From Dehalococcoidia bacterium (GTDB taxonomy: Bacteria; Chloroflexota; Dehalococcoidia; Lucifugimonadales; UBA3495): DNA of 64,000 nucleotides. The stretch is from assembly GCA_965204715.1 (NCBI GenBank), contig OZ242009.1, positions 54,396 to 118,395 on the forward strand, written 5' to 3'. Each line of letters starts with the position of its first letter. Position 1 is the stretch's first letter. The translations under genes and the position numbers were made by a program. Positions 1 through 64,000 of the stretch are shown here, piece after piece. The notes below the pieces were generated by a model, which had not been told where the DNA came from, did no database searches, and saw only the letters and a program-made list of their open reading frames with translations.

Positions 1-2
1 CG

Positions 3-182
3 GGCACCTGCAAGATGGGCCCGGACTCGGACCCGATGGCAGTGCTGGACCAGTATTGCCGAGTCCGGGGCATCGATGGGCTGCGGGTGGTGGACGTGTC
101 CACGCTTCCCGACTGCGTCCGGGCCAACACCAACGCCACCACGATTATGATCGCGGAGCGGGTGGCCGACTGGATGAAGTGA
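3..182 (+). CDS. 3' end of GMC oxidoreductase (choline dehydrogenase-like), truncated by window edge
   Basis: Manual translation [33 protein letters not shown]...[15 protein letters not shown] is the GMC C-terminal signature. Confidence 0.9.
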
Positions 183-278
183 GGCAAGCAGCGGAGCAAC
201 CGCCGGGGCCGGGCGGAACCCCAACCCGGCGGTCCACAGTCCGCGCATCCGGAGGTAAGGACGGCAGCAACAAGCAGG

Positions 279-638
279 GTGCAGGAGATATTTGACGATG
301 CCAGAAGGATGCACAGCGAAGCGCTGGAACGGCTGGCAGCAGGCGACGTCCGCGACGCGGCGGAAAAGGCGTGGTGCGCCACCAAGCGGGCAACGGACGC
401 CCTGGTTCTGGCCCGCACGGGCGAGGACCCTGCTCTCACTGCCCCGACTACCGATGGCCTGGACGCCCTGGCCAGAGAGAACAGCAACGTAAAGCCACTG
501 GCAGGCCGGTATTACAGCCGGATTCACCAACTGCACGGCCTATGTTTCCATGCGGGAGTCTGCAACCCGGAAACCGAAAGGCGCATCAGAGAGACCGTTA
601 TGTACATCGAGGACGCGGAGCGGCTGGCGAGCCTTTAA
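279..638 (+). CDS. PaREP1-like (HEPN superfamily) protein
   Basis: All-helical 119 aa with DAAEKAWCA and QLHGLCF motifs. Confidence 0.7.
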   Translation: MQEIFDDARRMHSEALERLAAGDVRDAAEKAWCATKRATDALVLARTGEDPALTAPTTDGLDALARENSNVKPLAGRYYSRIHQLHGLCFHAGVCNPETERRIRETVMYIEDAERLASL

Positions 639-663
639 CCCCGAGATGTAGAGACTCATCCAC

Positions 664-2742
664 ATGGCAAAACTGCGCACAGCCATCCCCCTACTCGTTG
701 CCTTCGCCCTGTTCCTGACGGTGGCAGCGACCTACAGCGTCGTCAACTCGCAGTCGGGGAACGAGAAGTATGACGCCGACGGCGACGGGCTGATTGAGAT
801 TGAGTACCTGGAGCAGTTGAACGCCATCCGCTACGACCTGGACGGCGATGGTTTGGCGGACGGCGCATCCGGCAGGGACGCCTACGACGCCGCTTTCCTC
901 GTCTCCGGTTCGGAAAGGGTCTGTCCCCACGGCTATTGCTCCGGGTACGAACTAACCAGGCATTTGGACTTCCGAGACCGGACCAGCTACGCTTCCGGCA
1001 GGGTCAACGCCAAGTGGACGGAAGGCACTGGCTGGCTACCCATAGGCTTTGGCGAGAGTCCATTTGAAGCCACCCTCGACGGCAACGAGCACACCATCGC
1101 CAACCTGTACATCAACCGCACCACTGACCGCGACGACCCCGGCAGCGCGGGTCTTTTCGGCGTTGCGAACTCTTCCAGCATTGTCATGCGAACAGGTCTA
1201 TCCAATGTCAACGTTTCAGGGGAAGAGTATGTCGGCGGGCTGGTCGGTGGCAATGACGGCGAAATCATCAGCAGTCACGTCACCGGTAACGTTTCAGGGG
1301 AAAGTTCCGTCGGCGGACTGGTCGGCAGTAATTACGGCGGCACAATCACCGGCAGCTATGCCACCGGGAATGTTTCAGGGGAATATTATGAAGTCGGCGG
1401 GCTAGTCGGCAAGAATCGCGGCAATGACAGCACAATCACAGGCAGCTATGCCACTGGGAATGTTTCGGGGAATGGACAAGTCGGCGGACTGGTCGGCAGT
1501 AATTACGGCGGCACAGTCACCGGCAGTACTGCCACTGTCAGCGTGTCAGGGGAAGGTTACATCGGCGGACTAGTTGGCGACAATAGCGGCACAGTCTCCG
1601 GCAGCTATGCTACCGGCAGTGTTTTAGGGGAATATCAAGTCGGCGGGCTGATTGGCGGTAATTACTCCGGCGGCACAATCACCGGCAGCTATGCAACCGG
1701 CGACGTGTCAGGTGGAAAGACTGTTGGCGGGCTGGTTGGTGATAACGACAGCACAATCACTGCCAGTTACGCCACCGGGAATGTTTCGGGGAATGGACAA
1801 GTTGGCGGATTGTCCGATCATGGCAACGGCAGCGTAATTGCCAGTTACTCCACTGGTAGAGTGCAGGGAGCCGATATAGCAGGCGGTCTGATAGGAAATA
1901 ATCCCGGGGGCTCCATCATAGCCGGTTTCTGGGATATTCGAACATCCGGCCAGCAGTTAGGCGTCGGGCAGGGGGAGTCTACAGGCGCTGAGGGGAAGAC
2001 CACGGCCCAGCTACGGTCGCCAACCGGCTATACTGGGATCTACCGTGCCTGGAAAATAGACTTGGACAATGCCGACCGGGATTTCGACGACGCCACGGGT
2101 GTTGACGATGTTTGGGACTTTGGCACCTCCAGCCAGTACCCAGCGGTGAAAGCAGACTTCAATGGCGACGGCGTTGCCACTTGGCACGAGATAGGCAGTC
2201 AAGGCCGGCCATTACCCACACCGACGCCTACACCCCGGCCAACCCCTACTCCCACACCTACACCAACGCCTACGCCGACTCCCACGCCCGAACCGACGCC
2301 GACACCCACGGCCACCCCAACACTTACGCCTACTCACACGCCGACACCAACTCCCACACCTACCGCTACGCCAATTCCAATGCCTACTGCCAAGCCCACG
2401 CCTGAGCCGACAGCGACGCCGGTTCCGCCCACAGATACACCCACTCCGGAACCGCAGGCGACATCCGTTCCACCTACGGCAACCACGGAGTCCGCAACCG
2501 CTGTCGTCCTACCGGAAGCAGGCACCCCCACACCACCCGTGCGGATAATCACGGTGGTAGTAACGGCAACGCCTGCACCCACGGCTGAGACCATGCCAAC
2601 GCCCGTTGCGGAATCCGGAGGCGGGGCTTGTGGCCTGCCGACAGGGCCCATGCCGTTGGGCGCAGCGGCGGCCAACCTGCTCCTGCTGGCCGCTCCGCTG
2701 GGAATTATCTGGGGTCTGCGGTGGGGACGGCGGAAATCGTAG
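664..2742 (+). CDS. Secreted, surface-anchored GLUG-repeat protein with Pro/Thr linker and C-terminal membrane anchor
   Basis: N-terminal signal peptide, DADGDG acidic motifs, repeated VGGLVG-N...SYATGNVSG units, PT-rich stalk, GGGAC-hydrophobic-RRK tail. Confidence 0.85.
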   Translation: MAKLRTAIPLLVAFALFLTVAATYSVVNSQSGNEKYDADGDGLIEIEYLEQLNAIRYDLDGDGLADGASGRDAYDAAFLVSGSERVCPHGYCSGYELTRHLDFRDRTSYASGRVNAKWTEGTGWLPIGFGESPFEATLDGNEHTIANLYINRTTDRDDPGSAGLFGVANSSSIVMRTGLSNVNVSGEEYVGGLVGGNDGEIISSHVTGNVSGESSVGGLVGSNYGGTITGSYATGNVSGEYYEVGGLVGKNRGNDSTITGSYATGNVSGNGQVGGLVGSNYGGTVTGSTATVSVSGEGYIGGLVGDNSGTVSGSYATGSVLGEYQVGGLIGGNYSGGTITGSYATGDVSGGKTVGGLVGDNDSTITASYATGNVSGNGQVGGLSDHGNGSVIASYSTGRVQGADIAGGLIGNNPGGSIIAGFWDIRTSGQQLGVGQGESTGAEGKTTAQLRSPTGYTGIYRAWKIDLDNADRDFDDATGVDDVWDFGTSSQYPAVKADFNGDGVATWHEIGSQGRPLPTPTPTPRPTPTPTPTPTPTPTPTPEPTPTPTATPTLTPTHTPTPTPTPTATPIPMPTAKPTPEPTATPVPPTDTPTPEPQATSVPPTATTESATAVVLPEAGTPTPPVRIITVVVTATPAPTAETMPTPVAESGGGACGLPTGPMPLGAAAANLLLLAAPLGIIWGLRWGRRKS
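1213..1900 (+). repeat. Intragenic imperfect tandem GLUG repeats (26-29 codon units)
   Basis: Recurring gtcggcggrctrgtcggc...ggcagctatgccacyggsaatgtttc units; boundaries approximate. Confidence 0.85.
2215..2460 (+). repeat. Low-complexity (Pro-Thr)n coding repeat
   Basis: PTPTPT run in translation. Confidence 0.9.
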
Positions 2743-2743
2743 T

Positions 2744-3049
2744 TTACTTGCAGGACCCACCCACCAATTTCAGGTAGGCTCTGCGGGCTTCGGTCAGGAC
2801 TCGCTCCGGGTCTTTTTCGTACTCGGCCCAAATTTGTATGGTTAACTTGGCGGCGTTTCTCAATGCGGTTCCGGGTACCGACAGGGAATCGAAGTTCCGT
2901 TTGCGCATCAATATGGAGTCTACGGAGCAGATCATCACTTTATCGAGCTTTTTGATGTCTGGATGATCTTTTGTCAATTGTCCCTCATACTTAACCTTAA
3001 GGTACAAAACTGCCAAGTCATGCTCTCGTGTCCATTTTTGTTTTGACAT
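2744..3049 (-). CDS. Small protein resembling the N-terminal DNA-binding domain of HNH restriction endonucleases, without the HNH domain
   Basis: KWTREHDLAVLYL...SILMRKRNFDSL...NAAKLTIQIWAEY pattern; ATG at 3049; lower GC than neighbours. Confidence 0.5.
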   Translation of the reverse strand: MSKQKWTREHDLAVLYLKVKYEGQLTKDHPDIKKLDKVMICSVDSILMRKRNFDSLSVPGTALRNAAKLTIQIWAEYEKDPERVLTEARRAYLKLVGGSCK

Positions 3050-3207
3050 TTGGCTGCAACTCCACGAAATAGATGCGGGGATTATATGATATGCAGCCCA
3101 CATCGTGGACGCCATCGATGACTGCTAATATAATCGCCGGGCATGGCAGAGTCCATTGGAGAGAAATCCGGACAGAAAGCCAGCAATCGCTGGAGTGGGG
3201 GTAAAGG

Positions 3208-4242
3208 GTGCGATTCGGTTCTTTTGTGTTCAGTATCAGCGGGGAACCTGACGGCGACCACGTGGCCATCGACAACACTTTGCGGGAGGTGGAGCTGGCC
3301 GAGGAAGTGGGGATGGACGCCGTGTGGCTGACGGAGCACCACTTCGACGGGGCGGTGGCCTACGCCGACCCGGTGGTGTTCGGCGCGGCGGTGGCCATGC
3401 GCACCAAGCGGGTGAAGATCGGGTTCGCGGTGGTGGAGATGGCCCTGCACCATCCCGTCCGGCTGGCGGCGCAGACGGCGCTGCTGGACAACCTGAGCCA
3501 CGGGCGGCTGATCATGGGCACGGGCCGGGGTTCGGCGTATAACGAGTACGAGTATTTCGGGTTCGGCCTGACCCTGGAACAGGGCCGGGAGATGCTGCCC
3601 GAGGCCGAGGAGCTGCTGGTCAAGGCTTGGACCGGCGAGGACGTGGACCATAAAGGGCAGTTCTGGAACAGCAGGTTTCCCATCCTGCGGCCAAGACCCT
3701 ACCAGCAGCCGCACCCGCCCATTGTCCGGGCCTGCATCTCGGAAGAATCGACGTTGGAGATGGCCCGCATTGGCCGTCCCGTCCTGATGGGTATCCACCC
3801 GATGGACACGCTGCGTCACCGGCTGGAGGTCTACCGGGAAACGATGCTGGATGCAGGGTTTTCCCCGGAGGCGGTGGAAGCCGCTGTTGACCAGACCTGG
3901 GGGCAGCGGGGGCTTTACGTTGCTGAGTCAGATGAGGAGGCTCGGGAGGTGGCCGAGGGCGCGCTGCGTCGTTTCCGCGCCCACCTTCTGGACGCACGCA
4001 TCAAGTACAACCCCGGAGGCGTTCCGCCGCGTGACCCAAACCAGCCTCCGGCTCCCGCGGAGATGGTGGAGCACGCCTTCCTGGCGGGCACACCGGAGAC
4101 GGTGGCGGCGGGAATCAAGGAACTGGAGGGCACCGGGTTGCGGAACCTGTTGCTGAACCCCAACGTGGGCCAGATACCGCTGGAGCAGGTGGAGAAGTCG
4201 ATGCGGCTCTTCGGGGACAGGGTGCTGCCGCTGGTTAGGTAG
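3208..4242 (+). CDS. LLM-class flavin-dependent oxidoreductase
   Basis: WLTEHHF, HHPVRLAAQTALLDNLSHGRL, PRPYQQPHPP motifs. Confidence 0.92.
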   Translation: MRFGSFVFSISGEPDGDHVAIDNTLREVELAEEVGMDAVWLTEHHFDGAVAYADPVVFGAAVAMRTKRVKIGFAVVEMALHHPVRLAAQTALLDNLSHGRLIMGTGRGSAYNEYEYFGFGLTLEQGREMLPEAEELLVKAWTGEDVDHKGQFWNSRFPILRPRPYQQPHPPIVRACISEESTLEMARIGRPVLMGIHPMDTLRHRLEVYRETMLDAGFSPEAVEAAVDQTWGQRGLYVAESDEEAREVAEGALRRFRAHLLDARIKYNPGGVPPRDPNQPPAPAEMVEHAFLAGTPETVAAGIKELEGTGLRNLLLNPNVGQIPLEQVEKSMRLFGDRVLPLVR

Positions 4243-4272
4243 CGTCAGAGTATCCCAAGGCAGGTGGCTTGA

Positions 4273-5046
4273 ATGAGTATCGGGGAACTGTTCGGTCTGG
4301 ATGGCAGGGTGGCCATCGTTACCGGGGGCAACGGCGGCCTCGGGCTGGGCATGGCCCTTGGGCTGGCGGGCGCGGGGGCGAGCATTGTCGTCGCTGCGCG
4401 CAACATGGAGAAGACGGCGCAGGCCCAAGCCGAGATTGAGGCGTTGGGGGTCAAGTCCCTGGGACTGCCGGTGGACGTGAACCGGGAGCCGGACATTGCC
4501 GGGATGGTGGAGAAGACCGTGGCGGAGTTCGGACGGGTGGACATCCTGGTGAACAATGCGGGGATGACGGTGCGGAAGGAACCCCAGGACCTGGACGTTG
4601 AAGAGTGGGACAACGTGCTGGACGTTAACCTTCGCGCTGCGTTCTTGGCGTCCAGATCGGTCTATCCCCACATGAAGGCGCAGGGCGGGGGCAAGATCAT
4701 CAGCGTGGGTTCGATGTTCTCCCTGTTCGGCGGCGGGGGAAGCGGCGCGCCCTACTCGGCCAGCAAGGGCGGCATTGTCCAGTTGTCCAAGAGCCTGGCG
4801 GTGGCCTGGGCCAAGGACAACATCCAGTCCAACGCCATCCTGCCGGGCTGGTTTATGACGGAACTGACGGCGGCGGTGCCCGCGAACCAGCCGGAGCGGT
4901 TCGACCTGATCAACCGGCGCATACCCACGGGGCGGTGGGGCGGGGCCGAGGAGTTGCAGGGCGCGGTTGTGTTCCTGGCCGGGAAGGGATCGGACTACGT
5001 AACCGGGGCGGTGCTGACGGTGGACGGGGGTTACTCGGTGATGTAG
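4273..5046 (+). CDS. SDR-family oxidoreductase (KduD-like)
   Basis: TGGNGGLG, NNAG, YSASK catalytic motif. Confidence 0.92.
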   Translation: MSIGELFGLDGRVAIVTGGNGGLGLGMALGLAGAGASIVVAARNMEKTAQAQAEIEALGVKSLGLPVDVNREPDIAGMVEKTVAEFGRVDILVNNAGMTVRKEPQDLDVEEWDNVLDVNLRAAFLASRSVYPHMKAQGGGKIISVGSMFSLFGGGGSGAPYSASKGGIVQLSKSLAVAWAKDNIQSNAILPGWFMTELTAAVPANQPERFDLINRRIPTGRWGGAEELQGAVVFLAGKGSDYVTGAVLTVDGGYSVM

Positions 5047-5088
5047 TGGTAGCTGACCACCAGCCAGGGTCTGTTTACAATACGACGT

Positions 5089-5280
5089 CTAGCTATTGTA
5101 TCTCCGATCAAACTCTTCTTCGGACATGATGGTTATCAGTATTGCATCCACTAACGCCCAAACTCCAAGACCGCCCAACGTCAATATCTTCCATATCCCC
5201 TTGCCAGTCTTTCTCAGATAGAAGTCATACGCTGGCCAGAACAACCATACTAGAAGCATCGCACTCAGCTTGCTCTTCAT
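5089..5280 (-). CDS. TM2-domain small membrane protein
   Basis: KSKLSAMLL...FYLRKTGKGIWKILTLGGLGVWALVD; GGAGAGGG SD upstream. Confidence 0.75.
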   Translation of the reverse strand: MKSKLSAMLLVWLFWPAYDFYLRKTGKGIWKILTLGGLGVWALVDAILITIMSEEEFDRRYNS

Positions 5281-5407
5281 GCTCCCTCTCCCTGTCTTGA
5301 TTTGCGAGTGAGCGAAATCGGATTCCGGTGTCGTTTTTCTTTCCCTGATATGCCCATAGGTGACTCTCTGACCGTATTTTTGGTGAGTAACAGGCCCATG
5401 TCTACTA

Positions 5408-5433
5408 GACTTATAATCTATGGACTCATAGTC
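5408..5433 (+). promoter_or_regulatory. Double C-box operator (GACTTATAATC-TATG-GACTCATAGTC)
   Basis: Two GACTnnnAGTC-type palindromes 4 bp apart, 25 bp upstream of a C-protein-like XRE gene; TAACGT -10-like hexamer at 5444-5449. Confidence 0.75.
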
Positions 5434-5458
5434 TATGCATGGTTAACGTCCACGTCAA

Positions 5459-5704
5459 GTGGACGACTATTACGCAGCATTCGGCCGACATATTCGGTAC
5501 ATGAGAAGTCTGCGTTCTCTAACGCAGGAAGAGGTGGCTCACCGGGCCAATGTTCATGTGTCCTATCTATCCGGTATAGAGAGAGGGGTGCGAAATCCTT
5601 CGTTGAAGAACATACGGGCTATTGCCCGTGCTTTGGGAGTATCAGTAGGTGAGTTGTTCGCCTTTGAGCAGCACCCATCCGGGACGCACCCATATAGGTC
5701 CTGA
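5459..5704 (+). CDS. XRE-family HTH regulator, RM controller (C) protein-like
   Basis: LTQEEVAHRANVHVSYLSGIERGVRNPSLKNI helix-turn-helix. Confidence 0.85.
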   Translation: MDDYYAAFGRHIRYMRSLRSLTQEEVAHRANVHVSYLSGIERGVRNPSLKNIRAIARALGVSVGELFAFEQHPSGTHPYRS

Positions 5705-5785
5705 TAGGCTTGCGGAATCAGCGGAGGCCTTCTGCTTTCAGTCCGAGGGCACTGGCCATCCACTCCAGCTTGACAGCCGGAATAA

Positions 5786-7228
5786 GTGAGTGTCGTTATG
5801 ACCACTACAACTTCCACAGCGGCAAAGGAACTCCCGCCGGGACCACGCGGGTTGCCCGTATTCGGGTCGCTGCTCAGCGTTGCCAAGGACCCGCACATGG
5901 CCGTCCATCGCATAGTCCAGAGGTATGGAGACGTCTGCCTTCTGAGGTTCGGCAGTGTTCCCACGGTGGTGATAAGCCATCCGGACCTGCTGAAGGAAGC
6001 CTTCGACAAGACTGAACTGGCGGACCGGTGGGTCAGCGAAATCATGGACATCCTGAGCGATCAAAAAGACCTGGTCATGGCCCCCTACGGCGAGCACTGG
6101 CGGCAATTGCAACGTTTTGCCAACCGGGAGTTGCTCAGCCCCAGGAACCTTCACCAAATCCGCGAGAGGCACATAGAGGAGGTGGTGGGCAACCTGGTGG
6201 AGGAAGTGGGCCAGCGGAGCGAGTCCGGTCAACCGGTGGAGCCGGTGGAGATGCTGTCCCGCAGCAACTCTACGATCATGTTCCGGGCTATCTTCGGCCG
6301 CAGCGAAGGAGACGCGACAGAATTCGAGGGCCACCGGCAGGAATTACTCGATCTTGTAACCTGGATTTTCAAGAACGCCACGGCCACAAACCTGGCGGAC
6401 TACATCCCGTGGCTGAAGATACTGGCCAGCGGCGGCCTGAAAGAAGCGCGGCGGCAGTCGGAAATCAGCACGGCCATTATAACGTCGCTGCTGGACCATG
6501 CCCGCGCCCGGCCTGGCCTGGACCTGGAGAACCCTTCGTGCCTGGCCGAAGTGATGCTGGCCGCGGAAGCCCGGGAAGAAATCACCGAGGAGACCATCAG
6601 GCATCTGTGCATGGACCTGATGTTGGCCGGAATCGACACGACGGCCCAGACGGTCAGTTGGCTGCTGCTCTCCCTGGCCAACCGCCCGGAAATTCAGGAG
6701 AAGGTCCACGAGGAACTGGACCGGGTTATAGGCCGGGGCAATTCGCCAGGAGCGGAAGACCAGGGCAGGCTGCCCTATCTATTCGCCGTCATCCTGGAAA
6801 ATATGCGTCATCACACAGTCGGCCCCTTTGGGGTGCCCCACAAGGCATCGCGGGACTGCGAGACCGGAGGCTACCTGATTCCCGAGGGCGCCCAGGTGCT
6901 GGGAAACATCTACTCGATACACCACGACCCGCGTTTCTGGGACTCACCCGGTGAATTCAGACCAGAGCGGTTCCTGCCAGGGGAGGACGGCTCGCACCCG
7001 CCCGCCCTGACCAATGGGACGTTCATTCCATTCGGGACCGGGCACCGGCGATGTCCGGGACGCCGCTTCGGAGAGACAGTGGTGTGGCTCCACGCGACCC
7101 GCCTGCTGAGCCAGTTCCGGTTTGAAGTACCGGGACCCGGCGGCGCAACGCTGCCGGAGACCGAGGTATTCGGACTGGCGGTAGGGCCGAAACCCTTTTC
7201 CCTTCGGGCTGTCAGCCGGGACTCTTAG
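5786..7228 (+). CDS. Cytochrome P450, eukaryote-like sequence features
   Basis: LPPGP hinge, WRQLQR, AGIDTT I-helix, ENMR (ExxR), PERF, FGTGHRRCPG heme motif; alternative ATG start at 5798. Confidence 0.95.
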   Translation: MSVVMTTTTSTAAKELPPGPRGLPVFGSLLSVAKDPHMAVHRIVQRYGDVCLLRFGSVPTVVISHPDLLKEAFDKTELADRWVSEIMDILSDQKDLVMAPYGEHWRQLQRFANRELLSPRNLHQIRERHIEEVVGNLVEEVGQRSESGQPVEPVEMLSRSNSTIMFRAIFGRSEGDATEFEGHRQELLDLVTWIFKNATATNLADYIPWLKILASGGLKEARRQSEISTAIITSLLDHARARPGLDLENPSCLAEVMLAAEAREEITEETIRHLCMDLMLAGIDTTAQTVSWLLLSLANRPEIQEKVHEELDRVIGRGNSPGAEDQGRLPYLFAVILENMRHHTVGPFGVPHKASRDCETGGYLIPEGAQVLGNIYSIHHDPRFWDSPGEFRPERFLPGEDGSHPPALTNGTFIPFGTGHRRCPGRRFGETVVWLHATRLLSQFRFEVPGPGGATLPETEVFGLAVGPKPFSLRAVSRDS

Positions 7229-7274
7229 CGGGCCGGAGCATTTTCACTTCCGAAATACTCCCTGCCTACCACCA

Positions 7275-7505
7275 TCATGTGGCGCGGCGGTACGGGTACC
7301 TGTCGTGGGTGGGGTACAAGTCTATGATGACGTCGCGCATGTATTGGCCCTTGGAACCGGCAGACATCAAACCTTGATGGACTTCCGGCGGCACACCTTC
7401 ATACCAGTAGACACGCCCGCTGTTGAACACGACCGCAAGCTCCTGCGTCTCAGGGTCGTATCCGACCGCGTATATCATGCTGGACTCCACGGTTTCCAGG
7501 TACAC
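7275..7505 (-). CDS. KTSC-domain protein
   Basis: VESSMIYAVGYD...FNSGRVYWYEGVP...AGSKGQY. Confidence 0.85.
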   Translation of the reverse strand: MYLETVESSMIYAVGYDPETQELAVVFNSGRVYWYEGVPPEVHQGLMSAGSKGQYMRDVIIDLYPTHDRYPYRRAT

Positions 7506-7542
7506 TCAGTGCGCCCTCCGGCGGAGCATTGGATGTGTGGGG

Positions 7543-7944
7543 TTATCTCTGAGCATCCCGCGCTATGTTAACCGCCCACTGTACGAAGGACTTGACTATG
7601 GGACGCCCGCTCTCGATTTCGTAGTCCGTCAAATGTCCATTGTAAAAGTTATCGTGGAAGTGCCTGGCTTCGGGGACGGCTTTCCCTAAATCGACGGGGT
7701 TGTGGTACGACGCTCCATCATCCGCGGTCAGGCGATTGGCCGACTCAAGGAGTTCCCGATGCGTCCCATGCTTCCACTTCCTCTGCATAGCTATCGCGGT
7801 GACAGCATGGGAAAAAGCGCCCCAGAGTTTCTCAGAGGCTTGCATCGTGTCTCCAGCTTCAAACTCCCTATCGGACTCGGTCAGAAAGTCAAGCGCAGTC
7901 TCTACACGCTCCTGTACTGTCATCACCCTTGGCTCTGTTGCCAT
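7543..7944 (-). CDS. PaREP1-like (HEPN superfamily) protein
   Basis: QASEKLWGA, HRELL, FHDNFY motifs. Confidence 0.8.
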   Translation of the reverse strand: MATEPRVMTVQERVETALDFLTESDREFEAGDTMQASEKLWGAFSHAVTAIAMQRKWKHGTHRELLESANRLTADDGASYHNPVDLGKAVPEARHFHDNFYNGHLTDYEIESGRPIVKSFVQWAVNIARDAQR

Positions 7945-8125
7945 CTCTCGTCCTCAAGCGTGGTCCGGGCAGCAGGTCCTGACCGCCGTCCAGACCGTCA
8001 ACCACACGTCGCCGCATCGTCGATATGGGCGCCTGCTTGCCCATGACAAGCTGACTCCAGCCGTTCCCGGCATTAACTCTCTATCTCGATGGCGAGTATA
8101 CACTTTCTTTGCAACAGGTCCGTTG

Positions 8126-9001
8126 TTAACCCAACTGCTCCAGCAGGTGGCGGGAGAGCATCATCTTTACCGGGCTTATGGGGCGGAAGGTGCGGGAGAC
8201 GCGGACATCTCCGGCCAGGCTGAGGATGGTGTAGGCGTCGTAGGGTTCCATCCCCTTTTCCGTGACGAGGAAGTCCACCATGTCGCGGACCGATTGCTTC
8301 ATCGCCGGGCCGAGGTCCTCGCCGTGGGACAGGATTACGAAGTAGTCCGGGGTCATGGCCCTTGGCCCCGATATGTTCATTCCCTTCTCGACCGTGACCC
8401 GCAGGTGGGTGTCGGCGGAACACTCCGCGCCGGTGCCGGCGACTGCGCCGTCGCCCACCACGGCGTGGCAATCGCCCAGAGCCAGCATACCGCCGGGGAC
8501 GAAGACGGGGAGGTAGAGGGTGCTGCCCTCCACCAGTTCCTTGAGGTCGATGTCGCCGCCGTAGGGGCCGCTGTCGCTGGCGGTTAGCTGTTGATAGGTT
8601 GGAGTGGTGGCCACCAGGCCCATCGAGGGCATGAGGGGGATGCGGAGTCCGTTGGGCAAGCAGGCGTGGCCTTCCACAAGGCTGATGATGGTCGGGTAGG
8701 CCTCGGTGAATTCCTGCTCCAGGAACCCCCTGCCGGGCATGACCATGTGGGCCGCGGCCTCCTTGGGGGTGATGCTCAGGAACTCCACGCGCAGGGCGTC
8801 CCCCGGCTCTGCGCCGTTGACGTATATCGGGCCGCTGGCGGGTCCCTTCAGGTGCTTGGCGTCCAGGACCTCCGGGTCGCGCTCGCCCTCGAATGCGTCC
8901 CAGGTCTCGACGACCAGCTCCTCGCCGGAGTCGATGGTTATGGCGGGTTCCGCCTCGGGGTCCAGGACGTAGATGTGGTGTTCCCTACCCAGTCGCTTCA
9001 T
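8126..9001 (-). CDS. Acetamidase/formamidase family protein
   Basis: GPIYVNGAEPGDAL, GGDID, GDCHAVVGDG. Confidence 0.9.
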   Translation of the reverse strand: MKRLGREHHIYVLDPEAEPAITIDSGEELVVETWDAFEGERDPEVLDAKHLKGPASGPIYVNGAEPGDALRVEFLSITPKEAAAHMVMPGRGFLEQEFTEAYPTIISLVEGHACLPNGLRIPLMPSMGLVATTPTYQQLTASDSGPYGGDIDLKELVEGSTLYLPVFVPGGMLALGDCHAVVGDGAVAGTGAECSADTHLRVTVEKGMNISGPRAMTPDYFVILSHGEDLGPAMKQSVRDMVDFLVTEKGMEPYDAYTILSLAGDVRVSRTFRPISPVKMMLSRHLLEQLG

Positions 9002-9455
9002 CTTGAATCCTCCAAATCTCGCGGCGCCACTGGCCGTTTTCGATGGCGGCGAAGGACGCGCTTTCTATGTCTATCGAGAAGAGATGGTATTCGGGTTCCT
9101 CGGGCATGAATCCGATTTTAGCGTAGAGGGCTTCGGAGTAACGGAGGCGCTCTGCCAGGTCTGTGGTCTCAACGGCGTACCCGTAGAGCTTGAACTCGCC
9201 CTCGGCGCCGTTGCGGTCGGATACAGCGCTATGGAGGCTGCACCGTGGGTCGCGCAGCAGATCCAGGGCTTTGCGGGACTGCCACATCATGCCGAGGTAC
9301 AGGTTTCCGCCGGTTATCACGAACTCCACTGGGCTGATACGGGGCCAGCCGTTCTTCCGCAAGGTAGCCAAGAGGACCAGGCCGGTGCGGTCGAAGCGCT
9401 CTTGGCCAAGGGGCGCCAGGTGGGGGGCGTTTGCCTGGAACTCCTGCCAATTCAC
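8985..9455 (-). CDS. Pyridoxamine 5'-phosphate oxidase-like (split-barrel flavin/F420) protein
   Basis: LATLRKNGWPRISPV, KALDLLRDPRCSLH. Confidence 0.85.
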   Translation of the reverse strand: MNWQEFQANAPHLAPLGQERFDRTGLVLLATLRKNGWPRISPVEFVITGGNLYLGMMWQSRKALDLLRDPRCSLHSAVSDRNGAEGEFKLYGYAVETTDLAERLRYSEALYAKIGFMPEEPEYHLFSIDIESASFAAIENGQWRREIWRIQDEATG

Positions 9456-9462
9456 GGCCGGG

Positions 9463-10293
9463 CTAGAGGGGAATCTGGCGATATGAGACGCCGTTTACGG
9501 GATCAAGGTCGACCACGGTCACCTCTCCGAGGTAGTTGCTGGATGCCGGGCCTCGGGCTGTGCCGGAGTACACCGCCGTAACGCTACCCTGGGAAACGTC
9601 GTCGTGACGGTCCCAATGGCCCAGGGCCAGGTAGTGGCAGGTGGCGCCGGCGACATCGGCCGGATATATGGGAGAAGAACGTTGGTCCACGTCGCTGTCA
9701 TGGTGGAAGTGGCCGTGGGCCAGGGCCACCAGCCAGCGGTCATCCCGGCGGGCGGGCATTCCATGGAGGGGCCGGAACTCCGGGGTGTGGGAGAGCATGG
9801 CCCGCCCCCATACATCGAGGGTCAGGTCCGGATAGCTGATGGTTTGCCCATCCGTTCCTTCGATTACCCGGAGATTGTCCGGCTTGCCGTGGAATACGTC
9901 ACGCCGGTAGACGGATCCCTCGCCGTAGAGGTCGTGGTTTCCGGGGAGGACCACCGCAGGCATGTCCAGCCGGGCAAGCTCGTCGAGGAAGTCCTGAATC
10001 ATTTCGTCGGAGACACGGGCGTTGTCGAAAATGTCACCGGCGAGAAGTAGCATGTCGCCGCCGAGGCGGGGGGCGGCGTCCACGACAGCCCTGAGCGCCA
10101 GCATAGCATAGGGATGGCCGGAGCCATCCCCAAGGTGGACGTCGGAGGTATGGATTAACCTGATTGCTTTCCTGGGATGCAAACGTTGCTTCTCCTGTTG
10201 GCAGCGCTCCGCTTCAGGCGGTGTGACGGGGCGGACCAGCGCTGGCCTCATTTCACTCCACACCACCTGGACCGGCGGGACGTTGACACCCAC
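9463..10293 (-). CDS. Metallophosphoesterase, SbcD/Mre11-like nuclease domain
   Basis: HTSDVHLG, AGDIFD, GNHD, AHGH, LGHW motifs; start may be 10251. Confidence 0.85.
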   Translation of the reverse strand: MGVNVPPVQVVWSEMRPALVRPVTPPEAERCQQEKQRLHPRKAIRLIHTSDVHLGDGSGHPYAMLALRAVVDAAPRLGGDMLLLAGDIFDNARVSDEMIQDFLDELARLDMPAVVLPGNHDLYGEGSVYRRDVFHGKPDNLRVIEGTDGQTISYPDLTLDVWGRAMLSHTPEFRPLHGMPARRDDRWLVALAHGHFHHDSDVDQRSSPIYPADVAGATCHYLALGHWDRHDDVSQGSVTAVYSGTARGPASSNYLGEVTVVDLDPVNGVSYRQIPL

Positions 10294-10307
10294 TTCCTGC
10301 CAGAACT

Positions 10308-11501
10308 TTAACCCTTGCCGATGACGCCTTTCTCGCGGGCCTTGGCTATGCCGTCTTTGGTGTAGCCAAGCTCGGTCAGAATTTCCTCATTGTGCTGACC
10401 GAGCGTGGGCGGGGTCCTGCGGATGGAGGGCGGCGTCTCCGCCAGCTTGAGGGGAGAGAATGGCACCCGCAGGTCAGGTACATTGGGGTGGGGCATGTCC
10501 ACCACCATGTTCCTGGCGTTGACCTGGGGGTCGTTGATCACATCGGATACGGTGTTGATTGGCCCAACCGGGACTCCGGCGTCGGTGATTATCTCAACCC
10601 ATTCCGCCACGGTCTTGGTCCTGAAAATCTCGCTGAGGACTTCGACGCACTGGGCCCGGTTCTCGACGCGGGCCGTGTTGGACTCGAAACGCGGGTCTTC
10701 AAGCAGCTCGGGGTGACCGATGCCCGGGCAGAGGCGTTCCCAGAGGCCCTGGTTGCCACAACCGAGGATGAAGAAGCCGTCGGATGCGGGGAAGCTCTGG
10801 TAAGGCACCAGGCTGGGATGGCCGGACCCCAGCCTTCTGGGTTCGACGCCGGTGGCGATGTAACCGGTGGCGTGGTAGCTCATGGCGGCTACCTGTCCGT
10901 CCAGCAGGGACGCCTCGATGTACTGACCCTCGCCGGTCTTATTCCGGTGGTGCAGGGCGGTCATTATAGAGCCGTAGGCCATCATACCGGCGAAGAGGTC
11001 CACCAGGGAGAATCCGACTCGGAGGGGGACGCCGTCGGGTTCGCCGGTGAGGTTCATCAGGCCGCTGTAAGCTTGGATAATCAGGTCGTAGCCGGGCTTG
11101 TCGGCCAGTGGGCCGGTGCGGCCATAACCGGATATGGAGCAGTAGATGATGCTGGGGTTCACTGCCTTGACCGCCTCGTAGCCGATACCCATGCGGTCCA
11201 GCGCGCCAGTCCGGAAGCTCTCCACCATGACATCCGCTTTGCTGGCCAGGTCCAGGACTATATCGATGCCTTCCTTCTCACGCAGGTTTACACTGAGGCT
11301 GCGCTTGTTGCGGTTGAAGGAGAGGAACTGGGTGCCCTCGTCGTTCCAGAAAGGGGTCCAGGAGCGGGTCTCGTCGCCGAGGTTGGGTTCCTCGATCTTG
11401 ATGACGTCTGCGCCCATATCGCCCAGCATCTGGGTGCAGGACGGGCCGGCCAGGGTACGGGTAAGGTCGACCACTTTGATGTCGTCTAACGCGGCGGTCA
11501 T
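10308..11501 (-). CDS. CaiB/BaiF family III CoA-transferase
   Basis: DLTRTLAGP, NRNKRS, SISGYG, PGYD. Confidence 0.95.
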   Translation of the reverse strand: MTAALDDIKVVDLTRTLAGPSCTQMLGDMGADVIKIEEPNLGDETRSWTPFWNDEGTQFLSFNRNKRSLSVNLREKEGIDIVLDLASKADVMVESFRTGALDRMGIGYEAVKAVNPSIIYCSISGYGRTGPLADKPGYDLIIQAYSGLMNLTGEPDGVPLRVGFSLVDLFAGMMAYGSIMTALHHRNKTGEGQYIEASLLDGQVAAMSYHATGYIATGVEPRRLGSGHPSLVPYQSFPASDGFFILGCGNQGLWERLCPGIGHPELLEDPRFESNTARVENRAQCVEVLSEIFRTKTVAEWVEIITDAGVPVGPINTVSDVINDPQVNARNMVVDMPHPNVPDLRVPFSPLKLAETPPSIRRTPPTLGQHNEEILTELGYTKDGIAKAREKGVIGKG

Positions 11502-11617
11502 ATTGCTATCTCCAGGAATGGAAAGGTGTGGTTTGCGATGGAATTATAGCATGGCGTATTGTGATATTCTTGCTCCAACTTGAAGCTGGCGGCTCCAGTG
11601 GGGGAAAGAGGATTGCT

Positions 11618-11845
11618 ATGAAGACGCGGACCAGAATAGACATCGACGCCAAATTGTTGGATCAGGTCCTGACGGCGACGGGAGAGAAGTCCAAGAGCAA
11701 GGCGGTGCATACGGCGTTGGAGAAGTACGTCCGCGATTGGGGTATAGCAGAGCTGCTGGCGGCGGGGGGGAAAATAGACATTGTGGACAATCTGCAGGAA
11801 CTGGAGGAACTGGAAATCAAGAAGCAGAAGAGATTGTCGTGGTAG
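11618..11845 (+). CDS. vapB: VapB-type antitoxin
   Basis: RTRIDIDAKLL...SKSKAVHTALE RHH-like; overlaps start of PIN gene. Confidence 0.8.
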   Translation: MKTRTRIDIDAKLLDQVLTATGEKSKSKAVHTALEKYVRDWGIAELLAAGGKIDIVDNLQELEELEIKKQKRLSW

Positions 11846-12127
11846 TGGCGGACTCATCCGCATGGATCGACTATTTCAGGTCACCGGAATCCCCCATAGG
11901 ACGAGAAGTGGCATCGCTTATAGCGAGCAACGAAATGGCCGTGGTCGGAATCGTGATGGCCGAGGTTCTGCAAGGCGCCCGCAGTCCAGCAGAGTTTGAT
12001 TTTCTCAGGACACGCCTGGATACTCTGCGGTTTCTGGATGACGATAAGGACATCTGGGTCATGGCCGGACAACTGGCGAATGGACTCAGGAATCAGGGTA
12101 GAACGATTCCTTTGTCCGATGTAACTA

Positions 12128-13120
12128 ACCTGGTGTGCAAGTTGTAAGAGGGGTTGAAAATCCAGGTCCAACCACTTCTACTGGAGACAGCTAACTCCCA
12201 GAAGAGGTGCTTGATGGACCTGGACACCCACATAATAACAGCCTTTTGCCGCATAGATGATGTGTTGAAACGCCTTTTTCAAGAACAACGGCTCCGTCAG
12301 AGCGGACCCGAACCCCTGTTGTCTGACGCCGAAGTGTTGACGATGGAGGCCGTGGGAGACTTCCTGGGTCTGAGCCAGGACATCACTCTCTACCGCTACT
12401 TCCGCCAGCACTACCGCCACTTCTTTCCGGGAATGGCGCGTGTGTGCCGCACCACCTTCGTGCGCCAGGCGGCCAACCTCTGGCGGGTCAAGGAGCAGGT
12501 CTGGCGAATGCTCCTGAGCTCCATCCGTCATGACCCGGGCTTCGCCATCGTGGATAGCTTCCCCCTGCCGGTCTGCCGGTTCGCCCGGGCCTACCGCTGC
12601 CGGCGGTTCCGGGGGGAGGCCGCTTTCGGGTGGGATGACGTGGCACGGCAAACTTTCTATGGCTTCAGGGTGCATCTGCGCCTTTGCTGGCCCGGACTGA
12701 TCACCGGGTTCAGCATCACCCCAGCCAACGTGCATGACCTGGCGGTGGTCCCGGAACTGACTGAAGGCACGCGAGGCGTGCTGCTGGGCGACCGCAACTA
12801 CTGGTCTCCCCTCCTGACGGAGGAGTTGAGCGGCCAGGGTTTGACCTTGCTGGCCCCTTTCAAGTCGAAGAAAAAGGACCCCTGGCCCCGGCGGAGCTAC
12901 CAAATCAGCCGGCCGCGTTACCGCATCGAAACCGTATTCAGTCAACTGGTGGAACGCTTTCAGGCCAGGCGGGTCCAGGTAAAGGACACCTGGCATCTGC
13001 ACGCCCGGTTGCTGCGCAAGGCGCTCAGTCATACCTTGGCCTTCGCCCTAAATCAGGAGCAGGGTAATCCACCCCTGCAATTCTCCAAACTGCTCGCCTG
13101 GTAAAACTTGCACACCAGGT
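12128..13120 (+). mobile_element. IS982-family insertion sequence (993 bp)
   Basis: Perfect terminal IRs ACCTGGTGTGCAAGTT / AACTTGCACACCAGGT; 6-bp target duplication TAACTA at 12122-12127 and 13121-13126. Confidence 0.93.
12214..13104 (+). CDS. IS982-family DDE transposase
   Basis: LSDAEVLT, IVDSFPLPVC, FYGFRVH, GDRNY, RYRIETVFSQL. Confidence 0.92.
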   Translation: MDLDTHIITAFCRIDDVLKRLFQEQRLRQSGPEPLLSDAEVLTMEAVGDFLGLSQDITLYRYFRQHYRHFFPGMARVCRTTFVRQAANLWRVKEQVWRMLLSSIRHDPGFAIVDSFPLPVCRFARAYRCRRFRGEAAFGWDDVARQTFYGFRVHLRLCWPGLITGFSITPANVHDLAVVPELTEGTRGVLLGDRNYWSPLLTEELSGQGLTLLAPFKSKKKDPWPRRSYQISRPRYRIETVFSQLVERFQARRVQVKDTWHLHARLLRKALSHTLAFALNQEQGNPPLQFSKLLAW

Positions 13121-13227
13121 TAACTATTGCAGTTGTAGCCATGCAACACGACGAGCCGGTCTTGACGACGGACAGGCATTTCGAGTTTGTGCCGGGACTG
13201 CGGCTGCACCCGATAGGGACTTAACGC

Positions 13228-14163
13228 ATGATCGGGACTGAACGCCCCGGCGTGGTTGTACTGGGCGGAATCAACATGGACCTGGTGACCATGACGCCCC
13301 GGTTCCCGCTGCCGGGGGAGACGGTGGTGGGAACGCGGTTCCTGACCTACCCCGGCGGGAAGGGCGCGAACCAGGCGGTGGCGGCGGCCCGCATGGGAGC
13401 GGAGACGCTGATGGTGGGCCGGGTTGGGGATGATGTGTTCGGGGGCCAGTTGATCGAGGCCCTTTCGGCCAGCGGGGTCAATGCGTGGGGAGTGGAGGTC
13501 TCGCCGGATACCACTTCGGGCCTGGCCATAATCGCCATTGACGAGACGGCCCAGAACCAGATCGTGCAGGTGCTGGAGGCCAACGACACATGCGGGGACG
13601 CGGAAGCGGAACGGTGCATTCAGGCCCTGGTCAATGCTGACTGCGTGCTGCTCCAGCTGGAGGTGTCCCTGGAGGCGTCCTTGAGGGTGGCAAGGGAAGC
13701 CTTTGCACAGGGGAAGACGGTGATACTGGACCCGGGGCCGGTGCGGCCATTTCCGGATGAGTTCTATAGCTGTTGCAGCGTGATAACCCCCAACGAAACG
13801 GAGGCGCAGGCGCTGGTGGGATTCCCGGTGACCGATGTTTCGGCGGCGGAGCGGTCTGCGGACACGTTGCTCTTGCGGGGTGTTGGAGCGGCCATCATCA
13901 AGCTGGGGGGACAGGGCGCTTACTACGCTACAGGCTGGGAGTCCGGGCACGTGCCGCCGTTTGCGGTGGATGCGGTGGACTCGGTTGCGGCGGGAGACGC
14001 ATTCAACGGCGCACTGGCGGTGGCCCTGTCGGAAGGGCGTGAGTTTCCCGAGGCGGTGCGTATCGCCTGCGCCGCCGGAGCCCTGGCGGTGACCACGTCC
14101 GGGGCGCAGGACTCCATGCCGTTGCGGGCGGACGTGGACGCGCTGGTACGCAGTGGTCAATAG
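13228..14163 (+). CDS. rbsK: Ribokinase (PfkB family)
   Basis: GINMDL, GGKGANQAVAAAR, PNETE, DSVAAGDAF. Confidence 0.9.
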   Translation: MIGTERPGVVVLGGINMDLVTMTPRFPLPGETVVGTRFLTYPGGKGANQAVAAARMGAETLMVGRVGDDVFGGQLIEALSASGVNAWGVEVSPDTTSGLAIIAIDETAQNQIVQVLEANDTCGDAEAERCIQALVNADCVLLQLEVSLEASLRVAREAFAQGKTVILDPGPVRPFPDEFYSCCSVITPNETEAQALVGFPVTDVSAAERSADTLLLRGVGAAIIKLGGQGAYYATGWESGHVPPFAVDAVDSVAAGDAFNGALAVALSEGREFPEAVRIACAAGALAVTTSGAQDSMPLRADVDALVRSGQ

Positions 14164-14201
14164 ACCTGGACGGCTCTCCTGAGCACCGCGGAGTTCCCCG
14201 G

Positions 14202-14237
14202 CCGGGCTACCCTCTGAGCCCGGGCTACCCTTTGAGC
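14202..14237. repeat. 18-bp tandem duplication overlapping the MmgE/PrpD stop codon
   Basis: CCGGGCTACCCTCTGAGC then CCGGGCTACCCTTTGAGC. Confidence 0.85.
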
Positions 14238-15631
14238 ATAGATGTCAAGCTGCTGATGGACTCTACGCCGTCCAAGCCATAGATCGTATCGATTATCTGA
14301 CGCTGGATGTCGCCGGCCATCAGGCCCTGGGCGCAGTCGGCAAACTTGCCCGCCAGTTCGTCCGCGCTCATGGGGCGTTCCGGCGTGCCACGGGAGGTTG
14401 TAGCCTCCTTGGACAGGACCGTTCCGTCCCGCAGTTCCACCTCTATGAGGCTGCGGATGCGCTGGAAGCCCAGCGCCTCGAGCCCTTCATGCAAATAGGG
14501 CTTTACCCGGCCCATCATTTCCTGCACGTCGGGCCGGAGGACTGTCTCGTCGGTGAATTGGGCGATACCTCCCTGACGCTCCAGCAATAGGATTGCCATG
14601 CAGAATGGGATGCTGAACTTCGCCTCCAACTCGTCGGTGGGCTGGGCGTACCTCAGGGCGGCGAGAACGTTTGATGTGGTGCCGAGGCGGACTTCCTCCA
14701 CGTCGCCGGGCTTGATGTCGTGCTCCAGTATCAGGTCCAGCATGGCGTCCATGGACGGGTGGGACAGGGAGCCGCAGGGGTAGGGCTTGATGGACACTCC
14801 GGGGTCTACGAATGTGTAGGGGCTGCCCAGCTTGCCCCGGATGGCTTCAGAGTCCACACCGGAGCCTGCCACCTGGAAGTAGCCCCACGGGCCGTCCATC
14901 GCCTCGGGTGCGGTACGGTATCCGATTCGGGCCAGTTCGGTTGCGACGACGCCGCCCTGGGCCGCGGCTCCGGCGTGATAGGGCTTGGTCATGGTGCCAA
15001 AGGCGACACGGATTCCCGCGCTTTTGCTGGCGGCGATTCCCAGGGCCTGGGCAATGAGGTCCGGGCCAAGGCCATGAAGCTTGGCAGCCGCGGCGGCAGC
15101 GCCGAAGATGCCGATGGTGCCGGTGGAGTGGAACCCGTTCTGGTAGTGGTATGGCCGGATAGCCTCGGCCACCTTGCAGGCAACCTCTACGCCGGTACAG
15201 AAGGCGGTGAGGGTGTCCCTGCCGGTTGCGCCCACCTGCTCGGCAACCGGTATGGCAGCGCTCAGTACCGGGGTGGTCGGGTGAGTAAGCAGGCCGTAGA
15301 CGCGGTCCGGCAGGGTGGAAATCTGGGTGTCGTCGTAGTCCAGGGCGTGGGCGCTGACGCCGTTTGCCAGGGCCGCGTACTCGGCGGGCAGGGTCTGGGG
15401 GCCGCCGATAACCGTGGCCTTCCCGCTGAGGCCGAGACCGGCGATGTACTGCCGGATTAGCTGGGTGCAGTCGGCATTGTACCCGGAGAGGGTCACGCCT
15501 ATTCCGTCGATGACCGCTTCTTTAGCCCGTTGAATTACGTCTCCGGGGATGCTCTCGTAGGTGACGCCGTGGACGTACTCGGCAAGCTCTCCGGTGAGGG
15601 AACCCCGGTCTTTCGAGTTCTGGGCAGCCAT
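14225..15631 (-). CDS. MmgE/PrpD family protein
   Basis: HALDYDD, GFHSTG, KPYHAG, KPYPCG. Confidence 0.92.
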   Translation of the reverse strand: MAAQNSKDRGSLTGELAEYVHGVTYESIPGDVIQRAKEAVIDGIGVTLSGYNADCTQLIRQYIAGLGLSGKATVIGGPQTLPAEYAALANGVSAHALDYDDTQISTLPDRVYGLLTHPTTPVLSAAIPVAEQVGATGRDTLTAFCTGVEVACKVAEAIRPYHYQNGFHSTGTIGIFGAAAAAAKLHGLGPDLIAQALGIAASKSAGIRVAFGTMTKPYHAGAAAQGGVVATELARIGYRTAPEAMDGPWGYFQVAGSGVDSEAIRGKLGSPYTFVDPGVSIKPYPCGSLSHPSMDAMLDLILEHDIKPGDVEEVRLGTTSNVLAALRYAQPTDELEAKFSIPFCMAILLLERQGGIAQFTDETVLRPDVQEMMGRVKPYLHEGLEALGFQRIRSLIEVELRDGTVLSKEATTSRGTPERPMSADELAGKFADCAQGLMAGDIQRQIIDTIYGLDGVESISSLTSMLKG

Positions 15632-15727
15632 TCCGCCGGACCTCCATCGCAAGTTGACGCCGGGTTTTCGCCAGCGTACATATCAGTCGTCTGACATATT
15701 AGACCAAAGTGCTATTATGGGGAAGCT

Positions 15728-16225
15728 ATGATGGACAATGACCGGTTCTGCCCCGCCTGCGCCGCGCCCCTGGCCGAGAGAGAGGAGGCGGGGCGCGTGA
15801 GGCCGGTATGCTCGAAGTGCGGCAAAATAGTGTTCTACGACCCCAAGGTCGCGGCCACCTGCGTGGTGGAGCGTGAGGGCAGGGTGCTGCTGGTGCGCCG
15901 GGGGAACCAACCGGGTTACGGATTGTGGAGTATGCCCGGCGGCTATGTCGACCGGGGCGAGGTGGTGGAGGATGCGGCGGCCCGCGAGGTCGTGGAGGAG
16001 ACCGGGTTGGTGGTGGAGGTCGGTCGGCTGGTGGGGCTGTTTTCGGAGGCCGGGCACCCGGTGATCGTGGCTGCGTTCAGCGCCGCGGAGACGGGCGGCG
16101 TCCTGGAAGCGGGTCCGGAGGCGCTGGAGGTGGGATTCTTCGACATAGACGGACTGCCGGAAATGGCGTTTCCGCGGGACCCGCTGATACTGGAACGCTG
16201 GCGGGAGATGCAGGGCGGCGGATAA
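15728..16225 (+). CDS. NUDIX hydrolase with N-terminal zinc ribbon
   Basis: CPAC...CSKC; GGYVDRGEVVEDAAAREVVEETG Nudix box. Confidence 0.92.
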   Translation: MMDNDRFCPACAAPLAEREEAGRVRPVCSKCGKIVFYDPKVAATCVVEREGRVLLVRRGNQPGYGLWSMPGGYVDRGEVVEDAAAREVVEETGLVVEVGRLVGLFSEAGHPVIVAAFSAAETGGVLEAGPEALEVGFFDIDGLPEMAFPRDPLILERWREMQGGG

Positions 16226-16337
16226 GGGAACTGTTCAGAGGGTCTCACGAGGTCAGTCCGCACTACTGACAACCAGTGATTGTTGAACAAACGGACGACA
16301 TGCTAACGTCTCACTCACCCAATGGCGAGGTGATGCC

Positions 16338-16952
16338 ATGGCCATTTTGAGAGCAACGGATGTGGCTGATTATTTTCTGGCCATGCAAAACGCGCTCGGC
16401 AATTCCGCTCCAATCAACAACATGAAGATGCAGAAGCTCTGCTACTATGCTCAAGGGTTTGCCCTGGCGGAGCTTAAGCAACCGTTGTTCTTCGACCACA
16501 TCGAAGCGTGGAAGCATGGCCCGGTGATCCCAACTCTGTGGCGCAAGTACAAGGAATTCGGATATGGACCCATCCCGGCGCCGGACAGGGCTATAGACCA
16601 TCGGAAGTTTAGCTGGGAGATACGACTCCTGCTGCATGAAGTAGCAAGGAGTTACGGGCATTTGTCCGATTGGGAATTACGAAATAGGACCCATAGGGCA
16701 TCACCCTGGCTTGACACTCCGGACGGGGCGACGATTACACATCAGAGGATGCGGAATTTCTTTGAAACATTGGTCGATGAGAATACCCAGTCCCGCCAAC
16801 ATGATGTTGGAGGTCCGGCAGGGCAAGAACTCGTCGCTGAGATGATGGACGATCCCGTGTTCATGGAGATGACCCAGGCAGGTCTGAAGGAGCTTGACGC
16901 GGGCCGTTTTTCAACTCTTGAGGAAGTTCAGAGAGAGCTTGGCAACATTTGA
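16338..16952 (+). CDS. Panacea (DUF4065/SocA-like) antitoxin with C-terminal extension
   Basis: MKMQKLCYYAQG, EAWKHGPVIP, THRASPW; extra tail AGLKELDAGRFSTLEEV. Confidence 0.85.
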   Translation: MAILRATDVADYFLAMQNALGNSAPINNMKMQKLCYYAQGFALAELKQPLFFDHIEAWKHGPVIPTLWRKYKEFGYGPIPAPDRAIDHRKFSWEIRLLLHEVARSYGHLSDWELRNRTHRASPWLDTPDGATITHQRMRNFFETLVDENTQSRQHDVGGPAGQELVAEMMDDPVFMEMTQAGLKELDAGRFSTLEEVQRELGNI

Positions 16953-17235
16953 TGCAGTCCTCTCGGACCGGGCAAGGGCTTTCGTGCGATCTTTGAATTG
17001 GTTTGAGCAAGCAGAGTTTCAATGGGCTCTCCAAGACCTGATGAGAGACCCTCACCCCGATGGAAGAGCGAAGGTCGAGCTTAACACGTTTCCCTATGGG
17101 CCGGGCACATTGGCCTTCACCGGCCGTGAATTCTGGATGGTCTACAGGTTTCTTAACGCCACCACTATTGGCATCGCGAGCGTATATTGGCGGCCTGACT
17201 CGCCGCGGCGCGGCGGTGAATTGCTGGAGATTTGA
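16939..17235 (+). CDS. RelE/ParE-like toxin
   Basis: TTG start overlapping antitoxin end; FDAVLSDRARAF...LMRDPHP...FWMVYRF layout, 98 aa. Confidence 0.55.
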   Translation: MATFDAVLSDRARAFVRSLNWFEQAEFQWALQDLMRDPHPDGRAKVELNTFPYGPGTLAFTGREFWMVYRFLNATTIGIASVYWRPDSPRRGGELLEI

Positions 17236-17276
17236 TCAAGCCGGACTTTCACTCATACGCACCAACATACGCACCA

Positions 17277-17993
17277 ATGACGAGATCGCTGCTTTCCCGA
17301 ATCTCCGGGTACGCCCTTGATTTCCTGTTTCCCCTTAGCTGCGTGGTCTGCCGCAAGGAGGGAAGGTTTATCTGCGAAGGGTGCGAACCGGCGCTGCCCC
17401 GATTGTCCCAACCCTATTGCCGGGTCTGCGCGAGTCCGGGCGCGGGGGGTATTTGCCGGTGGTGCTTCGACGCGCCCCTGGAACTGGACGGGATTCGCGC
17501 CCCGTACCTGTTTGAAGGTCCAGTCCGGGAGGCCATCCACAGCCTGAAGTACCGGGGCGTGCGGGCCGCAGCGCCGGAACTGGGCCGCCTGCTGGCGCAA
17601 TACCTGGACACTCATCCATTGGGGTCACGCACAACAGGCGCCCCCGCGGACCTGATCGTTCCGACGCCCATGCACCCCAAACGCATGAGAGACCGGGGTT
17701 ATAACCAGGCCGAGTTGCTGGCCAGGAGTCTAAGCAAAGAGTCCGGCATTCCATTGAATACTTCGTCGTTGGCAAGGGTCAGGCACTCCGGGCCGCAGGT
17801 CGGGAAGAGCCAGGAACAGAGGCGAGCCAATGTTGCCGATAGTTTCCGTTGCGACCCGGACATGACCGGGAAAGCGATAATCGTTGTGGATGATGTGGCC
17901 ACGACGGGGAGCACCCTGTCCGCCTGCGCCTCCGCGCTGAAGGATGCCGGGGTTTCGGAAGTCTGGGGGCTGGCGCTGGCCCGGGAGGGGTAG
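17277..17993 (+). CDS. comF: ComF family amidophosphoribosyltransferase-like protein
   Basis: Double zinc ribbon, RGYNQAELL, VDDVATTGST PRPP motif. Confidence 0.9.
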   Translation: MTRSLLSRISGYALDFLFPLSCVVCRKEGRFICEGCEPALPRLSQPYCRVCASPGAGGICRWCFDAPLELDGIRAPYLFEGPVREAIHSLKYRGVRAAAPELGRLLAQYLDTHPLGSRTTGAPADLIVPTPMHPKRMRDRGYNQAELLARSLSKESGIPLNTSSLARVRHSGPQVGKSQEQRRANVADSFRCDPDMTGKAIIVVDDVATTGSTLSACASALKDAGVSEVWGLALAREG

Positions 17994-18089
17994 CAGGGAG
18001 CCAGGAAACCAGGTTGGCTGGGGGCAGGGGAAGCAAGTAGGCTTGCACAAGGACTCAAGTGATTCGCCAAAATAGTGGAATCTGAAGAT

Positions 18090-18362
18090 ATGAAGAACAT
18101 GAGCATCAGCGTGGACGACGACACCCACCGGCGACTGCGGATCATGGCGGCCGAGCAGGGGACCTCCGTGCCGGCAATGATCAGGGACCACATGTTGAGG
18201 GTCATAAATGGCCAAAGCCAAGGGAACATGGGAGAAACGGAGCCTGAACGCCGCCGCGGGCTGGCCGAGGTAACGGAGGAATTCCAGCGGAGAGGGGCCG
18301 GTATTTCCATGACCGACAACCTGACCAGAGAGGAGATGTACCAAGGCCGCGCGTCTCGCTGA
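18090..18362 (+). CDS. FitA-like ribbon-helix-helix antitoxin
   Basis: MKNMSISVDDDTHRRLRIMAAEQGTSV...LTREEMY. Confidence 0.75.
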   Translation: MKNMSISVDDDTHRRLRIMAAEQGTSVPAMIRDHMLRVINGQSQGNMGETEPERRRGLAEVTEEFQRRGAGISMTDNLTREEMYQGRASR

Positions 18363-18523
18363 CTCCAACATTCTCCTCTGCGGCCCATCCTACTGGGACG
18401 CTGCGATACTCGCGGCGGCGCGCCATGGGCTGCGATGCCGTCTACTCCGAAGATATGAACGACCACCAGGACTACGGGGGGCTGAGAGCCGTCAACCCAT
18501 TCAGCCGGGAACAGCGCATCTAA
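18352..18523 (+). pseudogene. Internally deleted, frameshifted PIN toxin remnant
   Basis: LADSNILL joined almost directly to SYWDAAILAAA, then other frame MGCDAVYSEDMNDHQDYGGLRAVNPF. Confidence 0.8.
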
Positions 18524-18584
18524 AGTCCCCCACGGCTGGTCGCGCTACTGCGACTCGGAGCGCTCGGAGAAGCCTGAAGGCAGG

Positions 18585-18947
18585 TTGCTGCGGGCCATCG
18601 GCATAGTCCCGCGGTTCAGCAAGCCGTGGAGGAATATCTACAACAACCGGGGCTCCATTGAGCGGCGGTCCAGCAGCGCCAAGCGCTCCCGACTGCCGGA
18701 CAAGCGCCAGCTTCTGAAGATGGGCAAGGATGAGTCTGCACGCCAATATATGTCCATGCTGGCGTGGCTGCTGACAGCCCTCGCGCACCTCAAAGCCGAT
18801 AACTACCGGCGCATGAGGCACATGTACATCCGGCTGCCGCGGGCCGGGAGAGAAACCGGCAGAGAACCGGCCAAACTGGAACTGGCCGAAGTCCACGACT
18901 GCCAAAGCTGCCGCCTGTGCCCACAACACTTCGCAGTCGGCGCATAG
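18585..18947 (+). pseudogene. Probable C-terminal remnant of a DDE transposase
   Basis: WRNIYNNRGSIERRSSSAKRS resembles Y-xx-R-xxx-E-x6-K; no N-terminal part or IRs recognised. Confidence 0.45.
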
Positions 18948-19173
18948 CCGCACTCGGGCATTGCACGAACCAACTCGATTCATTGGTAGACCAACCTACA
19001 GGTGATACAAAGGCAACAGCCCAGTAGGTTCACGCCGCTGGGCATAGCCATACTGGCAAGGAGAAATGCAAGAACCTCTGTAAACTGCCATCGGTGCTTG
19101 AAGCACAGTAAGCGGCTGGTCAACGGCAAAGCTCTACTCTATCCTGACAAGAAGAGTCTGAGAGGGATCTTTG

Positions 19174-22100
19174 ATGCCCAGAATTTTCGACAACCTCAGT
19201 GATAGCACCAAGCTAGTTTCCGCCCTTCAGGAGACGCTGTCCGTCTCCAACAGGGCAGATTTTTGCGTGGGCTACTTCAACCTGAGGGGTTGGGGCGGCC
19301 TCGCTCCTTACGTAAACCGATGGGACCCGGAAGACGGACCGTGCCGCATTCTAATAGGGATGCAGCGTCTTCCCCACGAGGAACTCAGGGAGGCGCTCAG
19401 TATGGCGGACCGGTCTCCGGGCATGGACAACCGCACCGCCCATCGCCTGCGCCTCCAGTTGGCGGAGCAGTTGCGCCAACAGCTGACCATCGGAGCGCCC
19501 AACAATGATGATGAACAAACCCTGCGTCGGTTGGCGGCGCAACTGCGGGCTGGCAAAGTCGCGGTCAAGCTGTTCCTCCGCCATCCCCTTCACGCCAAGC
19601 TCTATCTCCTCTATCGGGACGATCCCATCAACCCTATCGTGGGCTACCTGGGCAGCAGCAACCTGACCTTCGCCGGCCTCTCGGGGCAGGGCGAACTGAA
19701 CGTGGACGTTTTGGACCACGACGCGACCATTAAGCTCAAGCAATGGTTCGAGGACCGGTGGAAGGACCGTTTCTGCGTTGACATCACCGAGGAATTGATT
19801 CAGATCATTGAGGAGAGTTGGGCGAGGGAGGCACTGGTCCCTCCCTATCACGTTTACCTGAAGATGGCCTACCATCTCTCCCACGAAGCCCGTGCCGGCC
19901 TAGCCGAGTACAAAATTCCGAGTATATTCGGCAACCGCTTGTTTGACTTTCAGGCGGCGGCGGTGAAGATTGCGGCCCACCATCTGAATAAGCGAAACGG
20001 GGTGCTCATCGGTGACGTGGTTGGCCTGGGCAAGACCCTGATGGCGACCGCTGTGGCCCGAATCTTTGAGGATGACTTCGGACTTGAGACGCTGATCATC
20101 TGTCCAAAGAACCTGGTTTCCATGTGGGAGGACTACGCCCACGAGTACGGGTTGCGGGGCAGGGTGATCTCCATCAGCCAGGTAATCGGGCAGTTGCCCA
20201 CTCTTCGGCGTTATCACCTGGTCGTCATCGACGAGAGTCACAACCTGCGTAATCGAGATGGCAGGCGCTATCGTGCCATCCAGGAGTACGTGCGAGAAAA
20301 CGAGAGCAAGTGCATCCTTCTGTCGGCCACGCCTTACAACAAGACCTACCTGGACCTGTCCAGCCAACTGCGCATCTTCGTGGAGGATGACCAGGACTTG
20401 GGCATACGCCCTGAGAGACTGCTTCGTGAGCTGGGCGAGGTGGAGTTCAGCAGGCGGCACCAAGCGTCGCCGCGCACAATGGCTGCATTCGACCTGAGCG
20501 GGTATGCCGACGACTGGCGCGATTTGATGCGACTATACCTGGTGCGCCGGACCCGCAGCTTCATCCAGGACAACTACGCAGAAACGGACCCGGATACGGG
20601 CCGGAAATTTCTCACCTACGAAGACGGTGACAGGTCTTACTTCCCCACCCGCGTCCCAAGAACGGTCAAGTTCACTATTGACGAGGCCAATCCAAACGAC
20701 CAGTACGCCCGTCTCTACTCCCCCGGAGTCGTGGAAACCATCAACAAGCTGGGGTTGCCCAGGTATGGCCTCGGTAACTACATTCTCGACTCACCGCCAG
20801 TTCCCCCTTCTCAGGCTGAAGACAGGCAGATTCAGAACCTGTCTCGCGCAGGCAAGCGGTTAATGGGCTTCTGCCGGACCAACCTGTTCAAACGCATGGA
20901 GAGCAGCGGCGAGGCTTTCCTGCTTTCGGTCGAGCGTCATCTGCTACGAAACTATGTGTTCCTTCACGCCATCCGCAACGGCCTCCCCCTTCCTATAGGT
21001 ACGCAGGACGCCGAGATGCTCGATTCCCGGTTCACAGATGAAGATGAGCAGCAGGCCGCGATGGATTTCCTGGACTCTGAGGAAGAGGACGAACTGGACG
21101 AGGAGGTAGAGGAAGCCGAAATAGCTGGAGGCAGCGTTTGGACAATTGATCATTGCGAAAGCCGCGCCGCGGCAATATATGGAGACTACCAGCGCCTATA
21201 CCATAAGCGATTCCGGTGGCTGCGCTCCGACCTTTTCAGAAAGTCCCTGGAATCCGACCTACAGGCAGACGCTAATGCCCTGCTGGGCTTGCTTCAAACT
21301 CATGGTACTTGGCGCCCGGAACACGACGCCAAGCTGGACGCGCTCCACTCGCTACTCACAGAGACCCATTCCGATGGCAAGGTGCTGGTCTTCTCCCAGT
21401 TCGCGGACACGGTCCGATACCTTGAGGAGCAACTCAGGGACAAGGACGTAAAAAGCATGGCCGGCGTTACCGGCAACTCGGAGGAGCCGACTGCCTTTGC
21501 CAGGCGATTCAGCCCGGCCAGCAATCAAGCGGGGGATAGAGTTACAGCGGAGCGAGAGTTGCGGGTCCTGGTTGCGACCGACGTTTTGAGCGAAGGGCAG
21601 AACTTGCAGGACTGTGCCATTGTGGTCAACTACGACCTTCCCTGGGCCATCATCCGCCTAATCCAGCGGGCCGGGCGCGTCGACCGGATCGGCCAGGCGG
21701 CCAAGGAAATCCTTTGCCATTCCTTCCTGCCCGCCGAGGGTGTGGAGCGCATTATCGACCTGCGCGGGCGGGTCCGGCGCCGTCTGGAGGAGAATGCCGA
21801 GGTGGTAGGCGCCGACGAAACCTTCTTCGAGGATGAGGCCGACGAACAGACCATCCTGAACCTGTACCACGAGCGGGCCGGCATTTTGGATGGCGACCCG
21901 GATGGGGAGGTGGACCTGGCGTCTCACGCCTACCAGATATGGAAGAATGCGATCAGCGCCGACCCCAGGCTGGAACGAGCTGTGACCAGCCTGCCGGACG
22001 TGGTCTTCTCGTCTCGCCAGCACACCCCAATTGCCCAAAGACCGGAGGGAGTGTTGGTTTTCGTCCGCACTCCCGACGGAAACGACGCCCTGGCTTACGT

Positions 22101-22680
22101 CGACAAGGAAGGCAAGAACATCACGGAGTCCCAGTTGGAAATCCTGGCGGCAGCGGAGTGCAGGCCAGATACCTCGGCTCAACCGCATCACGAATTCCAT
22201 CATGGCCTTGTCGAGCAAGGAGTAAAGCATATCGCCAGGGAAGAGCAGCGCGTTGGCGGGCAACTCGGGCGACCTTCCGGCGCCCGTTTCCGCACCTATA
22301 CCCGGCTCAAGGATTACGCCGATTCCATAAAGGGACAGCTATTCGACGTTCCCGCCTTGCACCAGGCTCTGGACGATATATATCGCTATCCCCTTCGGCA
22401 GACGGCGGTGGACACCCTGAACCGGCAACTTCGCAGCGGTGTTGACGACGCCGTGCTGGCCGAGCTGGTGACCGCACTGCGGGACGAAGACCGGCTGTGC
22501 CTAACCGAAGACCACGAAGCCGAGTCCCAGGAACCGCGAGTCATCTGTTCGCTAGGGCTATTCGAGTATGGTCATAGCCTGCCGGACCCGAACAGCCTCT
22601 CTCTTGGGATAGTGACGGTCTCAACAGGAAATGAAGGCTCATGGAGCAGGGACGAAATTTATAATGACGATGGTCGATGA
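19174..22680 (+). CDS. PLD-nuclease (single HxK) / SNF2-like helicase fusion
   Basis: HAKLYLL and GSSNLT; DVVGLGKT, IDESHN, SATP, QRAGRVDR helicase motifs. Confidence 0.92.
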   Translation: MPRIFDNLSDSTKLVSALQETLSVSNRADFCVGYFNLRGWGGLAPYVNRWDPEDGPCRILIGMQRLPHEELREALSMADRSPGMDNRTAHRLRLQLAEQLRQQLTIGAPNNDDEQTLRRLAAQLRAGKVAVKLFLRHPLHAKLYLLYRDDPINPIVGYLGSSNLTFAGLSGQGELNVDVLDHDATIKLKQWFEDRWKDRFCVDITEELIQIIEESWAREALVPPYHVYLKMAYHLSHEARAGLAEYKIPSIFGNRLFDFQAAAVKIAAHHLNKRNGVLIGDVVGLGKTLMATAVARIFEDDFGLETLIICPKNLVSMWEDYAHEYGLRGRVISISQVIGQLPTLRRYHLVVIDESHNLRNRDGRRYRAIQEYVRENESKCILLSATPYNKTYLDLSSQLRIFVEDDQDLGIRPERLLRELGEVEFSRRHQASPRTMAAFDLSGYADDWRDLMRLYLVRRTRSFIQDNYAETDPDTGRKFLTYEDGDRSYFPTRVPRTVKFTIDEANPNDQYARLYSPGVVETINKLGLPRYGLGNYILDSPPVPPSQAEDRQIQNLSRAGKRLMGFCRTNLFKRMESSGEAFLLSVERHLLRNYVFLHAIRNGLPLPIGTQDAEMLDSRFTDEDEQQAAMDFLDSEEEDELDEEVEEAEIAGGSVWTIDHCESRAAAIYGDYQRLYHKRFRWLRSDLFRKSLESDLQADANALLGLLQTHGTWRPEHDAKLDALHSLLTETHSDGKVLVFSQFADTVRYLEEQLRDKDVKSMAGVTGNSEEPTAFARRFSPASNQAGDRVTAERELRVLVATDVLSEGQNLQDCAIVVNYDLPWAIIRLIQRAGRVDRIGQAAKEILCHSFLPAEGVERIIDLRGRVRRRLEENAEVVGADETFFEDEADEQTILNLYHERAGILDGDPDGEVDLASHAYQIWKNAISADPRLERAVTSLPDVVFSSRQHTPIAQRPEGVLVFVRTPDGNDALAYVDKEGKNITESQLEILAAAECRPDTSAQPHHEFHHGLVEQGVKHIAREEQRVGGQLGRPSGARFRTYTRLKDYADSIKGQLFDVPALHQALDDIYRYPLRQTAVDTLNRQLRSGVDDAVLAELVTALRDEDRLCLTEDHEAESQEPRVICSLGLFEYGHSLPDPNSLSLGIVTVSTGNEGSWSRDEIYNDDGR

Positions 22681-23127
22681 TATTCTTTTCGTCGATACGA
22701 ACGTGCTGCTGACCGCAACAGACGAATCGCGCCTGCTGCACTCCGAGGCACTTCAACTCCTGGCCGGCACCGTCAGCCGGGACAAGCGCCTGGCCACCAG
22801 TGGTCAGGTGGTTCGCGAATACCTGGTGGTGGCCACCCGTCCCATCGAAAACAACGGCTTGGGTCTAAGCGCAGCAGACGCGGAAGTAAACGTGAACGAG
22901 TTTTTGCGCGGTCTTGAACTGTTTGACGAAACCGAAGCAGTGTCCATGCGGCTGCGCCAGTTGGTACGACCCACAATCTGCGAGGCAAGCGCCTGCACGA
23001 CGCCAATATAGTCGCTACTATGGCGGTACATGGGATCCACACTCTGCTGACGCAGAACGGGACCGACTTTGCGCCATTTAACGAAATAGCAATCGTAGCA
23101 ATCCCGGACATTGCCGTTGAAGGGTGA
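22670..23127 (+). pseudogene. PIN (VapC-like) toxin with 1-nt frameshift near 22969
   Basis: FVDTNVLL...VVREYL, continued in shifted frame by THNLRGKRLHDANIVATMAVHGIHTLLTQNGTDF. Confidence 0.85.
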
Positions 23128-23142
23128 GAGAAAGGGTAACTG

Positions 23143-26100
23143 ATGCAAGCACAAGTTGACGAACTCCGTCCCTACCTGCAGAACTTTGACCTCACCGGGT
23201 TGATGGTTGAAGCGCTGGGCTGGGACTATTACCGGGCAGACCCCATCGCAGTGTCCGCGAGCGGCGAGGACTTTGAGTTGAGTCCCATAGCGCAAAAAGC
23301 GGGCTTTGCCGTCTACCGCTGCGGCCCCAATGCCCATGGAGACGTTCCGCCCCAGAGCGTCCGGCGGCAGATCGAAAATCGCGTGGCGCAAATCAACTAC
23401 GAGCACCTGATTATCTTTGTGGATGCTGCCGAAGCCCGCCAGGTCTGGCAGTGGGTCAAGCGCGAATCCGGCAAGCCTCCGGCCCTGCGCGAACTACGCT
23501 ACGAAAAAGGCCAGACGGGAACGGCCCTGCTGCAACGGCTGCGCGGCATCGAGTTCACCCTAGAGGAAGAGGGCGGCCTGGGAATCACCGACGTAACCGA
23601 GAGATTCCGCCAGTCCCTGGACATCGAGCGCGTGACCAAGCGCTTCTACGAGCGGTTCCGCAAAGAGTTGGCCGACTTCCAGAAGTTCATCACCGGAATT
23701 GCCGCGCAGGGTGACAAGGACTGGTACGCCTCCCTGATGTTGAACCGGCTGATGTTCGTCTACTTCATCCAGAAGCAGGGCTTCCTGGACGGCGACGAGC
23801 ATTACCTGCGCAACCGCCTGAAGATGGTGCAGGAAAAGGACGGCCCCGACCAGTTCCAGCGGTTCTACCGCAAGTTCCTGCTGCGCCTGTTCCACGAAGG
23901 CCTGGGCCAACCCGAGGCTGACAGGCCAGCCGAGCTTGTCGCCCTGCTGGGCCAGGTGCCTTACCTCAACGGCGGCATCTTCGACCAGCACGCCCTGGAG
24001 CGCGACAACCCGGGCATCAACATCCCGGACGCTGCCTTCCAGCAGATATTCGGCTACTTCGACCAGTACCAGTGGCACCTGGACGACCGGCCCAGTGGCA
24101 ACGACAACGAAATCAACCCCGACGTGCTGGGCTACATCTTCGAGAAATACGTCAACCAGAAGCAGATGGGCGCCTACTACACCAAGGAGGACATCACCGG
24201 CTACATCGCCCGCAACACGGTCATTCCCCGCCTGCTGGAAATGGCCCAGGCGGAATGCCTGACTGACTTCGCTCCCGAAGGCGGCGTGTGGCGGCTGCTC
24301 CAGGACGACCCCGACAACTACATCTACCCGTCCGTAGGCCACGGCGTCGCCTGGGACTATTCCCCCGACAGCGTCATACGGCTGGAGCAGCCACTGGAGT
24401 TGCCGGACAACATCGCCGCTGGCCTGGAAGACACCGCGAAGCGCGGCGAGTGGAACCGGCCCGCCCCGGAGGACTACGCCCTGCCCACCGAGACCTGGCG
24501 CGAGCTGATAGCCCGCCGCCACCGCTACGAGGGAGTCCGCGGCAAGCTGGCAGCCGGCGAAGTGCATAGCGTCAACGACCTCATCACCCTCAACCTCGAC
24601 AGCGAGCGTTTCGCCAGAGACGTCATCGTCAACAGCGAAGGGCCGGAACTGGTGCGGGCCGTCTGGAAAGCCCTGACCCGGATCTCCGTCCTCGATCCGG
24701 CCTGCGGCTCCGGCGCCTTCCTGTTCGCCGCCCTCAACATCCTGGAGCCGCTGTACTCCGCAACCTTGCAGGCCATGCGTGGATTCGTTGCCGACTTAGA
24801 AACCTCGCGGCGGCCCCGCAATCCAAACGCCCTGCGCGACTTCCAGGAAATCCTGGACGCCGCCGGACAGCACCGCAACGAGCGCTACTACATCCTCAAG
24901 TCCATCATCGTCAACAACCTCTACGGCGTGGACATCATGGAGGAGGCGGTCGAAATCTGCCGCCTGCGCTTGTTCCTCAAGCTGGCCGCCCAACTCGAGA
25001 CCTACGATCAGATTGAACCCCTGCCCGACATCGACTTCAACATCCAACCCGGCAACAGCCTTGTCGGGTTCACCTCAGCCGCCGCTGTCCGCCGGGCTAT
25101 GGAGGTGGACCTCAAGGGCCAGCGGCGAATGATAGCCCCGGAGGAAGAAGGCGCTCTGCGCAGCATCGAGAACAAGGCCGCGTCCATCGCCCGCCAGTAC
25201 CACTACTTCCAGCAAGTCCAGACGGAATACGGCATGGGCTACGCCGAGCTTGCCGACTCTAAACTGAACCTGCAATCTAGGCTGAACGAATTGCGGGGCG
25301 AACTGGATGCCCTGCTGGCCAGAGAGTACGGGGTGGACGCCAACAAGTCCACGCCATTCCAGAAGTGGCAGGTAAGCCATCGGCCGTTCCACTGGTTCGT
25401 CGAGTTCCACGGCATCATGCACAACGGCGGCTTTGACGTAGTGGTGGGCAACCCACCGTATGTCGAGTACAGCAAGGTCAAAGGTGACTATACGGTCAAT
25501 GGTTACGAGACGGAGTCTTGCGGCAATTTATATGCGTTCATGATGGAACGCTCTGGGCATTTGCTGAATGGTCGCGGCCACTATGGAATGATTGTGCCTT
25601 CGGGGGTGCTAGGCTTAAGCGATACTCGTTCTTTGAGAAGAGTTTTGTTTGATCGCTTTGCCAATGCTTTTTGCAGCACATTCTCAATTCGCCCATCTAA
25701 GCTTTTCGATGGGGTTGACCAAAGGCTCTGCATTTTCTTGGCCGACTGCTCAAATCCTATCAACGGAATCAAGACCACGCAGTACCACCACTGGAACAGC
25801 GAGGAACGGAGCTTTCTGTTCCACCTGCTTTGCTATGCCGAATCGTCTGAACACAGTCGCCTTCATCGCATCCCTCAAATTGGGTCGCCTGTAGCCTCTA
25901 GGATTTTGGCAGCCATAGAGCGAATGGCAGACTCTACGGCAAATTCGTACTACGCACTCAAGCAATCGGGCACCTTGTTGCACTACCATCGGAGCCCGCG
26001 CTACTGGATACGCGCAATGGACTTCGAACAATACTTTCAAAGTGCTACCCGATCTCGTTCAGTGCACATTTTCGAGACCTGCATTTTGATAATACGAGGG

Positions 26101-26453
26101 CTGCAAATGCAGTTGGGTCTGTACTCAACAGTTCTCTTTTCTTTTTCTGGTTCATTACCCTGGGTAATGGTCGAAATATCACGGGCGAAGACGTGGGAGA
26201 GTTTCCTGTCGGCAGACTGCCAGCGCAGCGCGATTTCTCAGAGTTGTTTGATAAACTAATGGAGGACTACAAAAGGCATTCTGTTTTTCGCCGCCGGTCT
26301 GACGCCGAATTTCAGGAATTTCATCCCAGCAAATCAAAATCAATTATCGACGAAATCGACCGGGTGCTGGCCGAACACTACGGGTTCACCGACGAGGAGT
26401 TGGACTTCATCATCAACTACGACATCAAGTACCGCATGGGGCGGGAGGGGTGA
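23143..26453 (+). pseudogene. Large N6-adenine DNA methyltransferase with TRD (Eco57I/type IIG-like), 1-nt frameshift near 26067
   Basis: YLNGGIF, GAYYT, VLDPACGSGAFL, FDVVVGNPPY; C-terminus LNSSLFFFW...IDEIDRVLAEHYGFTDEELDFI is in the frame starting 26067. Confidence 0.88.
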
Positions 26454-27097
26454 TGGAAGACCGAAGAACAGTTTTAGACCACATTGATGGCATAGAAGTT
26501 TCGGCAGAGGCCCACCATAACAACCTGACCGTCTTACAATCCCTGGACATCGGGTTGTTCAAACTGGCTGAGTCTGCTCGTCAACATGAGGTCGAGGCGC
26601 TGGAGCGATTCGGCAACGACAATATAAGATTCTTCAGCGATTTCGGGAGCCCCGTGGAAATGTGGCTTGGATGTATGTTTGACTGGTTTGCGATAAGCCT
26701 TGTCAGCTACATGCGTACGGTTCAGCTAATGCGTTTGATGGAAATCAAACGCTGGGACCTGGAAGAACTGAAACAGTCCCCTGCGCAACAGAAACTGCAC
26801 GATGCTTGTGAGGCGTACATCAAGAGGGTCGCCCCAGAGGTGCTTGAATGGCGCAACAAAATCGCGGCCCACAGGGTCGCTACTGATCCCAGGCGGTCTG
26901 ATAGTCTGGCTCTCCTCACATATTCGACCATGCCTGCGGTCGGGTACCATAGTCCTTACTACTGGGTTGGTCATTTCACACTTACCTTAGGTGATGGCAG
27001 TTCTGCTGCCTTACCGCAGTGGTCGCTAACGAAAAAGTACGAGGAACTGTCTTCAAGATTCTGGCCCAACAGAAAACTCACGGAGCTTGATTGGTGA
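26453..27097 (+). CDS. Putative HEPN-domain RNase
   Basis: Helical protein with WRNKIAAH (Rx5H); TGATG overlap with MTase stop. Confidence 0.55.
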   Translation: MEDRRTVLDHIDGIEVSAEAHHNNLTVLQSLDIGLFKLAESARQHEVEALERFGNDNIRFFSDFGSPVEMWLGCMFDWFAISLVSYMRTVQLMRLMEIKRWDLEELKQSPAQQKLHDACEAYIKRVAPEVLEWRNKIAAHRVATDPRRSDSLALLTYSTMPAVGYHSPYYWVGHFTLTLGDGSSAALPQWSLTKKYEELSSRFWPNRKLTELDW

Positions 27098-27112
27098 AAC
27101 CTCCAATAGCCG

Positions 27113-27247
27113 ATGGCGGGAAAAATGGAGGAAACACCGCGGATCAGGACGACGGTACAGCCGGGCAGCAGGGCGGACTTTGCCAGCCCAGAGTTGGAAG
27201 CGGGGCAGCGTGTAGACTTGGAGGAGGCCGAACACTGTAGGAGATAG
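27113..27247 (+). pseudogene. Remnant of small antitoxin-like gene (PRIRTTVQPG)
   Basis: Manual translation; paralogous fragment PRIRTTVLPGG at 27853-27900. Confidence 0.4.
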
Positions 27248-27250
27248 GGC

Positions 27251-27481
27251 ATGAAATCACTGGACAGGATTACCTTCGATCCCGCCGTCATGGGGGGCAA
27301 GGCGTGCGTCCGGGGCATGCGCGTAACCGCCGGTACGGTAGTAGGGCTGTTGGCGGCCGGCCGCTCCCGTGCGGAGATAATTCAAGCTTACCCGTATCTT
27401 GAGGGGGAAGACATCGACCAGTGCCTGGCCTACGCGGCCTGGCGACTGGAGGAACGCGAGGTTCCTCTTTACGCGCCATGA
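27251..27481 (+). CDS. DUF433 antitoxin
   Basis: RITFDPAVMGGKACVRGMRV...YPYLEGEDIDQCLAYAA. Confidence 0.92.
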   Translation: MKSLDRITFDPAVMGGKACVRGMRVTAGTVVGLLAAGRSRAEIIQAYPYLEGEDIDQCLAYAAWRLEEREVPLYAP

Positions 27482-27814
27482 GGCTGAAATTCCTCGTTGA
27501 CATGAACCTGTCACCCCAATGGGTGCCCGTTCTGCGGAAGCACGGGTGGCAGGCAGTGCACTGGTCCACCGTTGGAGACCCGGGCGCCAGCGACAAAGAA
27601 ATCATGGACTGGGCCAGGAGTAACCAACACGTCGTGTTCACCCACGACCTGGACTTCGGCACCATGCCGGCGCTCTCGCACGGAAGACACCCTGCCGGAC
27701 TATCTGGAGGAGCCGGTCGTTGCCGCTCTCAACCAGCATGAAGCCGACTTGTCCGCTGGGGCCCTGGTCGTGGTTGATGAAAGCCGAAATCGGGTCCGAG
27801 TGCTGCCGATATGA
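27478..27814 (+). pseudogene. DUF5615 PIN-like toxin with internal deletion/frameshift
   Basis: FLVDMNLSP...THDLDFG then frame change to ...GALVVVDESRNRVRVLPI. Confidence 0.85.
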
Positions 27815-27909
27815 GACTGCATGCCGTGCGTCCCCAACCGATGACGCCAGCGATGCCAATATCACCACGCATCAGGACGACAGTATTGCCAGGAGGCGAG
27901 AAGCAGGAA

Positions 27910-28155
27910 ATGGAATTGTACCAGTTGGACTACATCCTGCACGAACCCTGCGAAGACCAGGGCTGGTTCTACATGGCCGAGATACCGGCGCTGCCCGGCT
28001 GCCGGGCTCGGGCTGAGACCGCTTCCGGGACCCTGGCCGAGCTGCCGGCGGTGGCGGAGCAGTTCATCCTGTCCTACAAAGACCGGGGCAAACCCCTGCC
28101 CGCCGCGACAACCCCGTCCCCAGCCGGAAAGGGCAGAATCTCCGTGGCGGTATGA
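27910..28155 (+). CDS. hicB: HicB-like antitoxin (short form)
   Basis: YMAEIPALPGCRARAET...GKPLP. Confidence 0.75.
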   Translation: MELYQLDYILHEPCEDQGWFYMAEIPALPGCRARAETASGTLAELPAVAEQFILSYKDRGKPLPAATTPSPAGKGRISVAV

Positions 28156-28406
28156 CCTGCCGGGAACTGCCGAGAAAACTCCGCCGGCTGGGATGCGCCT
28201 GGGAACGCCAGGCCGGAGGTTCTCACGAAATCCGGGTCAACCCGGCCAACGACAGGGAAACCACCATTCCGAGGCACGCCAACCGCGACCTGCCCGTTGA
28301 AACTTGTGCTGGACTAGGCAACACGACATCTGGCGGGTGGAATCCGACACCGTCGGACGCCGCAGGCCGGATTCTTAATTTCGCAAGCGTCTCAGCTTCG
28401 GATTGA
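28152..28406 (+). CDS. hicA: HicA-like toxin, C-terminus atypical (possibly degraded)
   Basis: LRRLGCAWERQAGGSHE...TTIPRHANRDLP; ATGA overlap with hicB. Confidence 0.7.
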   Translation: MTCRELPRKLRRLGCAWERQAGGSHEIRVNPANDRETTIPRHANRDLPVETCAGLGNTTSGGWNPTPSDAAGRILNFASVSASD

Positions 28407-28514
28407 CAATGACTTACCAGTCTGTTGAAATTGCGATGTCCGCAAGCGTTGCACTGGTTCAGGACGAATGCGGACATTCACCAGTTACACAAGACTATCA
28501 ACGGAGGAGATACT

Positions 28515-29501
28515 ATGGCGGGTAGCACGTTGATATACGTAGGCGCAGAAGCCAGCGGCCTGTACCGGAAAGAGGCCGGGGAGGCCCACTGGGAGAACCT
28601 GACCAGGGGTATGGCCCCGTCGGCGCAGGCCAGGGCCATTGCGATCCATCCCCAGGACCCCAACATCGTGTTTGCCGGGACGCAACGGGGCGTTTACCGC
28701 AGCAAGGACCGGGGCGACAACTGGGAGCGCATGAACCTGACCGAGGGCAGGGTTGTGTGGTCGATCAAGTTCCACCCCGGCGACCCGAATACGATGTTCC
28801 TGGGCACCGAGGGCAGCGAGGTGTTCAAGAGCACGGACGGCGGGGAGAACTGGGAGTACCTGGCGACCATATCCAACCCCGACTCGGTGCAGATGGCCTT
28901 CGCCACCCGCATCCTGGGGCTGGCCATCGAGTCCAGCAGCCCGGACCACATGTATGCGGCCCTGGAGGTCGGGGGCGCGGCCCGAAGCTCCGACGGCGGG
29001 AAGAGCTGGCAGATCGTCAACCGCAACTTCGCGGGCGACGTGGACCTGATGGACCTCCACGGCGTGGCCATCGGCGGGGCCGACTCCGGCTCGGTGTTCA
29101 TCTCCAACCGGGTCGGCGTGTGGCGGACCCGGGACCGGGGGGACAACTGGGAGAACCTGGAGTTCCAGAAGTATTCACCCATAATGTACTCTCGCGGCGT
29201 ACAGGCGGACCCGAACGACTCCAACACCCTCTACGCCTGCGTGGGGATGAACTTCGGCAGCGAAGAGGGCGGCGTACTGCGCACGACCAACCTGGGCGAC
29301 ACGTGGGAGCGTTTCGACAACGGCGAACCAAGGAGCACCACATTCGGCGTCTCCATCAACGCCCAGGACCCGAACCAGGTGTACTTCTGCACGCGCAGGG
29401 GGCAGGTGTTCGGGACCCACGACGGCGGCGCAAGCTGGACCGAACACAAGCTCCCGGAGGGGGCTGAAAACGTGATCAGCGTGGCCTGCTCGTCCACCTG
29501 A
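28515..29501 (+). CDS. BNR/Asp-box beta-propeller protein (YCF48/glycosyl hydrolase-like)
   Basis: Repeated S/T-x-D-x-G-x-x-W Asp boxes; GGAGGAG SD. Confidence 0.85.
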   Translation: MAGSTLIYVGAEASGLYRKEAGEAHWENLTRGMAPSAQARAIAIHPQDPNIVFAGTQRGVYRSKDRGDNWERMNLTEGRVVWSIKFHPGDPNTMFLGTEGSEVFKSTDGGENWEYLATISNPDSVQMAFATRILGLAIESSSPDHMYAALEVGGAARSSDGGKSWQIVNRNFAGDVDLMDLHGVAIGGADSGSVFISNRVGVWRTRDRGDNWENLEFQKYSPIMYSRGVQADPNDSNTLYACVGMNFGSEEGGVLRTTNLGDTWERFDNGEPRSTTFGVSINAQDPNQVYFCTRRGQVFGTHDGGASWTEHKLPEGAENVISVACSST

Positions 29502-29544
29502 TTGCGGCTCCCGGCAGCGGGGCTTTCCAGGGCAAGGCTGATTT

Positions 29545-29573
29545 TCTGGGGTGGATGTCGAGTCCACCCCAGA
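29545..29573. repeat. Perfect 11-bp hairpin (REP-like or terminator)
   Basis: TCTGGGGTGGA-tgtcgag-TCCACCCCAGA. Confidence 0.7.
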
Positions 29574-29595
29574 CCTGTTAATGGCGATATGCGGG

Positions 29596-29644
29596 GCAAA
29601 GACGATTCAAGGCAAAGACCATGCAAAGATCATGCAAAGATCAT
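29596..29644 (+). repeat. Four 11-bp direct repeats GCAAAGAYSAT
   Basis: Copies at 29596, 29612, 29623, 29634. Confidence 0.85.
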
Positions 29645-29661
29645 TCGGGGAGCGGCAAGTC

Positions 29662-30834
29662 ATGGCGAACAATACGGGCGTCGAAGACGTGGCGGAAGTT
29701 GCCAGGGGACTACATGCGGAGATCAGGGACGCCAGGGAAGAGGTGGAGGCCGACCGCCGCCTTCCCGCCCGGCTGGTCCAGAAGATAGACCGGGCCGGGT
29801 TGTTCCGGCTCAGCCTGCCCCGGTCCATGGGAGGGCCGGAATGCGACCCATTGACCAGCTTCGCCGCGGTGGAGGAGCTGTCCAGGGCCGACGGTTCGGT
29901 GGGCTGGTGCTCCATGCTGTCCAGCACCTGCTCCCTGTTCGCGGGATTTCTTCCGGCGGACGTGGGGAGGGCCATGTTCGGGGAGCCTCCCAGCTTTCGC
30001 ATGGCGGGTTCGATACGTCCGGAAGGACGGGCCGTGGCCGTGGATGGCGGCTACCGGGCGTCGGGCCATTGGGACTACGCCAGCGGCATCAACCACGCCA
30101 ACTGGCTTCTCTGCACCTGCGTGGTCGAGGATGGAAACGGTCCTCGAATCACGGATGAGGGAATGCCAGAGACGCGGTCACTGCTTGCGCCGGTGGAAGC
30201 GGCCACAGTCCATGACAACTGGGCCACGGTGGGAATGCGCGGGACCGGCAGCCATGACTTCAGCCTGGATGAGGTGTTCATACCTGCCGAACACAGTTTC
30301 AAACTGTTCGGGACTCCCCGCGAAACCACTCCGCTGTATCATCCGCGCTTGGCCCTGGTGGCGGCATGGGCGCCGGTAGCGGCCAACGCCCTGGGGATGG
30401 CGCGCGGGGCGATGGATGCGTTTGCAGAGGTGGCGGCGGATACGGGAAGCACTGTTTCAGCGACGCCCCTGAGGAAACGTTCAACGGTGCAGACGAAGGT
30501 GGGCGAAGCGGAGGCGATCATCGGGGCGGCGCGGGCCTACGTCGTCGAATCGGTCGGTTCGGCATGGCGAGCGGTGTGCGAGGGGTCTGAAGACCTGGAC
30601 AGGCAGGTTGCCGTGGCCCGCCTGAGCATCACCCATGCGATCTGGGAATCAGTACGGGCGGTTGACCTGCTGTTCCACGCGGCGGGGACCAATGCTGTCC
30701 ACCGCAGGCATCCCCTGGAACGGTTCTTCCGGGACGTCCACACGGCGGCGCAACACGTCGCCGGGTCGCCATCCAGCATTGAGGCCGCGGGGCAGGCGTT
30801 GCTTGGGCTGCGGCCAGACAGCCCCGGGTGGTAA
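29662..30834 (+). CDS. Acyl-CoA dehydrogenase-fold flavin-dependent hydroxylase (HsaA-like)
   Basis: GHWDYASG, GMRGTGSHD, LERFFRDVH. Confidence 0.88.
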   Translation: MANNTGVEDVAEVARGLHAEIRDAREEVEADRRLPARLVQKIDRAGLFRLSLPRSMGGPECDPLTSFAAVEELSRADGSVGWCSMLSSTCSLFAGFLPADVGRAMFGEPPSFRMAGSIRPEGRAVAVDGGYRASGHWDYASGINHANWLLCTCVVEDGNGPRITDEGMPETRSLLAPVEAATVHDNWATVGMRGTGSHDFSLDEVFIPAEHSFKLFGTPRETTPLYHPRLALVAAWAPVAANALGMARGAMDAFAEVAADTGSTVSATPLRKRSTVQTKVGEAEAIIGAARAYVVESVGSAWRAVCEGSEDLDRQVAVARLSITHAIWESVRAVDLLFHAAGTNAVHRRHPLERFFRDVHTAAQHVAGSPSSIEAAGQALLGLRPDSPGW

Positions 30835-30864
30835 GCGGACCGGCAGCGTTCGGCAATCGTCCGG

Positions 30865-30889
30865 TGGATTCCCGCTTTCGCGGGATGAC
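30865..30889. repeat. ATTCCCGC-type (dRS3/RPE-like) palindromic element between convergent genes
   Basis: TGGATTCCCGCTTTCGCGGGATGAC. Confidence 0.7.
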
Positions 30890-30943
30890 GGGGTCAAGGC
30901 TTCGCGTTGAGTTGTGGGCATTCAGGCGGATACCGCGGCACGG

Positions 30944-31606
30944 TCAGGGTTCGCTGCGGTCCCAGTCATCCATGGCCCAGTAGCCCTCGAAGGGAATCTC
31001 CACCTTCGCCTCCAGGCCCTGGGCGCGCTTGAGTCGCTGGATATTGTACAGGTGGGTAATGTACTCGTAGTAGCGGTGGAAGAAGGACGCCTCAAGGGTG
31101 ATCAGTGACTTGGAGGGGTCGTTGGGATCGGGCTTGACGCCTCCGGGGAATAGCTGGGGGTACTGGGCGAAGAAGCCGCTGCCGCCGCCGTCCGCGGTCC
31201 TCTCCCGAAGGCTGCCGACGGTCTCGCGGTTGAGGATGCGCCACGCCAGGTCCATGCCCAGGCGGAGCTTCTCCAGGATTATTCCGGTATCCCAATAGAG
31301 GTCCTCGTCCAAACGGCGGTCGTGGGGTGAATCGAGCAGGCCGTCGTACTCTGCTCCCTCCGGCAACCCTTCGGGAAACAGGACATGTCCCCACCTTTGC
31401 CAGAACCAGCGCAGGTCGCCCGAGGCCATGTGGCTGAGGTTACGGCGGATGCTCCACAGGCTCCACTCCCAGCGGTCGGAGTCAAAGTCAAGCTGCTCAT
31501 CGGTGAGACCTTCGATCTCGGTACGAATCATGTCGTGTAGTTCCGACTCGAACTGGGGGAACAATACCGTGGCTGGGGCGTCGTTGCGCGGTGACTCGTT
31601 GACCAT
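30944..31606 (-). CDS. DinB-family protein
   Basis: GLTDEQL...WSIRRNLSH...THLYNIQRLK. Confidence 0.7.
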   Translation of the reverse strand: MVNESPRNDAPATVLFPQFESELHDMIRTEIEGLTDEQLDFDSDRWEWSLWSIRRNLSHMASGDLRWFWQRWGHVLFPEGLPEGAEYDGLLDSPHDRRLDEDLYWDTGIILEKLRLGMDLAWRILNRETVGSLRERTADGGGSGFFAQYPQLFPGGVKPDPNDPSKSLITLEASFFHRYYEYITHLYNIQRLKRAQGLEAKVEIPFEGYWAMDDWDRSEP

Positions 31607-31655
31607 GCGGAGAATACTCCTGGAGTGTATTAGGTGTTGTGAAGCAACCTGAAGG

Positions 31656-32237
31656 TTAGGGGCCAACCCAGGTCTCGGACCATGCGAGGCAGGCGGCGCT
31701 GCTCTGCCGGTCGCCCCGCATCTCCAGAGATACCGATCCTTCGACCACCTGGCCGTTGATGGTTATCTGGGCATTGCGGGCCGGGGTGAAACAACTGTAG
31801 ACGCCCAGGGGCCGGTCCGGGTTGCTGCCTGCGGGGTTCACCAGCATGAAGGGGTCGAGGAAGTCGTACCAGGTGAGGGATATGATGTCCTCGTCGCTCT
31901 CGACGCGCTCGGTCCAGAAGGCGCGGCCGTCGCCAGACTTGGTGAACTCGGCTTCGGTCACCGGGATGGACTGGTCGGCGAACTCCTCGAAGAGGTAGGA
32001 CTCGATTGCGCCCTGGAGCCACCGGGTCATGCCGATGTTGTCGGAATAGATGAGGACCTCGTCGTCGACGGCATCACTCTTGAGGAAAAGGACGTGGCCC
32101 TGGCCGGCGGGCGACAGGAGGATGCGCCAGTGGCTGATGCGAGTGGTCTGGGGGCCGCCGTCGCTCCGTGAAAGGCGGATGAAGGAGTTTTCGCCGGTGA
32201 GGTAGACGCGGTTGGGGTCGATGGGACTTGTGGTCAT
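31656..32237 (-). CDS. Conserved hypothetical protein
   Basis: 193-aa ORF with host-like codon usage; start overlaps stop of upstream antitoxin. Confidence 0.75.
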   Translation of the reverse strand: MTTSPIDPNRVYLTGENSFIRLSRSDGGPQTTRISHWRILLSPAGQGHVLFLKSDAVDDEVLIYSDNIGMTRWLQGAIESYLFEEFADQSIPVTEAEFTKSGDGRAFWTERVESDEDIISLTWYDFLDPFMLVNPAGSNPDRPLGVYSCFTPARNAQITINGQVVEGSVSLEMRGDRQSSAACLAWSETWVGP

Positions 32238-32524
32238 TAGTTTTCGTCCTTTCGCTTGGATAGCTCTTGCTCTACTCGCTCTGTCAGGAGTGATTCGACC
32301 AGAGACTGGCAAGGCATGTCCTCGCTGCTGGCTATCATTTCCAAGTCGGCGAGCAGCGACTCAGGGAGCTGGATGGAAACGGTTTCCTTTGGCAGCTTTA
32401 GGTCCGGGAAATCAATCCTTCGCGCCTTGCTCCAGTCGATATAGTCAACGGAGTCATGGGTAGCCCAAAACTCCCGCTCCTCGTCCTCGGAATCGAAGTG
32501 AGGAATTGGTTTCTTGCTAAACAT
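32237..32524 (-). CDS. brnA: BrnA/CopG-like antitoxin
   Basis: IPHFDSEDEEREFWATHDS...VSIQLP. Confidence 0.8.
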   Translation of the reverse strand: MFSKKPIPHFDSEDEEREFWATHDSVDYIDWSKARRIDFPDLKLPKETVSIQLPESLLADLEMIASSEDMPCQSLVESLLTERVEQELSKRKDEN

Positions 32525-32822
32525 TCTCGTAATCGCTCCGCTCTCGCCGGCTCATGTCCCTGGCCGAGATAACCCGTATCAGACCTTCCCGGATGGTGAA
32601 TACGCTAAACAATCTCCGGCCTGATTGAGTTTGCCCCATTGCGAAGCACCGCCGCTCCGGTTGCCGATGAATTAAGGATTCTCTGATGAATAGCGGCCTG
32701 TTGTAGAATACTTGCTCACATTCATGCCTGGTGACTCTGTGTTTGAACCAGTTCTTATCCGAATTTCCATCGTCTCCGAATTGCCATCGTCCCATTGGAA
32801 CCCGGGTAATCAGTTGGTCCAT
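32517..32822 (-). CDS. brnT: BrnT toxin with scrambled N-terminus
   Basis: NWFKHRV...ECEQVF, IRVISARDMSRRER. Confidence 0.8.
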   Translation of the reverse strand: MDQLITRVPMGRWQFGDDGNSDKNWFKHRVTRHECEQVFYNRPLFIRESLIHRQPERRCFAMGQTQSGRRLFSVFTIREGLIRVISARDMSRRERSDYENV

Positions 32823-32840
32823 TCATCTTATGTTACACGA

Positions 32841-32877
32841 AAAAACCGGGGCCTGCCGCTTGGTGCAAGCCCCGGTT
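32841..32877 (-). terminator. Intrinsic terminator after HMGL-like gene
   Basis: AACCGGGGC/GCCCCGGTT stem followed by T-run on minus strand. Confidence 0.7.
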
Positions 32878-32912
32878 GTGTGTCCGCCAGGTAGCTGCTC
32901 CCTGGGAGGGGC

Positions 32913-34100
32913 CTAGAGGTCCTTGGCGGGGAACCAGTCCTGTTTCCAGGGGAAGTCGCCGGTGGCGTCGTCGAAGGCGGGGAGACCCTGCTCGATCCGC
33001 TCCCGGTAGGGGCTGGTGATGGGCTCGCGGTAAGGGGAGATGCCGCCCTCGTAAGCCTCGGGGCCGACCTTGAAGTGCTTGGCCTGCTCCAGGGTCTCGA
33101 CGAAGGGCATGTTCATGTCGTAGAGCTTGTCCAGGGTCTTGGGCCGGGGGCCGGCCTTGGAGACGTGGCCGTAAAGCTCGCGCCCGACGATGTCCTCGGC
33201 CATCCAGACGCAGTCGATGAGCTTGTCGATGTCCACTCCGGTCTCGACGCCCATGTCTTCCATCATGTGCAGGATGTCCTCAGAGGGGGCCATGCCGGTG
33301 GCGCGCCCGTTGCCGCAATAGGGGCAACCGCCATAGCCGCCGATGGTGCCGTCCAACTCCACGGTATCCTCGGAACTGAGGGTGCGGATAGCGGCGTAGG
33401 CGGAGGCGATGGCCATGTTGCGGCCATTGTGGAGGTGCAGCCGGAAGTGGGTGATCTCCGGCCACTGTTCCTTGACCCGGTAGATGCTCTCCTCGACCTT
33501 GGCCGGGGTGCAGTGGCTCATGGGGTCGCCCAGGGATACGCTGCGGACCTGGATGCCGACCTCGTCCCACATGGCGTGCTGCTTTTCCAGCAGAACCATC
33601 AGAGAGTCGACCGGGAACTCGCCGAGGAAGTTGGAACCCCAACTGGCGTTGCAGCCGATGCCGGCCTCGGTGATGTTGAGTTCCTGGGCCTGGGCGATGA
33701 TCTGGGGCCAGCGCTCCATTTCCTGCATCTGGCTGCGGTTGGTGTTGCGGCGGGCGAACACGTCGCAGAGGTGGCAGGAGAGCCTGGGGTAGCGGTCGCG
33801 CTCGATGGTCAGAGGGGGCGAGTAGGCCCTGGCACGCTCGACGCCGCGGGCGTTGAGGGCGAGGGCGGTGTAGGTGATGCCGGGCTTGGGGGTGAACTTG
33901 GTCACGATCTCGTCGATGCGCTCCATCTGGGGGGTCCACCTGGGGCTGACGAAGGAGCCCACGACGATTTGGTCCAGACCGGTCTCGGACAGGGCGTCGA
34001 GAAGAGAGACTTTATCGTCGACGCTGATCTGGGCGTCTTCGATCTGCATACCCTCCCGCATACCCTCTTCTTTATAGGTAATCGTTGGATAGTCTGGCAT
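32913..34100 (-). CDS. HMG-CoA lyase-like (DRE-TIM) enzyme
   Basis: EEGMREGMQ, GSFVSP, HLHN, GGYGGCPY. Confidence 0.85.
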   Translation of the reverse strand: MPDYPTITYKEEGMREGMQIEDAQISVDDKVSLLDALSETGLDQIVVGSFVSPRWTPQMERIDEIVTKFTPKPGITYTALALNARGVERARAYSPPLTIERDRYPRLSCHLCDVFARRNTNRSQMQEMERWPQIIAQAQELNITEAGIGCNASWGSNFLGEFPVDSLMVLLEKQHAMWDEVGIQVRSVSLGDPMSHCTPAKVEESIYRVKEQWPEITHFRLHLHNGRNMAIASAYAAIRTLSSEDTVELDGTIGGYGGCPYCGNGRATGMAPSEDILHMMEDMGVETGVDIDKLIDCVWMAEDIVGRELYGHVSKAGPRPKTLDKLYDMNMPFVETLEQAKHFKVGPEAYEGGISPYREPITSPYRERIEQGLPAFDDATGDFPWKQDWFPAKDL

Positions 34101-34186
34101 TGGCTTCTCCTTTCCCGTCCCGCTTGGGCAAGGTGCTGGGCACAGGTTGCCTGATGGGAATTTGAGCGTGGGTCGATACTGGGCGG

Positions 34187-34215
34187 ATTGTATTGGCGGG
34201 GGGTTGGGTTGTCAA
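34187..34215 (-). promoter_or_regulatory. Sigma70-type promoter for HMGL-like gene
   Basis: TTGACA-N17-TACAAT on minus strand. Confidence 0.75.
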
Positions 34216-34297
34216 TTGGGACTGCGTTGACATCTGGCTGTCGTTCCTGCGAAATTAGGAGTCGAGACCCTCCCTCGAGTGGCAAGGAGAATTTCCG

Positions 34298-35665
34298 ATG
34301 CTGACACGGCTGCGGCTGGAGAACTACAAGTCCTGGAAGGACACTGGAGACATTCCCATGAAGCCTATAACCGGCTTCTTTGGGGCCAACAGTTCCGGCA
34401 AGTCCAGCTTGCTTCAGGCACTACTTCTTATGAAGCAGACCGTCGATTCTCCTGATCGTGGGATCGTGCTCCATTTTGGCGACGAGCGAACTCTCGTAGA
34501 TGTAGGTGACTTCGAGGGTGTCGTCCATCGAAATGACACCAACCAGACCATCAAGTTTTCTCTGGACTGGAAATCCGAAATAGAGATCGAGGTGCCGGAA
34601 AAGTATGGAAACGGCTCTGTAGCCAGGCATGTAGATGTCGGTTTCGATACTGAAATCGGGAGGGAAGTTACCACTTTCAGGGGGTCTCCGGTGTTGAAAG
34701 AGATGTCTTACCGGATTCCCCATCGTCGGCGATTCGGGGTACGGCGTCTCTCCAATGGGTGGGGTTACGCGCAATTGCTCGATGGCATGGAGCTCGAGCA
34801 CAGACTCCGTCCGGGGCAACTGATTCCTGCGCCGACGCTCCAGTTTAATGATTTTAGTCGCTGGATAGAGGGGGATTTTGAAGACCGAGGTTTCCTTTCC
34901 AGTCTGCAACACGGGCTAGAATCACTCTTGCGCAATACGCACTATCTTGGCCCTCTCCGCGCAGAGCCTCGGCGCTTTTACAGTTGGTCTGGTGCGCGAC
35001 CCTCCGATGTGGGCCAGGCAGGAGAATCCGTAGTCAGCGCCATAGCCGCATCCAAACAGAGTGGTCAGGCGATACTGGATGACACTGGATCGCACTACTC
35101 TAGAATTGACGAATACGTAGCAGGATGGCTTAAGCGGCTTGGGCTCGCCGATGACTTCCGTGTTGAGACACTTGACGATAACGGACGGTTTTTCGTAGCC
35201 AAGGTACGAAAGTCACCCACTTCGCCCGAGGTCCTTCTGGCAGACGTGGGGTTCGGAGTTTCCCAAGTCTTGCCAGTCCTAGTGTTATGCTTCTACGTGC
35301 GTCCGATGTCTACCGTGGTCCTGGAGCAACCGGACATCCACCTGCATCCTTCAGCCCAGGCCAGACTCGCCGATGTCTTCATCGACGCATGGAAGAAATA
35401 CCGCATTCAGATATTGTTTGAAAGCCACGGTGAGCATTTGCTTCGCAGGCTCCAGCGCCGGATAGCTGAAGGGAGTATCAAGCAGGACGACATCGGCCTT
35501 TTCTTCTGCTTTATGGAGGAGGATGGCAGTTCGAGCCTTAGCCATCTTGAACTCGATGAGTACGGGAACATCGCCAATTGGCCCAAAGACTTCTTCGGCG
35601 ATCAGTTCGGCGAGATTGCGGCTATGAGCGAGGCTGCGCTTAAGAGGAAGGCGGAATCCGATTGA
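34298..35665 (+). CDS. AAA_21/ABC-type ATPase with DUF3696-like C-terminus
   Basis: GANSSGKS, VGFGVSQVLP, LEQPDIHLHP, ESHGEH, WPKDFF. Confidence 0.88.
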   Translation: MLTRLRLENYKSWKDTGDIPMKPITGFFGANSSGKSSLLQALLLMKQTVDSPDRGIVLHFGDERTLVDVGDFEGVVHRNDTNQTIKFSLDWKSEIEIEVPEKYGNGSVARHVDVGFDTEIGREVTTFRGSPVLKEMSYRIPHRRRFGVRRLSNGWGYAQLLDGMELEHRLRPGQLIPAPTLQFNDFSRWIEGDFEDRGFLSSLQHGLESLLRNTHYLGPLRAEPRRFYSWSGARPSDVGQAGESVVSAIAASKQSGQAILDDTGSHYSRIDEYVAGWLKRLGLADDFRVETLDDNGRFFVAKVRKSPTSPEVLLADVGFGVSQVLPVLVLCFYVRPMSTVVLEQPDIHLHPSAQARLADVFIDAWKKYRIQILFESHGEHLLRRLQRRIAEGSIKQDDIGLFFCFMEEDGSSSLSHLELDEYGNIANWPKDFFGDQFGEIAAMSEAALKRKAESD

Positions 35666-36159
35666 CTGCTGGGAAGACAGAGGCAGTGATAGACACCAAT
35701 GTCGCCGTAGTCGCAAACGGTAAACACGAGAAAGCGAGTCCAAACTGCGTACTTGAGTGCATAAACCGCTTACGCTTGATTCAAAACCAACGTATCCTCT
35801 TGTTGGACGACAAGAACCTGATTCTTACGGAGTACCGCAACAACCTCCACCCATCCGGCCAGCCGGGAGCAGGGGATGCGTTTTTCAGATGGCTCCACGA
35901 CAACCAAGCCAACCCGGATTACTGCCGCAGTGTAGCTGTAAAGCATCATCCTGACCGGGAGTTTGAGGAATTCCCGGATGATCCAGACCTCGCAGCATTT
36001 GACCGCAGCGACCGTAAGTTCGTTGCTGTTGCACTGGCCAGTGGGACTGGGCCAGAGGTCTTCAACGCTTCTGATACGGACTGGTGGATTCACCGTCAGG
36101 GGTTGCATCAACATGGCATAAAAGTGGTCTTTCTGTGCCCGGAGTTAATGCGCGAGTAA
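35662..36159 (+). CDS. PIN-like domain protein coupled to the ATPase
   Basis: VIDTNV, LTEY, DRSDRKFVAVA, DTDW acidic residues; 4-nt overlap with ATPase. Confidence 0.7.
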   Translation: MTAGKTEAVIDTNVAVVANGKHEKASPNCVLECINRLRLIQNQRILLLDDKNLILTEYRNNLHPSGQPGAGDAFFRWLHDNQANPDYCRSVAVKHHPDREFEEFPDDPDLAAFDRSDRKFVAVALASGTGPEVFNASDTDWWIHRQGLHQHGIKVVFLCPELMRE

Positions 36160-36315
36160 ACGATGGGCAATCCTTCGAAAGACTATGGCTCCCTGTTCCA
36201 GGAATTGATCCCTCTTATGACTGTTCCGCAAGTCCCGAATTGACACCCGGCACGGGCCACTCCTATAATGCCTGCAATCGGAGAGGGTCTCCGCTTTTAA
36301 CAATTCGGGTTTCAG

Positions 36316-36415
36316 AGGCACGTAGGGGAGCTCGGTTAAGCCGGGTTGAGAGGGTGACCGGATTGTCACCGACCCTTGCGAACCTGATCTGGGTAATGCC
36401 AGCGTAGGGAAGCGA
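36316..36415 (+). ncRNA. TPP riboswitch
   Basis: GGGG..TGAGA...ACCC..GAACCTGATCTGGGTAATGCCAGCGTAGGGA core directly upstream of thiC; ends approximate. Confidence 0.95.
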
Positions 36416-36442
36416 CGCCCGTCGTGTATGAGTCAGGCCGAG

Positions 36443-38254
<1,812 letters not shown>

Positions 38255-38457
38255 ACGGGACGGCTGGTAGGCGTGGCGAGTGGGTCTGAGTCCCACCCAC
38301 GCCGGCATTTGCCCAGGTCCCATGAAGGTGAGGCCGGGCTTCCACGGCAGGCAGATGCCCGGCCGAGAAAGCCCGGCTTCTTACGATTTCCGGGGAGCCG
38401 GGTAATGGTATACTCTGTTGTGAACACCTCCCAGCCAGCAACTTTTGGAGCCAACCG

Positions 38458-38802
38458 ATGGCACTGTATTTTCTTCTCGGCACCCTTTCTTCTGAAGGTC
38501 AACACCTGGTCCATGATGATGCCGACCTGTTCCTCAAGGCCACCAACTCAATAAGAGTAGAGGGAGCCACCGTATTGGGACGCTATGGCGTCCTTGGAAG
38601 ATATGACTACGTGATCATGGTTGACGCCCGGGACAACGAGACAGTGGCCCGGATGTCGGTCGAACTGGGGATAAGGACCGGACTGCACATCGAGACTCTG
38701 CCGGCCATCGCCATCGGATTTATGGCGGACCAGAACCCCGACAACCCGGAAGAAGAGCCGGAGAGCGTTCAGTTGCGGCCGGGTCAGGGGGTCGTGAGCT
38801 AG
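38458..38802 (+). CDS. GYD-domain protein
   Basis: YGVLGRYDYV motif. Confidence 0.75.
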   Translation: MALYFLLGTLSSEGQHLVHDDADLFLKATNSIRVEGATVLGRYGVLGRYDYVIMVDARDNETVARMSVELGIRTGLHIETLPAIAIGFMADQNPDNPEEEPESVQLRPGQGVVS

Positions 38803-38803
38803 G

Positions 38804-39205
38804 GTGATGGCAACGCCGGTAGAAAACCGGATTGACGAAGCACGGGAATTGCTGCAAGCGGCGCGGGAGGAATTTGCCCGTGCGGAAGAAGCCCAGGGAG
38901 GCGCGGCCGTGATTGGGCTGAGGAATTCCTGCGGCAAAGGCTGGCTTGCCATACTGGAAGCCATCAATGCCCACTTTATCAAACAGGGTGTTCCAGAGTC
39001 TGAGTTGCCCGGGAACAACCGGGGCAGAAAGTACTTTGCAGGCCGCTACATGGACCGGAACATGACGAAGGACTACATCTACTTGCGCCAGACGTTCCAT
39101 CTCGACGGGTACTACGACGGGATCGTGGAGTTCGACGACATGTCCGGCTATCTCGACGAACTGGAAGAGTTCATTGACAGCATAGCAGCATCGGGGAGCG
39201 AATGA
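38804..39205 (+). CDS. HEPN/PaREP1-like (DUF5618-like) protein
   Basis: CGKGWLAILEA, FHLDGYY helical pattern. Confidence 0.55.
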   Translation: MMATPVENRIDEARELLQAAREEFARAEEAQGGAAVIGLRNSCGKGWLAILEAINAHFIKQGVPESELPGNNRGRKYFAGRYMDRNMTKDYIYLRQTFHLDGYYDGIVEFDDMSGYLDELEEFIDSIAASGSE

Positions 39206-40014
39206 TGGCCGGAGCAAGGGTCCCCAAGGCGATGACTATTGCCGGTTCCGACTCCGGCGGCGGCGCAGGTATTCAGGCCGACCTGAAGACTTTTGCAGCC
39301 CTGGGGGTTTACGGCACAGTGACCCTTACCGCCATAACGGCCCAGAACACCGTAGGGGTCACCGGAGTACATGAGATCCCGCCGGACATGATCATCGCCC
39401 AGATGGACGCAGTCATGGGGGACATTGGCGCGGACGCCGTGAAGACGGGGATGCTGTCCAGCCGGGAGATCGTCGAGGTAGTTGCCGGCCAAGTGAAGAA
39501 ACACGGGATTCGCGCGCTGGTAGTTGACCCGGTGATGGTCGCCAAGAGCGGGGACCCGCTGCTCCGGGAGGACGCGGTGGAGGCCGTTCGATCCTTCCTG
39601 GTGCCGCTGGCGGCGGTGGTTACTCCCAACATCCCGGAGGCTGAGTCCCTCACCGGCATGACTATCGAGACCGATGCGGACGTTCGGGAGGCCGCCGAGA
39701 GGATCATACAGATGGGCGCGCGCTCCGTGGTGGTCAAGGGCGGACACCGGGAAGGTCCGGCCGCGGACCTGCTTTACGATGGGGTGAGATTCCAGGAATT
39801 TTCGGCGCCGCGGATTGATACAGTCAACACCCACGGCACCGGATGCACATTCGCGTCGGCAGTTGCTGCGGGTCTGGCCCAGAGGAAGACAGTAGAGGAC
39901 TCGGTTACCCAGGCCAAGGAGTACGTGACGGAGGCGATACGAAGCTCCTTCCCAATCGGGAGCGGCCACGGTCCATTGAACCACTTCTACCAGCTTTGGG
40001 GAGACAGCCAATGA
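39202..40014 (+). CDS. thiD: Hydroxymethylpyrimidine/phosphomethylpyrimidine kinase
   Basis: IAGSDSGGGAGIQADLK, HGTGCT, GHGPLNH. Confidence 0.97.
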   Translation: MMAGARVPKAMTIAGSDSGGGAGIQADLKTFAALGVYGTVTLTAITAQNTVGVTGVHEIPPDMIIAQMDAVMGDIGADAVKTGMLSSREIVEVVAGQVKKHGIRALVVDPVMVAKSGDPLLREDAVEAVRSFLVPLAAVVTPNIPEAESLTGMTIETDADVREAAERIIQMGARSVVVKGGHREGPAADLLYDGVRFQEFSAPRIDTVNTHGTGCTFASAVAAGLAQRKTVEDSVTQAKEYVTEAIRSSFPIGSGHGPLNHFYQLWGDSQ

Positions 40015-40565
40015 CGACGGCAGAGACGAAACTGTTGACAGCTGATGATCTGCTCCGGATGCACAGCCAGGGAGTTAAAGGGGAACTGATACGGGGAGTG
40101 TTCTGCGAGACTGTGTCTGTGGGAATAGAACACGGCGAAATAGCATTCAATCTGGGCGGTGAAATTCGAGCTTTTGTCAGACCAAGGCGGTTAGGGCGCG
40201 TGGTTGGCTCCGATGTCGGCATCTGGCTGGCAAACGACCCGGATACGGTGCGGGAACCGGACGTGGCATTTATCCCGGCGGACCGATTGCCCCTTGACGT
40301 GCGGGTCACAGGCTACTCGCAAGTAGTTCCCGCTCTGGTAGCTGAGATTGTGTCCCCTAGCGATAGTCTGCGCGAGGTCCACGACAAAGCGCGCATGTGG
40401 TTGAGCCATGGGGTAGCTTTGGTGTGGGTAGTGTTCCCTGATAGCAGGACCGTTGACGTTCACCAGAACGGCAGTCCCGTAGTAACACTAGCTGAGGACG
40501 ATTCATTGGACGGAGGGACGGTCTTGCCGGGGTTCTCCCTGCCGGTCAGGGAAGTTTTCGAGTAG
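40011..40565 (+). CDS. Uma2-family PD-(D/E)XK endonuclease-like protein
   Basis: ELIRG, REPDVAF, AEIVSP, LVWVV. Confidence 0.92.
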   Translation: MTTAETKLLTADDLLRMHSQGVKGELIRGVFCETVSVGIEHGEIAFNLGGEIRAFVRPRRLGRVVGSDVGIWLANDPDTVREPDVAFIPADRLPLDVRVTGYSQVVPALVAEIVSPSDSLREVHDKARMWLSHGVALVWVVFPDSRTVDVHQNGSPVVTLAEDDSLDGGTVLPGFSLPVREVFE

Positions 40566-40655
40566 ATAGGCTTACCGATATAATCAGGTCAACCTCCGGC
40601 GCTCGCACTTTCGGAGGGACGGGAGCGCCTTAACTATTCCAGAGGTACACCGCTT

Positions 40656-43600
40656 ATGTTCACGCCCGTTTCCAGTCGTGTCAGCTTCCCGTCAATAGAG
40701 TCCAATGTCCTTCAGTATTGGAAGGACAAGGATGTTTTCCGACGCACGGAGACCGAGCGGGAAGACAGTCCCCTGTTCATGCTTTTCGAAGGTCCGCCCA
40801 CGGCCAACGGCAATCCCGGCATCCACCACGTCCTGGCGCGGGTGTTCAAAGACGTTATATGCCGTTACCGCACCATGAAGGGCTACCGGGTCATGCGCAA
40901 GGGCGGATGGGACACCCACGGCCTGCCGGTTGAACTTGAGGTGGAAAAGGAGCTTGGACTCCAGACCAAACGGGAGATCGAGGAGTACGGCATAGAGCGG
41001 TTCAACGAGAAATGCCGGGAGAGCGTTTTCCGCTACGTCAAAGAGTGGGAGACCATGACCGACCGGATTGGCTTCTGGGTGGACATGGACGACCCATACG
41101 TCACCCTGCACAACGACTACATTGAGACGGGGTGGTGGATATTGAAAGAGCTTTGGGACAAGGGGCTTCTGTACCACGACCTTCGGGGAACGCCCCATTG
41201 CCCCCGGTGCGTCACCAGTCTCAGTTCCCACGAGGTTGCCCTGGGTTACCAGGAAAACACTCCCGACCCATCGGTGTTCGTGAAGTTCCAAGTCCAGTCC
41301 GGACCGGATTCCGGCGCTAACATGGCATGGGCATCGGACCCCGCTGTTCCCGCGTATCTGCTGGCATGGACCACCACACCCTGGACTCTGCCGGGCAACA
41401 CGGCCCTGGCGGTGGACGCGGACGCCGAATACTCGGTAATCGAACTGGAGCGGGATGGGAATGCCCAACGCCTGGCGTTAGCTACCGCATTGCTCGAATC
41501 AACGGTGGGTCAAGAATACCGTGTTTTGACCACGGTCAAAGGGTCTGATCTGGTGGGAATCGGCTACCAACCTCTCTACAGTCCCGATGAGTTTGGGGTT
41601 AGCGTCAGCCGATTTGCGGAAGGCGCACTGGTCACGCCCGGACGAACGGACTTGAAGCTAACGCCCAGGGTCGTTGCCGCCGATTTCGTCTCGATGGACG
41701 ACGGCACCGGCATCGTTCACATCGCCCCGGCATTCGGCGATGAAGACCTGGGCCTGGGACGGAATCAGGGACTGAATTTCGTCCAGCCCGTGGACCTGTT
41801 GGGGAACGTGACCGGCAGTTACCCATTTGCGGGCAAGTTCGTCAAGGATGCCGACGGGGAGATCATGGCGGATTTGCAGGAGAGGGACCTTCTCTTCCGC
41901 CGGGAGGTGTACCGGCATACCTATCCTTTCTGCTGGCGCTGCGACACGCCGCTGCTCTATTACGCCAAGGGTTCATGGTACATCCGCACATCGGCGCTGA
42001 AGGACCAACTGGTCTCCGGCAACGGCGAAATCAACTGGTACCCGGACTACATCAAGGAAGGCCGGTTCGGGGAGTGGCTGCGCAACAACGTTGACTGGGC
42101 CATCTCCAGGGAACGGTACTGGGGCACTCCCATACCCATCTGGCATTGCCATAGCTGCAACAATATGGTGTGCATCGGCAGCCGGGATGAACTGTCGCAA
42201 CAACCGGGACTGGAAGGGCCGAGCATTGACGACCTTGACCTGCACCGACCCTATGTAGATGAAGTGACGTTCCTCTGCAACCCGGACGGCTGCGGCGGGC
42301 GGATGCGGCGCATTCCAGAAGTGATGGACGCCTGGTTTGACTCCGGGGCCATGCCCTTCGCCCAGTGGCACGTGGGCGGACAGGACGATGTAAAGAAGCT
42401 GCGGGAGCAGGGACGGTTCCCCGCCGATTACATCTGCGAGGCGGTGGACCAGACCCGGGGCTGGTTCTACAGCCTCCATGCCCTCTCGACGCTGCTGGAG
42501 GGAGAACCATCTTACAGGAACGTTATTTGCCTGGGGTTGGTGCTGGACGAGCGGGGCCACAAGATGAGCAAGCACGTGGGCAACGTGGTGGAGCCGCTCC
42601 CGCTGCTGGACGAGACCGGGGCCGACGCGCTGCGCTGGTACTTGTTCACCGCTACCCACCCCGGAGAGCCGCGCCGCTTCTCCGCCCGGCTGGTCAACGA
42701 GACGCTGCGGCGAGTGCTGCTGACCCTGTGGAACGTCCACTCATTCTTCACCAACTATGCGTCCATCGACCAGTTCCACCCGGACCAGAAGCCGACGGAC
42801 TGGCGGCCGGAGAACGAACTGGACCGGTGGGTGTTATCTGAGCTTAATTCGCTAATCTCCCAGGTCGACGGCTATATGGACGGCTACGACCCGACCAACG
42901 CGGGCCGACGCATCCAGGAGTTCATCGACCAACTCTCCAACTGGTACGTGAGACGCAGCCGCCGCCGGTTCTGGAAGAGCGAGAACGACCAGGACAAGCT
43001 CTCGGCCTACGTGACGCTGCACACCTGCCTGGTTACGGTGCCCAAGCTGATGGCCCCGCTGGCCCCATTCGTTGCCGAGAAGATGTACCAAGACTTAGTG
43101 TGCGCCGTGGACCCCGCTGCGCCAGACAGCGTCCACCTGGCGGAGTTCCCGGCGGCGGACCAGTCACTCATCGACGAGCCGCTCATGGAGGCCACCCGGC
43201 TGGCCATGCGCATTTCCAGCATGGGCCGGGGAGCACGCTCCCGGGGCGGGTTGAAAGTGCGCCAGCCCCTGTCGGAGGTGGTGGTGCGGACGCGGACGGC
43301 AGAGGAACTGGGCCATCTGGACCTGATCACCCCGCAGGTGCTTGAGGAGCTAAACATCAAGAGTCTGAAGCCGATGGCGGATGAGTCGGACATTTACCAA
43401 AAGGCACGGTCAGAGGCAGGGGACCGGTCTGAAGCCACCGTGGCCGTAGACAACTACTGGGTCGCCCTGGACGGAGGGTTCATGGTGGCCGTGGACTCGA
43501 CCATCACCCCGGAGTTGGCGGAGGAAGGGCTGGCCCGTGAACTGGTCCACCGGGTCCAGAACATGCGCCGCTCCGCCAACTTTGACCTGACAGACCGCAT

Positions 43601-43778
43601 CGTAGTCTATTATCAGGGGCCCGAGGAAGTGGGCAAGGTCATGGCCCGCCATGCCAGCTACATCCAGCAGGAAACCCTGGCCGAGGAACTCCTGGACACT
43701 GCTCCGTTGGAAGGCTCGGAAACCGAGACTGCGAAGATCGATGGGATGGAGGTCGTCCTGGGGGTGAGGCGGGTCTAG
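40656..43778 (+). CDS. ileS: Isoleucine-tRNA ligase, type 2
   Basis: EGPPTANG-NPGIHH, GWDTHGLP, WTTTPWT, DQTRGWF, KMSKH; no C-terminal zinc finger. Confidence 0.97.
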   Translation: MFTPVSSRVSFPSIESNVLQYWKDKDVFRRTETEREDSPLFMLFEGPPTANGNPGIHHVLARVFKDVICRYRTMKGYRVMRKGGWDTHGLPVELEVEKELGLQTKREIEEYGIERFNEKCRESVFRYVKEWETMTDRIGFWVDMDDPYVTLHNDYIETGWWILKELWDKGLLYHDLRGTPHCPRCVTSLSSHEVALGYQENTPDPSVFVKFQVQSGPDSGANMAWASDPAVPAYLLAWTTTPWTLPGNTALAVDADAEYSVIELERDGNAQRLALATALLESTVGQEYRVLTTVKGSDLVGIGYQPLYSPDEFGVSVSRFAEGALVTPGRTDLKLTPRVVAADFVSMDDGTGIVHIAPAFGDEDLGLGRNQGLNFVQPVDLLGNVTGSYPFAGKFVKDADGEIMADLQERDLLFRREVYRHTYPFCWRCDTPLLYYAKGSWYIRTSALKDQLVSGNGEINWYPDYIKEGRFGEWLRNNVDWAISRERYWGTPIPIWHCHSCNNMVCIGSRDELSQQPGLEGPSIDDLDLHRPYVDEVTFLCNPDGCGGRMRRIPEVMDAWFDSGAMPFAQWHVGGQDDVKKLREQGRFPADYICEAVDQTRGWFYSLHALSTLLEGEPSYRNVICLGLVLDERGHKMSKHVGNVVEPLPLLDETGADALRWYLFTATHPGEPRRFSARLVNETLRRVLLTLWNVHSFFTNYASIDQFHPDQKPTDWRPENELDRWVLSELNSLISQVDGYMDGYDPTNAGRRIQEFIDQLSNWYVRRSRRRFWKSENDQDKLSAYVTLHTCLVTVPKLMAPLAPFVAEKMYQDLVCAVDPAAPDSVHLAEFPAADQSLIDEPLMEATRLAMRISSMGRGARSRGGLKVRQPLSEVVVRTRTAEELGHLDLITPQVLEELNIKSLKPMADESDIYQKARSEAGDRSEATVAVDNYWVALDGGFMVAVDSTITPELAEEGLARELVHRVQNMRRSANFDLTDRIVVYYQGPEEVGKVMARHASYIQQETLAEELLDTAPLEGSETETAKIDGMEVVLGVRRV

Positions 43779-43808
43779 GCGGGAGAGGCGGAAAGAAGGG
43801 GCACCGCC

Positions 43809-44624
43809 ATGCCGGAACTGCCGGAAGTCGAGAACGCCCGGCGTTGCCTGCTCCGCGCCGGTCTGCCCGGCCGAACCTTCAAGGGCGCGGACATCGGGTG
43901 GGCCAGGACGGTAAAGCGCCCTGACCTGGAAGGGTTCGTTCTTGGACTGAGGGACGCCACGGTCTCGGATGTGTTCAGGAAAGGCAAGTACATCCTGGTC
44001 CCCCTGCAAGTTGAGGATGCGACGCCGACCCTGATTATCCACCTGGGGATGAGCGGCGGGCTAAGTGTTGAACCGGCATCCAGCCCGGAGCCTCCGATGG
44101 TGCGCCACCGTTTCGCCCTGGATGACGGCCGGGTGATGCGGTTCGTGGATGGGCGAAAGTTCGGCAAGCTATGGCTGGTTGGCGACCCTGCGGAGGTGCT
44201 GCCTCCGTTAAGCCCGGACCCTCTGGAGGACGGATTTACCTCGGAAGGACTGGCGGCGTCGCTGTCAGGGAAGCGAGCGCCAATCAAGGCGCTGCTGCTG
44301 GAGCAATCGGTCTCCGCCGGTATCGGCAACCTCTACGCCGACGAGTCCCTGTACCTGGCCGGGATTCACCCGGGGCGTTCCGGGACGGACCTGAGCCCGG
44401 GGGAAGTTGTCCGGCTCCGGAAGAGCATTTCCCAGGCTTTGACCGATGGAGTGGCCATTTACGACCGGGCCAGGGAAGAGCTATGGCCCGACGCCCCGAG
44501 GGCGCTCACGGCCTGGACGATTCCACGCAAGGAAGGTGAGTCGTGCCCCCGTTGCGGCGCGATGATGGCAGTGACCCGTATCCGGGCGCGGACCACCTGG
44601 TTCTGCTCGGAGCACCAGGTCTAG
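43809..44624 (+). CDS. mutM: Formamidopyrimidine-DNA glycosylase
   Basis: MPELPEVE, HLGMSG, GIGNLYADE, C-terminal zinc finger (last ligand His). Confidence 0.92.
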   Translation: MPELPEVENARRCLLRAGLPGRTFKGADIGWARTVKRPDLEGFVLGLRDATVSDVFRKGKYILVPLQVEDATPTLIIHLGMSGGLSVEPASSPEPPMVRHRFALDDGRVMRFVDGRKFGKLWLVGDPAEVLPPLSPDPLEDGFTSEGLAASLSGKRAPIKALLLEQSVSAGIGNLYADESLYLAGIHPGRSGTDLSPGEVVRLRKSISQALTDGVAIYDRAREELWPDAPRALTAWTIPRKEGESCPRCGAMMAVTRIRARTTWFCSEHQV

Positions 44625-44630
44625 GAACAC

Positions 44631-45050
44631 TCAGGCTGCCGTGCCGTAGATATGCTCAGGGATGACGATGATCACCGAGCGGCGGTCGTCGATCATGGCC
44701 TGGTCGTATTCTTCCCAGTTGGGGTGTTCCTCGCCGGAGGCGGCGCGGTAGGTCTCCCGCAACGCTTGGCGCAACTCCTCCGGGTCGGTGTTGCCAGCGG
44801 ACAGGATCTGGGCCTGCCCTTCCAGCACCACGAAGCCCCACCAGCTTTCCCTTGACACCAGCAGGGAGCATCGGGGGTTGCGCCGGAGATTTTTCAGCTT
44901 GGCGCGGTCCTCGGTCACGGTGAAGCCGATTCCATCTCGAACCGGGCCGCAACTGATAATGCTCATCTGCGCCGCGCCGTTGCGGCGGAAGGTTGTCAGC
45001 ACGCCCCGGTGGGTCTCGGTGGCCAACGCCCTAACGTTGTCGGGGATCAT
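44631..45050 (-). CDS. PPOX-class F420-dependent oxidoreductase
   Basis: LTTFRRNG, RAKLKNLRRNPR, EHPNWEEY. Confidence 0.88.
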   Translation of the reverse strand: MIPDNVRALATETHRGVLTTFRRNGAAQMSIISCGPVRDGIGFTVTEDRAKLKNLRRNPRCSLLVSRESWWGFVVLEGQAQILSAGNTDPEELRQALRETYRAASGEEHPNWEEYDQAMIDDRRSVIIVIPEHIYGTAA

Positions 45051-45074
45051 ATCGGTCTCTCCTTGGCTGTGTGG

Positions 45075-45584
45075 CTAGAGGACGAAATCTATCTCATACA
45101 GGTCATAGTGGGAGTGTTGCATGTCCAGGCTGGCGTACACGCTTTGGGCAACGTGGTTGTCCCGGTCCACGTAGAGGCGCAGGCCGCATACGCTGCCGTC
45201 GCGCATAGCTTCAGCGCGGACATGGGCATCCAGGGCGCGGTAGACTCCCCGGCGGCGGTGGTCCGGGTGGACGTAGACGCTCTGAATCCACCAGAAGCGG
45301 CCGTTGCGCCAGTCACTCCACTCGTAGGTAATCATCAATTGACCGACGACTTTCCAATCCCGCCGCCGCCCCGATTCTGCCTCCGTATGGCCGCCGATTT
45401 CGGCGATGAAGTAGCGGCCAAGCGCGGGGTCTTCCAGGACTGCGGACACTCCCCGGCGCAGGCGGTCAACGTCCAATTCGATGCCCTCGGTCTCCAGGGC
45501 CATCGCGGAGTTGAAGGCCACGATGGTGTCCAGATGAGCGGGGGTTGCCGTCCGGACGTTGATGCTTGTTGAACGGTCTGACAC
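45075..45584 (-). CDS. GNAT N-acetyltransferase
   Basis: EWSDWRNG, VYVHPDHRRRGVY; GTG start with GAGGAGG SD. Confidence 0.88.
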   Translation of the reverse strand: MSDRSTSINVRTATPAHLDTIVAFNSAMALETEGIELDVDRLRRGVSAVLEDPALGRYFIAEIGGHTEAESGRRRDWKVVGQLMITYEWSDWRNGRFWWIQSVYVHPDHRRRGVYRALDAHVRAEAMRDGSVCGLRLYVDRDNHVAQSVYASLDMQHSHYDLYEIDFVL

Positions 45585-45625
45585 GGTCCTCCTCGTTTCC
45601 AGAGCCCCTTCTGCCTGCGCTGAGA

Positions 45626-48211
45626 CTAGCTGAACCAAAAGGTTGAGCCGTACTCGCCCTTCTGGACCTCGATGCGCACCGGAAAGGCGTCCTTGAGGTC
45701 TTCCAGGTGGGTGATGACGATGATCTTGTCGAAGTCGTCCTCGATGGCTGCAATCACGTCCAGTATGCGCTCCCGGCCCGCCGCGTCCTGGGATCCAAAG
45801 CCCTCGTCGATGAACAGGGTGGGCAGGGGAGCGCCGACGCGCTGGGCGAGGACTTTGGACAGTCCGATGCGCAGGGCGAGGTTGACGCGGAAGGCTTCGC
45901 CGCCGCTGTACATTTCGTAGCCGCGGGGGCCGAGCTCATCGCTGACATTGATCTGCAACGTCTCTATGGGGTCGCCTCGTCCGCTGCGCCGCTCTCGCTG
46001 TGTCTCAAGTTGGACCTGCATCCGGTTGTCGGTCATCCGCCCCAGCAGGTTGTTGGTCTCCTCCTCCAGCCGGGGCAGCACCGTCTCGATGAGCATGGCC
46101 TGGATTCCCTGCCGCCCGAAAGCGCCCACCAGTTCGCGGCAGACGCTCTGCTGTTCCTCCAGGTCAGATAACTTGGCTGATGACGCCGCGATGTCCCGCC
46201 TGAGGGATTCGATACGCCGCACTTCGCCTTCCAGATGGCCCTGCCTGGCGGCAGCTTCCTGGACGCGGCCCTCGATTTGCCGGAGTTCCGCCTCCTCGGA
46301 CTTCAACTGCTCCTGCCAGACCGGGAGAACTTTCACCGACTCGACGATGGCGGCACGTTGCTGTCCCAGCCGGTCCAGTTCGTCGCGGCGGCGTTCCAGC
46401 ATGTCGCCGGTACGCTGGAGGGAGTCAAGTTCACCCGGCAGGGACGTTTCGGCGTGAGTGAGTTGGTCCAGCAACGCCTGGAAGGGTTGCAGGGACTGCA
46501 TCTCCTCATAGCTGCGTTGACGGGTTTTCTCATCATAGCCGAGGGACTTGATCTTCAGGTCCATGACTTCCAGGTCGGCCAATTCCTGGGCGGCGAAATC
46601 GTTGCAGGCCAGGGACTCGGATATGCGGGCCGATTCGATGCCGACTGTCTCAAGCTCCTGCAGCGCTCTTTGAGATTCCTGTATCTGGTGTTCCAGCCTG
46701 GGCAGCATGGCCTGCCATTCCTGTTGGGCGGCTGCCAGGGACTTTTCCCGTTGTTCGAGGCCCTTCTCCATACCCGACTGCCGGGTCTGCAACTCCTGGA
46801 GACGGGCCTGGTTGCGGCGGTAAAGGTCTCGTTTCTCCCTGATCTCGGCCTCATAGACTTCGACCAACCGCTGGCAGGAGTCCTCGCGGAGTGGGGTCTG
46901 GCACAGTGGGCAGACCGCGCCATCCCCGTTGGAGTTGTTGAGCAGGTCCAGCTTGGCGCGGAGTTCCAGTCCTTCCGTCTTGTACCGCTCAGCCATGCTG
47001 CCGGCCTCGCCTACGGAAGTGAATATAGCGGTCAAGTCCTGGCGCTCAGCCGCAATTTCGACCTCTTCGCCCTTCAGTTCTTCGATGTGGCTGCGCACCT
47101 TATCAAGTTCGAGGTTTAGGGCAGGCTCAGCCTGGGCCTTGGGTTGCAGCTCGGTCTTTACCCTGCGTTGAATCTGCTCGGCCCGGGCTTCAAGGCGGGA
47201 CCGGGCTGCATCGATGGTACGGAGGATGCCTTCTCTCTGGCCGCGCAGCATGTCAAACTCGGCGCGGGCCATTTCGAGAGACCGGTACTTCTCCCTGGCG
47301 GCATCCATGCGTTTGGCTCCATCCCTGACCTGTTCCGCGTCTTCAATCAGAGACCTGAATTGCGTGACGCGAGCATCCGCAGCGGCCAGTGCGGACTCAA
47401 GCTCGGATATGTCCTTCCGGGAATTGCGAATCTGGCCTTCAAGGGATGTAAGGGCGTCCTGCTGCCGCAGCAGCTCCTCCACCCGGCCCCGGAGACCCTC
47501 GACGGTGTGCCGCTGCTCGACAAGCTGAAGGTCCAGTTGGGCGCGGCTGGCCTGCACCTCGGCAAGCTGGCTCAACGGGTCTCCGGCGTGTTCCAGGTCT
47601 TCCCGCATCCGGGCCAAAGCTCCCTCCACCTCGGCGGCAGCGGTCTGTGCGCCGGAGAGCCTTTCCCTGGCCCTGGCCTGGAGGCGGTCGTAAGCCTCCA
47701 GGCCCATGATCCGGGCCAGCACGGCCTTGCGCTCGGCTGGGGTCTTGCCGGTGAACTCTCCGGCCCGGCCCTGGAGCAGGAACGCAGAGTTGATAAAGGT
47801 GTCGTAGTCCATGCCCACGGCCTGGACGATTTTGGCCTCGGTCTCCCGCACGCTGTTGCCGGTGATGGGCTGAGGGCTATCTGCGCCGAGGACCTGCAAC
47901 TGGAGATCAGTAACTCCCTGGCGACGCCTGGTCCCGCCGCGGGAGCGGCTGCGGATGACCCGGTATGGGGTGTCCCTGGCGAGGAAGTCCAACTCGACCC
48001 GGCACTCATCTGCTCCATAGGAGATCAGGTCGTCCTGGGACTTGCCCCTGGCCTCGCCCCAGAGACACCAGGCGATGGCGTCCAGCATGGCCGACTTGCC
48101 GTGGCCATTTGCGCCGCACAGGCAGGCCACGTGGATTCCGGCAAAGTCCAGGGTGGGGACATCCTCCCGGTAGCTGAGGAAGTTACGCAGGGTCAGGCGT
48201 TGGGGTATCAT
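45626..48211 (-). CDS. sbcC: SbcC/Rad50 SMC-like ATPase
   Basis: GANGHGKS, coiled coils with CPLC hook, YSGGE, IDEGFG. Confidence 0.92.
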   Translation of the reverse strand: MIPQRLTLRNFLSYREDVPTLDFAGIHVACLCGANGHGKSAMLDAIAWCLWGEARGKSQDDLISYGADECRVELDFLARDTPYRVIRSRSRGGTRRRQGVTDLQLQVLGADSPQPITGNSVRETEAKIVQAVGMDYDTFINSAFLLQGRAGEFTGKTPAERKAVLARIMGLEAYDRLQARARERLSGAQTAAAEVEGALARMREDLEHAGDPLSQLAEVQASRAQLDLQLVEQRHTVEGLRGRVEELLRQQDALTSLEGQIRNSRKDISELESALAAADARVTQFRSLIEDAEQVRDGAKRMDAAREKYRSLEMARAEFDMLRGQREGILRTIDAARSRLEARAEQIQRRVKTELQPKAQAEPALNLELDKVRSHIEELKGEEVEIAAERQDLTAIFTSVGEAGSMAERYKTEGLELRAKLDLLNNSNGDGAVCPLCQTPLREDSCQRLVEVYEAEIREKRDLYRRNQARLQELQTRQSGMEKGLEQREKSLAAAQQEWQAMLPRLEHQIQESQRALQELETVGIESARISESLACNDFAAQELADLEVMDLKIKSLGYDEKTRQRSYEEMQSLQPFQALLDQLTHAETSLPGELDSLQRTGDMLERRRDELDRLGQQRAAIVESVKVLPVWQEQLKSEEAELRQIEGRVQEAAARQGHLEGEVRRIESLRRDIAASSAKLSDLEEQQSVCRELVGAFGRQGIQAMLIETVLPRLEEETNNLLGRMTDNRMQVQLETQRERRSGRGDPIETLQINVSDELGPRGYEMYSGGEAFRVNLALRIGLSKVLAQRVGAPLPTLFIDEGFGSQDAAGRERILDVIAAIEDDFDKIIVITHLEDLKDAFPVRIEVQKGEYGSTFWFS

Positions 48212-48284
48212 AGGCGGTTACCCAATTCCATCACTGAAGACGAGTGAAGGTCGTCCGGCGGGCGTTTGTCTGATAGGAAATTGC

Positions 48285-49157
48285 CTACCCTGCCCATCCT
48301 TTACGCATAGCGAGGGTGACCATTGCCACTAGGTTCGTCTTGAAATTCGGAGCGGAAAATACCTGCCCACTGTCTTTGCAAGTGACCCAAGTTTGGCCCG
48401 AGATGTCGGAAGGGGGTGGCGGGCAGCCTTCCGACCTGATTGGAAGCACTCGCACCCCCCAGGTGAGTGCTATTCCCATTTCAATCATTACGTTGGGGTT
48501 AAAGTCGGATGTCTCGAATACTGCGATGTCGGAGGAAATAATGTCCCGCACGATTTGGTTGAATATATGCTCGCCGTAACCGGCACGAAGCTCTTTGAAG
48601 TCCAGGAGAATCCTGTCGTTGCCCGGGGTGGAGTTGTATTGCATGACTGCGCCGCTAAATTCGTTCTCCAGGTTTTTCACAAGCCGGTCTGAATCGTAAT
48701 TTACCGACTTGAACTGATAGCCGAATACTACTCGAAGAGAGTCTTGTTTCTGCCTTGTTGTGTATATATATTCCCAATCCTGGTCGGTAAACCCGTAAGG
48801 CGAACCGATGGGGGCTGGCAGCCTGGGGATTCTGAAGTCGCCCGGATACTGTGATTGAGAATCGTCAGGACTGCCAGGCATTGCCATCAACAATTTGTAT
48901 TGGTACTGACCGTAGGGCGTTAGCCAAATGTTGAACTTCCCATCATCAAACTGATTGACGTGAGCGCATCCGTTGTTTTCCAAAAACACAGCGGCATCAA
49001 GCGCCCTGTTGGGCGGCAGCGTTGCCTTAATATGCCCATCCGACAATAGGTGGCGTCCACGTTTGGCGTCTTCTTCTGGATTGGCGTATGTGGGGAGGGC
49101 ATACTCTGCCAGGAATTTCAGCAATGATATGCCGTCTCGTTCTATTTGAACGCTCAT
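48285..49157 (-). CDS. wHTH + nucleoside-deoxyribosyltransferase/TIR-like protein
   Basis: IISSDIAVFETSDFNPNVMIEMGIAL...PSDISG; lower GC; start uncertain. Confidence 0.6.
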   Translation of the reverse strand: MSVQIERDGISLLKFLAEYALPTYANPEEDAKRGRHLLSDGHIKATLPPNRALDAAVFLENNGCAHVNQFDDGKFNIWLTPYGQYQYKLLMAMPGSPDDSQSQYPGDFRIPRLPAPIGSPYGFTDQDWEYIYTTRQKQDSLRVVFGYQFKSVNYDSDRLVKNLENEFSGAVMQYNSTPGNDRILLDFKELRAGYGEHIFNQIVRDIISSDIAVFETSDFNPNVMIEMGIALTWGVRVLPIRSEGCPPPPSDISGQTWVTCKDSGQVFSAPNFKTNLVAMVTLAMRKGWAG

Positions 49158-49308
49158 TGCAAGTTCCACGCTTGGCGGTTGCTTCACCAGAAACTCTTGG
49201 GTGTTGAGTGTACCATTGATTTTAGCCGCCGCAAGCCGTTGCCGGCAATCATAACCACAGCGACTTAGGCAGGCGCCACAACTCCACCCGGTTGCTTGCT
49301 CGGCAGCC

Positions 49309-49338
49309 TTGACCCTGCTATCCAGCCCTGCATACAAT
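49309..49338 (+). promoter_or_regulatory. Putative ffh promoter
   Basis: TTGACC-N18-TACAAT. Confidence 0.55.
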
Positions 49339-49405
49339 CCTGAAACGGATATGACATAAGACTGCAAAAACTGAAGCCCTATGTGGTCTGCAAGGAAGTG
49401 ACGGA

Positions 49406-50740
49406 GTGCTAGAGAACCTGACCGAGAAGTTGACCGGGATAATGGGGCGGCTCACAAGCAGGGGCCGTTTGACCGAGAAGGATATCGATGAGGCGATGGG
49501 ACAGGTGCGCCGGTCTCTGCTGGAGGCGGACGTCAACTTCCGGGTGGCCAGGGACTTCGTGGCGGCGGTCAAGGAGAGGGCCCAGGGCGCGGATGTGATG
49601 GACAGTCTCACGCCGGGGCAGCAGGTTGTAAAGATCGTCCACGAAGAACTGACGGCCATGCTGGACGGCGGAAACCACGGGATTGTACCGTCCAGCCGTC
49701 CCACCAATTCGATTATGATGGTGGGGCTTCAGGGTTCGGGGAAGACCACCACGGCGGCCAAGCTGGCCCTGGCATTGCGCCGCCAGAACCACCGTTCTCT
49801 GCTGGTGGCAGCTGACCTTCGACGCCCGGCGGCGATCCAGCAGCTTGAGACTCTGGGCCGCCAGTTGGACATCCCCGTGTACTCCGAAGACCCTGCCTCT
49901 TCCTCTGCGGTGCAGGTGGCCAGGGCCGGGCTAAGACGCGCCGAGGAACTCGGGTTGAACTGGGCGATTGTCGATACCGGAGGCCGCCTCCAGATCGACG
50001 AAGAGCTGATGGAAGAACTGGAGAACATCAAGGACGCCACCAATCCCCATGAAGTGCTGCTGGTGGTGGACGCCATGACCGGGCAGGACGCGGTGAACGC
50101 GGCTGAAGGCTTCCACCAACGGGTCTCCCTCACCGGCCTGATCATGAGCAAGATGGACGGCGATGCCAGGGGCGGGGCGGCATTGTCGGTTACCCGCGTG
50201 ACCGGGGTGCCCATCAAGTACATGGGCGTGGGAGAACGCCCCGACGCACTGGAACAGTTCCATCCCGACCGGATGGCCTCCCGCATCCTGGCGATGGGGG
50301 ACGTGCTGTCGCTTATAGAGAAGGCCCAGGAGGCGGTGGACGAGAATCAGGCCAAGGAGTTGGAGCGCAAGTTCCGACAGGCCACTTTCGACCTGGAGGA
50401 CTTCCTGACGCAGATTCAAGCGGTCAAGAAGATTGGATCGTTGAGCGATATTGTCGGGATGATCCCCGGCATGAACCAGATGAACAACCGGAAGCTGGCC
50501 GGTTCATTTGACGATGATCAGGTCAAGCGGGTTGAGGCGATTATCCGCTCCATGACGCCGGAAGAGAGGCGGCGTCCTGAGATACTGAACGGCAGCCGCA
50601 AGCGCCGGATTTCCAGGGGGAGCGGCACAACTCCCCAGGACATCAACCAGTTGCTTAACCAGTTCCGGCAGACGCAGAGGCTGATGCGGCAGCTTTCCCG
50701 CTCCCGCAACCCCCGGAACCTGATGAACATGTTCCGGTAG
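49406..50740 (+). CDS. ffh: Signal recognition particle protein
   Basis: GLQGSGKTT, DTGGR, DGDARGG, Met-rich M domain. Confidence 0.98.
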   Translation: MLENLTEKLTGIMGRLTSRGRLTEKDIDEAMGQVRRSLLEADVNFRVARDFVAAVKERAQGADVMDSLTPGQQVVKIVHEELTAMLDGGNHGIVPSSRPTNSIMMVGLQGSGKTTTAAKLALALRRQNHRSLLVAADLRRPAAIQQLETLGRQLDIPVYSEDPASSSAVQVARAGLRRAEELGLNWAIVDTGGRLQIDEELMEELENIKDATNPHEVLLVVDAMTGQDAVNAAEGFHQRVSLTGLIMSKMDGDARGGAALSVTRVTGVPIKYMGVGERPDALEQFHPDRMASRILAMGDVLSLIEKAQEAVDENQAKELERKFRQATFDLEDFLTQIQAVKKIGSLSDIVGMIPGMNQMNNRKLAGSFDDDQVKRVEAIIRSMTPEERRRPEILNGSRKRRISRGSGTTPQDINQLLNQFRQTQRLMRQLSRSRNPRNLMNMFR

Positions 50741-50746
50741 GAGTGT

Positions 50747-51670
50747 CTATCCCATCGGGTTGCGCATGGCGGCGAACATGTACACCGTAGCGTAAGTGCG
50801 CCAGGGTGACCAACGGGCGCAGAACTCCTCAACCTGAGCGTCTTCAATGGGTTCACCCTGGAAGTAGAGAGCTGACATCGTCCGCCGGAGGGCCAGGTCG
50901 CCCAAGGGCAAAGCATCGGGGCGGCCCAGGGCGCGCACCAGGAGCCATTGGGCGGTCCAGTTGCCTACGCCCCGCAGCTTCGTTACCTGGCTAACTACTT
51001 CCCGGTCCTCAAGGAGGCGCAGAGACTCCAGGCCGTCAGACTCCTCCAGGGCGGCGAGGGCGATACCGCGAATGTACTCGGCCTTGCGCCAGCTTAATTT
51101 CATCCCGCGCAGCTCTTCCACCGGCAAAGCCGCCAATGTTTCCGGGCGGGGAAAGGCGTAGTACCGAAAGCCGTCCACGTCCAGGTGGGGGCCGTAGGTC
51201 TCGATCAGAAGGGTGCGAATAATCCTGGAGACCTGGGTGCTGATCTGCTGCCCCAGTATGGCCAGCACCAGGGCCTCGAAGACGGATGCGGTGTGGGGCA
51301 GGTGCAGTCCGTGGAACCGCCCGGTGATTCCCGACATGGTCTCGTCGCCGCTGGCCATGTCGTAGAAGGGCCGCAGGTCCTGTTCGGCCCCCAACAGCCA
51401 GCTTACCAGCGCCGATGCCTTGGTTTGGCTGTCATCGTCCAGGCTTTGGCCCTGCAACCTGACCTCCAGCCGCGGCTCCTCAACGCTGCCCGCGGAGGAT
51501 ACCGACGCCAGGACCAGATTTCCGTCCAGGTCGAGGAGGCGGCGGTAAACACCGTTTTCCAGGGAGTCAGAGCCGTACCGTGCCTGGTAGTAAGTGTGAT
51601 ACCCGGCGGTAATGTCGAAGCTGAATGGAGCGACCGGTTCCAGGATCACAGTTCCCTGTTCAATGTTCAC
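50747..51670 (-). CDS. alkA: DNA-3-methyladenine glycosylase II
   Basis: AILGQQIS, HhH LRGVGNWTA, GD, WSPWRTYA. Confidence 0.88.
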   Translation of the reverse strand: MNIEQGTVILEPVAPFSFDITAGYHTYYQARYGSDSLENGVYRRLLDLDGNLVLASVSSAGSVEEPRLEVRLQGQSLDDDSQTKASALVSWLLGAEQDLRPFYDMASGDETMSGITGRFHGLHLPHTASVFEALVLAILGQQISTQVSRIIRTLLIETYGPHLDVDGFRYYAFPRPETLAALPVEELRGMKLSWRKAEYIRGIALAALEESDGLESLRLLEDREVVSQVTKLRGVGNWTAQWLLVRALGRPDALPLGDLALRRTMSALYFQGEPIEDAQVEEFCARWSPWRTYATVYMFAAMRNPMG

Positions 51671-52257
51671 CGCAACTCCACCAGTCCCAGGTCAGCGTAG
51701 ATTGCGCCCTGTGGGGTCAGAGTGCTTTGGACCAAGTGTACCGTCCCAATTTGCCAGGGTTCCACCGGCGGCAGAGTGGTGGACGACACCGCATCTCCGA
51801 TGGCCCGGCGCTGTCTGGGAGTGGCACCGTCGCGCACCCGACCGATGGTCAGGTGGGCGCGGAATGGCCTGGGCTCCCGTCGAAAGCCAGCTCCGGTCAT
51901 GGCCGTTTCCACCGCATCCTGAAGGCTTGCCAGGGCGTCCAGACCGCCGCCGACTCCGGCCCACAATACCCGTGGCCGCTCACGGTTGGGGAACATTCCC
52001 AAGCCTGACAGTACCAACGAGAATGGAGAATGGTCGCGGCAGGACTCTTCAACAGCCTCCAGCAACTCGCCTGTCCGGCTCGACGATATGTTGCCCAGAA
52101 ATTTCAAGGTCAGGTGTATGCCCTTCGGGTCCGCCCAGCGGACTTGACGGCCCGTGGTATCCGCCAATTCTCGGATTGTCCGGTCAAGGGTCTGCCGCGC
52201 CTGCTCCGAAATGTGAAGGGCAATGAAGGCCCGTATCTCCGTCCCGGGAGCTGTCAT
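51667..52257 (-). CDS. thpR: RNA 2',3'-cyclic phosphodiesterase (2H)
   Basis: HLTLKFLG and HLTIGR motifs. Confidence 0.92.
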   Translation of the reverse strand: MTAPGTEIRAFIALHISEQARQTLDRTIRELADTTGRQVRWADPKGIHLTLKFLGNISSSRTGELLEAVEESCRDHSPFSLVLSGLGMFPNRERPRVLWAGVGGGLDALASLQDAVETAMTGAGFRREPRPFRAHLTIGRVRDGATPRQRRAIGDAVSSTTLPPVEPWQIGTVHLVQSTLTPQGAIYADLGLVELR

Positions 52258-52259
52258 CT

Positions 52260-52811
52260 CTAGTCCCGTCCAGCCGTCTCCGCCAGCAACTCCCCCAAAC
52301 GGCGGTACCACTCCGACAGGTCGTTTACCGAATAGACGGCGTTGGCCGGGCTGGGATTAGGCGTGACGAAGATGCGTGTGTTGCCGATAAGACGCGGCTG
52401 TAGGCCCAAATCCGGCGATTCCCTGACCCCCTCGGCGTAGCGGAGATACGCCTTGAACGCCGTGACTCCGTGGAAATTGGCGACACGGGGTTGAAATTGC
52501 AGGAGCTTGTCACGGAGCACCGGGGACCAGTGACGGAAATCTGCAGCCTTTAGTCCCGAACCTTGGGCGGTGGCCCGCTTCACCACGTCGGTAAACCCGA
52601 TGCCGCGGTCAAGCAGGCTGGCGTCATCCTCGGGGCCCAGGGGGTCAACGCCTGCAAGCCCGGAGAGGTTCAGGGCCGGCCAGAAGCGGTTGCGCGGGTT
52701 GGCGAAATAGTGGCCGGTGCGGATGGATGGAAGAGAAGGGTTCAGGCCGACGAACACCAGGTCAAGACCCTGGCGAAGATAGTCCGTCAATGTTGGCGTC
52801 TCTTCCATCAA
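52260..52811 (-). CDS. mug: Mismatch-specific DNA glycosylase
   Basis: GLNPS, HYFANPRNRFW, PNPSPAN. Confidence 0.9.
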   Translation of the reverse strand: MMEETPTLTDYLRQGLDLVFVGLNPSLPSIRTGHYFANPRNRFWPALNLSGLAGVDPLGPEDDASLLDRGIGFTDVVKRATAQGSGLKAADFRHWSPVLRDKLLQFQPRVANFHGVTAFKAYLRYAEGVRESPDLGLQPRLIGNTRIFVTPNPSPANAVYSVNDLSEWYRRLGELLAETAGRD

Positions 52812-52848
52812 TTACTCCAATTGCTCCTGATTTGTTTTCGAGACTAAG

Positions 52849-53688
52849 CTAGAACCCAAACAGAGCTGCGGCTGTACCTGCTGTGATATCAGACCGCGTC
52901 TCCGGGTCGAGTCCGGCTTCGTCCATGTGCTTCAATGACCTGGAGGCGGACATCAGAGGGTAGTCGCTGGCGAACATGATCCTGTCCGGTCCCACCAGCC
53001 GTGCGACTTCATTGTAAACCTTGGGCTGGTATAGGAATGGGCTGGCGGCGGAATCGAAGTATACGTTGCGGATTAGATCAGGGACTTCGGGCATCAGCGC
53101 ATAGAAGGGCAAGCCGCCGCCCCAGTGGGCGCAGATGATGACGTTTTCCGGGAAGTCACAGATGAACCTGTAGACCCTGTCAGGCGTGGTACGTCCCTTG
53201 CCGGGGTACTCGTGACCCACCGGCTCTGAACAGTGAATCAGGACGGGCAGCCCCAACCGCCGGGCCGTGTCCATGAGGGGAAACAGGGATTCCGCATTGG
53301 TGATGTCGAATCCCTGGGTGTCCGGGTGCAACTCGCCTATGCCGCTCAGCCCGCGGGCCGCGCAACGTTCCACCTCCACCACCGCCGCTTCACCCCAGAC
53401 GGGGTTGACCGTGCAGAAGCCCGTTAACCTGCGGGGATAACGGTCTACTGACTCAATGATGTAGTCGTTGTTCTCCTGCGCCAATTCCTGGCTGGACCAT
53501 CCCAGGCCCATTGCTACGGCCCGGTCCACACCATCGCGGTCCATGTCGCGGACCAGCGCATCAGCAGTGGCCAGCCTTCCCCTGGGAGTGGAAAACATGG
53601 AGGCAAAGGTCGCATCCCTGCCAGCTAATTCGGCGCGACGTGGTTCGAATTCGGGCGGCGTAATATGACAGTGGGCATCTATCAGCAT
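52849..53688 (-). CDS. Amidohydrolase_2 family protein
   Basis: IDAHCH, GIGELHP, AHWGGG, FASDYP. Confidence 0.88.
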   Translation of the reverse strand: MLIDAHCHITPPEFEPRRAELAGRDATFASMFSTPRGRLATADALVRDMDRDGVDRAVAMGLGWSSQELAQENNDYIIESVDRYPRRLTGFCTVNPVWGEAAVVEVERCAARGLSGIGELHPDTQGFDITNAESLFPLMDTARRLGLPVLIHCSEPVGHEYPGKGRTTPDRVYRFICDFPENVIICAHWGGGLPFYALMPEVPDLIRNVYFDSAASPFLYQPKVYNEVARLVGPDRIMFASDYPLMSASRSLKHMDEAGLDPETRSDITAGTAAALFGF

Positions 53689-53702
53689 TCGATGCGGCCC
53701 CA

Positions 53703-53735
53703 ATTATAGATACACTGTAATGCGGTAGTGTATCT
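53703..53735 (-). promoter_or_regulatory. TATAAT -10 box overlapped by inverted repeat AGATACACT-N10-AGTGTATCT
   Basis: -10 at 53703-53708 on minus strand; IR arms 53708-53716 and 53727-53735. Confidence 0.6.
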
Positions 53736-53860
53736 CCGTTTGAAATTCACGAGTTTTGGACGCCCTTCTACGACGAGGCTTGTAGCGGCCTTTTGGCCCT
53801 GTCATGAGAAACTTGGCCGACACCATATTTGGCAGCCATTCCATGATCAATTACATTGAA

Positions 53861-54022
53861 CTATTCCGAGGATGCCCGGTCAGTAAGCACAGAACCCAAC
53901 TTAGCAAGCCAGCAAGCTAAGAGGACAATTACCGTGCCAATTATAGCGTTTAGTATCAATAGCCCATTGAAGAAACCCCAGATAATGATTGCTGCACCGA
54001 ATATAAAGAGGCCAATGCCCAT
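53861..54022 (-). CDS. Small two-TM membrane protein (53 aa, below ORF-track cut-off)
   Basis: MGIGLFIFGAAIIIWGFFNGLLILNAIIGTVIVLLACWLAKLGSVLTDRASSE. Confidence 0.45.
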   Translation of the reverse strand: MGIGLFIFGAAIIIWGFFNGLLILNAIIGTVIVLLACWLAKLGSVLTDRASSE

Positions 54023-54060
54023 CAAGAGCAGAAAAACAACCCGTAGACCCCATCAACCAC

Positions 54061-54438
54061 TTATCGGCCATCGCCTGCCGCACCCAAGTCTGGCTCTGCA
54101 TCTCCAAATAGCTGCCGCAGGGCCTCCAGCCACTTGCCGTCCTTCGGGCGGATATTGACGCACTGTTCATCTGCTTTTGGAACCTCGTGAGGCGGCACAT
54201 CGTCAAATAGACACTTATCCACCTCCCGGCGGTGAATAAAGTTGCCGGAGCGAATTGATCTGAAGGTGAAGAAAGCCACACCGCGCCCGTTGTCAGCAGC
54301 GTTCAAGTATGCCCCAGCGAGAATTCGCTTCCCACGACGTAGGGCTTTGTTTCGGGTACTCCAGCTTTCAGGAGACCAGATACCCAATTCATCGGCCAGC
54401 AGTCGGCGACAGTCTTGATAATTCATTATGGGAATCAT
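54061..54438 (-). CDS. Hypothetical protein in low-GC islet
   Basis: 125-aa ORF; no family recognised. Confidence 0.45.
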   Translation of the reverse strand: MIPIMNYQDCRRLLADELGIWSPESWSTRNKALRRGKRILAGAYLNAADNGRGVAFFTFRSIRSGNFIHRREVDKCLFDDVPPHEVPKADEQCVNIRPKDGKWLEALRQLFGDAEPDLGAAGDGR

Positions 54439-54631
54439 ATAAGAAATGTCCGGGGTGATGAAAGGTCAAAGCCCACGATTTCAAACTAAGACACTAGCCG
54501 CCATCTGATTACCTAGACATCCCGACAAGGGCGGGCTTATAATTTGTTGCGCCGAATTTCGACCCTAGATTATTTGCGCATGGCTCCAACCCAGTAAAGA
54601 CCATCCGGCGCAGGTCAAGCGGGGGTGAGAG

Positions 54632-55492
54632 TTGACCACGAGGGACACAGCAGGAAATGGCAGCAGGACCGGGACAACTCCGGGGCATGACGCCGAATCG
54701 TTGGCCCTTCTGGCCAGGGAATTGCGGCGCGATGTTATCCAGTCCATTTATACCGCAGGGAGCGGCCATGTGGGCGGCTCGCTGTCGGAGTTGGACATTC
54801 TCGTCTGTCTCTATTTCCGGGAGATGCGTCACGATCCCGCCAATCCCCAGTGGCCCGACCGGGACCGGCTGATCCTCAGCAAGGGCCACGCTTCGCCCGG
54901 CCTGTACGTAGCGCTGGCCAAGGCGGGGTATATCCCCCACGATGAGCTTGAGACTTTCCGCAAGCTGAATAGCAGGTTACAGGGACATGCACACCCCATG
55001 GTGCCCGGAGTCGAGATGAACTCGGGGTCCCTGGGGATGGGGCTTTCCTTTGCCCTGGGATGCGCCCTTGCCGCCAGGATGGACAACCGCGACAGCCTGG
55101 TCTACGCCATCCTGGGTGACGGAGAGTGCGACGAGGGTGAAGTCTGGGAAGCCGCGATGTCCGCCTCTCACCACAAGGCCACCAACCTCATCGCCTTTGT
55201 GGACCGGAACCGTATTCAGAATGACCGGCACACCGACGAAGTGATGACCCTGGAACCGCTGGCGGACAAGTGGCGCGCCTTCGGCTGGCGGGTATTCGAG
55301 ACTTCCGGCCACGACTATGCGGATCTGCTTGATACCATCGGAAGGGCAAAGCAGGATCGCACTCAACCAACAGTGATTATCGCCCACACGGTCAAGGGCA
55401 AGGGTGTCTCCTTCATGGAGGATAACCCGGGGTTTCATGGCCGTGCGCCCAACCAGGAAGAGTTTGAAGCCGCGATGAAGGAGCTCGCATAA
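54632..55492 (+). CDS. Transketolase N-terminal subunit
   Basis: SGHVGGSLS, LSKGHA, GDGECDEG ThDP motif. Confidence 0.95.
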   Translation: MTTRDTAGNGSRTGTTPGHDAESLALLARELRRDVIQSIYTAGSGHVGGSLSELDILVCLYFREMRHDPANPQWPDRDRLILSKGHASPGLYVALAKAGYIPHDELETFRKLNSRLQGHAHPMVPGVEMNSGSLGMGLSFALGCALAARMDNRDSLVYAILGDGECDEGEVWEAAMSASHHKATNLIAFVDRNRIQNDRHTDEVMTLEPLADKWRAFGWRVFETSGHDYADLLDTIGRAKQDRTQPTVIIAHTVKGKGVSFMEDNPGFHGRAPNQEEFEAAMKELA

Positions 55493-56442
55493 TGGCCGCA
55501 CAAAGGCAGATGGCTTCCACCCGCGAGACCTTCGGCAGGACCCTGCTGGAGCTGGCTGATGAACACCCGGAAATTGTGGTGCTGGGCGGCGACCTGAACG
55601 TCTCGGTGTTCACCCATTTGTGGAGGGACCAGTACCCCGACCGGTTCTTCGACTTCGGCCCGGCAGAGCAGAACATGGTCGGCGTGGGCGCGGGTATGGC
55701 AGCGTCGGGGAAGACCCCATTCGTAAGCACATTCGCAGTCTTCGGCGTCGGCAGGCCCTTTGACCAGTTGCGGGTGTTGGTGGCCCAACCCCACCTGAAC
55801 GTGAAGCTGGTCTGCACTCACGCCGGTATCCTCACCGGGGAAGATGGCATGTCGGCCCACGGGATCGAGGATCTCGCATTGGCCTGCGCACTGCCCGGGT
55901 TCACCGTGGTATGTCCGGCCGACGCTGTGGAGGCAGCCCATGCGGTGCGCGTTGCGGCAAAGACCGAAGGCCCTTTCTACGTCCGGCTATCCCGGGCCAA
56001 CACGCCGGTAGTCCATCACGAGGGCTATGAGTTCAAGCTTGGCGCGGCGGAGGTAATTCGGGACGGCGGAGACGTATCGATAATCGCCACCGGGGTCATG
56101 GTGTCGGTGGGGCTTGACGCGGCGGACCTCCTGGAACAGGAGGGCGTGTCGGCTCGTGTGGTAAACATACATACCCTCAGCCCAATTGACGAACCGGCAG
56201 TCCTGGCAGCGGCTCGGGAGACCGGGGCGATAGTCACTGCCGAGGAACACCTGGCCCACGGCGGTCTTGGCAGCATCGTGGCCCAGGTTGTTGGCAGGTC
56301 CAACCCCGTCCCGATGGAGACGGTTGCCCTGAACAGTTATAGCGAGTCCGGCAGGGCGGATGAACTGATGGCCAAAGCCGGGCTGACCCCGGAAGCAGTC
56401 AGAGACGCGGCCAGGCGCGCGCTCAAGCGCAAGGGGGCCTGA
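55492..56442 (+). CDS. Transketolase C-terminal subunit
   Basis: AEQNM, GEDGMSAH, AEEH...GGLGS. Confidence 0.95.
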   Translation: MAAQRQMASTRETFGRTLLELADEHPEIVVLGGDLNVSVFTHLWRDQYPDRFFDFGPAEQNMVGVGAGMAASGKTPFVSTFAVFGVGRPFDQLRVLVAQPHLNVKLVCTHAGILTGEDGMSAHGIEDLALACALPGFTVVCPADAVEAAHAVRVAAKTEGPFYVRLSRANTPVVHHEGYEFKLGAAEVIRDGGDVSIIATGVMVSVGLDAADLLEQEGVSARVVNIHTLSPIDEPAVLAAARETGAIVTAEEHLAHGGLGSIVAQVVGRSNPVPMETVALNSYSESGRADELMAKAGLTPEAVRDAARRALKRKGA

Positions 56443-56547
56443 TTCCCGCCATTTCTTTTATGAAGCCGGGATGCCCCCGCATGAGTGAGTTGGTTCAGGC
56501 CGGAATCACGCCAATTGAGGTACTTGCAGAAGCTCGATGCGACGCCC

Positions 56548-58212
56548 CTACAACCCCCTGATGGACTCGATTGTGCCATCCACGTAGAGAATCTGGATGG
56601 TTGCCAGTACGCTCCGGTCCAGCATCGCCGCCTGGTCTGCGTTGCCCTGGGTGCGCATGTTGGCCAGCAACTCGCCCACTGTCGCATTGCCGTCGATCAT
56701 TGAGACCAGCCTGGCCACCAGGCCGCTGGCCGGGGTGCCCTCGGGCTGGCTGACGGTGGTGAGGACAGTGCCCCACACGAATTCGCCCTCGCCCAGTACT
56801 GCTTTCCGTTGGACGAGGACACCGTCGGACAAGCTGGGCACAGCCGTGAGAAGACGGGAGCCTCCGGCGCGCGCTTCGGCCATCGCTTCCTCCCACCGTA
56901 CCCGTCGCGCCGCCCGCTGACCCTCCACTTCTCTGACACTGGTCACGAAGTCCCCAGGCGGCTCGCCCTTCTCCAATACCGCGCGCTCGTACCCTCGCGG
57001 AGGCTGTCCAGCCACGGCCTGAATGAAAGAGTGCCGTGGCGAAAACTTGCCGTCCCCGTTCAGCAACCGCCTCGCCTCCCAAAAGTAACCCTCGGAGGCC
57101 AGGTTGCTGGAGTAGAACAGCCGGGCCAATTCCCGGAAGTGGGAGTATTCCTTGAAGTAAAGCTCCTGGTAGGCGTCGGCTGCCGCGGGAGCAAGTCCGG
57201 GGTCCTTCAGCGCCGTTGCCACGTAGGCGGCCGCCAGAACGCCAGACATCAGGGCCAGATGCACCCCAGAGGAGAACAGCGGGTCGACGAAACATGCCGC
57301 GTCTCCGGCCAGGACGTACCCATCGCCCGCAAGACGGCGGCAGACATAGGACCAGTCTTTCAGGATGAACGGGCCGGAGACCATCTCGGCGTTTTGCAGC
57401 ATGGCGTTCATGTGGGGCGCGCCTTCAAGCTGGTTTTCGAGGAAGCGGCGGAGACCTTGTTCCCCAACGTCTCTCTGCCCGCTCTCGCTGTCAACCACCG
57501 CGCCGATGCTGGCCCATCCAGTGTGCAAGGGGATGTTCCAGAGCCAGCCCCTGGGATGGGCCTCAATGAAGATGTTGGTGGCGTCGCGTCCCGGAAGTCG
57601 TTTGCCGCCGGTGAAGTATCCGTAAACGGCCAGGTTACGAAAGAAGGGGTCCCAGTCCCGGAGCCGGAGCTTGCCGGAGAGCAGCCCACCCTGCCCACTG
57701 GCGTCCACCACGAATGACGCCGCTGACTCTCGCTCTGTACCTGTGTCGTCAATGTACCTGACCCGTCCGGGCCCGCCCCGCGCACTGCCGCTTTGGGGAC
57801 CAAGAAGCACATCAATGACCCTGTGGCCCTCTCGGACATCCACTCCGTGGGCGCGGCTGTTTTCAAGAAGTATCTGGTCGAACTGGGGCCGCCATACCTG
57901 GTAGGAATGGGGGTAGCGGGTGTTGGTCTCCTCGAAGTACCAGCTCCAGGGTTTCTGGCCGGTCCCCCACACCATAGTTGCGCCGTACTTGCGCAGGAAC
58001 CCGGCCGCCTCTACCTGATCGAGTACGCCCAATTCCTGCAACACCGGAACGCTGGCGGGAAGCATGGACTCGCCCACGTGGTCCCTGGGAAATCTCTCCC
58101 TCTCCAGCAAGAGAACGTTAAATCCCTGGCTGGCGAGCATGGTCGCAGCAGTGGAACCGGCAGGGCCGCCCCCTATGACGGCCACGTCGGGGGAGGAGTG
58201 AGAATGGGTCAC
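56548..58212 (-). CDS. Flavin-dependent halogenase with C-terminal winged-helix extension
   Basis: GGGPAG, FPRDHVGES, GFLRKYG (catalytic Lys position), WLWNIP, GDAACFVDPLFSSG. Confidence 0.88.
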   Translation of the reverse strand: MTHSHSSPDVAVIGGGPAGSTAATMLASQGFNVLLLERERFPRDHVGESMLPASVPVLQELGVLDQVEAAGFLRKYGATMVWGTGQKPWSWYFEETNTRYPHSYQVWRPQFDQILLENSRAHGVDVREGHRVIDVLLGPQSGSARGGPGRVRYIDDTGTERESAASFVVDASGQGGLLSGKLRLRDWDPFFRNLAVYGYFTGGKRLPGRDATNIFIEAHPRGWLWNIPLHTGWASIGAVVDSESGQRDVGEQGLRRFLENQLEGAPHMNAMLQNAEMVSGPFILKDWSYVCRRLAGDGYVLAGDAACFVDPLFSSGVHLALMSGVLAAAYVATALKDPGLAPAAADAYQELYFKEYSHFRELARLFYSSNLASEGYFWEARRLLNGDGKFSPRHSFIQAVAGQPPRGYERAVLEKGEPPGDFVTSVREVEGQRAARRVRWEEAMAEARAGGSRLLTAVPSLSDGVLVQRKAVLGEGEFVWGTVLTTVSQPEGTPASGLVARLVSMIDGNATVGELLANMRTQGNADQAAMLDRSVLATIQILYVDGTIESIRGL

Positions 58213-58235
58213 GGGAACCGTCTCATATACGAGGA

Positions 58236-58455
58236 CTACGGAATGAGTTTGACCGGCGCAACAGTCACGCTAACCGTGGTAAGAGCTAAACCGGCCATCC
58301 ATTTGATCAGCCGGACCTCTGCTGCCTTAATCTCAGCTCGTACCTCGGCCCGCATCTCATCCCTGGCCGGCATCATTTCCATGCGAATCCATCCGAACCA
58401 TCAGTTGCTGAAATGAGCCCTCCAACCAGCTTACCCGTTCTTCCAGCGTAGTCAT
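58236..58455 (-). pseudogene. Frameshifted small coiled-coil + C-terminal TM protein (DUF1640-like)
   Basis: MTTLEERVSWLEG... then shifted frame EMRAEVRAEIKAAEVRLIKWMAGLALTTV. Confidence 0.55.
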
Positions 58456-58501
58456 TCAGCCCTTAAACCTTATCCACTTCACCGGCAACGCATGAGAAAC
58501 G

Positions 58502-58536
58502 GTCTTAGTCCCAACACAGGCAGTCAGGACTAAGAC
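58502..58536. terminator. Hairpin downstream of LLM gene
   Basis: GTCTTAGTCC/GGACTAAGAC inverted repeat; no clear T-run. Confidence 0.4.
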
Positions 58537-58554
58537 TTGCATTCCCCCGTTGCG

Positions 58555-59850
58555 CTATGCGTCCGCTTGCGCCCCTGGAGCTGCCGCTGGAATAACCGGA
58601 GCATTGCCCTCGTAGGGCTTGCTAGTGGCCGGGTCAACCTCGAAGGGGCCGGGCAGTTCCAACTCCTCGGCCATCTCGCGGACGGCGGGCAGGACCTCCT
58701 GCCCCATGAGCCGGAGGCTGCGCATGGCGTCGTCGTGAGTCATCGCGCCGTCTCCGTCCCAGAAGAAGATGCTACCCGGGCGGATGGTCTCCAGGACGTG
58801 CCGGATCTTGGGGATGACACTGTCGGGCGTGCCGGAGATTATGGTGTAGTTTTCGACCTGCTGCTCGTAGGGACGCCCCAACGCACCGGCGGGACCGGCA
58901 TTGCCGCCGCGGGCGCGGGTGGCCACCGCCTGGGTCGGAAGCACCCGGCGGCGGGAGGTGAGGCCGGGGAGGTTCAGCAGCGCCGGGTTTACCGTCCCTT
59001 CATTGCCTGCCAGGAACGGATTGCTGGGACCCTGTACGTACTTACGGCCGGCCTCCTCGGCTAATTCCTCGGTCTCATCAACGTGGACCTTCCACAGGTA
59101 GCCGATGTTCTGCGGCCCGGACTGGTAGCCCAGTTCGGCGGCGGTGTCGTGGTAGAGCTGGAACGCCTGCCGGGTGGGTTCCATCTCAGTAGCCAGCATA
59201 ATATACGGTATCCGCTGTTCCGCAGCCCACATGAGGGAGTCGCGGCTGACCACTCCCGGCAGCCAGACGGGCGGATGAGGCTTCTGATAGGGCTTTACCC
59301 AGGGGTTAACGTGGCGGTAGTGGTAGTGTTTGCCCTCCCAACGGAATGGACCTGGGGTCGTCCATGCCTTGATGATAAGCTCATGGGCTTCCTTGAACCG
59401 CTCCCAGTTGTAGTGCGGCTCTATGTTGTGGGCCACGCTCTCCCGCCCGGTGCCGCGGACCCAGCCGGAAACCAACCTGCCCCTCGAGATCATGTCGATC
59501 ATGGAAAGCTGCTCAACCAGCCAGAGAGGGTCGTCCCAGATGGGTATTATGTTCCCCAGAAGCACGATCTTGGCCCGGTTGGTGATGCGGGCCAGTATGG
59601 ATGCCTCGACGTTCATCGCGCCGCCCATGCAGAAGGGAGTACTGTGGTGCTCGTTGAGCATCAGCCCGTCGAATCCCATCTCCTCGGCGTAAATCTTCTC
59701 GTCCAGGTATCGGTTGTACAGGTCAGACCCCAACTCGGCGTCGTAAATGTCGTTGCTGACATTGAGGTCCATGATCGGCTTGCCGGTGGCCCCGAAATAC
59801 CCGGACTTCGGGTCCTGGTACGGCCTCTCAGTGAAGTATCCAATGAACAT
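58555..59850 (-). CDS. LLM-class flavin-dependent oxidoreductase
   Basis: GFDGLMLNEHH, ISRGRL, PYQKPHPP. Confidence 0.92.
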   Translation of the reverse strand: MFIGYFTERPYQDPKSGYFGATGKPIMDLNVSNDIYDAELGSDLYNRYLDEKIYAEEMGFDGLMLNEHHSTPFCMGGAMNVEASILARITNRAKIVLLGNIIPIWDDPLWLVEQLSMIDMISRGRLVSGWVRGTGRESVAHNIEPHYNWERFKEAHELIIKAWTTPGPFRWEGKHYHYRHVNPWVKPYQKPHPPVWLPGVVSRDSLMWAAEQRIPYIMLATEMEPTRQAFQLYHDTAAELGYQSGPQNIGYLWKVHVDETEELAEEAGRKYVQGPSNPFLAGNEGTVNPALLNLPGLTSRRRVLPTQAVATRARGGNAGPAGALGRPYEQQVENYTIISGTPDSVIPKIRHVLETIRPGSIFFWDGDGAMTHDDAMRSLRLMGQEVLPAVREMAEELELPGPFEVDPATSKPYEGNAPVIPAAAPGAQADA

Positions 59851-59954
59851 CTCGATTCTCCTTCCGGTATCGGCTGCGAGGCTCCAGCTACGCCAGGGAT
59901 TCTAACAAACGGGTAAGACTCAAAGACTTGTCCCCAGGCAGGCCGCAGTGGTAG

Positions 59955-60755
59955 CTATGACGCCAGGAAGCCTTTGACCAAGCCCACGAACTCGTCGGTC
60001 TTCTCGATCTCAGGGTGATGTCCGCAATTCTCCAGCACACTGAGACGGGAACCTGCTATAGACTCCTGGTATACCTGTGCAGCGCTGACTGGGACGATAT
60101 TGTCCTCCCGCCCCCAGACAATCAGCGTCGGAAGCCGCTTGACCCTGTGCAGCAGGTCGGGCAGACCCGGATAGAACATGTAGGGACGCCAACTGAGCCT
60201 ACATGCCTCCTCACGAGCCACTTCCCAGGCTTCGGCCAACTCAGGGCCGGGTTCATCGGGGCAGACCTGTCTGAACTCAGGGGTATTGTCAGGGTCGTGG
60301 AACCCGGCGGCCAGAAAGTCCCTGGCGACCACCAGGAACATATCGTATATATCGCCCGACGGAGGCCTGATGCCCGCCGGTCCGGCCAGCACCAGTTTGC
60401 GGAACGTGTCCGGGGACATGGTAGCCATTTCCGCGGCCAGCCAACCGCCCAGGGAAAACCCCATCAGGTTGGCCCCATTGAGGCCCAGATCGTCGATGGC
60501 CTCAAGATACCAGCCCGCCAGGTCGCGCATGTTCATTATCCATTCCTGGCGCTCGGTCTGGCCGAAGCCCGGATGAGACGGTATATGAAGGCTATAGTCC
60601 TTGGCCAACTCGTCCTGGTACCTGAGCCAGGTCTGGTGTCCCAGTTCGTCGTGGAGGATAATCAGGGGATCGCCGCTCCCTGCCCGCACGATCTGAAGTT
60701 GAGTGCCCCCGGCCTCTACGAATTCCTCGGTCCATGCTTGAGCGCCATCCGCCAT
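59955..60755 (-). CDS. Alpha/beta hydrolase
   Basis: PGFG, GFSLGG nucleophile elbow, WGRED, CGHHP. Confidence 0.9.
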   Translation of the reverse strand: MADGAQAWTEEFVEAGGTQLQIVRAGSGDPLIILHDELGHQTWLRYQDELAKDYSLHIPSHPGFGQTERQEWIMNMRDLAGWYLEAIDDLGLNGANLMGFSLGGWLAAEMATMSPDTFRKLVLAGPAGIRPPSGDIYDMFLVVARDFLAAGFHDPDNTPEFRQVCPDEPGPELAEAWEVAREEACRLSWRPYMFYPGLPDLLHRVKRLPTLIVWGREDNIVPVSAAQVYQESIAGSRLSVLENCGHHPEIEKTDEFVGLVKGFLAS

Positions 60756-61186
60756 TTGCCATGTCCTCCTTATGGTACTGGTGAAGCTGAGTATTTATGA
60801 TCTCATGATTGAAACATCCGGCCAATCACAAGCATAGGTATTAACAGTCGTCTGCCACGGTTCCTCAGACGCCCCATAATAACATGGCCACGCACAATTG
60901 TGGGCATGGCCGCCCAAGGTGACGCAAAAGGGGACGAACCGGACCCCGTCCGCGGCGTTTACAATGGGCGTACCCAAAATATGGAGAAGCTGCCTGGGAC
61001 AAACTGACACGGGCTGCTTTGGGGTAAGCCGTCGGCCATAGAGGTAGATTTGGCAGGACACGCCTCTGTCCGATACCGCTGGCAGGCACGTGTTCTTTGA
61101 AAATAAACAGTCGTCTATTCTACTGTTTCTGACTCCAGTAATCCTGTATTGCGACGGAATGTGCTCTTGCCCCCTGGCCTGTTTGC

Positions 61187-61215
61187 TTGACACTCCATGG
61201 GGGGTATGATACGTT
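61187..61215 (+). promoter_or_regulatory. Putative hppA promoter
   Basis: TTGACA-N17-TACGTT with TGn extended -10. Confidence 0.6.
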
Positions 61216-61260
61216 TCGCACGCCTCAAAAGGGGCGCATTCAGGCGCGAAAGGACAGGCG

Positions 61261-63354
61261 ATGTTACCGATAATTCTGGCTCTTGCTGCCGGAGCCTTGG
61301 CCCTGGTATTCGCAGCCATTACTGCGGCGCGTGTACTGTCCGCTGACCGGGGCAACGAACAGATCCAGTCCATCGGAAACGCCATCCAGGAAGGGGCCAA
61401 CGCTTTTCTCAAGCGGGAATACCTTACACTACTCCCCTTCGCACTAATTGTAACCATCGCCCTCGCAATTCTTGACTACACCCTGTTTACGCACGATGTG
61501 AATCTTCCTGCTACGGCTATCTCCTATGTGGTGGGCACCATCTGCTCCGGCATGGCCGGAATTATAGGGATGAACGTCGCGGTCAGGGCAAATGTCAGGA
61601 CTGCCGCCGCTGCACAGCAGGGCCTCAACCCGGCGTTGCGCGTCGCTTTTTCCAGCGGGTCTGTCATGGGCGTCACCGTAGTGGGCATCGGACTGCTGGG
61701 CGTGACTATTCTTTACCTGGTATTCCAGGACATCCGCGCCGTGGCCGGGTTCGGGTTCGGAGCGAGCTCCATCGCCCTGTTCGCCAGGGTCGGCGGGGGC
61801 ATCTTCACCAAGGCGGCGGACGTCGGTTCCGACCTGGTGGGCAAGGTGGAGGCGGGAATACCCGAGGACGATCCCCGCAACCCCGGGGTCATCGCCGACA
61901 ACGTGGGCGACAATGTGGGCGACGTAGCCGGGATGGGCGCGGACTTGTTCGAGTCCTACGTCGGCAGCATCATCTCCGCCGTGGCTCTGTCCGCCAGCGC
62001 AGTGGCCCTGGCTGTAGGCAGCGGAGCGGCCGGCAACTTCACCGATCCCCAGGCCGTGTTCCCCATGCTTCTGGCCGGAGCGGGCATACTGGCCGCCATT
62101 CTGGGGACGTTCGTGGTCCGAAGCGGCGAGCAGGCGGATTTTGAAAAGCTTCTATGGGCACTCCGATACGGCATATTCTCTGCTGGCGGACTGCTCATAA
62201 TCTTCGCCGCGATCCTGACCATAGTCCTGACCAACAACTGGTACTGGTTCGGCTGTGTCGTGTCCGGTCTGGCTGCCGGGACGATCATCGGCCTGGCAAC
62301 TGAGTATTACACTTCTTACAGCTACAAGCCCACACAGCGGGTCTCCGAGTCGTCCCAGACCGGCGCGGCCACTGTCATCATCAGCGGGATCGCAACAGGG
62401 ATGTTGAGCACCCTGATTCCCGTGGCCTGTGTTTCGGTGGCAATTCTCCTGGCCTACTGGTTTGCAGGATTCTACGGAGTGGCCCTGGCCGGGGTTGGAC
62501 TGCTCTCGACCCTGGGTATCACCCTGGCCACCGACGCCTACGGTCCGGTCGCAGACAATGCCGGGGGAATCGCCGAACAGGCCCAACTGGACCCGGAGGT
62601 ACGGGAGCGCACCGACGCGCTGGACGCCCTGGGCAACACAACGGCGGCAACCGGAAAGGGGTTTGCCATCGGTTCCGCCGCCCTGACCGCACTGGCCCTG
62701 CTGGCCGCATACTCAGTCAACGCCGGACTCATCACCCTCGACGCAGACGGGCGTCTGGCGGGCGACACCGCGGGCATCAACCTGCTGCAACCCGAGATAC
62801 TGGTAGGGCTGGTCATCGGCGCCATGCTGCCCTTCCTCTTCTCCGCGATGACGATGCAGGCCGTGGGACGCGCGGCGCAGGGCATCGTCGATGAGGTGAG
62901 GCGCCAGTTCCGCGAAATCCCCGGCCTCATGGAAGGCAACGCCCGGCCCGATTCAGCCCGATGCGTGGATATAAGCACACGGGGCGCGCTCCGGGAAATG
63001 ATCGTTCCCGGCATAATGGCCATCATCGCCCCAATCGCAACAGGCTTCATCCTGGGAGAGGCAGCCTTGGGCGGGTTGCTCATCGGCTCGGTGTCCGCGG
63101 GGTTCATGCTGGCAATAATGATGGCTTCAGCAGGCGGGACGTGGGACAACGCCAAGAAGTACGTCGAACTGGGCAACTTCGGCGGCAAGGGTTCCGAGGC
63201 TCACAAGGCAGCGGTCGAAGGAGACGTGGTCGGCGACCCGTTCAAGGACACCTCCGGGCCGTCCCTGAACATCCTGCTCAAGCTGATGGCCATAGTTTCG
63301 CTGGTATTTGCCCCGGTGTTCCTCCAGGTAAGTCCGCTGGTCAATCTGGGATAG
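61261..63354 (+). CDS. hppA: Membrane-bound cation-translocating pyrophosphatase
   Basis: DVGSDLVGKVE, DNVGDNVGD, GNTTAA, GDPFKDTSGP. Confidence 0.97.
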   Translation: MLPIILALAAGALALVFAAITAARVLSADRGNEQIQSIGNAIQEGANAFLKREYLTLLPFALIVTIALAILDYTLFTHDVNLPATAISYVVGTICSGMAGIIGMNVAVRANVRTAAAAQQGLNPALRVAFSSGSVMGVTVVGIGLLGVTILYLVFQDIRAVAGFGFGASSIALFARVGGGIFTKAADVGSDLVGKVEAGIPEDDPRNPGVIADNVGDNVGDVAGMGADLFESYVGSIISAVALSASAVALAVGSGAAGNFTDPQAVFPMLLAGAGILAAILGTFVVRSGEQADFEKLLWALRYGIFSAGGLLIIFAAILTIVLTNNWYWFGCVVSGLAAGTIIGLATEYYTSYSYKPTQRVSESSQTGAATVIISGIATGMLSTLIPVACVSVAILLAYWFAGFYGVALAGVGLLSTLGITLATDAYGPVADNAGGIAEQAQLDPEVRERTDALDALGNTTAATGKGFAIGSAALTALALLAAYSVNAGLITLDADGRLAGDTAGINLLQPEILVGLVIGAMLPFLFSAMTMQAVGRAAQGIVDEVRRQFREIPGLMEGNARPDSARCVDISTRGALREMIVPGIMAIIAPIATGFILGEAALGGLLIGSVSAGFMLAIMMASAGGTWDNAKKYVELGNFGGKGSEAHKAAVEGDVVGDPFKDTSGPSLNILLKLMAIVSLVFAPVFLQVSPLVNLG

Positions 63355-63521
63355 CGTTTCTACCGCAAAGGTTTCAGAATCGCAAATGGGGACTTGCTGC
63401 CCTAATGTCCGCTCCGGGCCTCGCGCCGGTTATATAGGGCAGCGTCTCATCCGGAGCAATCCCTCTTGTAGCGGGCAAAGTTCAGGGTACGCTATGGTGT
63501 ACCGGAGGCGGGAAGGGTTTT

Positions 63522-63951
63522 TTGGAGGAACGGGAATCAATTTGGGCAGTACCCCTGCCGGTTCTTGTACTCTATCGCATCGTCTTCTCTATCCCGGTCA
63601 TATCCAGTGTCAGTGTCGCCACTTGGTATGAGATTCGCATCCGTACCAGTGACGGCCCCATCGAAACCTTTATGGCCATCGGGCATGGTTCCAGCCCGTT
63701 CATCGTTTTATCAGCGGGGTTGACAGTCGTTTTCGTGGAGGGCTGCACATACTTGCCGAATGGTCAATTAAAGACCGCTATTTGCGGAAGGGCCGGGAGG
63801 CTGAACGCGAGGAAAGGACCAGAAGGGAGCGCGAGGCGTACCGGAGATTCGGGGGGAAGTAGAGGGTGTCCGTATGCTTCCAGACACAGAGGAAGTGCGC
63901 CGGTTCCTCGCCGGTGAATCCGAAGAGTACAGATACGGGCCAGCTCACTAG
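63522..63951 (+). pseudogene. Probable frameshifted small membrane protein gene
   Basis: Two hydrophobic segments then charged tail (DRYLRKGREAEREE...PDTEEVRRFLAGE) spread over different frames. Confidence 0.35.
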
Positions 63952-64000
63952 GAAGTGTGTTCGAGGTCTACCAGAGTGACGCTGGCCGTCTCGCCTTCCA

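What the first reader, a model, noticed from the sequence alone, without database searches (positions are those of the whole stretch)
19174..27097. Candidate defence system: PLD-SNF2 helicase-nuclease + N6-MTase/TRD + HEPN-like effector
Seen: co-oriented, tightly packed genes inside a TA-rich island (18.1-28.4 kb). Known: PLD nuclease plus helicase occurs in NgoAVII/CglI (C5 MTase, separate subunits) and DISARM (DrmABC), but this layout matches neither; I see no clear PD-(D/E)XK motif at the MTase N-terminus. Inference: ATP-dependent RM-like system in which the MTase-TRD gives specificity, the PLD-helicase cuts, and the HEPN gene is an abortive back-up. Best novel-system candidate in the window.
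Basis: partly seen in the sequence, partly recalled or inferred. Interest (0 to 1): 0.8.

Follow-up and report, generated by a model that had tools for sequence, protein, structure and literature searches.

The report
Helicase-nuclease and methylase defence pair
This is a widespread but unnamed two-gene, restriction-modification-like defence module (a motor-driven PLD nuclease plus a large adenine methylase that chooses the DNA site); the copy in this window looks broken, and the small HEPN-like gene behind it is optional cargo.

Summary
All lie on the + strand, tightly packed, between toxin-antitoxin genes. In this copy the MTase and the PIN gene each carry one frameshift, which I could not check against reads. 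The conserved unit is two genes. A tblastn MTase match follows the helicase in 78 of 80 related loci, and in 5 of 6 plasmids of cultured bacteria, including Synechocystis pSYSX, where the MTase is slr6050/M.Ssp6803IV. The helicase's nuclease and motor motifs are invariant in 87 of 87 sequences, while the TRD is variable. A second, intact copy with a different TRD lies elsewhere in the genome. The 215-aa gene is probably HEPN (invariant Rx5H; weak fold matches). It accompanies the pair in only 4 of 80 loci, so it is accessory cargo. The best reading is an ATP-dependent RM-like system, closest in function to MANTIS/Gao_RL and Type ISP but lacking their defining parts. Morgan et al. (2009) predicted this general class. 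Verdict: a new variant of a known kind, of moderate interest.

The parts
19174..22680 (+). PLD(HKD)-SNF2 helicase-nuclease, intact ORF (1168 aa from the ATG at 19174; the ORF list starts at TTG 19171). Residue numbers count from 19171. PLD domain: aa 118-197, with HxK at 19591-19599 and GSSN at 19651-19662. Walker A GLGKT: 20023-20037. DESH: 20230-20241. Helicase_C: aa 721-841. Conserved C-terminal domain of unknown function: aa 880-1132 (21808-22566). 37-aa tail (22567-22677), seen only in loci that carry the PIN gene.
   Evidence: all motifs invariant in 87/87; GAGAGGGA 7 nt before the ATG. Homologues match from residue 1 or 2.
22631..23127 (+). PIN (VapC-like) gene nested between helicase and MTase. 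It is broken here by a 1-nt deletion near 22965, so the ORF as it stands ends at 23011. There is no separate antitoxin ORF.
   Evidence: The paralogue (L085:11934-12425:-) is an intact 163 aa. The gene is present in 10/80 loci.
23143..26453 (+). MmeI/Eco57I-type gamma-class N6-adenine MTase with TRD (~1100 aa), with one frameshift between 26025 and 26064. N-terminal alpha/beta domain: aa 1-125 (23143-23517). MmeI/HsdM-N-like helical domain: about aa 160-320. Motif I DPACGSG: 24694-24714. NPPY: 25450-25461. Variable TRD: about 25497-26348. Conserved tail: 26349-26450.
26453..27097 (+). 215-aa HEPN-like accessory gene. Its start overlaps the MTase stop (TGATG). The invariant R-x5-H motif is at 26852-26872.
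   Evidence: (R135, K137, H141, R142 invariant in 43/43). No Pfam, PADLOC, NCBIfam or PHROGs hit.
16338..18362 (+). Upstream flank: SocA/Panacea antitoxin-like gene (16338-16952), a 113-aa ORF with no hit (16894-17235), a ComF-like phosphoribosyltransferase (17232-17993) and an RHH antitoxin-like gene (18075-18362). This is context, not part of the module.
   Evidence: Homology to the near relative L061 starts only at 19056.
27251..28406 (+). Downstream flank: the DUF433 + DUF5615/PIN_10 pair and the HicB-like + HicA pair. This is context, shared with the near relative L061 up to 28303.

Best explanation
This is a two-gene, ATP-dependent, restriction-modification-like defence module. Gene 1 encodes the restriction subunit: one HKD (PLD) nuclease half-site fused to a RapA/SNF2-type translocase and a conserved C-terminal domain. 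Gene 2 encodes the modification and specificity subunit. It has an MmeI/PglX-like gamma-class N6-adenine MTase core with a swappable C-terminal TRD, preceded by an HsdM/MmeI-like helical domain and an N-terminal alpha/beta domain that lacks the canonical MmeI nuclease motif. Inferred mechanism: the MTase-TRD reads a short asymmetric site and methylates one strand of host DNA. On unmodified sites it recruits or licenses the helicase-nuclease. That subunit must dimerise to build one PLD active site, moves on DNA using ATP, and cuts. PIN, HEPN-like, HNH and other toxin-type genes nested in or behind the operon are optional cargo (addiction or back-up modules), not core parts. The copy in this window is probably inactive, because the TRD of the MTase and the PIN gene are frameshifted. 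An intact paralogue with a different TRD lies 1.7 Mb away. Shown here: the domain content, the conservation of the pair, motif invariance, TRD variability and the patchy, plasmid-borne distribution. Inferred: complex formation, hemimethylation, which nuclease cuts, and defence itself.
For: Pair conservation. In 80 loci holding helicase homologues of 61-96% identity, tblastn finds an MTase homologue directly downstream in 78/80. Clustering of all ORFs finds only these two families in more than 43 loci: helicase 80/80 and MTase 77/80. The helicase stop and MTase start are 0 to 3 nt apart in 33 of 77 loci.

Cultured bacteria. Six plasmid loci were checked (Synechocystis, Anabaena, Pelobacter, N. 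punctiforme, Rhodococcus, Pseudarthrobacter). tblastn finds a homologue of the window's MTase after the helicase in 5/6. In the sixth, Pseudarthrobacter, there is no tblastn match, but the gene after the helicase is annotated 'DNA methyltransferase'.

Catalytic conservation. HxK, GSxN, Walker A, DESH, SAT and motifs V and VI are invariant in 87/87 helicases. MTase motif I and NPP are invariant and Y is at least 90% conserved in 54 MTases.

Specificity module. MTase column identity is 0.6-0.9 over aa 1-800 and 0.35-0.5 over aa 800-1050. The two copies in this genome are 90.7% identical in DNA from 19258 to 25496, unrelated across 25497-26348 (the TRD), and alike again in the last 100 nt. GC falls to 0.49-0.55 across the TRD and the last gene.

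Architecture. Residues 164-312 match the MmeI helical domain (5hr4_J, Z 8.1, rmsd 3.9, 128 aligned), HsdM N-domains (Z 6-7.5) and PglX (Z 7.2). The profile search against PDB sequences has BREX PglX/BrxX as best hits (E 8.5e-10).

Mobile, defence-like distribution. The helicase was found in 7 of 150 other genomes sampled from the same class, in 7 different families. On plasmids, 23 records carry a match covering at least 80% of the helicase. Neighbours include SMODS/Cap17-like genes, MTaX1-HNH, toxin-antitoxin pairs, Abi and TIR genes.

Dependence of restriction on the MTase. 9 loci have a clearly truncated MTase (<950 aa) and 3 have none, all beside a full-length helicase ORF. The nearest relative, L061, lost MTase residues beyond 225 but keeps a 96%-identical helicase.

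Experimental anchors from papers. slr6050, which is 46.6% identical to the window's MTase over 977 aa, is tentatively M.Ssp6803IV, methylating GA(m6A)GGC, and its knock-out could not be segregated (PMC6105098, passages read). In MANTIS, a dimeric PLD-SF2 helicase effector acts after site recognition by a hemimethylating MTase (bioRxiv 10.64898/2026.09.23.753747; abstract and sections 3 and 16 read). Morgan et al. 2009 proposed this division of labour for MmeI homologues that lack the nuclease motif (PMC2731913, passages read).
Against: No experiment exists on this family's helicase, and no methylome for this genome.

The complex is not shown.

The MTase N-terminal domain keeps invariant K52, E87, Q103 and W104, and near-invariant H88 and D94. 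It has weak restriction-endonuclease-like fold matches (Z 3.5-4.8) and an ESM Atlas lead to MmeI_N (score 0.86, below the tool's 0.9 mark). It could therefore be an active, non-canonical nuclease, which would make the MTase a self-sufficient Type IIL enzyme.

The non-segregating slr6050 knock-out fits an independent nuclease at least as well as an MTase-dependent one.

The 80 loci were selected as the best helicase matches, so 'helicase always intact' is partly a selection effect.

Most of the 80 loci come from related metagenome-assembled genomes and are not independent.

This copy's frameshifts could be assembly errors; read evidence could not be obtained.

At one search's 0.01 cut-off, the 25 PADLOC families shown of 48 matched for the helicase held no full-length match (best: 'HKD+Snf2' C3a139, E 4.5e-44, partial). 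PADLOC did not name a system for the pair.
Confidence: 0.7

Rival explanations
1. The MTase is a complete, self-sufficient Type IIG/IIL (MmeI-like) restriction-modification enzyme that cuts with its own N-terminal domain. The PLD-helicase is then a separate enzyme, for example a SauUSI-like Type IV restriction enzyme, or an accessory that merely travels with it.
For: The PADLOC profile 'REase_MTase_IIG' PDLC03628 matches at E 4.7e-283 over positions 9-913, plus 1022-1097. The domain order is MmeI-like. The N-terminal alpha/beta domain has invariant charged residues, weak restriction-endonuclease-like fold matches (9y1l_B Z 4.8; 3h1t_A Z 4.1) and an Atlas lead to MmeI_N at 0.86. Hagemann et al. 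note weak HSDR_N similarity in Slr6050. According to the MANTIS preprint, PLD-helicases can work alone, as SauUSI does.
Against: The pairing is near-obligate, with overlapping stop and start codons, which is not expected for two independent enzymes. MmeI_N matches 0/55 members. On the strand where MmeI has ExK, the acidic residue is present in only 28/55 members and no lysine follows it; the window copy has R there (MmeI positions from PMC2731913). Morgan et al. report that true MmeI-family enzymes have no consistently flanking genes, whereas homologues without the motif sit next to helicases. No reader or TRD family was detected in the helicase, although its C-terminal 250 aa are unassigned.
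Confidence: 0.15
2. This is a three-gene system, in which the HEPN-like gene is an integral abortive-infection effector of the module.
For: The HEPN-like gene's start overlaps the MTase stop here and directly abuts the MTase end in L097 and L100, the latter at only 43% identity of the HEPN-like protein. 6/15 loci of this gene family lie beside a PLD-helicase/MTase pair, and 2 more lie behind other restriction genes (EcoO109I, SRA-HNH). The family has an invariant Rx5H motif. HEPN proteins are the top fold matches (7ae2_A Z 7.3, 1ylm_B Z 6.7, 5yep_B Z 6.2). HEPN back-up effectors in RM-like loci are described in PMC3710099 (passages) and PMC12839542 (section 35).
Against: The gene is present in only 4/80 loci of the pair and absent from the intact paralogue in the same genome. 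The same slot holds many unrelated genes. 7/15 loci of the gene family are not next to any detected RM gene. The fold Z-scores are below the tool's own threshold for helical proteins, and Foldseek found nothing.
Confidence: 0.1
3. This is not a defence system. The pair is an epigenetic or housekeeping module, a RapA-like remodeller plus an orphan MTase that regulates transcription, replication or repair.
For: The best PDB sequence matches of the helicase are RapA (E 1.3e-08). slr6050 behaved as essential in Synechocystis. No restriction has been shown for any member.
Against: The distribution is patchy (7/150 genomes in the class). The pair sits on plasmids. The TRD is hypervariable and there are two copies with different TRDs. 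The PLD nuclease motif is invariant. Defence and toxin-antitoxin genes are nested in or lie beside the pair. The MTase is frequently lost.
Confidence: 0.05

Closest known systems
MANTIS / Gao_RL / 'BR type-2' (MtsABCD). Sources: bioRxiv 10.64898/2026.09.23.753747 and Rakesh & Krishnan, NAR 2026 (PMC12839542).
   Same: The effector is an N-terminal HKD/PLD nuclease fused to an SF2 helicase-like ATPase. In MANTIS it is a dimer with one composite PLD site. An N6-adenine MTase with a TRD recognises short asymmetric sites and hemimethylates them, and restriction targets unmethylated DNA ([paper section], 98, 100, 101).
   Different: No DUF499 AAA+ loader (MtsA) is present. The genome's only DUF499 hit is 2.9 Mb away, in an Hma-type locus, and tblastn found none in the 80 loci. 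DUF3780 was not found (the control was silent). The MTase is of the Eco57I/MmeI type with a C-terminal TRD, not DUF1156-type. NCBIfam 'phospholipD_antiphage' scores 141.6 bits against a cut-off of 1100; that this NCBIfam model stands for MtsD is my guess.
[quoted passage not shown]
   Same: The functional parts are the same: nuclease, SF2 motor, gamma-class adenine MTase and TRD, with hemimethylation of asymmetric sites (abstracts listed). A related pair, L096, carries a Type_ISP_C specificity domain (E 4.5e-88).
   Different: The parts are on two polypeptides instead of one. The nuclease is PLD rather than Mrr, and the motor is SNF2/RapA-like. The window's own TRD does not match Type_ISP_C.
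MmeI family (Type IIL/IIG), and the MmeI homologues without a nuclease motif that sit beside helicases (YeeA/YeeB/YeeC; Morgan et al. 2009, PMC2731913)
   Same: The MTase shares the helical spacer, gamma MTase core and C-terminal TRD, and the PADLOC IIG profile matches end to end. The division of labour proposed for the YeeA group is the one proposed here.
   Different: The MmeI D..ExK motif is not conserved. The partner is a single PLD-SNF2 fusion, not a DEAD helicase plus a GIY-YIG protein.
Class 1 DISARM (DrmD SNF2 helicase, DrmMI MTase, DrmA/B, DrmC PLD)
   Same: It combines an SNF2 helicase, a large N6 MTase and a PLD nuclease. There are partial PADLOC hits to DrmD (E 1.6e-34) and DrmMI (E 9.3e-27).
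   Different: No conserved DrmA- or DrmB-like genes occur in the 80 loci. Here the PLD is fused to the helicase. NCBIfam DISARM_DrmD scores 139 bits against a cut-off of 610.
NgoAVII / CglI and SauUSI (PLD nucleases working with helicase motors)
   Same: A PLD nuclease is coupled to an ATP-driven SF2 motor, and RE_NgoFVII matches the PLD domain.
   Different: NgoAVII and CglI have separate R and H subunits and C5 MTases. SauUSI is a single-protein Type IV enzyme aimed at modified DNA (abstracts). Here an N6 MTase-TRD is the obligate neighbour.

Membership tests
MANTIS / Gao_RL / BR type-2 | DUF499 AAA+ ATPase (MtsA) in the operon | tested here: not met
   PF04465 hits the own genome only at C1:2984942, 2.9 Mb from the window, inside an Hma-type locus. 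tblastn with that protein found nothing in the 80 loci, which is a weak test. No third ORF family is conserved with the pair.
MANTIS / Gao_RL / BR type-2 | Stand-alone DUF3780 protein (MtsB) | tested here: inconclusive
   PF12635 was not found in the own genome, but the search rang in none of the 14 control genomes either.
MANTIS / Gao_RL / BR type-2 | DUF1156-type N6-MTase | tested here: not met
   Pfam gives Eco57I, MmeI_Mtase and N6_Mtase, with no DUF1156. The DUF1156 requirement comes from PMC12839542 section 29.
MANTIS / Gao_RL / BR type-2 | N-terminal HKD nuclease fused to an SF2/SNF2 helicase | tested here: met
MmeI family (Type IIL/IIG) | N-terminal PD-ExK nuclease domain with conserved D, E and K (D70, E80, K82 in MmeI) | tested here: inconclusive
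   MmeI_N matches 0/55 members. At the topologically equivalent strand the acidic residue is present in 28/55 and no K follows. However, fold matches to restriction-endonuclease-like proteins reach Z 3.5-4.8, the Atlas gives an MmeI_N lead at 0.86, and other charged residues are invariant.
MmeI family (Type IIL/IIG) | Helical spacer, gamma-class MTase and C-terminal TRD in one chain | tested here: met
   5hr4_J Z 8.1 over residues 164-312. MmeI_Mtase and Eco57I match. The C-terminal region is variable.
MmeI family (Type IIL/IIG) | Acts alone, with no consistently flanking genes | tested here: not met
   The helicase is the upstream neighbour in all 78 loci where the MTase was found. The criterion comes from PMC2731913.
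Type ISP | Single polypeptide: Mrr nuclease, SF2 helicase, coupler, MTase, TRD | tested here: not met
   There are two ORFs and a PLD nuclease.
Class 1 DISARM | DrmA, DrmB and DrmC core with DrmD and DrmMI | tested here: not met
   The DrmD NCBIfam scores 139.4 bits against a cut-off of 610. No further conserved genes occur in the 80 loci. DrmA and DrmB families were not searched by name.
NgoAVII / CglI | C5 MTase, R subunit (PLD + B3) and a separate H helicase subunit | tested here: not met
   The MTase is an N6-adenine type with NPPY, and the PLD is fused to the helicase.
HEPN superfamily (the 215-aa gene) | Rx4-6H motif on the last core helix of a four-helix bundle | tested here: met
   R135-x5-H141 is invariant in 43/43 sequences and lies on helix 129-144 of a model with pLDDT 85.5 and pTM 0.84.
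HEPN superfamily (the 215-aa gene) | HEPN fold | tested here: inconclusive
   VIA-align ranks 1, 2 and 5 are HEPN proteins (Z 7.3, 6.7, 6.2), but Z is under 8 for a helical protein. Foldseek gave no match with E <= 0.001. There is no Pfam hit, and the Atlas clusters are unnamed.
PIN / VapC (22631-23127) | PIN domain above the Pfam threshold, with an intact reading frame | tested here: inconclusive
   The domain is met (28 bits, cut-off 23.6; the paralogue scores 34.6 bits). The frame is broken in the window. No cognate antitoxin ORF was found.

The most novel reading that the evidence does not exclude
This is a minimal, loader-independent relative of MANTIS and Type ISP. An MmeI-like MTase-TRD whose nuclease domain has degenerated into a docking domain directly licenses a dimeric PLD-SNF2 motor nuclease on unmethylated asymmetric sites. 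The operon's R-M junction and 3' end are dedicated landing sites for toxin cargo. At the junction, one search identified PIN, MazE-PIN and a ParE-carrying pair by Pfam among the insert families found in 26/77 loci; HEPN-like and HNH genes sit at the 3' end. This cargo would enforce retention or act as a back-up when the system is inhibited. The family would be a new named RM-like type. It has hundreds of 50%-identity clusters and a ready genetic model in Synechocystis pSYSX.
Probability: 0.4. Interest if true: 0.7.

Novelty: new variant of a known kind. Interest (0 to 1): 0.55.

Why it matters
If the pair works as proposed, it is the simplest known arrangement in which a hemimethylating MTase-TRD steers a separate PLD motor nuclease. 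It would do so without the AAA+ loader that MANTIS needs and without the fusion of Type ISP. That would help explain how single-strand methylation systems tell self from non-self.

It would also put a name on genes now annotated only as 'helicase-related protein' and 'DNA methyltransferase', and scored as a single-gene Type IIG enzyme by the PADLOC profile. It would explain why slr6050 could not be deleted in Synechocystis. The swappable TRD between conserved flanks, and the nested toxin genes, are further testable features. The window's own copy is probably a decaying one, so the value lies in the family, not in this locus.

Tried and rejected
- Complex prediction, helicase C-terminal domain (aa 880-1132) with MTase N-terminus (aa 1-330), own alignments: 'no answer', score 0.01 against a mark of 0.32, controls not run. 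This is neither for nor against binding.
- Foldseek against the PDB: no match with E <= 0.001 for either model.
- Sequence searches of the PDB: only the MTase core matches BrxX/PglX, and only the helicase core matches RapA and others. Nothing matched the N-terminal domain of the MTase or the C-terminal domain of the helicase.
- ESM Atlas: unnamed clusters for the HEPN-like protein, and for the MTase N-terminus only a sub-threshold MmeI_N lead.
- The upstream HTH_17 gene, present in 21-22/80 loci, has no counterpart in the window (tblastn, best E 0.63).
- Promoter and terminator scan of 18300-27400: 0 promoter-like sites (shuffles give 3.1) and 5 terminator-like sites (shuffles give 8.3). This is uninformative.
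- BR type-2/MANTIS membership was rejected (see Membership tests), as were DISARM, NgoAVII/CglI and Type ISP.
- The Synechocystis VapBC pair inserted at the same junction is not homologous to the window's PIN gene (no tblastn hit), so a shared ancestral insertion was rejected.
- Literature: searches found no paper describing a two-gene PLD-SNF2 + MmeI-type MTase system. slr6047 and slr6048 returned nothing, and slr6049 appears once in a toxin-antitoxin survey that I did not read. Supplementary Data S1 and S4 of PMC12839542, and the MANTIS supplement, may list such two-gene variants. REBASE could not be consulted.

Full report
WHAT IS THERE

On the + strand the window holds four tightly packed genes.

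- A 1168-aa protein (ATG 19174, stop 22680) with an N-terminal PLD/HKD domain followed by an SNF2-type ATPase. Pfam gives PLDc_2 at 29 bits (cut-off 27) and RE_NgoFVII at 24.4 bits (cut-off 23.8) for aa 118-197. It also gives SNF2-rel_dom (E 2.6e-10) and Helicase_C (E 1e-17).
- A PIN gene starting at 22631 (28 bits, cut-off 23.6).
- A large N6-adenine MTase from 23143 (Eco57I E 1.2e-25, MmeI_Mtase, N6_Mtase).
- A 215-aa gene (26453-27097) with no hit in Pfam, PADLOC, NCBIfam or PHROGs.

The MTase stop codon and the ATG of the last gene overlap (TGATG). The flanks hold toxin-antitoxin genes: SocA_Panacea, RHH, DUF433 + DUF5615/PIN_10, and HicB-like + HicA. GC is 0.57-0.64 over most of the operon and falls to 0.49-0.55 at 25000-27000.

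THE COPY IS BROKEN

PADLOC profile PDLC03628 ('Type IIG REase-MTase', 1100 positions) matches the 1038-aa ORF over positions 9-913 (E 4.7e-283). It matches the 86-aa ORF 26193-26453 over positions 1022-1097. Frame-by-frame translation and tblastn against an intact paralogue and against Slr6050 place one frame change between 26025 and 26064, inside the TRD.

The PIN gene has a 1-nt deletion near 22965 relative to the paralogue, and not in a homopolymer run. The helicase is intact.

I could not test whether these frameshifts are real.

THE CONSERVED UNIT IS TWO GENES

A scan of one genome per species found 182 relatives of the helicase. The best 80 were kept, at 61-96% identity. They are mostly MAGs labelled Dehalococcoidia or Chloroflexota, plus Poribacteria, Bryobacterales, Gemmatimonadota, Spirochaetia and others.

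- tblastn finds an MTase homologue directly downstream in 78/80 loci, the PIN gene in 10/80 and the 215-aa gene in 4/80.
- All-against-all clustering of 7005 ORFs from these loci shows only two families conserved with each other: helicase in 80/80 and MTase in 77/80.
- The next most frequent genes outside the pair are a 211-aa gene about 3 kb downstream (43 loci) and an HTH_17 gene just upstream (21-22 loci).
- The helicase stop and MTase start are 0 to 3 nt apart in 33 of 77 loci.

The pair is also found in cultured bacteria, annotated blandly as 'helicase-related protein' and 'DNA methyltransferase'. Examples are Pelobacter propionicus pPRO1, Anabaena cylindrica pANACY.05, Rhodococcus, Pseudarthrobacter and Synechocystis 6803 pSYSX.

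Of the 6 plasmid loci inspected, tblastn detects homology of the downstream gene to the window's MTase in 5. One of the 5 is Nostoc punctiforme, where that gene is annotated 'RNA-binding domain-containing protein'. In Pseudarthrobacter the gene is annotated 'DNA methyltransferase' but is not detectable by tblastn. In Rhodococcus only the N-terminal 350 residues match (23% identity), so the enigmatic N-terminal part travels with the helicase.

A phmmer search of 1.84 billion representatives with the first 260 residues (the PLD module) gave 272 clusters at E <= 1e-30 and 928 at E <= 1e-10. Many of the 150 listed are 1080-1250 aa long.

Within the window's own class, 7 of 150 other sampled genomes carry the helicase (E <= 1e-100), in 7 different families. 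The distribution is patchy, as expected for mobile defence genes.

SIGNS OF FUNCTION

In 87 helicases (the window, 80 loci and 6 plasmids) the following are invariant:

- the HxK and GSxN motifs of the PLD half-site;
- Walker A (GLGKT);
- DESH;
- SAT;
- motifs V and VI.

There is a single HKD motif per chain, so an active site needs a dimer. This follows from established knowledge of Nuc and BfiI, and the MANTIS preprint shows it for MtsD.

In 54 full-length MTases, motif I and NPP are invariant and the Y is at least 90% conserved. Column identity is 0.6-0.9 over residues 1-800 and falls to 0.35-0.5 over residues 800-1050. The last ~40 residues are conserved again.

The genome holds a second copy 1.7 Mb away. 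Its helicase is 95% identical, its PIN gene is intact (163 aa) and its MTase is intact (1117 aa). It has no 215-aa gene, and is followed by SMODS and Cap17-like genes. In DNA the two copies are 90.7% identical from 19258 to 25496 and unrelated across 25497-26348. They are alike again for the last 100 nt of the MTase. This is a TRD cassette exchanged between conserved flanks. It coincides with the GC dip.

THE MTASE'S ARCHITECTURE

An AlphaFold model of residues 1-330 (pLDDT 84.8) has two parts.

- Residues 164-312 align with the helical domain of MmeI (5hr4_J, Z 8.1, rmsd 3.9, 128 residues). They also align with HsdM N-terminal domains (Z 5.1-7.5) and PglX (Z 7.2).
- Residues 1-125 form an alpha/beta domain with only weak matches. 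These include restriction-endonuclease-like proteins (9y1l_B Z 4.8, 3h1t_A Z 4.1, 3ijm_B Z 3.5), interleaved with unrelated folds.

Other evidence on the N-terminal domain:

- Foldseek found nothing.
- Pfam MmeI_N matches 0 of 55 members, while DUF7814 matches 54/55 and MmeI_hel 14/55.
- The ESM Atlas gives an MmeI_N cluster only at 0.86, rank 18, a lead below the tool's mark.
- Morgan et al. place MmeI's D70 at the start of strand 2 and E80/K82 at the end of strand 3 (passages read). At the topologically equivalent places this family has D/E in 46/55, E in 28/55 (R in the window copy) and no lysine.
- Other residues are invariant or nearly so: K52, E87, H88, D94, Q103, W104.

I read the domain as a degenerate nuclease-like domain kept for another role, most simply contact with the helicase. 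An unusual active site is not excluded.

THE 215-AA GENE

56 homologues were found, none with a name or a Pfam domain. The alignment of 43 of them has an invariant R135-x5-H141 with K137 and R142.

The model (pLDDT 85.5, pTM 0.84) is a four-helix core with the motif on helix 129-144. VIA-align ranks HEPN toxins first, second and fifth (7ae2_A Z 7.3, rmsd 3.4, 122/141 aligned; 1ylm_B Z 6.7; 5yep_B Z 6.2). Further HEPN proteins appear at Z 5.2-5.6. These scores are below the tool's own caution line for helical proteins, and Foldseek found nothing. HEPN is likely but not proven.

Of the 15 genomic loci of this family:

- 6 lie beside a PLD-helicase/MTase pair, one of them a distant pair whose MTase carries a Type_ISP_C domain;
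- 1 follows an EcoO109I-type endonuclease;
- 1 follows an SRA-HNH gene;
- 7 are in other contexts.

It is therefore RM-associated cargo, not a core subunit.

NESTED CARGO IS A THEME

In 26 of 77 loci, genes are inserted between the helicase and the MTase:

- this PIN gene (10 loci);
- a MazE + PIN pair (3-4 loci);
- an unknown gene + ParE pair (3 loci);
- a protein with an RNA-polymerase alpha-CTD domain (7 loci);
- a 190-aa unknown (4 loci);
- an IS transposase, and a DUF3800 gene.

Synechocystis has an unrelated VapBC pair in the same place. Directly after the MTase come MTaX1-HNH (7 loci) and many singletons. Rakesh & Krishnan describe the same habit for BREX and BR systems (section 35 read).

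HOW IT MOST LIKELY WORKS

The MTase-TRD sets the specificity and protects the host by methylating one strand of an asymmetric site. The evidence is indirect. Slr6050 is 46.6% identical over 977 residues. It is tentatively assigned GA(m6A)GGC in Synechocystis, by elimination and by REBASE, without biochemical proof. MmeI, Type ISP, BREX and MANTIS MTases behave this way.

The PLD-SNF2 protein is the ATP-driven nuclease.

Does restriction depend on the MTase, as in Types I, III and ISP and in MANTIS? Several observations suggest so. 9 loci have a clearly truncated MTase and 3 have none, all beside a full-length helicase ORF. The nearest relative, L061, has lost most of the MTase but keeps a 96%-identical helicase. 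The window itself has the same state. An independent nuclease would make these states lethal.

Two caveats apply. The loci were chosen as the best helicase matches. And the non-segregating slr6050 knock-out in Synechocystis points the other way, or reflects slow dilution in a polyploid cell.

COMPARISON WITH KNOWN SYSTEMS

MANTIS (formerly Gao_RL, BR type-2) is the closest characterised system. It has a PLD-SF2 helicase dimer (MtsD) acting after recognition by a hemimethylating MTase. It also needs a DUF499 AAA+ loader and a small co-regulator (abstract and sections 3 and 16 read). BR MTases carry DUF1156, by the account of PMC12839542 (sections 28-30 read).

Here DUF499 is absent from the locus and DUF3780 was not found (control silent). 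The MTase is of the MmeI/Eco57I type. The genome does have a separate Hma/BR type-1 locus 2.9 Mb away: SNF2+NOV_C, a DUF1156 MTase, AAA_21 and DUF499.

Type ISP enzymes have the same parts in one chain, but with an Mrr nuclease. Class 1 DISARM has an SNF2 helicase, a large MTase and a separate PLD, plus DrmAB; the NCBIfam DrmD score is far below its cut-off (139 vs 610).

Morgan et al. 2009 noted MmeI homologues that lack the nuclease motif and sit beside a helicase. They speculated on exactly this division of labour, but for YeeA/YeeB/YeeC, which use a DEAD helicase and a GIY-YIG protein.

My literature searches found no description of the PLD-SNF2 + MmeI-type pair. Supplements and REBASE were not available.

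VERDICT

It is wrong to count the HEPN-like gene as a third subunit.

This is a new variant of a known kind of system. It is widespread, unnamed and experimentally approachable. The window's own copy is probably decaying. Interest: 0.55.

Noticed in passing
G000:C1:1753000-1772000 (L085; module on the - strand, helicase at L085:12376-15951): A second, intact copy of the module lies in the same genome. Its helicase is 95% identical, its PIN gene is 163 aa and its MTase is 1117 aa, with a different TRD. It is followed by a 382-aa unknown gene, a SMODS nucleotidyltransferase and a Cap17-like ATP nucleosidase, which is a CBASS-like neighbour.
   Followed up: partly
G000:C1:2975115-2987291 (L093:4115-16291): A separate Hma / 'BR type-1' locus: an SNF2 helicase with NOV_C (DUF3883) nuclease (1144 aa), a 265-aa unknown gene, a DUF1156 MTase (998 aa), an AAA_21 ATPase (431 aa) and a DUF499 ATPase (932 aa). 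DUF5131 lies downstream.
   Followed up: partly
L001-L080, junction between helicase and MTase: 26 of 77 loci carry inserted genes exactly at the helicase-MTase junction, from at least seven unrelated families. These are PIN alone, MazE+PIN, an unknown gene + ParE, an RNA_pol_A_CTD-domain protein, a 190-aa unknown, an IS transposase and DUF3800. Synechocystis pSYSX has an unrelated VapBC pair at the same place. The junction looks like a recurrent landing site for toxin-antitoxin cargo.
   Followed up: partly
window 22567-22680 and 22631-23127: In loci that carry this PIN gene, the helicase ORF is 37 residues longer and overlaps the PIN start, and there is no room for a separate antitoxin gene. 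Whether the helicase tail or another product neutralises the PIN toxin is unexplained.
   Followed up: no
L061:13974-15833 versus window 23818-26781: The closest relative (helicase 96% identical) has replaced MTase residues beyond about 225 and the 5' half of the HEPN-like gene with about 1.2 kb of other DNA. This is independent decay of the same copy in a sister lineage.
   Followed up: partly
L032, L037, L048, L050, L076: Helicases 75-78% identical to the window's occur in MAGs labelled Bryobacterales, Gemmatimonadota and Spirochaetia. This is the same level as many MAGs labelled Dehalococcoidia. It suggests recent transfer across phyla, or binning errors.
   Followed up: no
L096:1703-8645: A distant PLD-helicase (24-31% identity) is followed by a 1137-aa MTase with a Type_ISP_C specificity domain (E 4.5e-88) and then a homologue of the HEPN-like gene. 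This is a sister version of the pair that links it to Type ISP enzymes.
   Followed up: partly
L002:11471-12460 and six other loci: A 329-aa MTaX1 ('methylase-associated X1') + HNH_2 protein directly follows the MTase, with overlapping stop and start, in 7 of 80 loci. It is an alternative occupant of the slot held by the HEPN-like gene in the window.
   Followed up: partly
window 27421-27741 and 28152-28406: The DUF5615/PIN_10 ORF matches only profile positions 2-72 of 110. The HicA ORF runs about 30 residues past the 58-position profile. These toxin genes may also be damaged, which would fit either a decaying island or indel errors in the assembly.
   Followed up: no
window 16338-17235: A SocA/Panacea-domain antitoxin-like gene (204 aa) overlaps a 113-aa ORF with no family hit. 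This is possibly a Panacea-type toxin-antitoxin pair with an unknown toxin.
   Followed up: no
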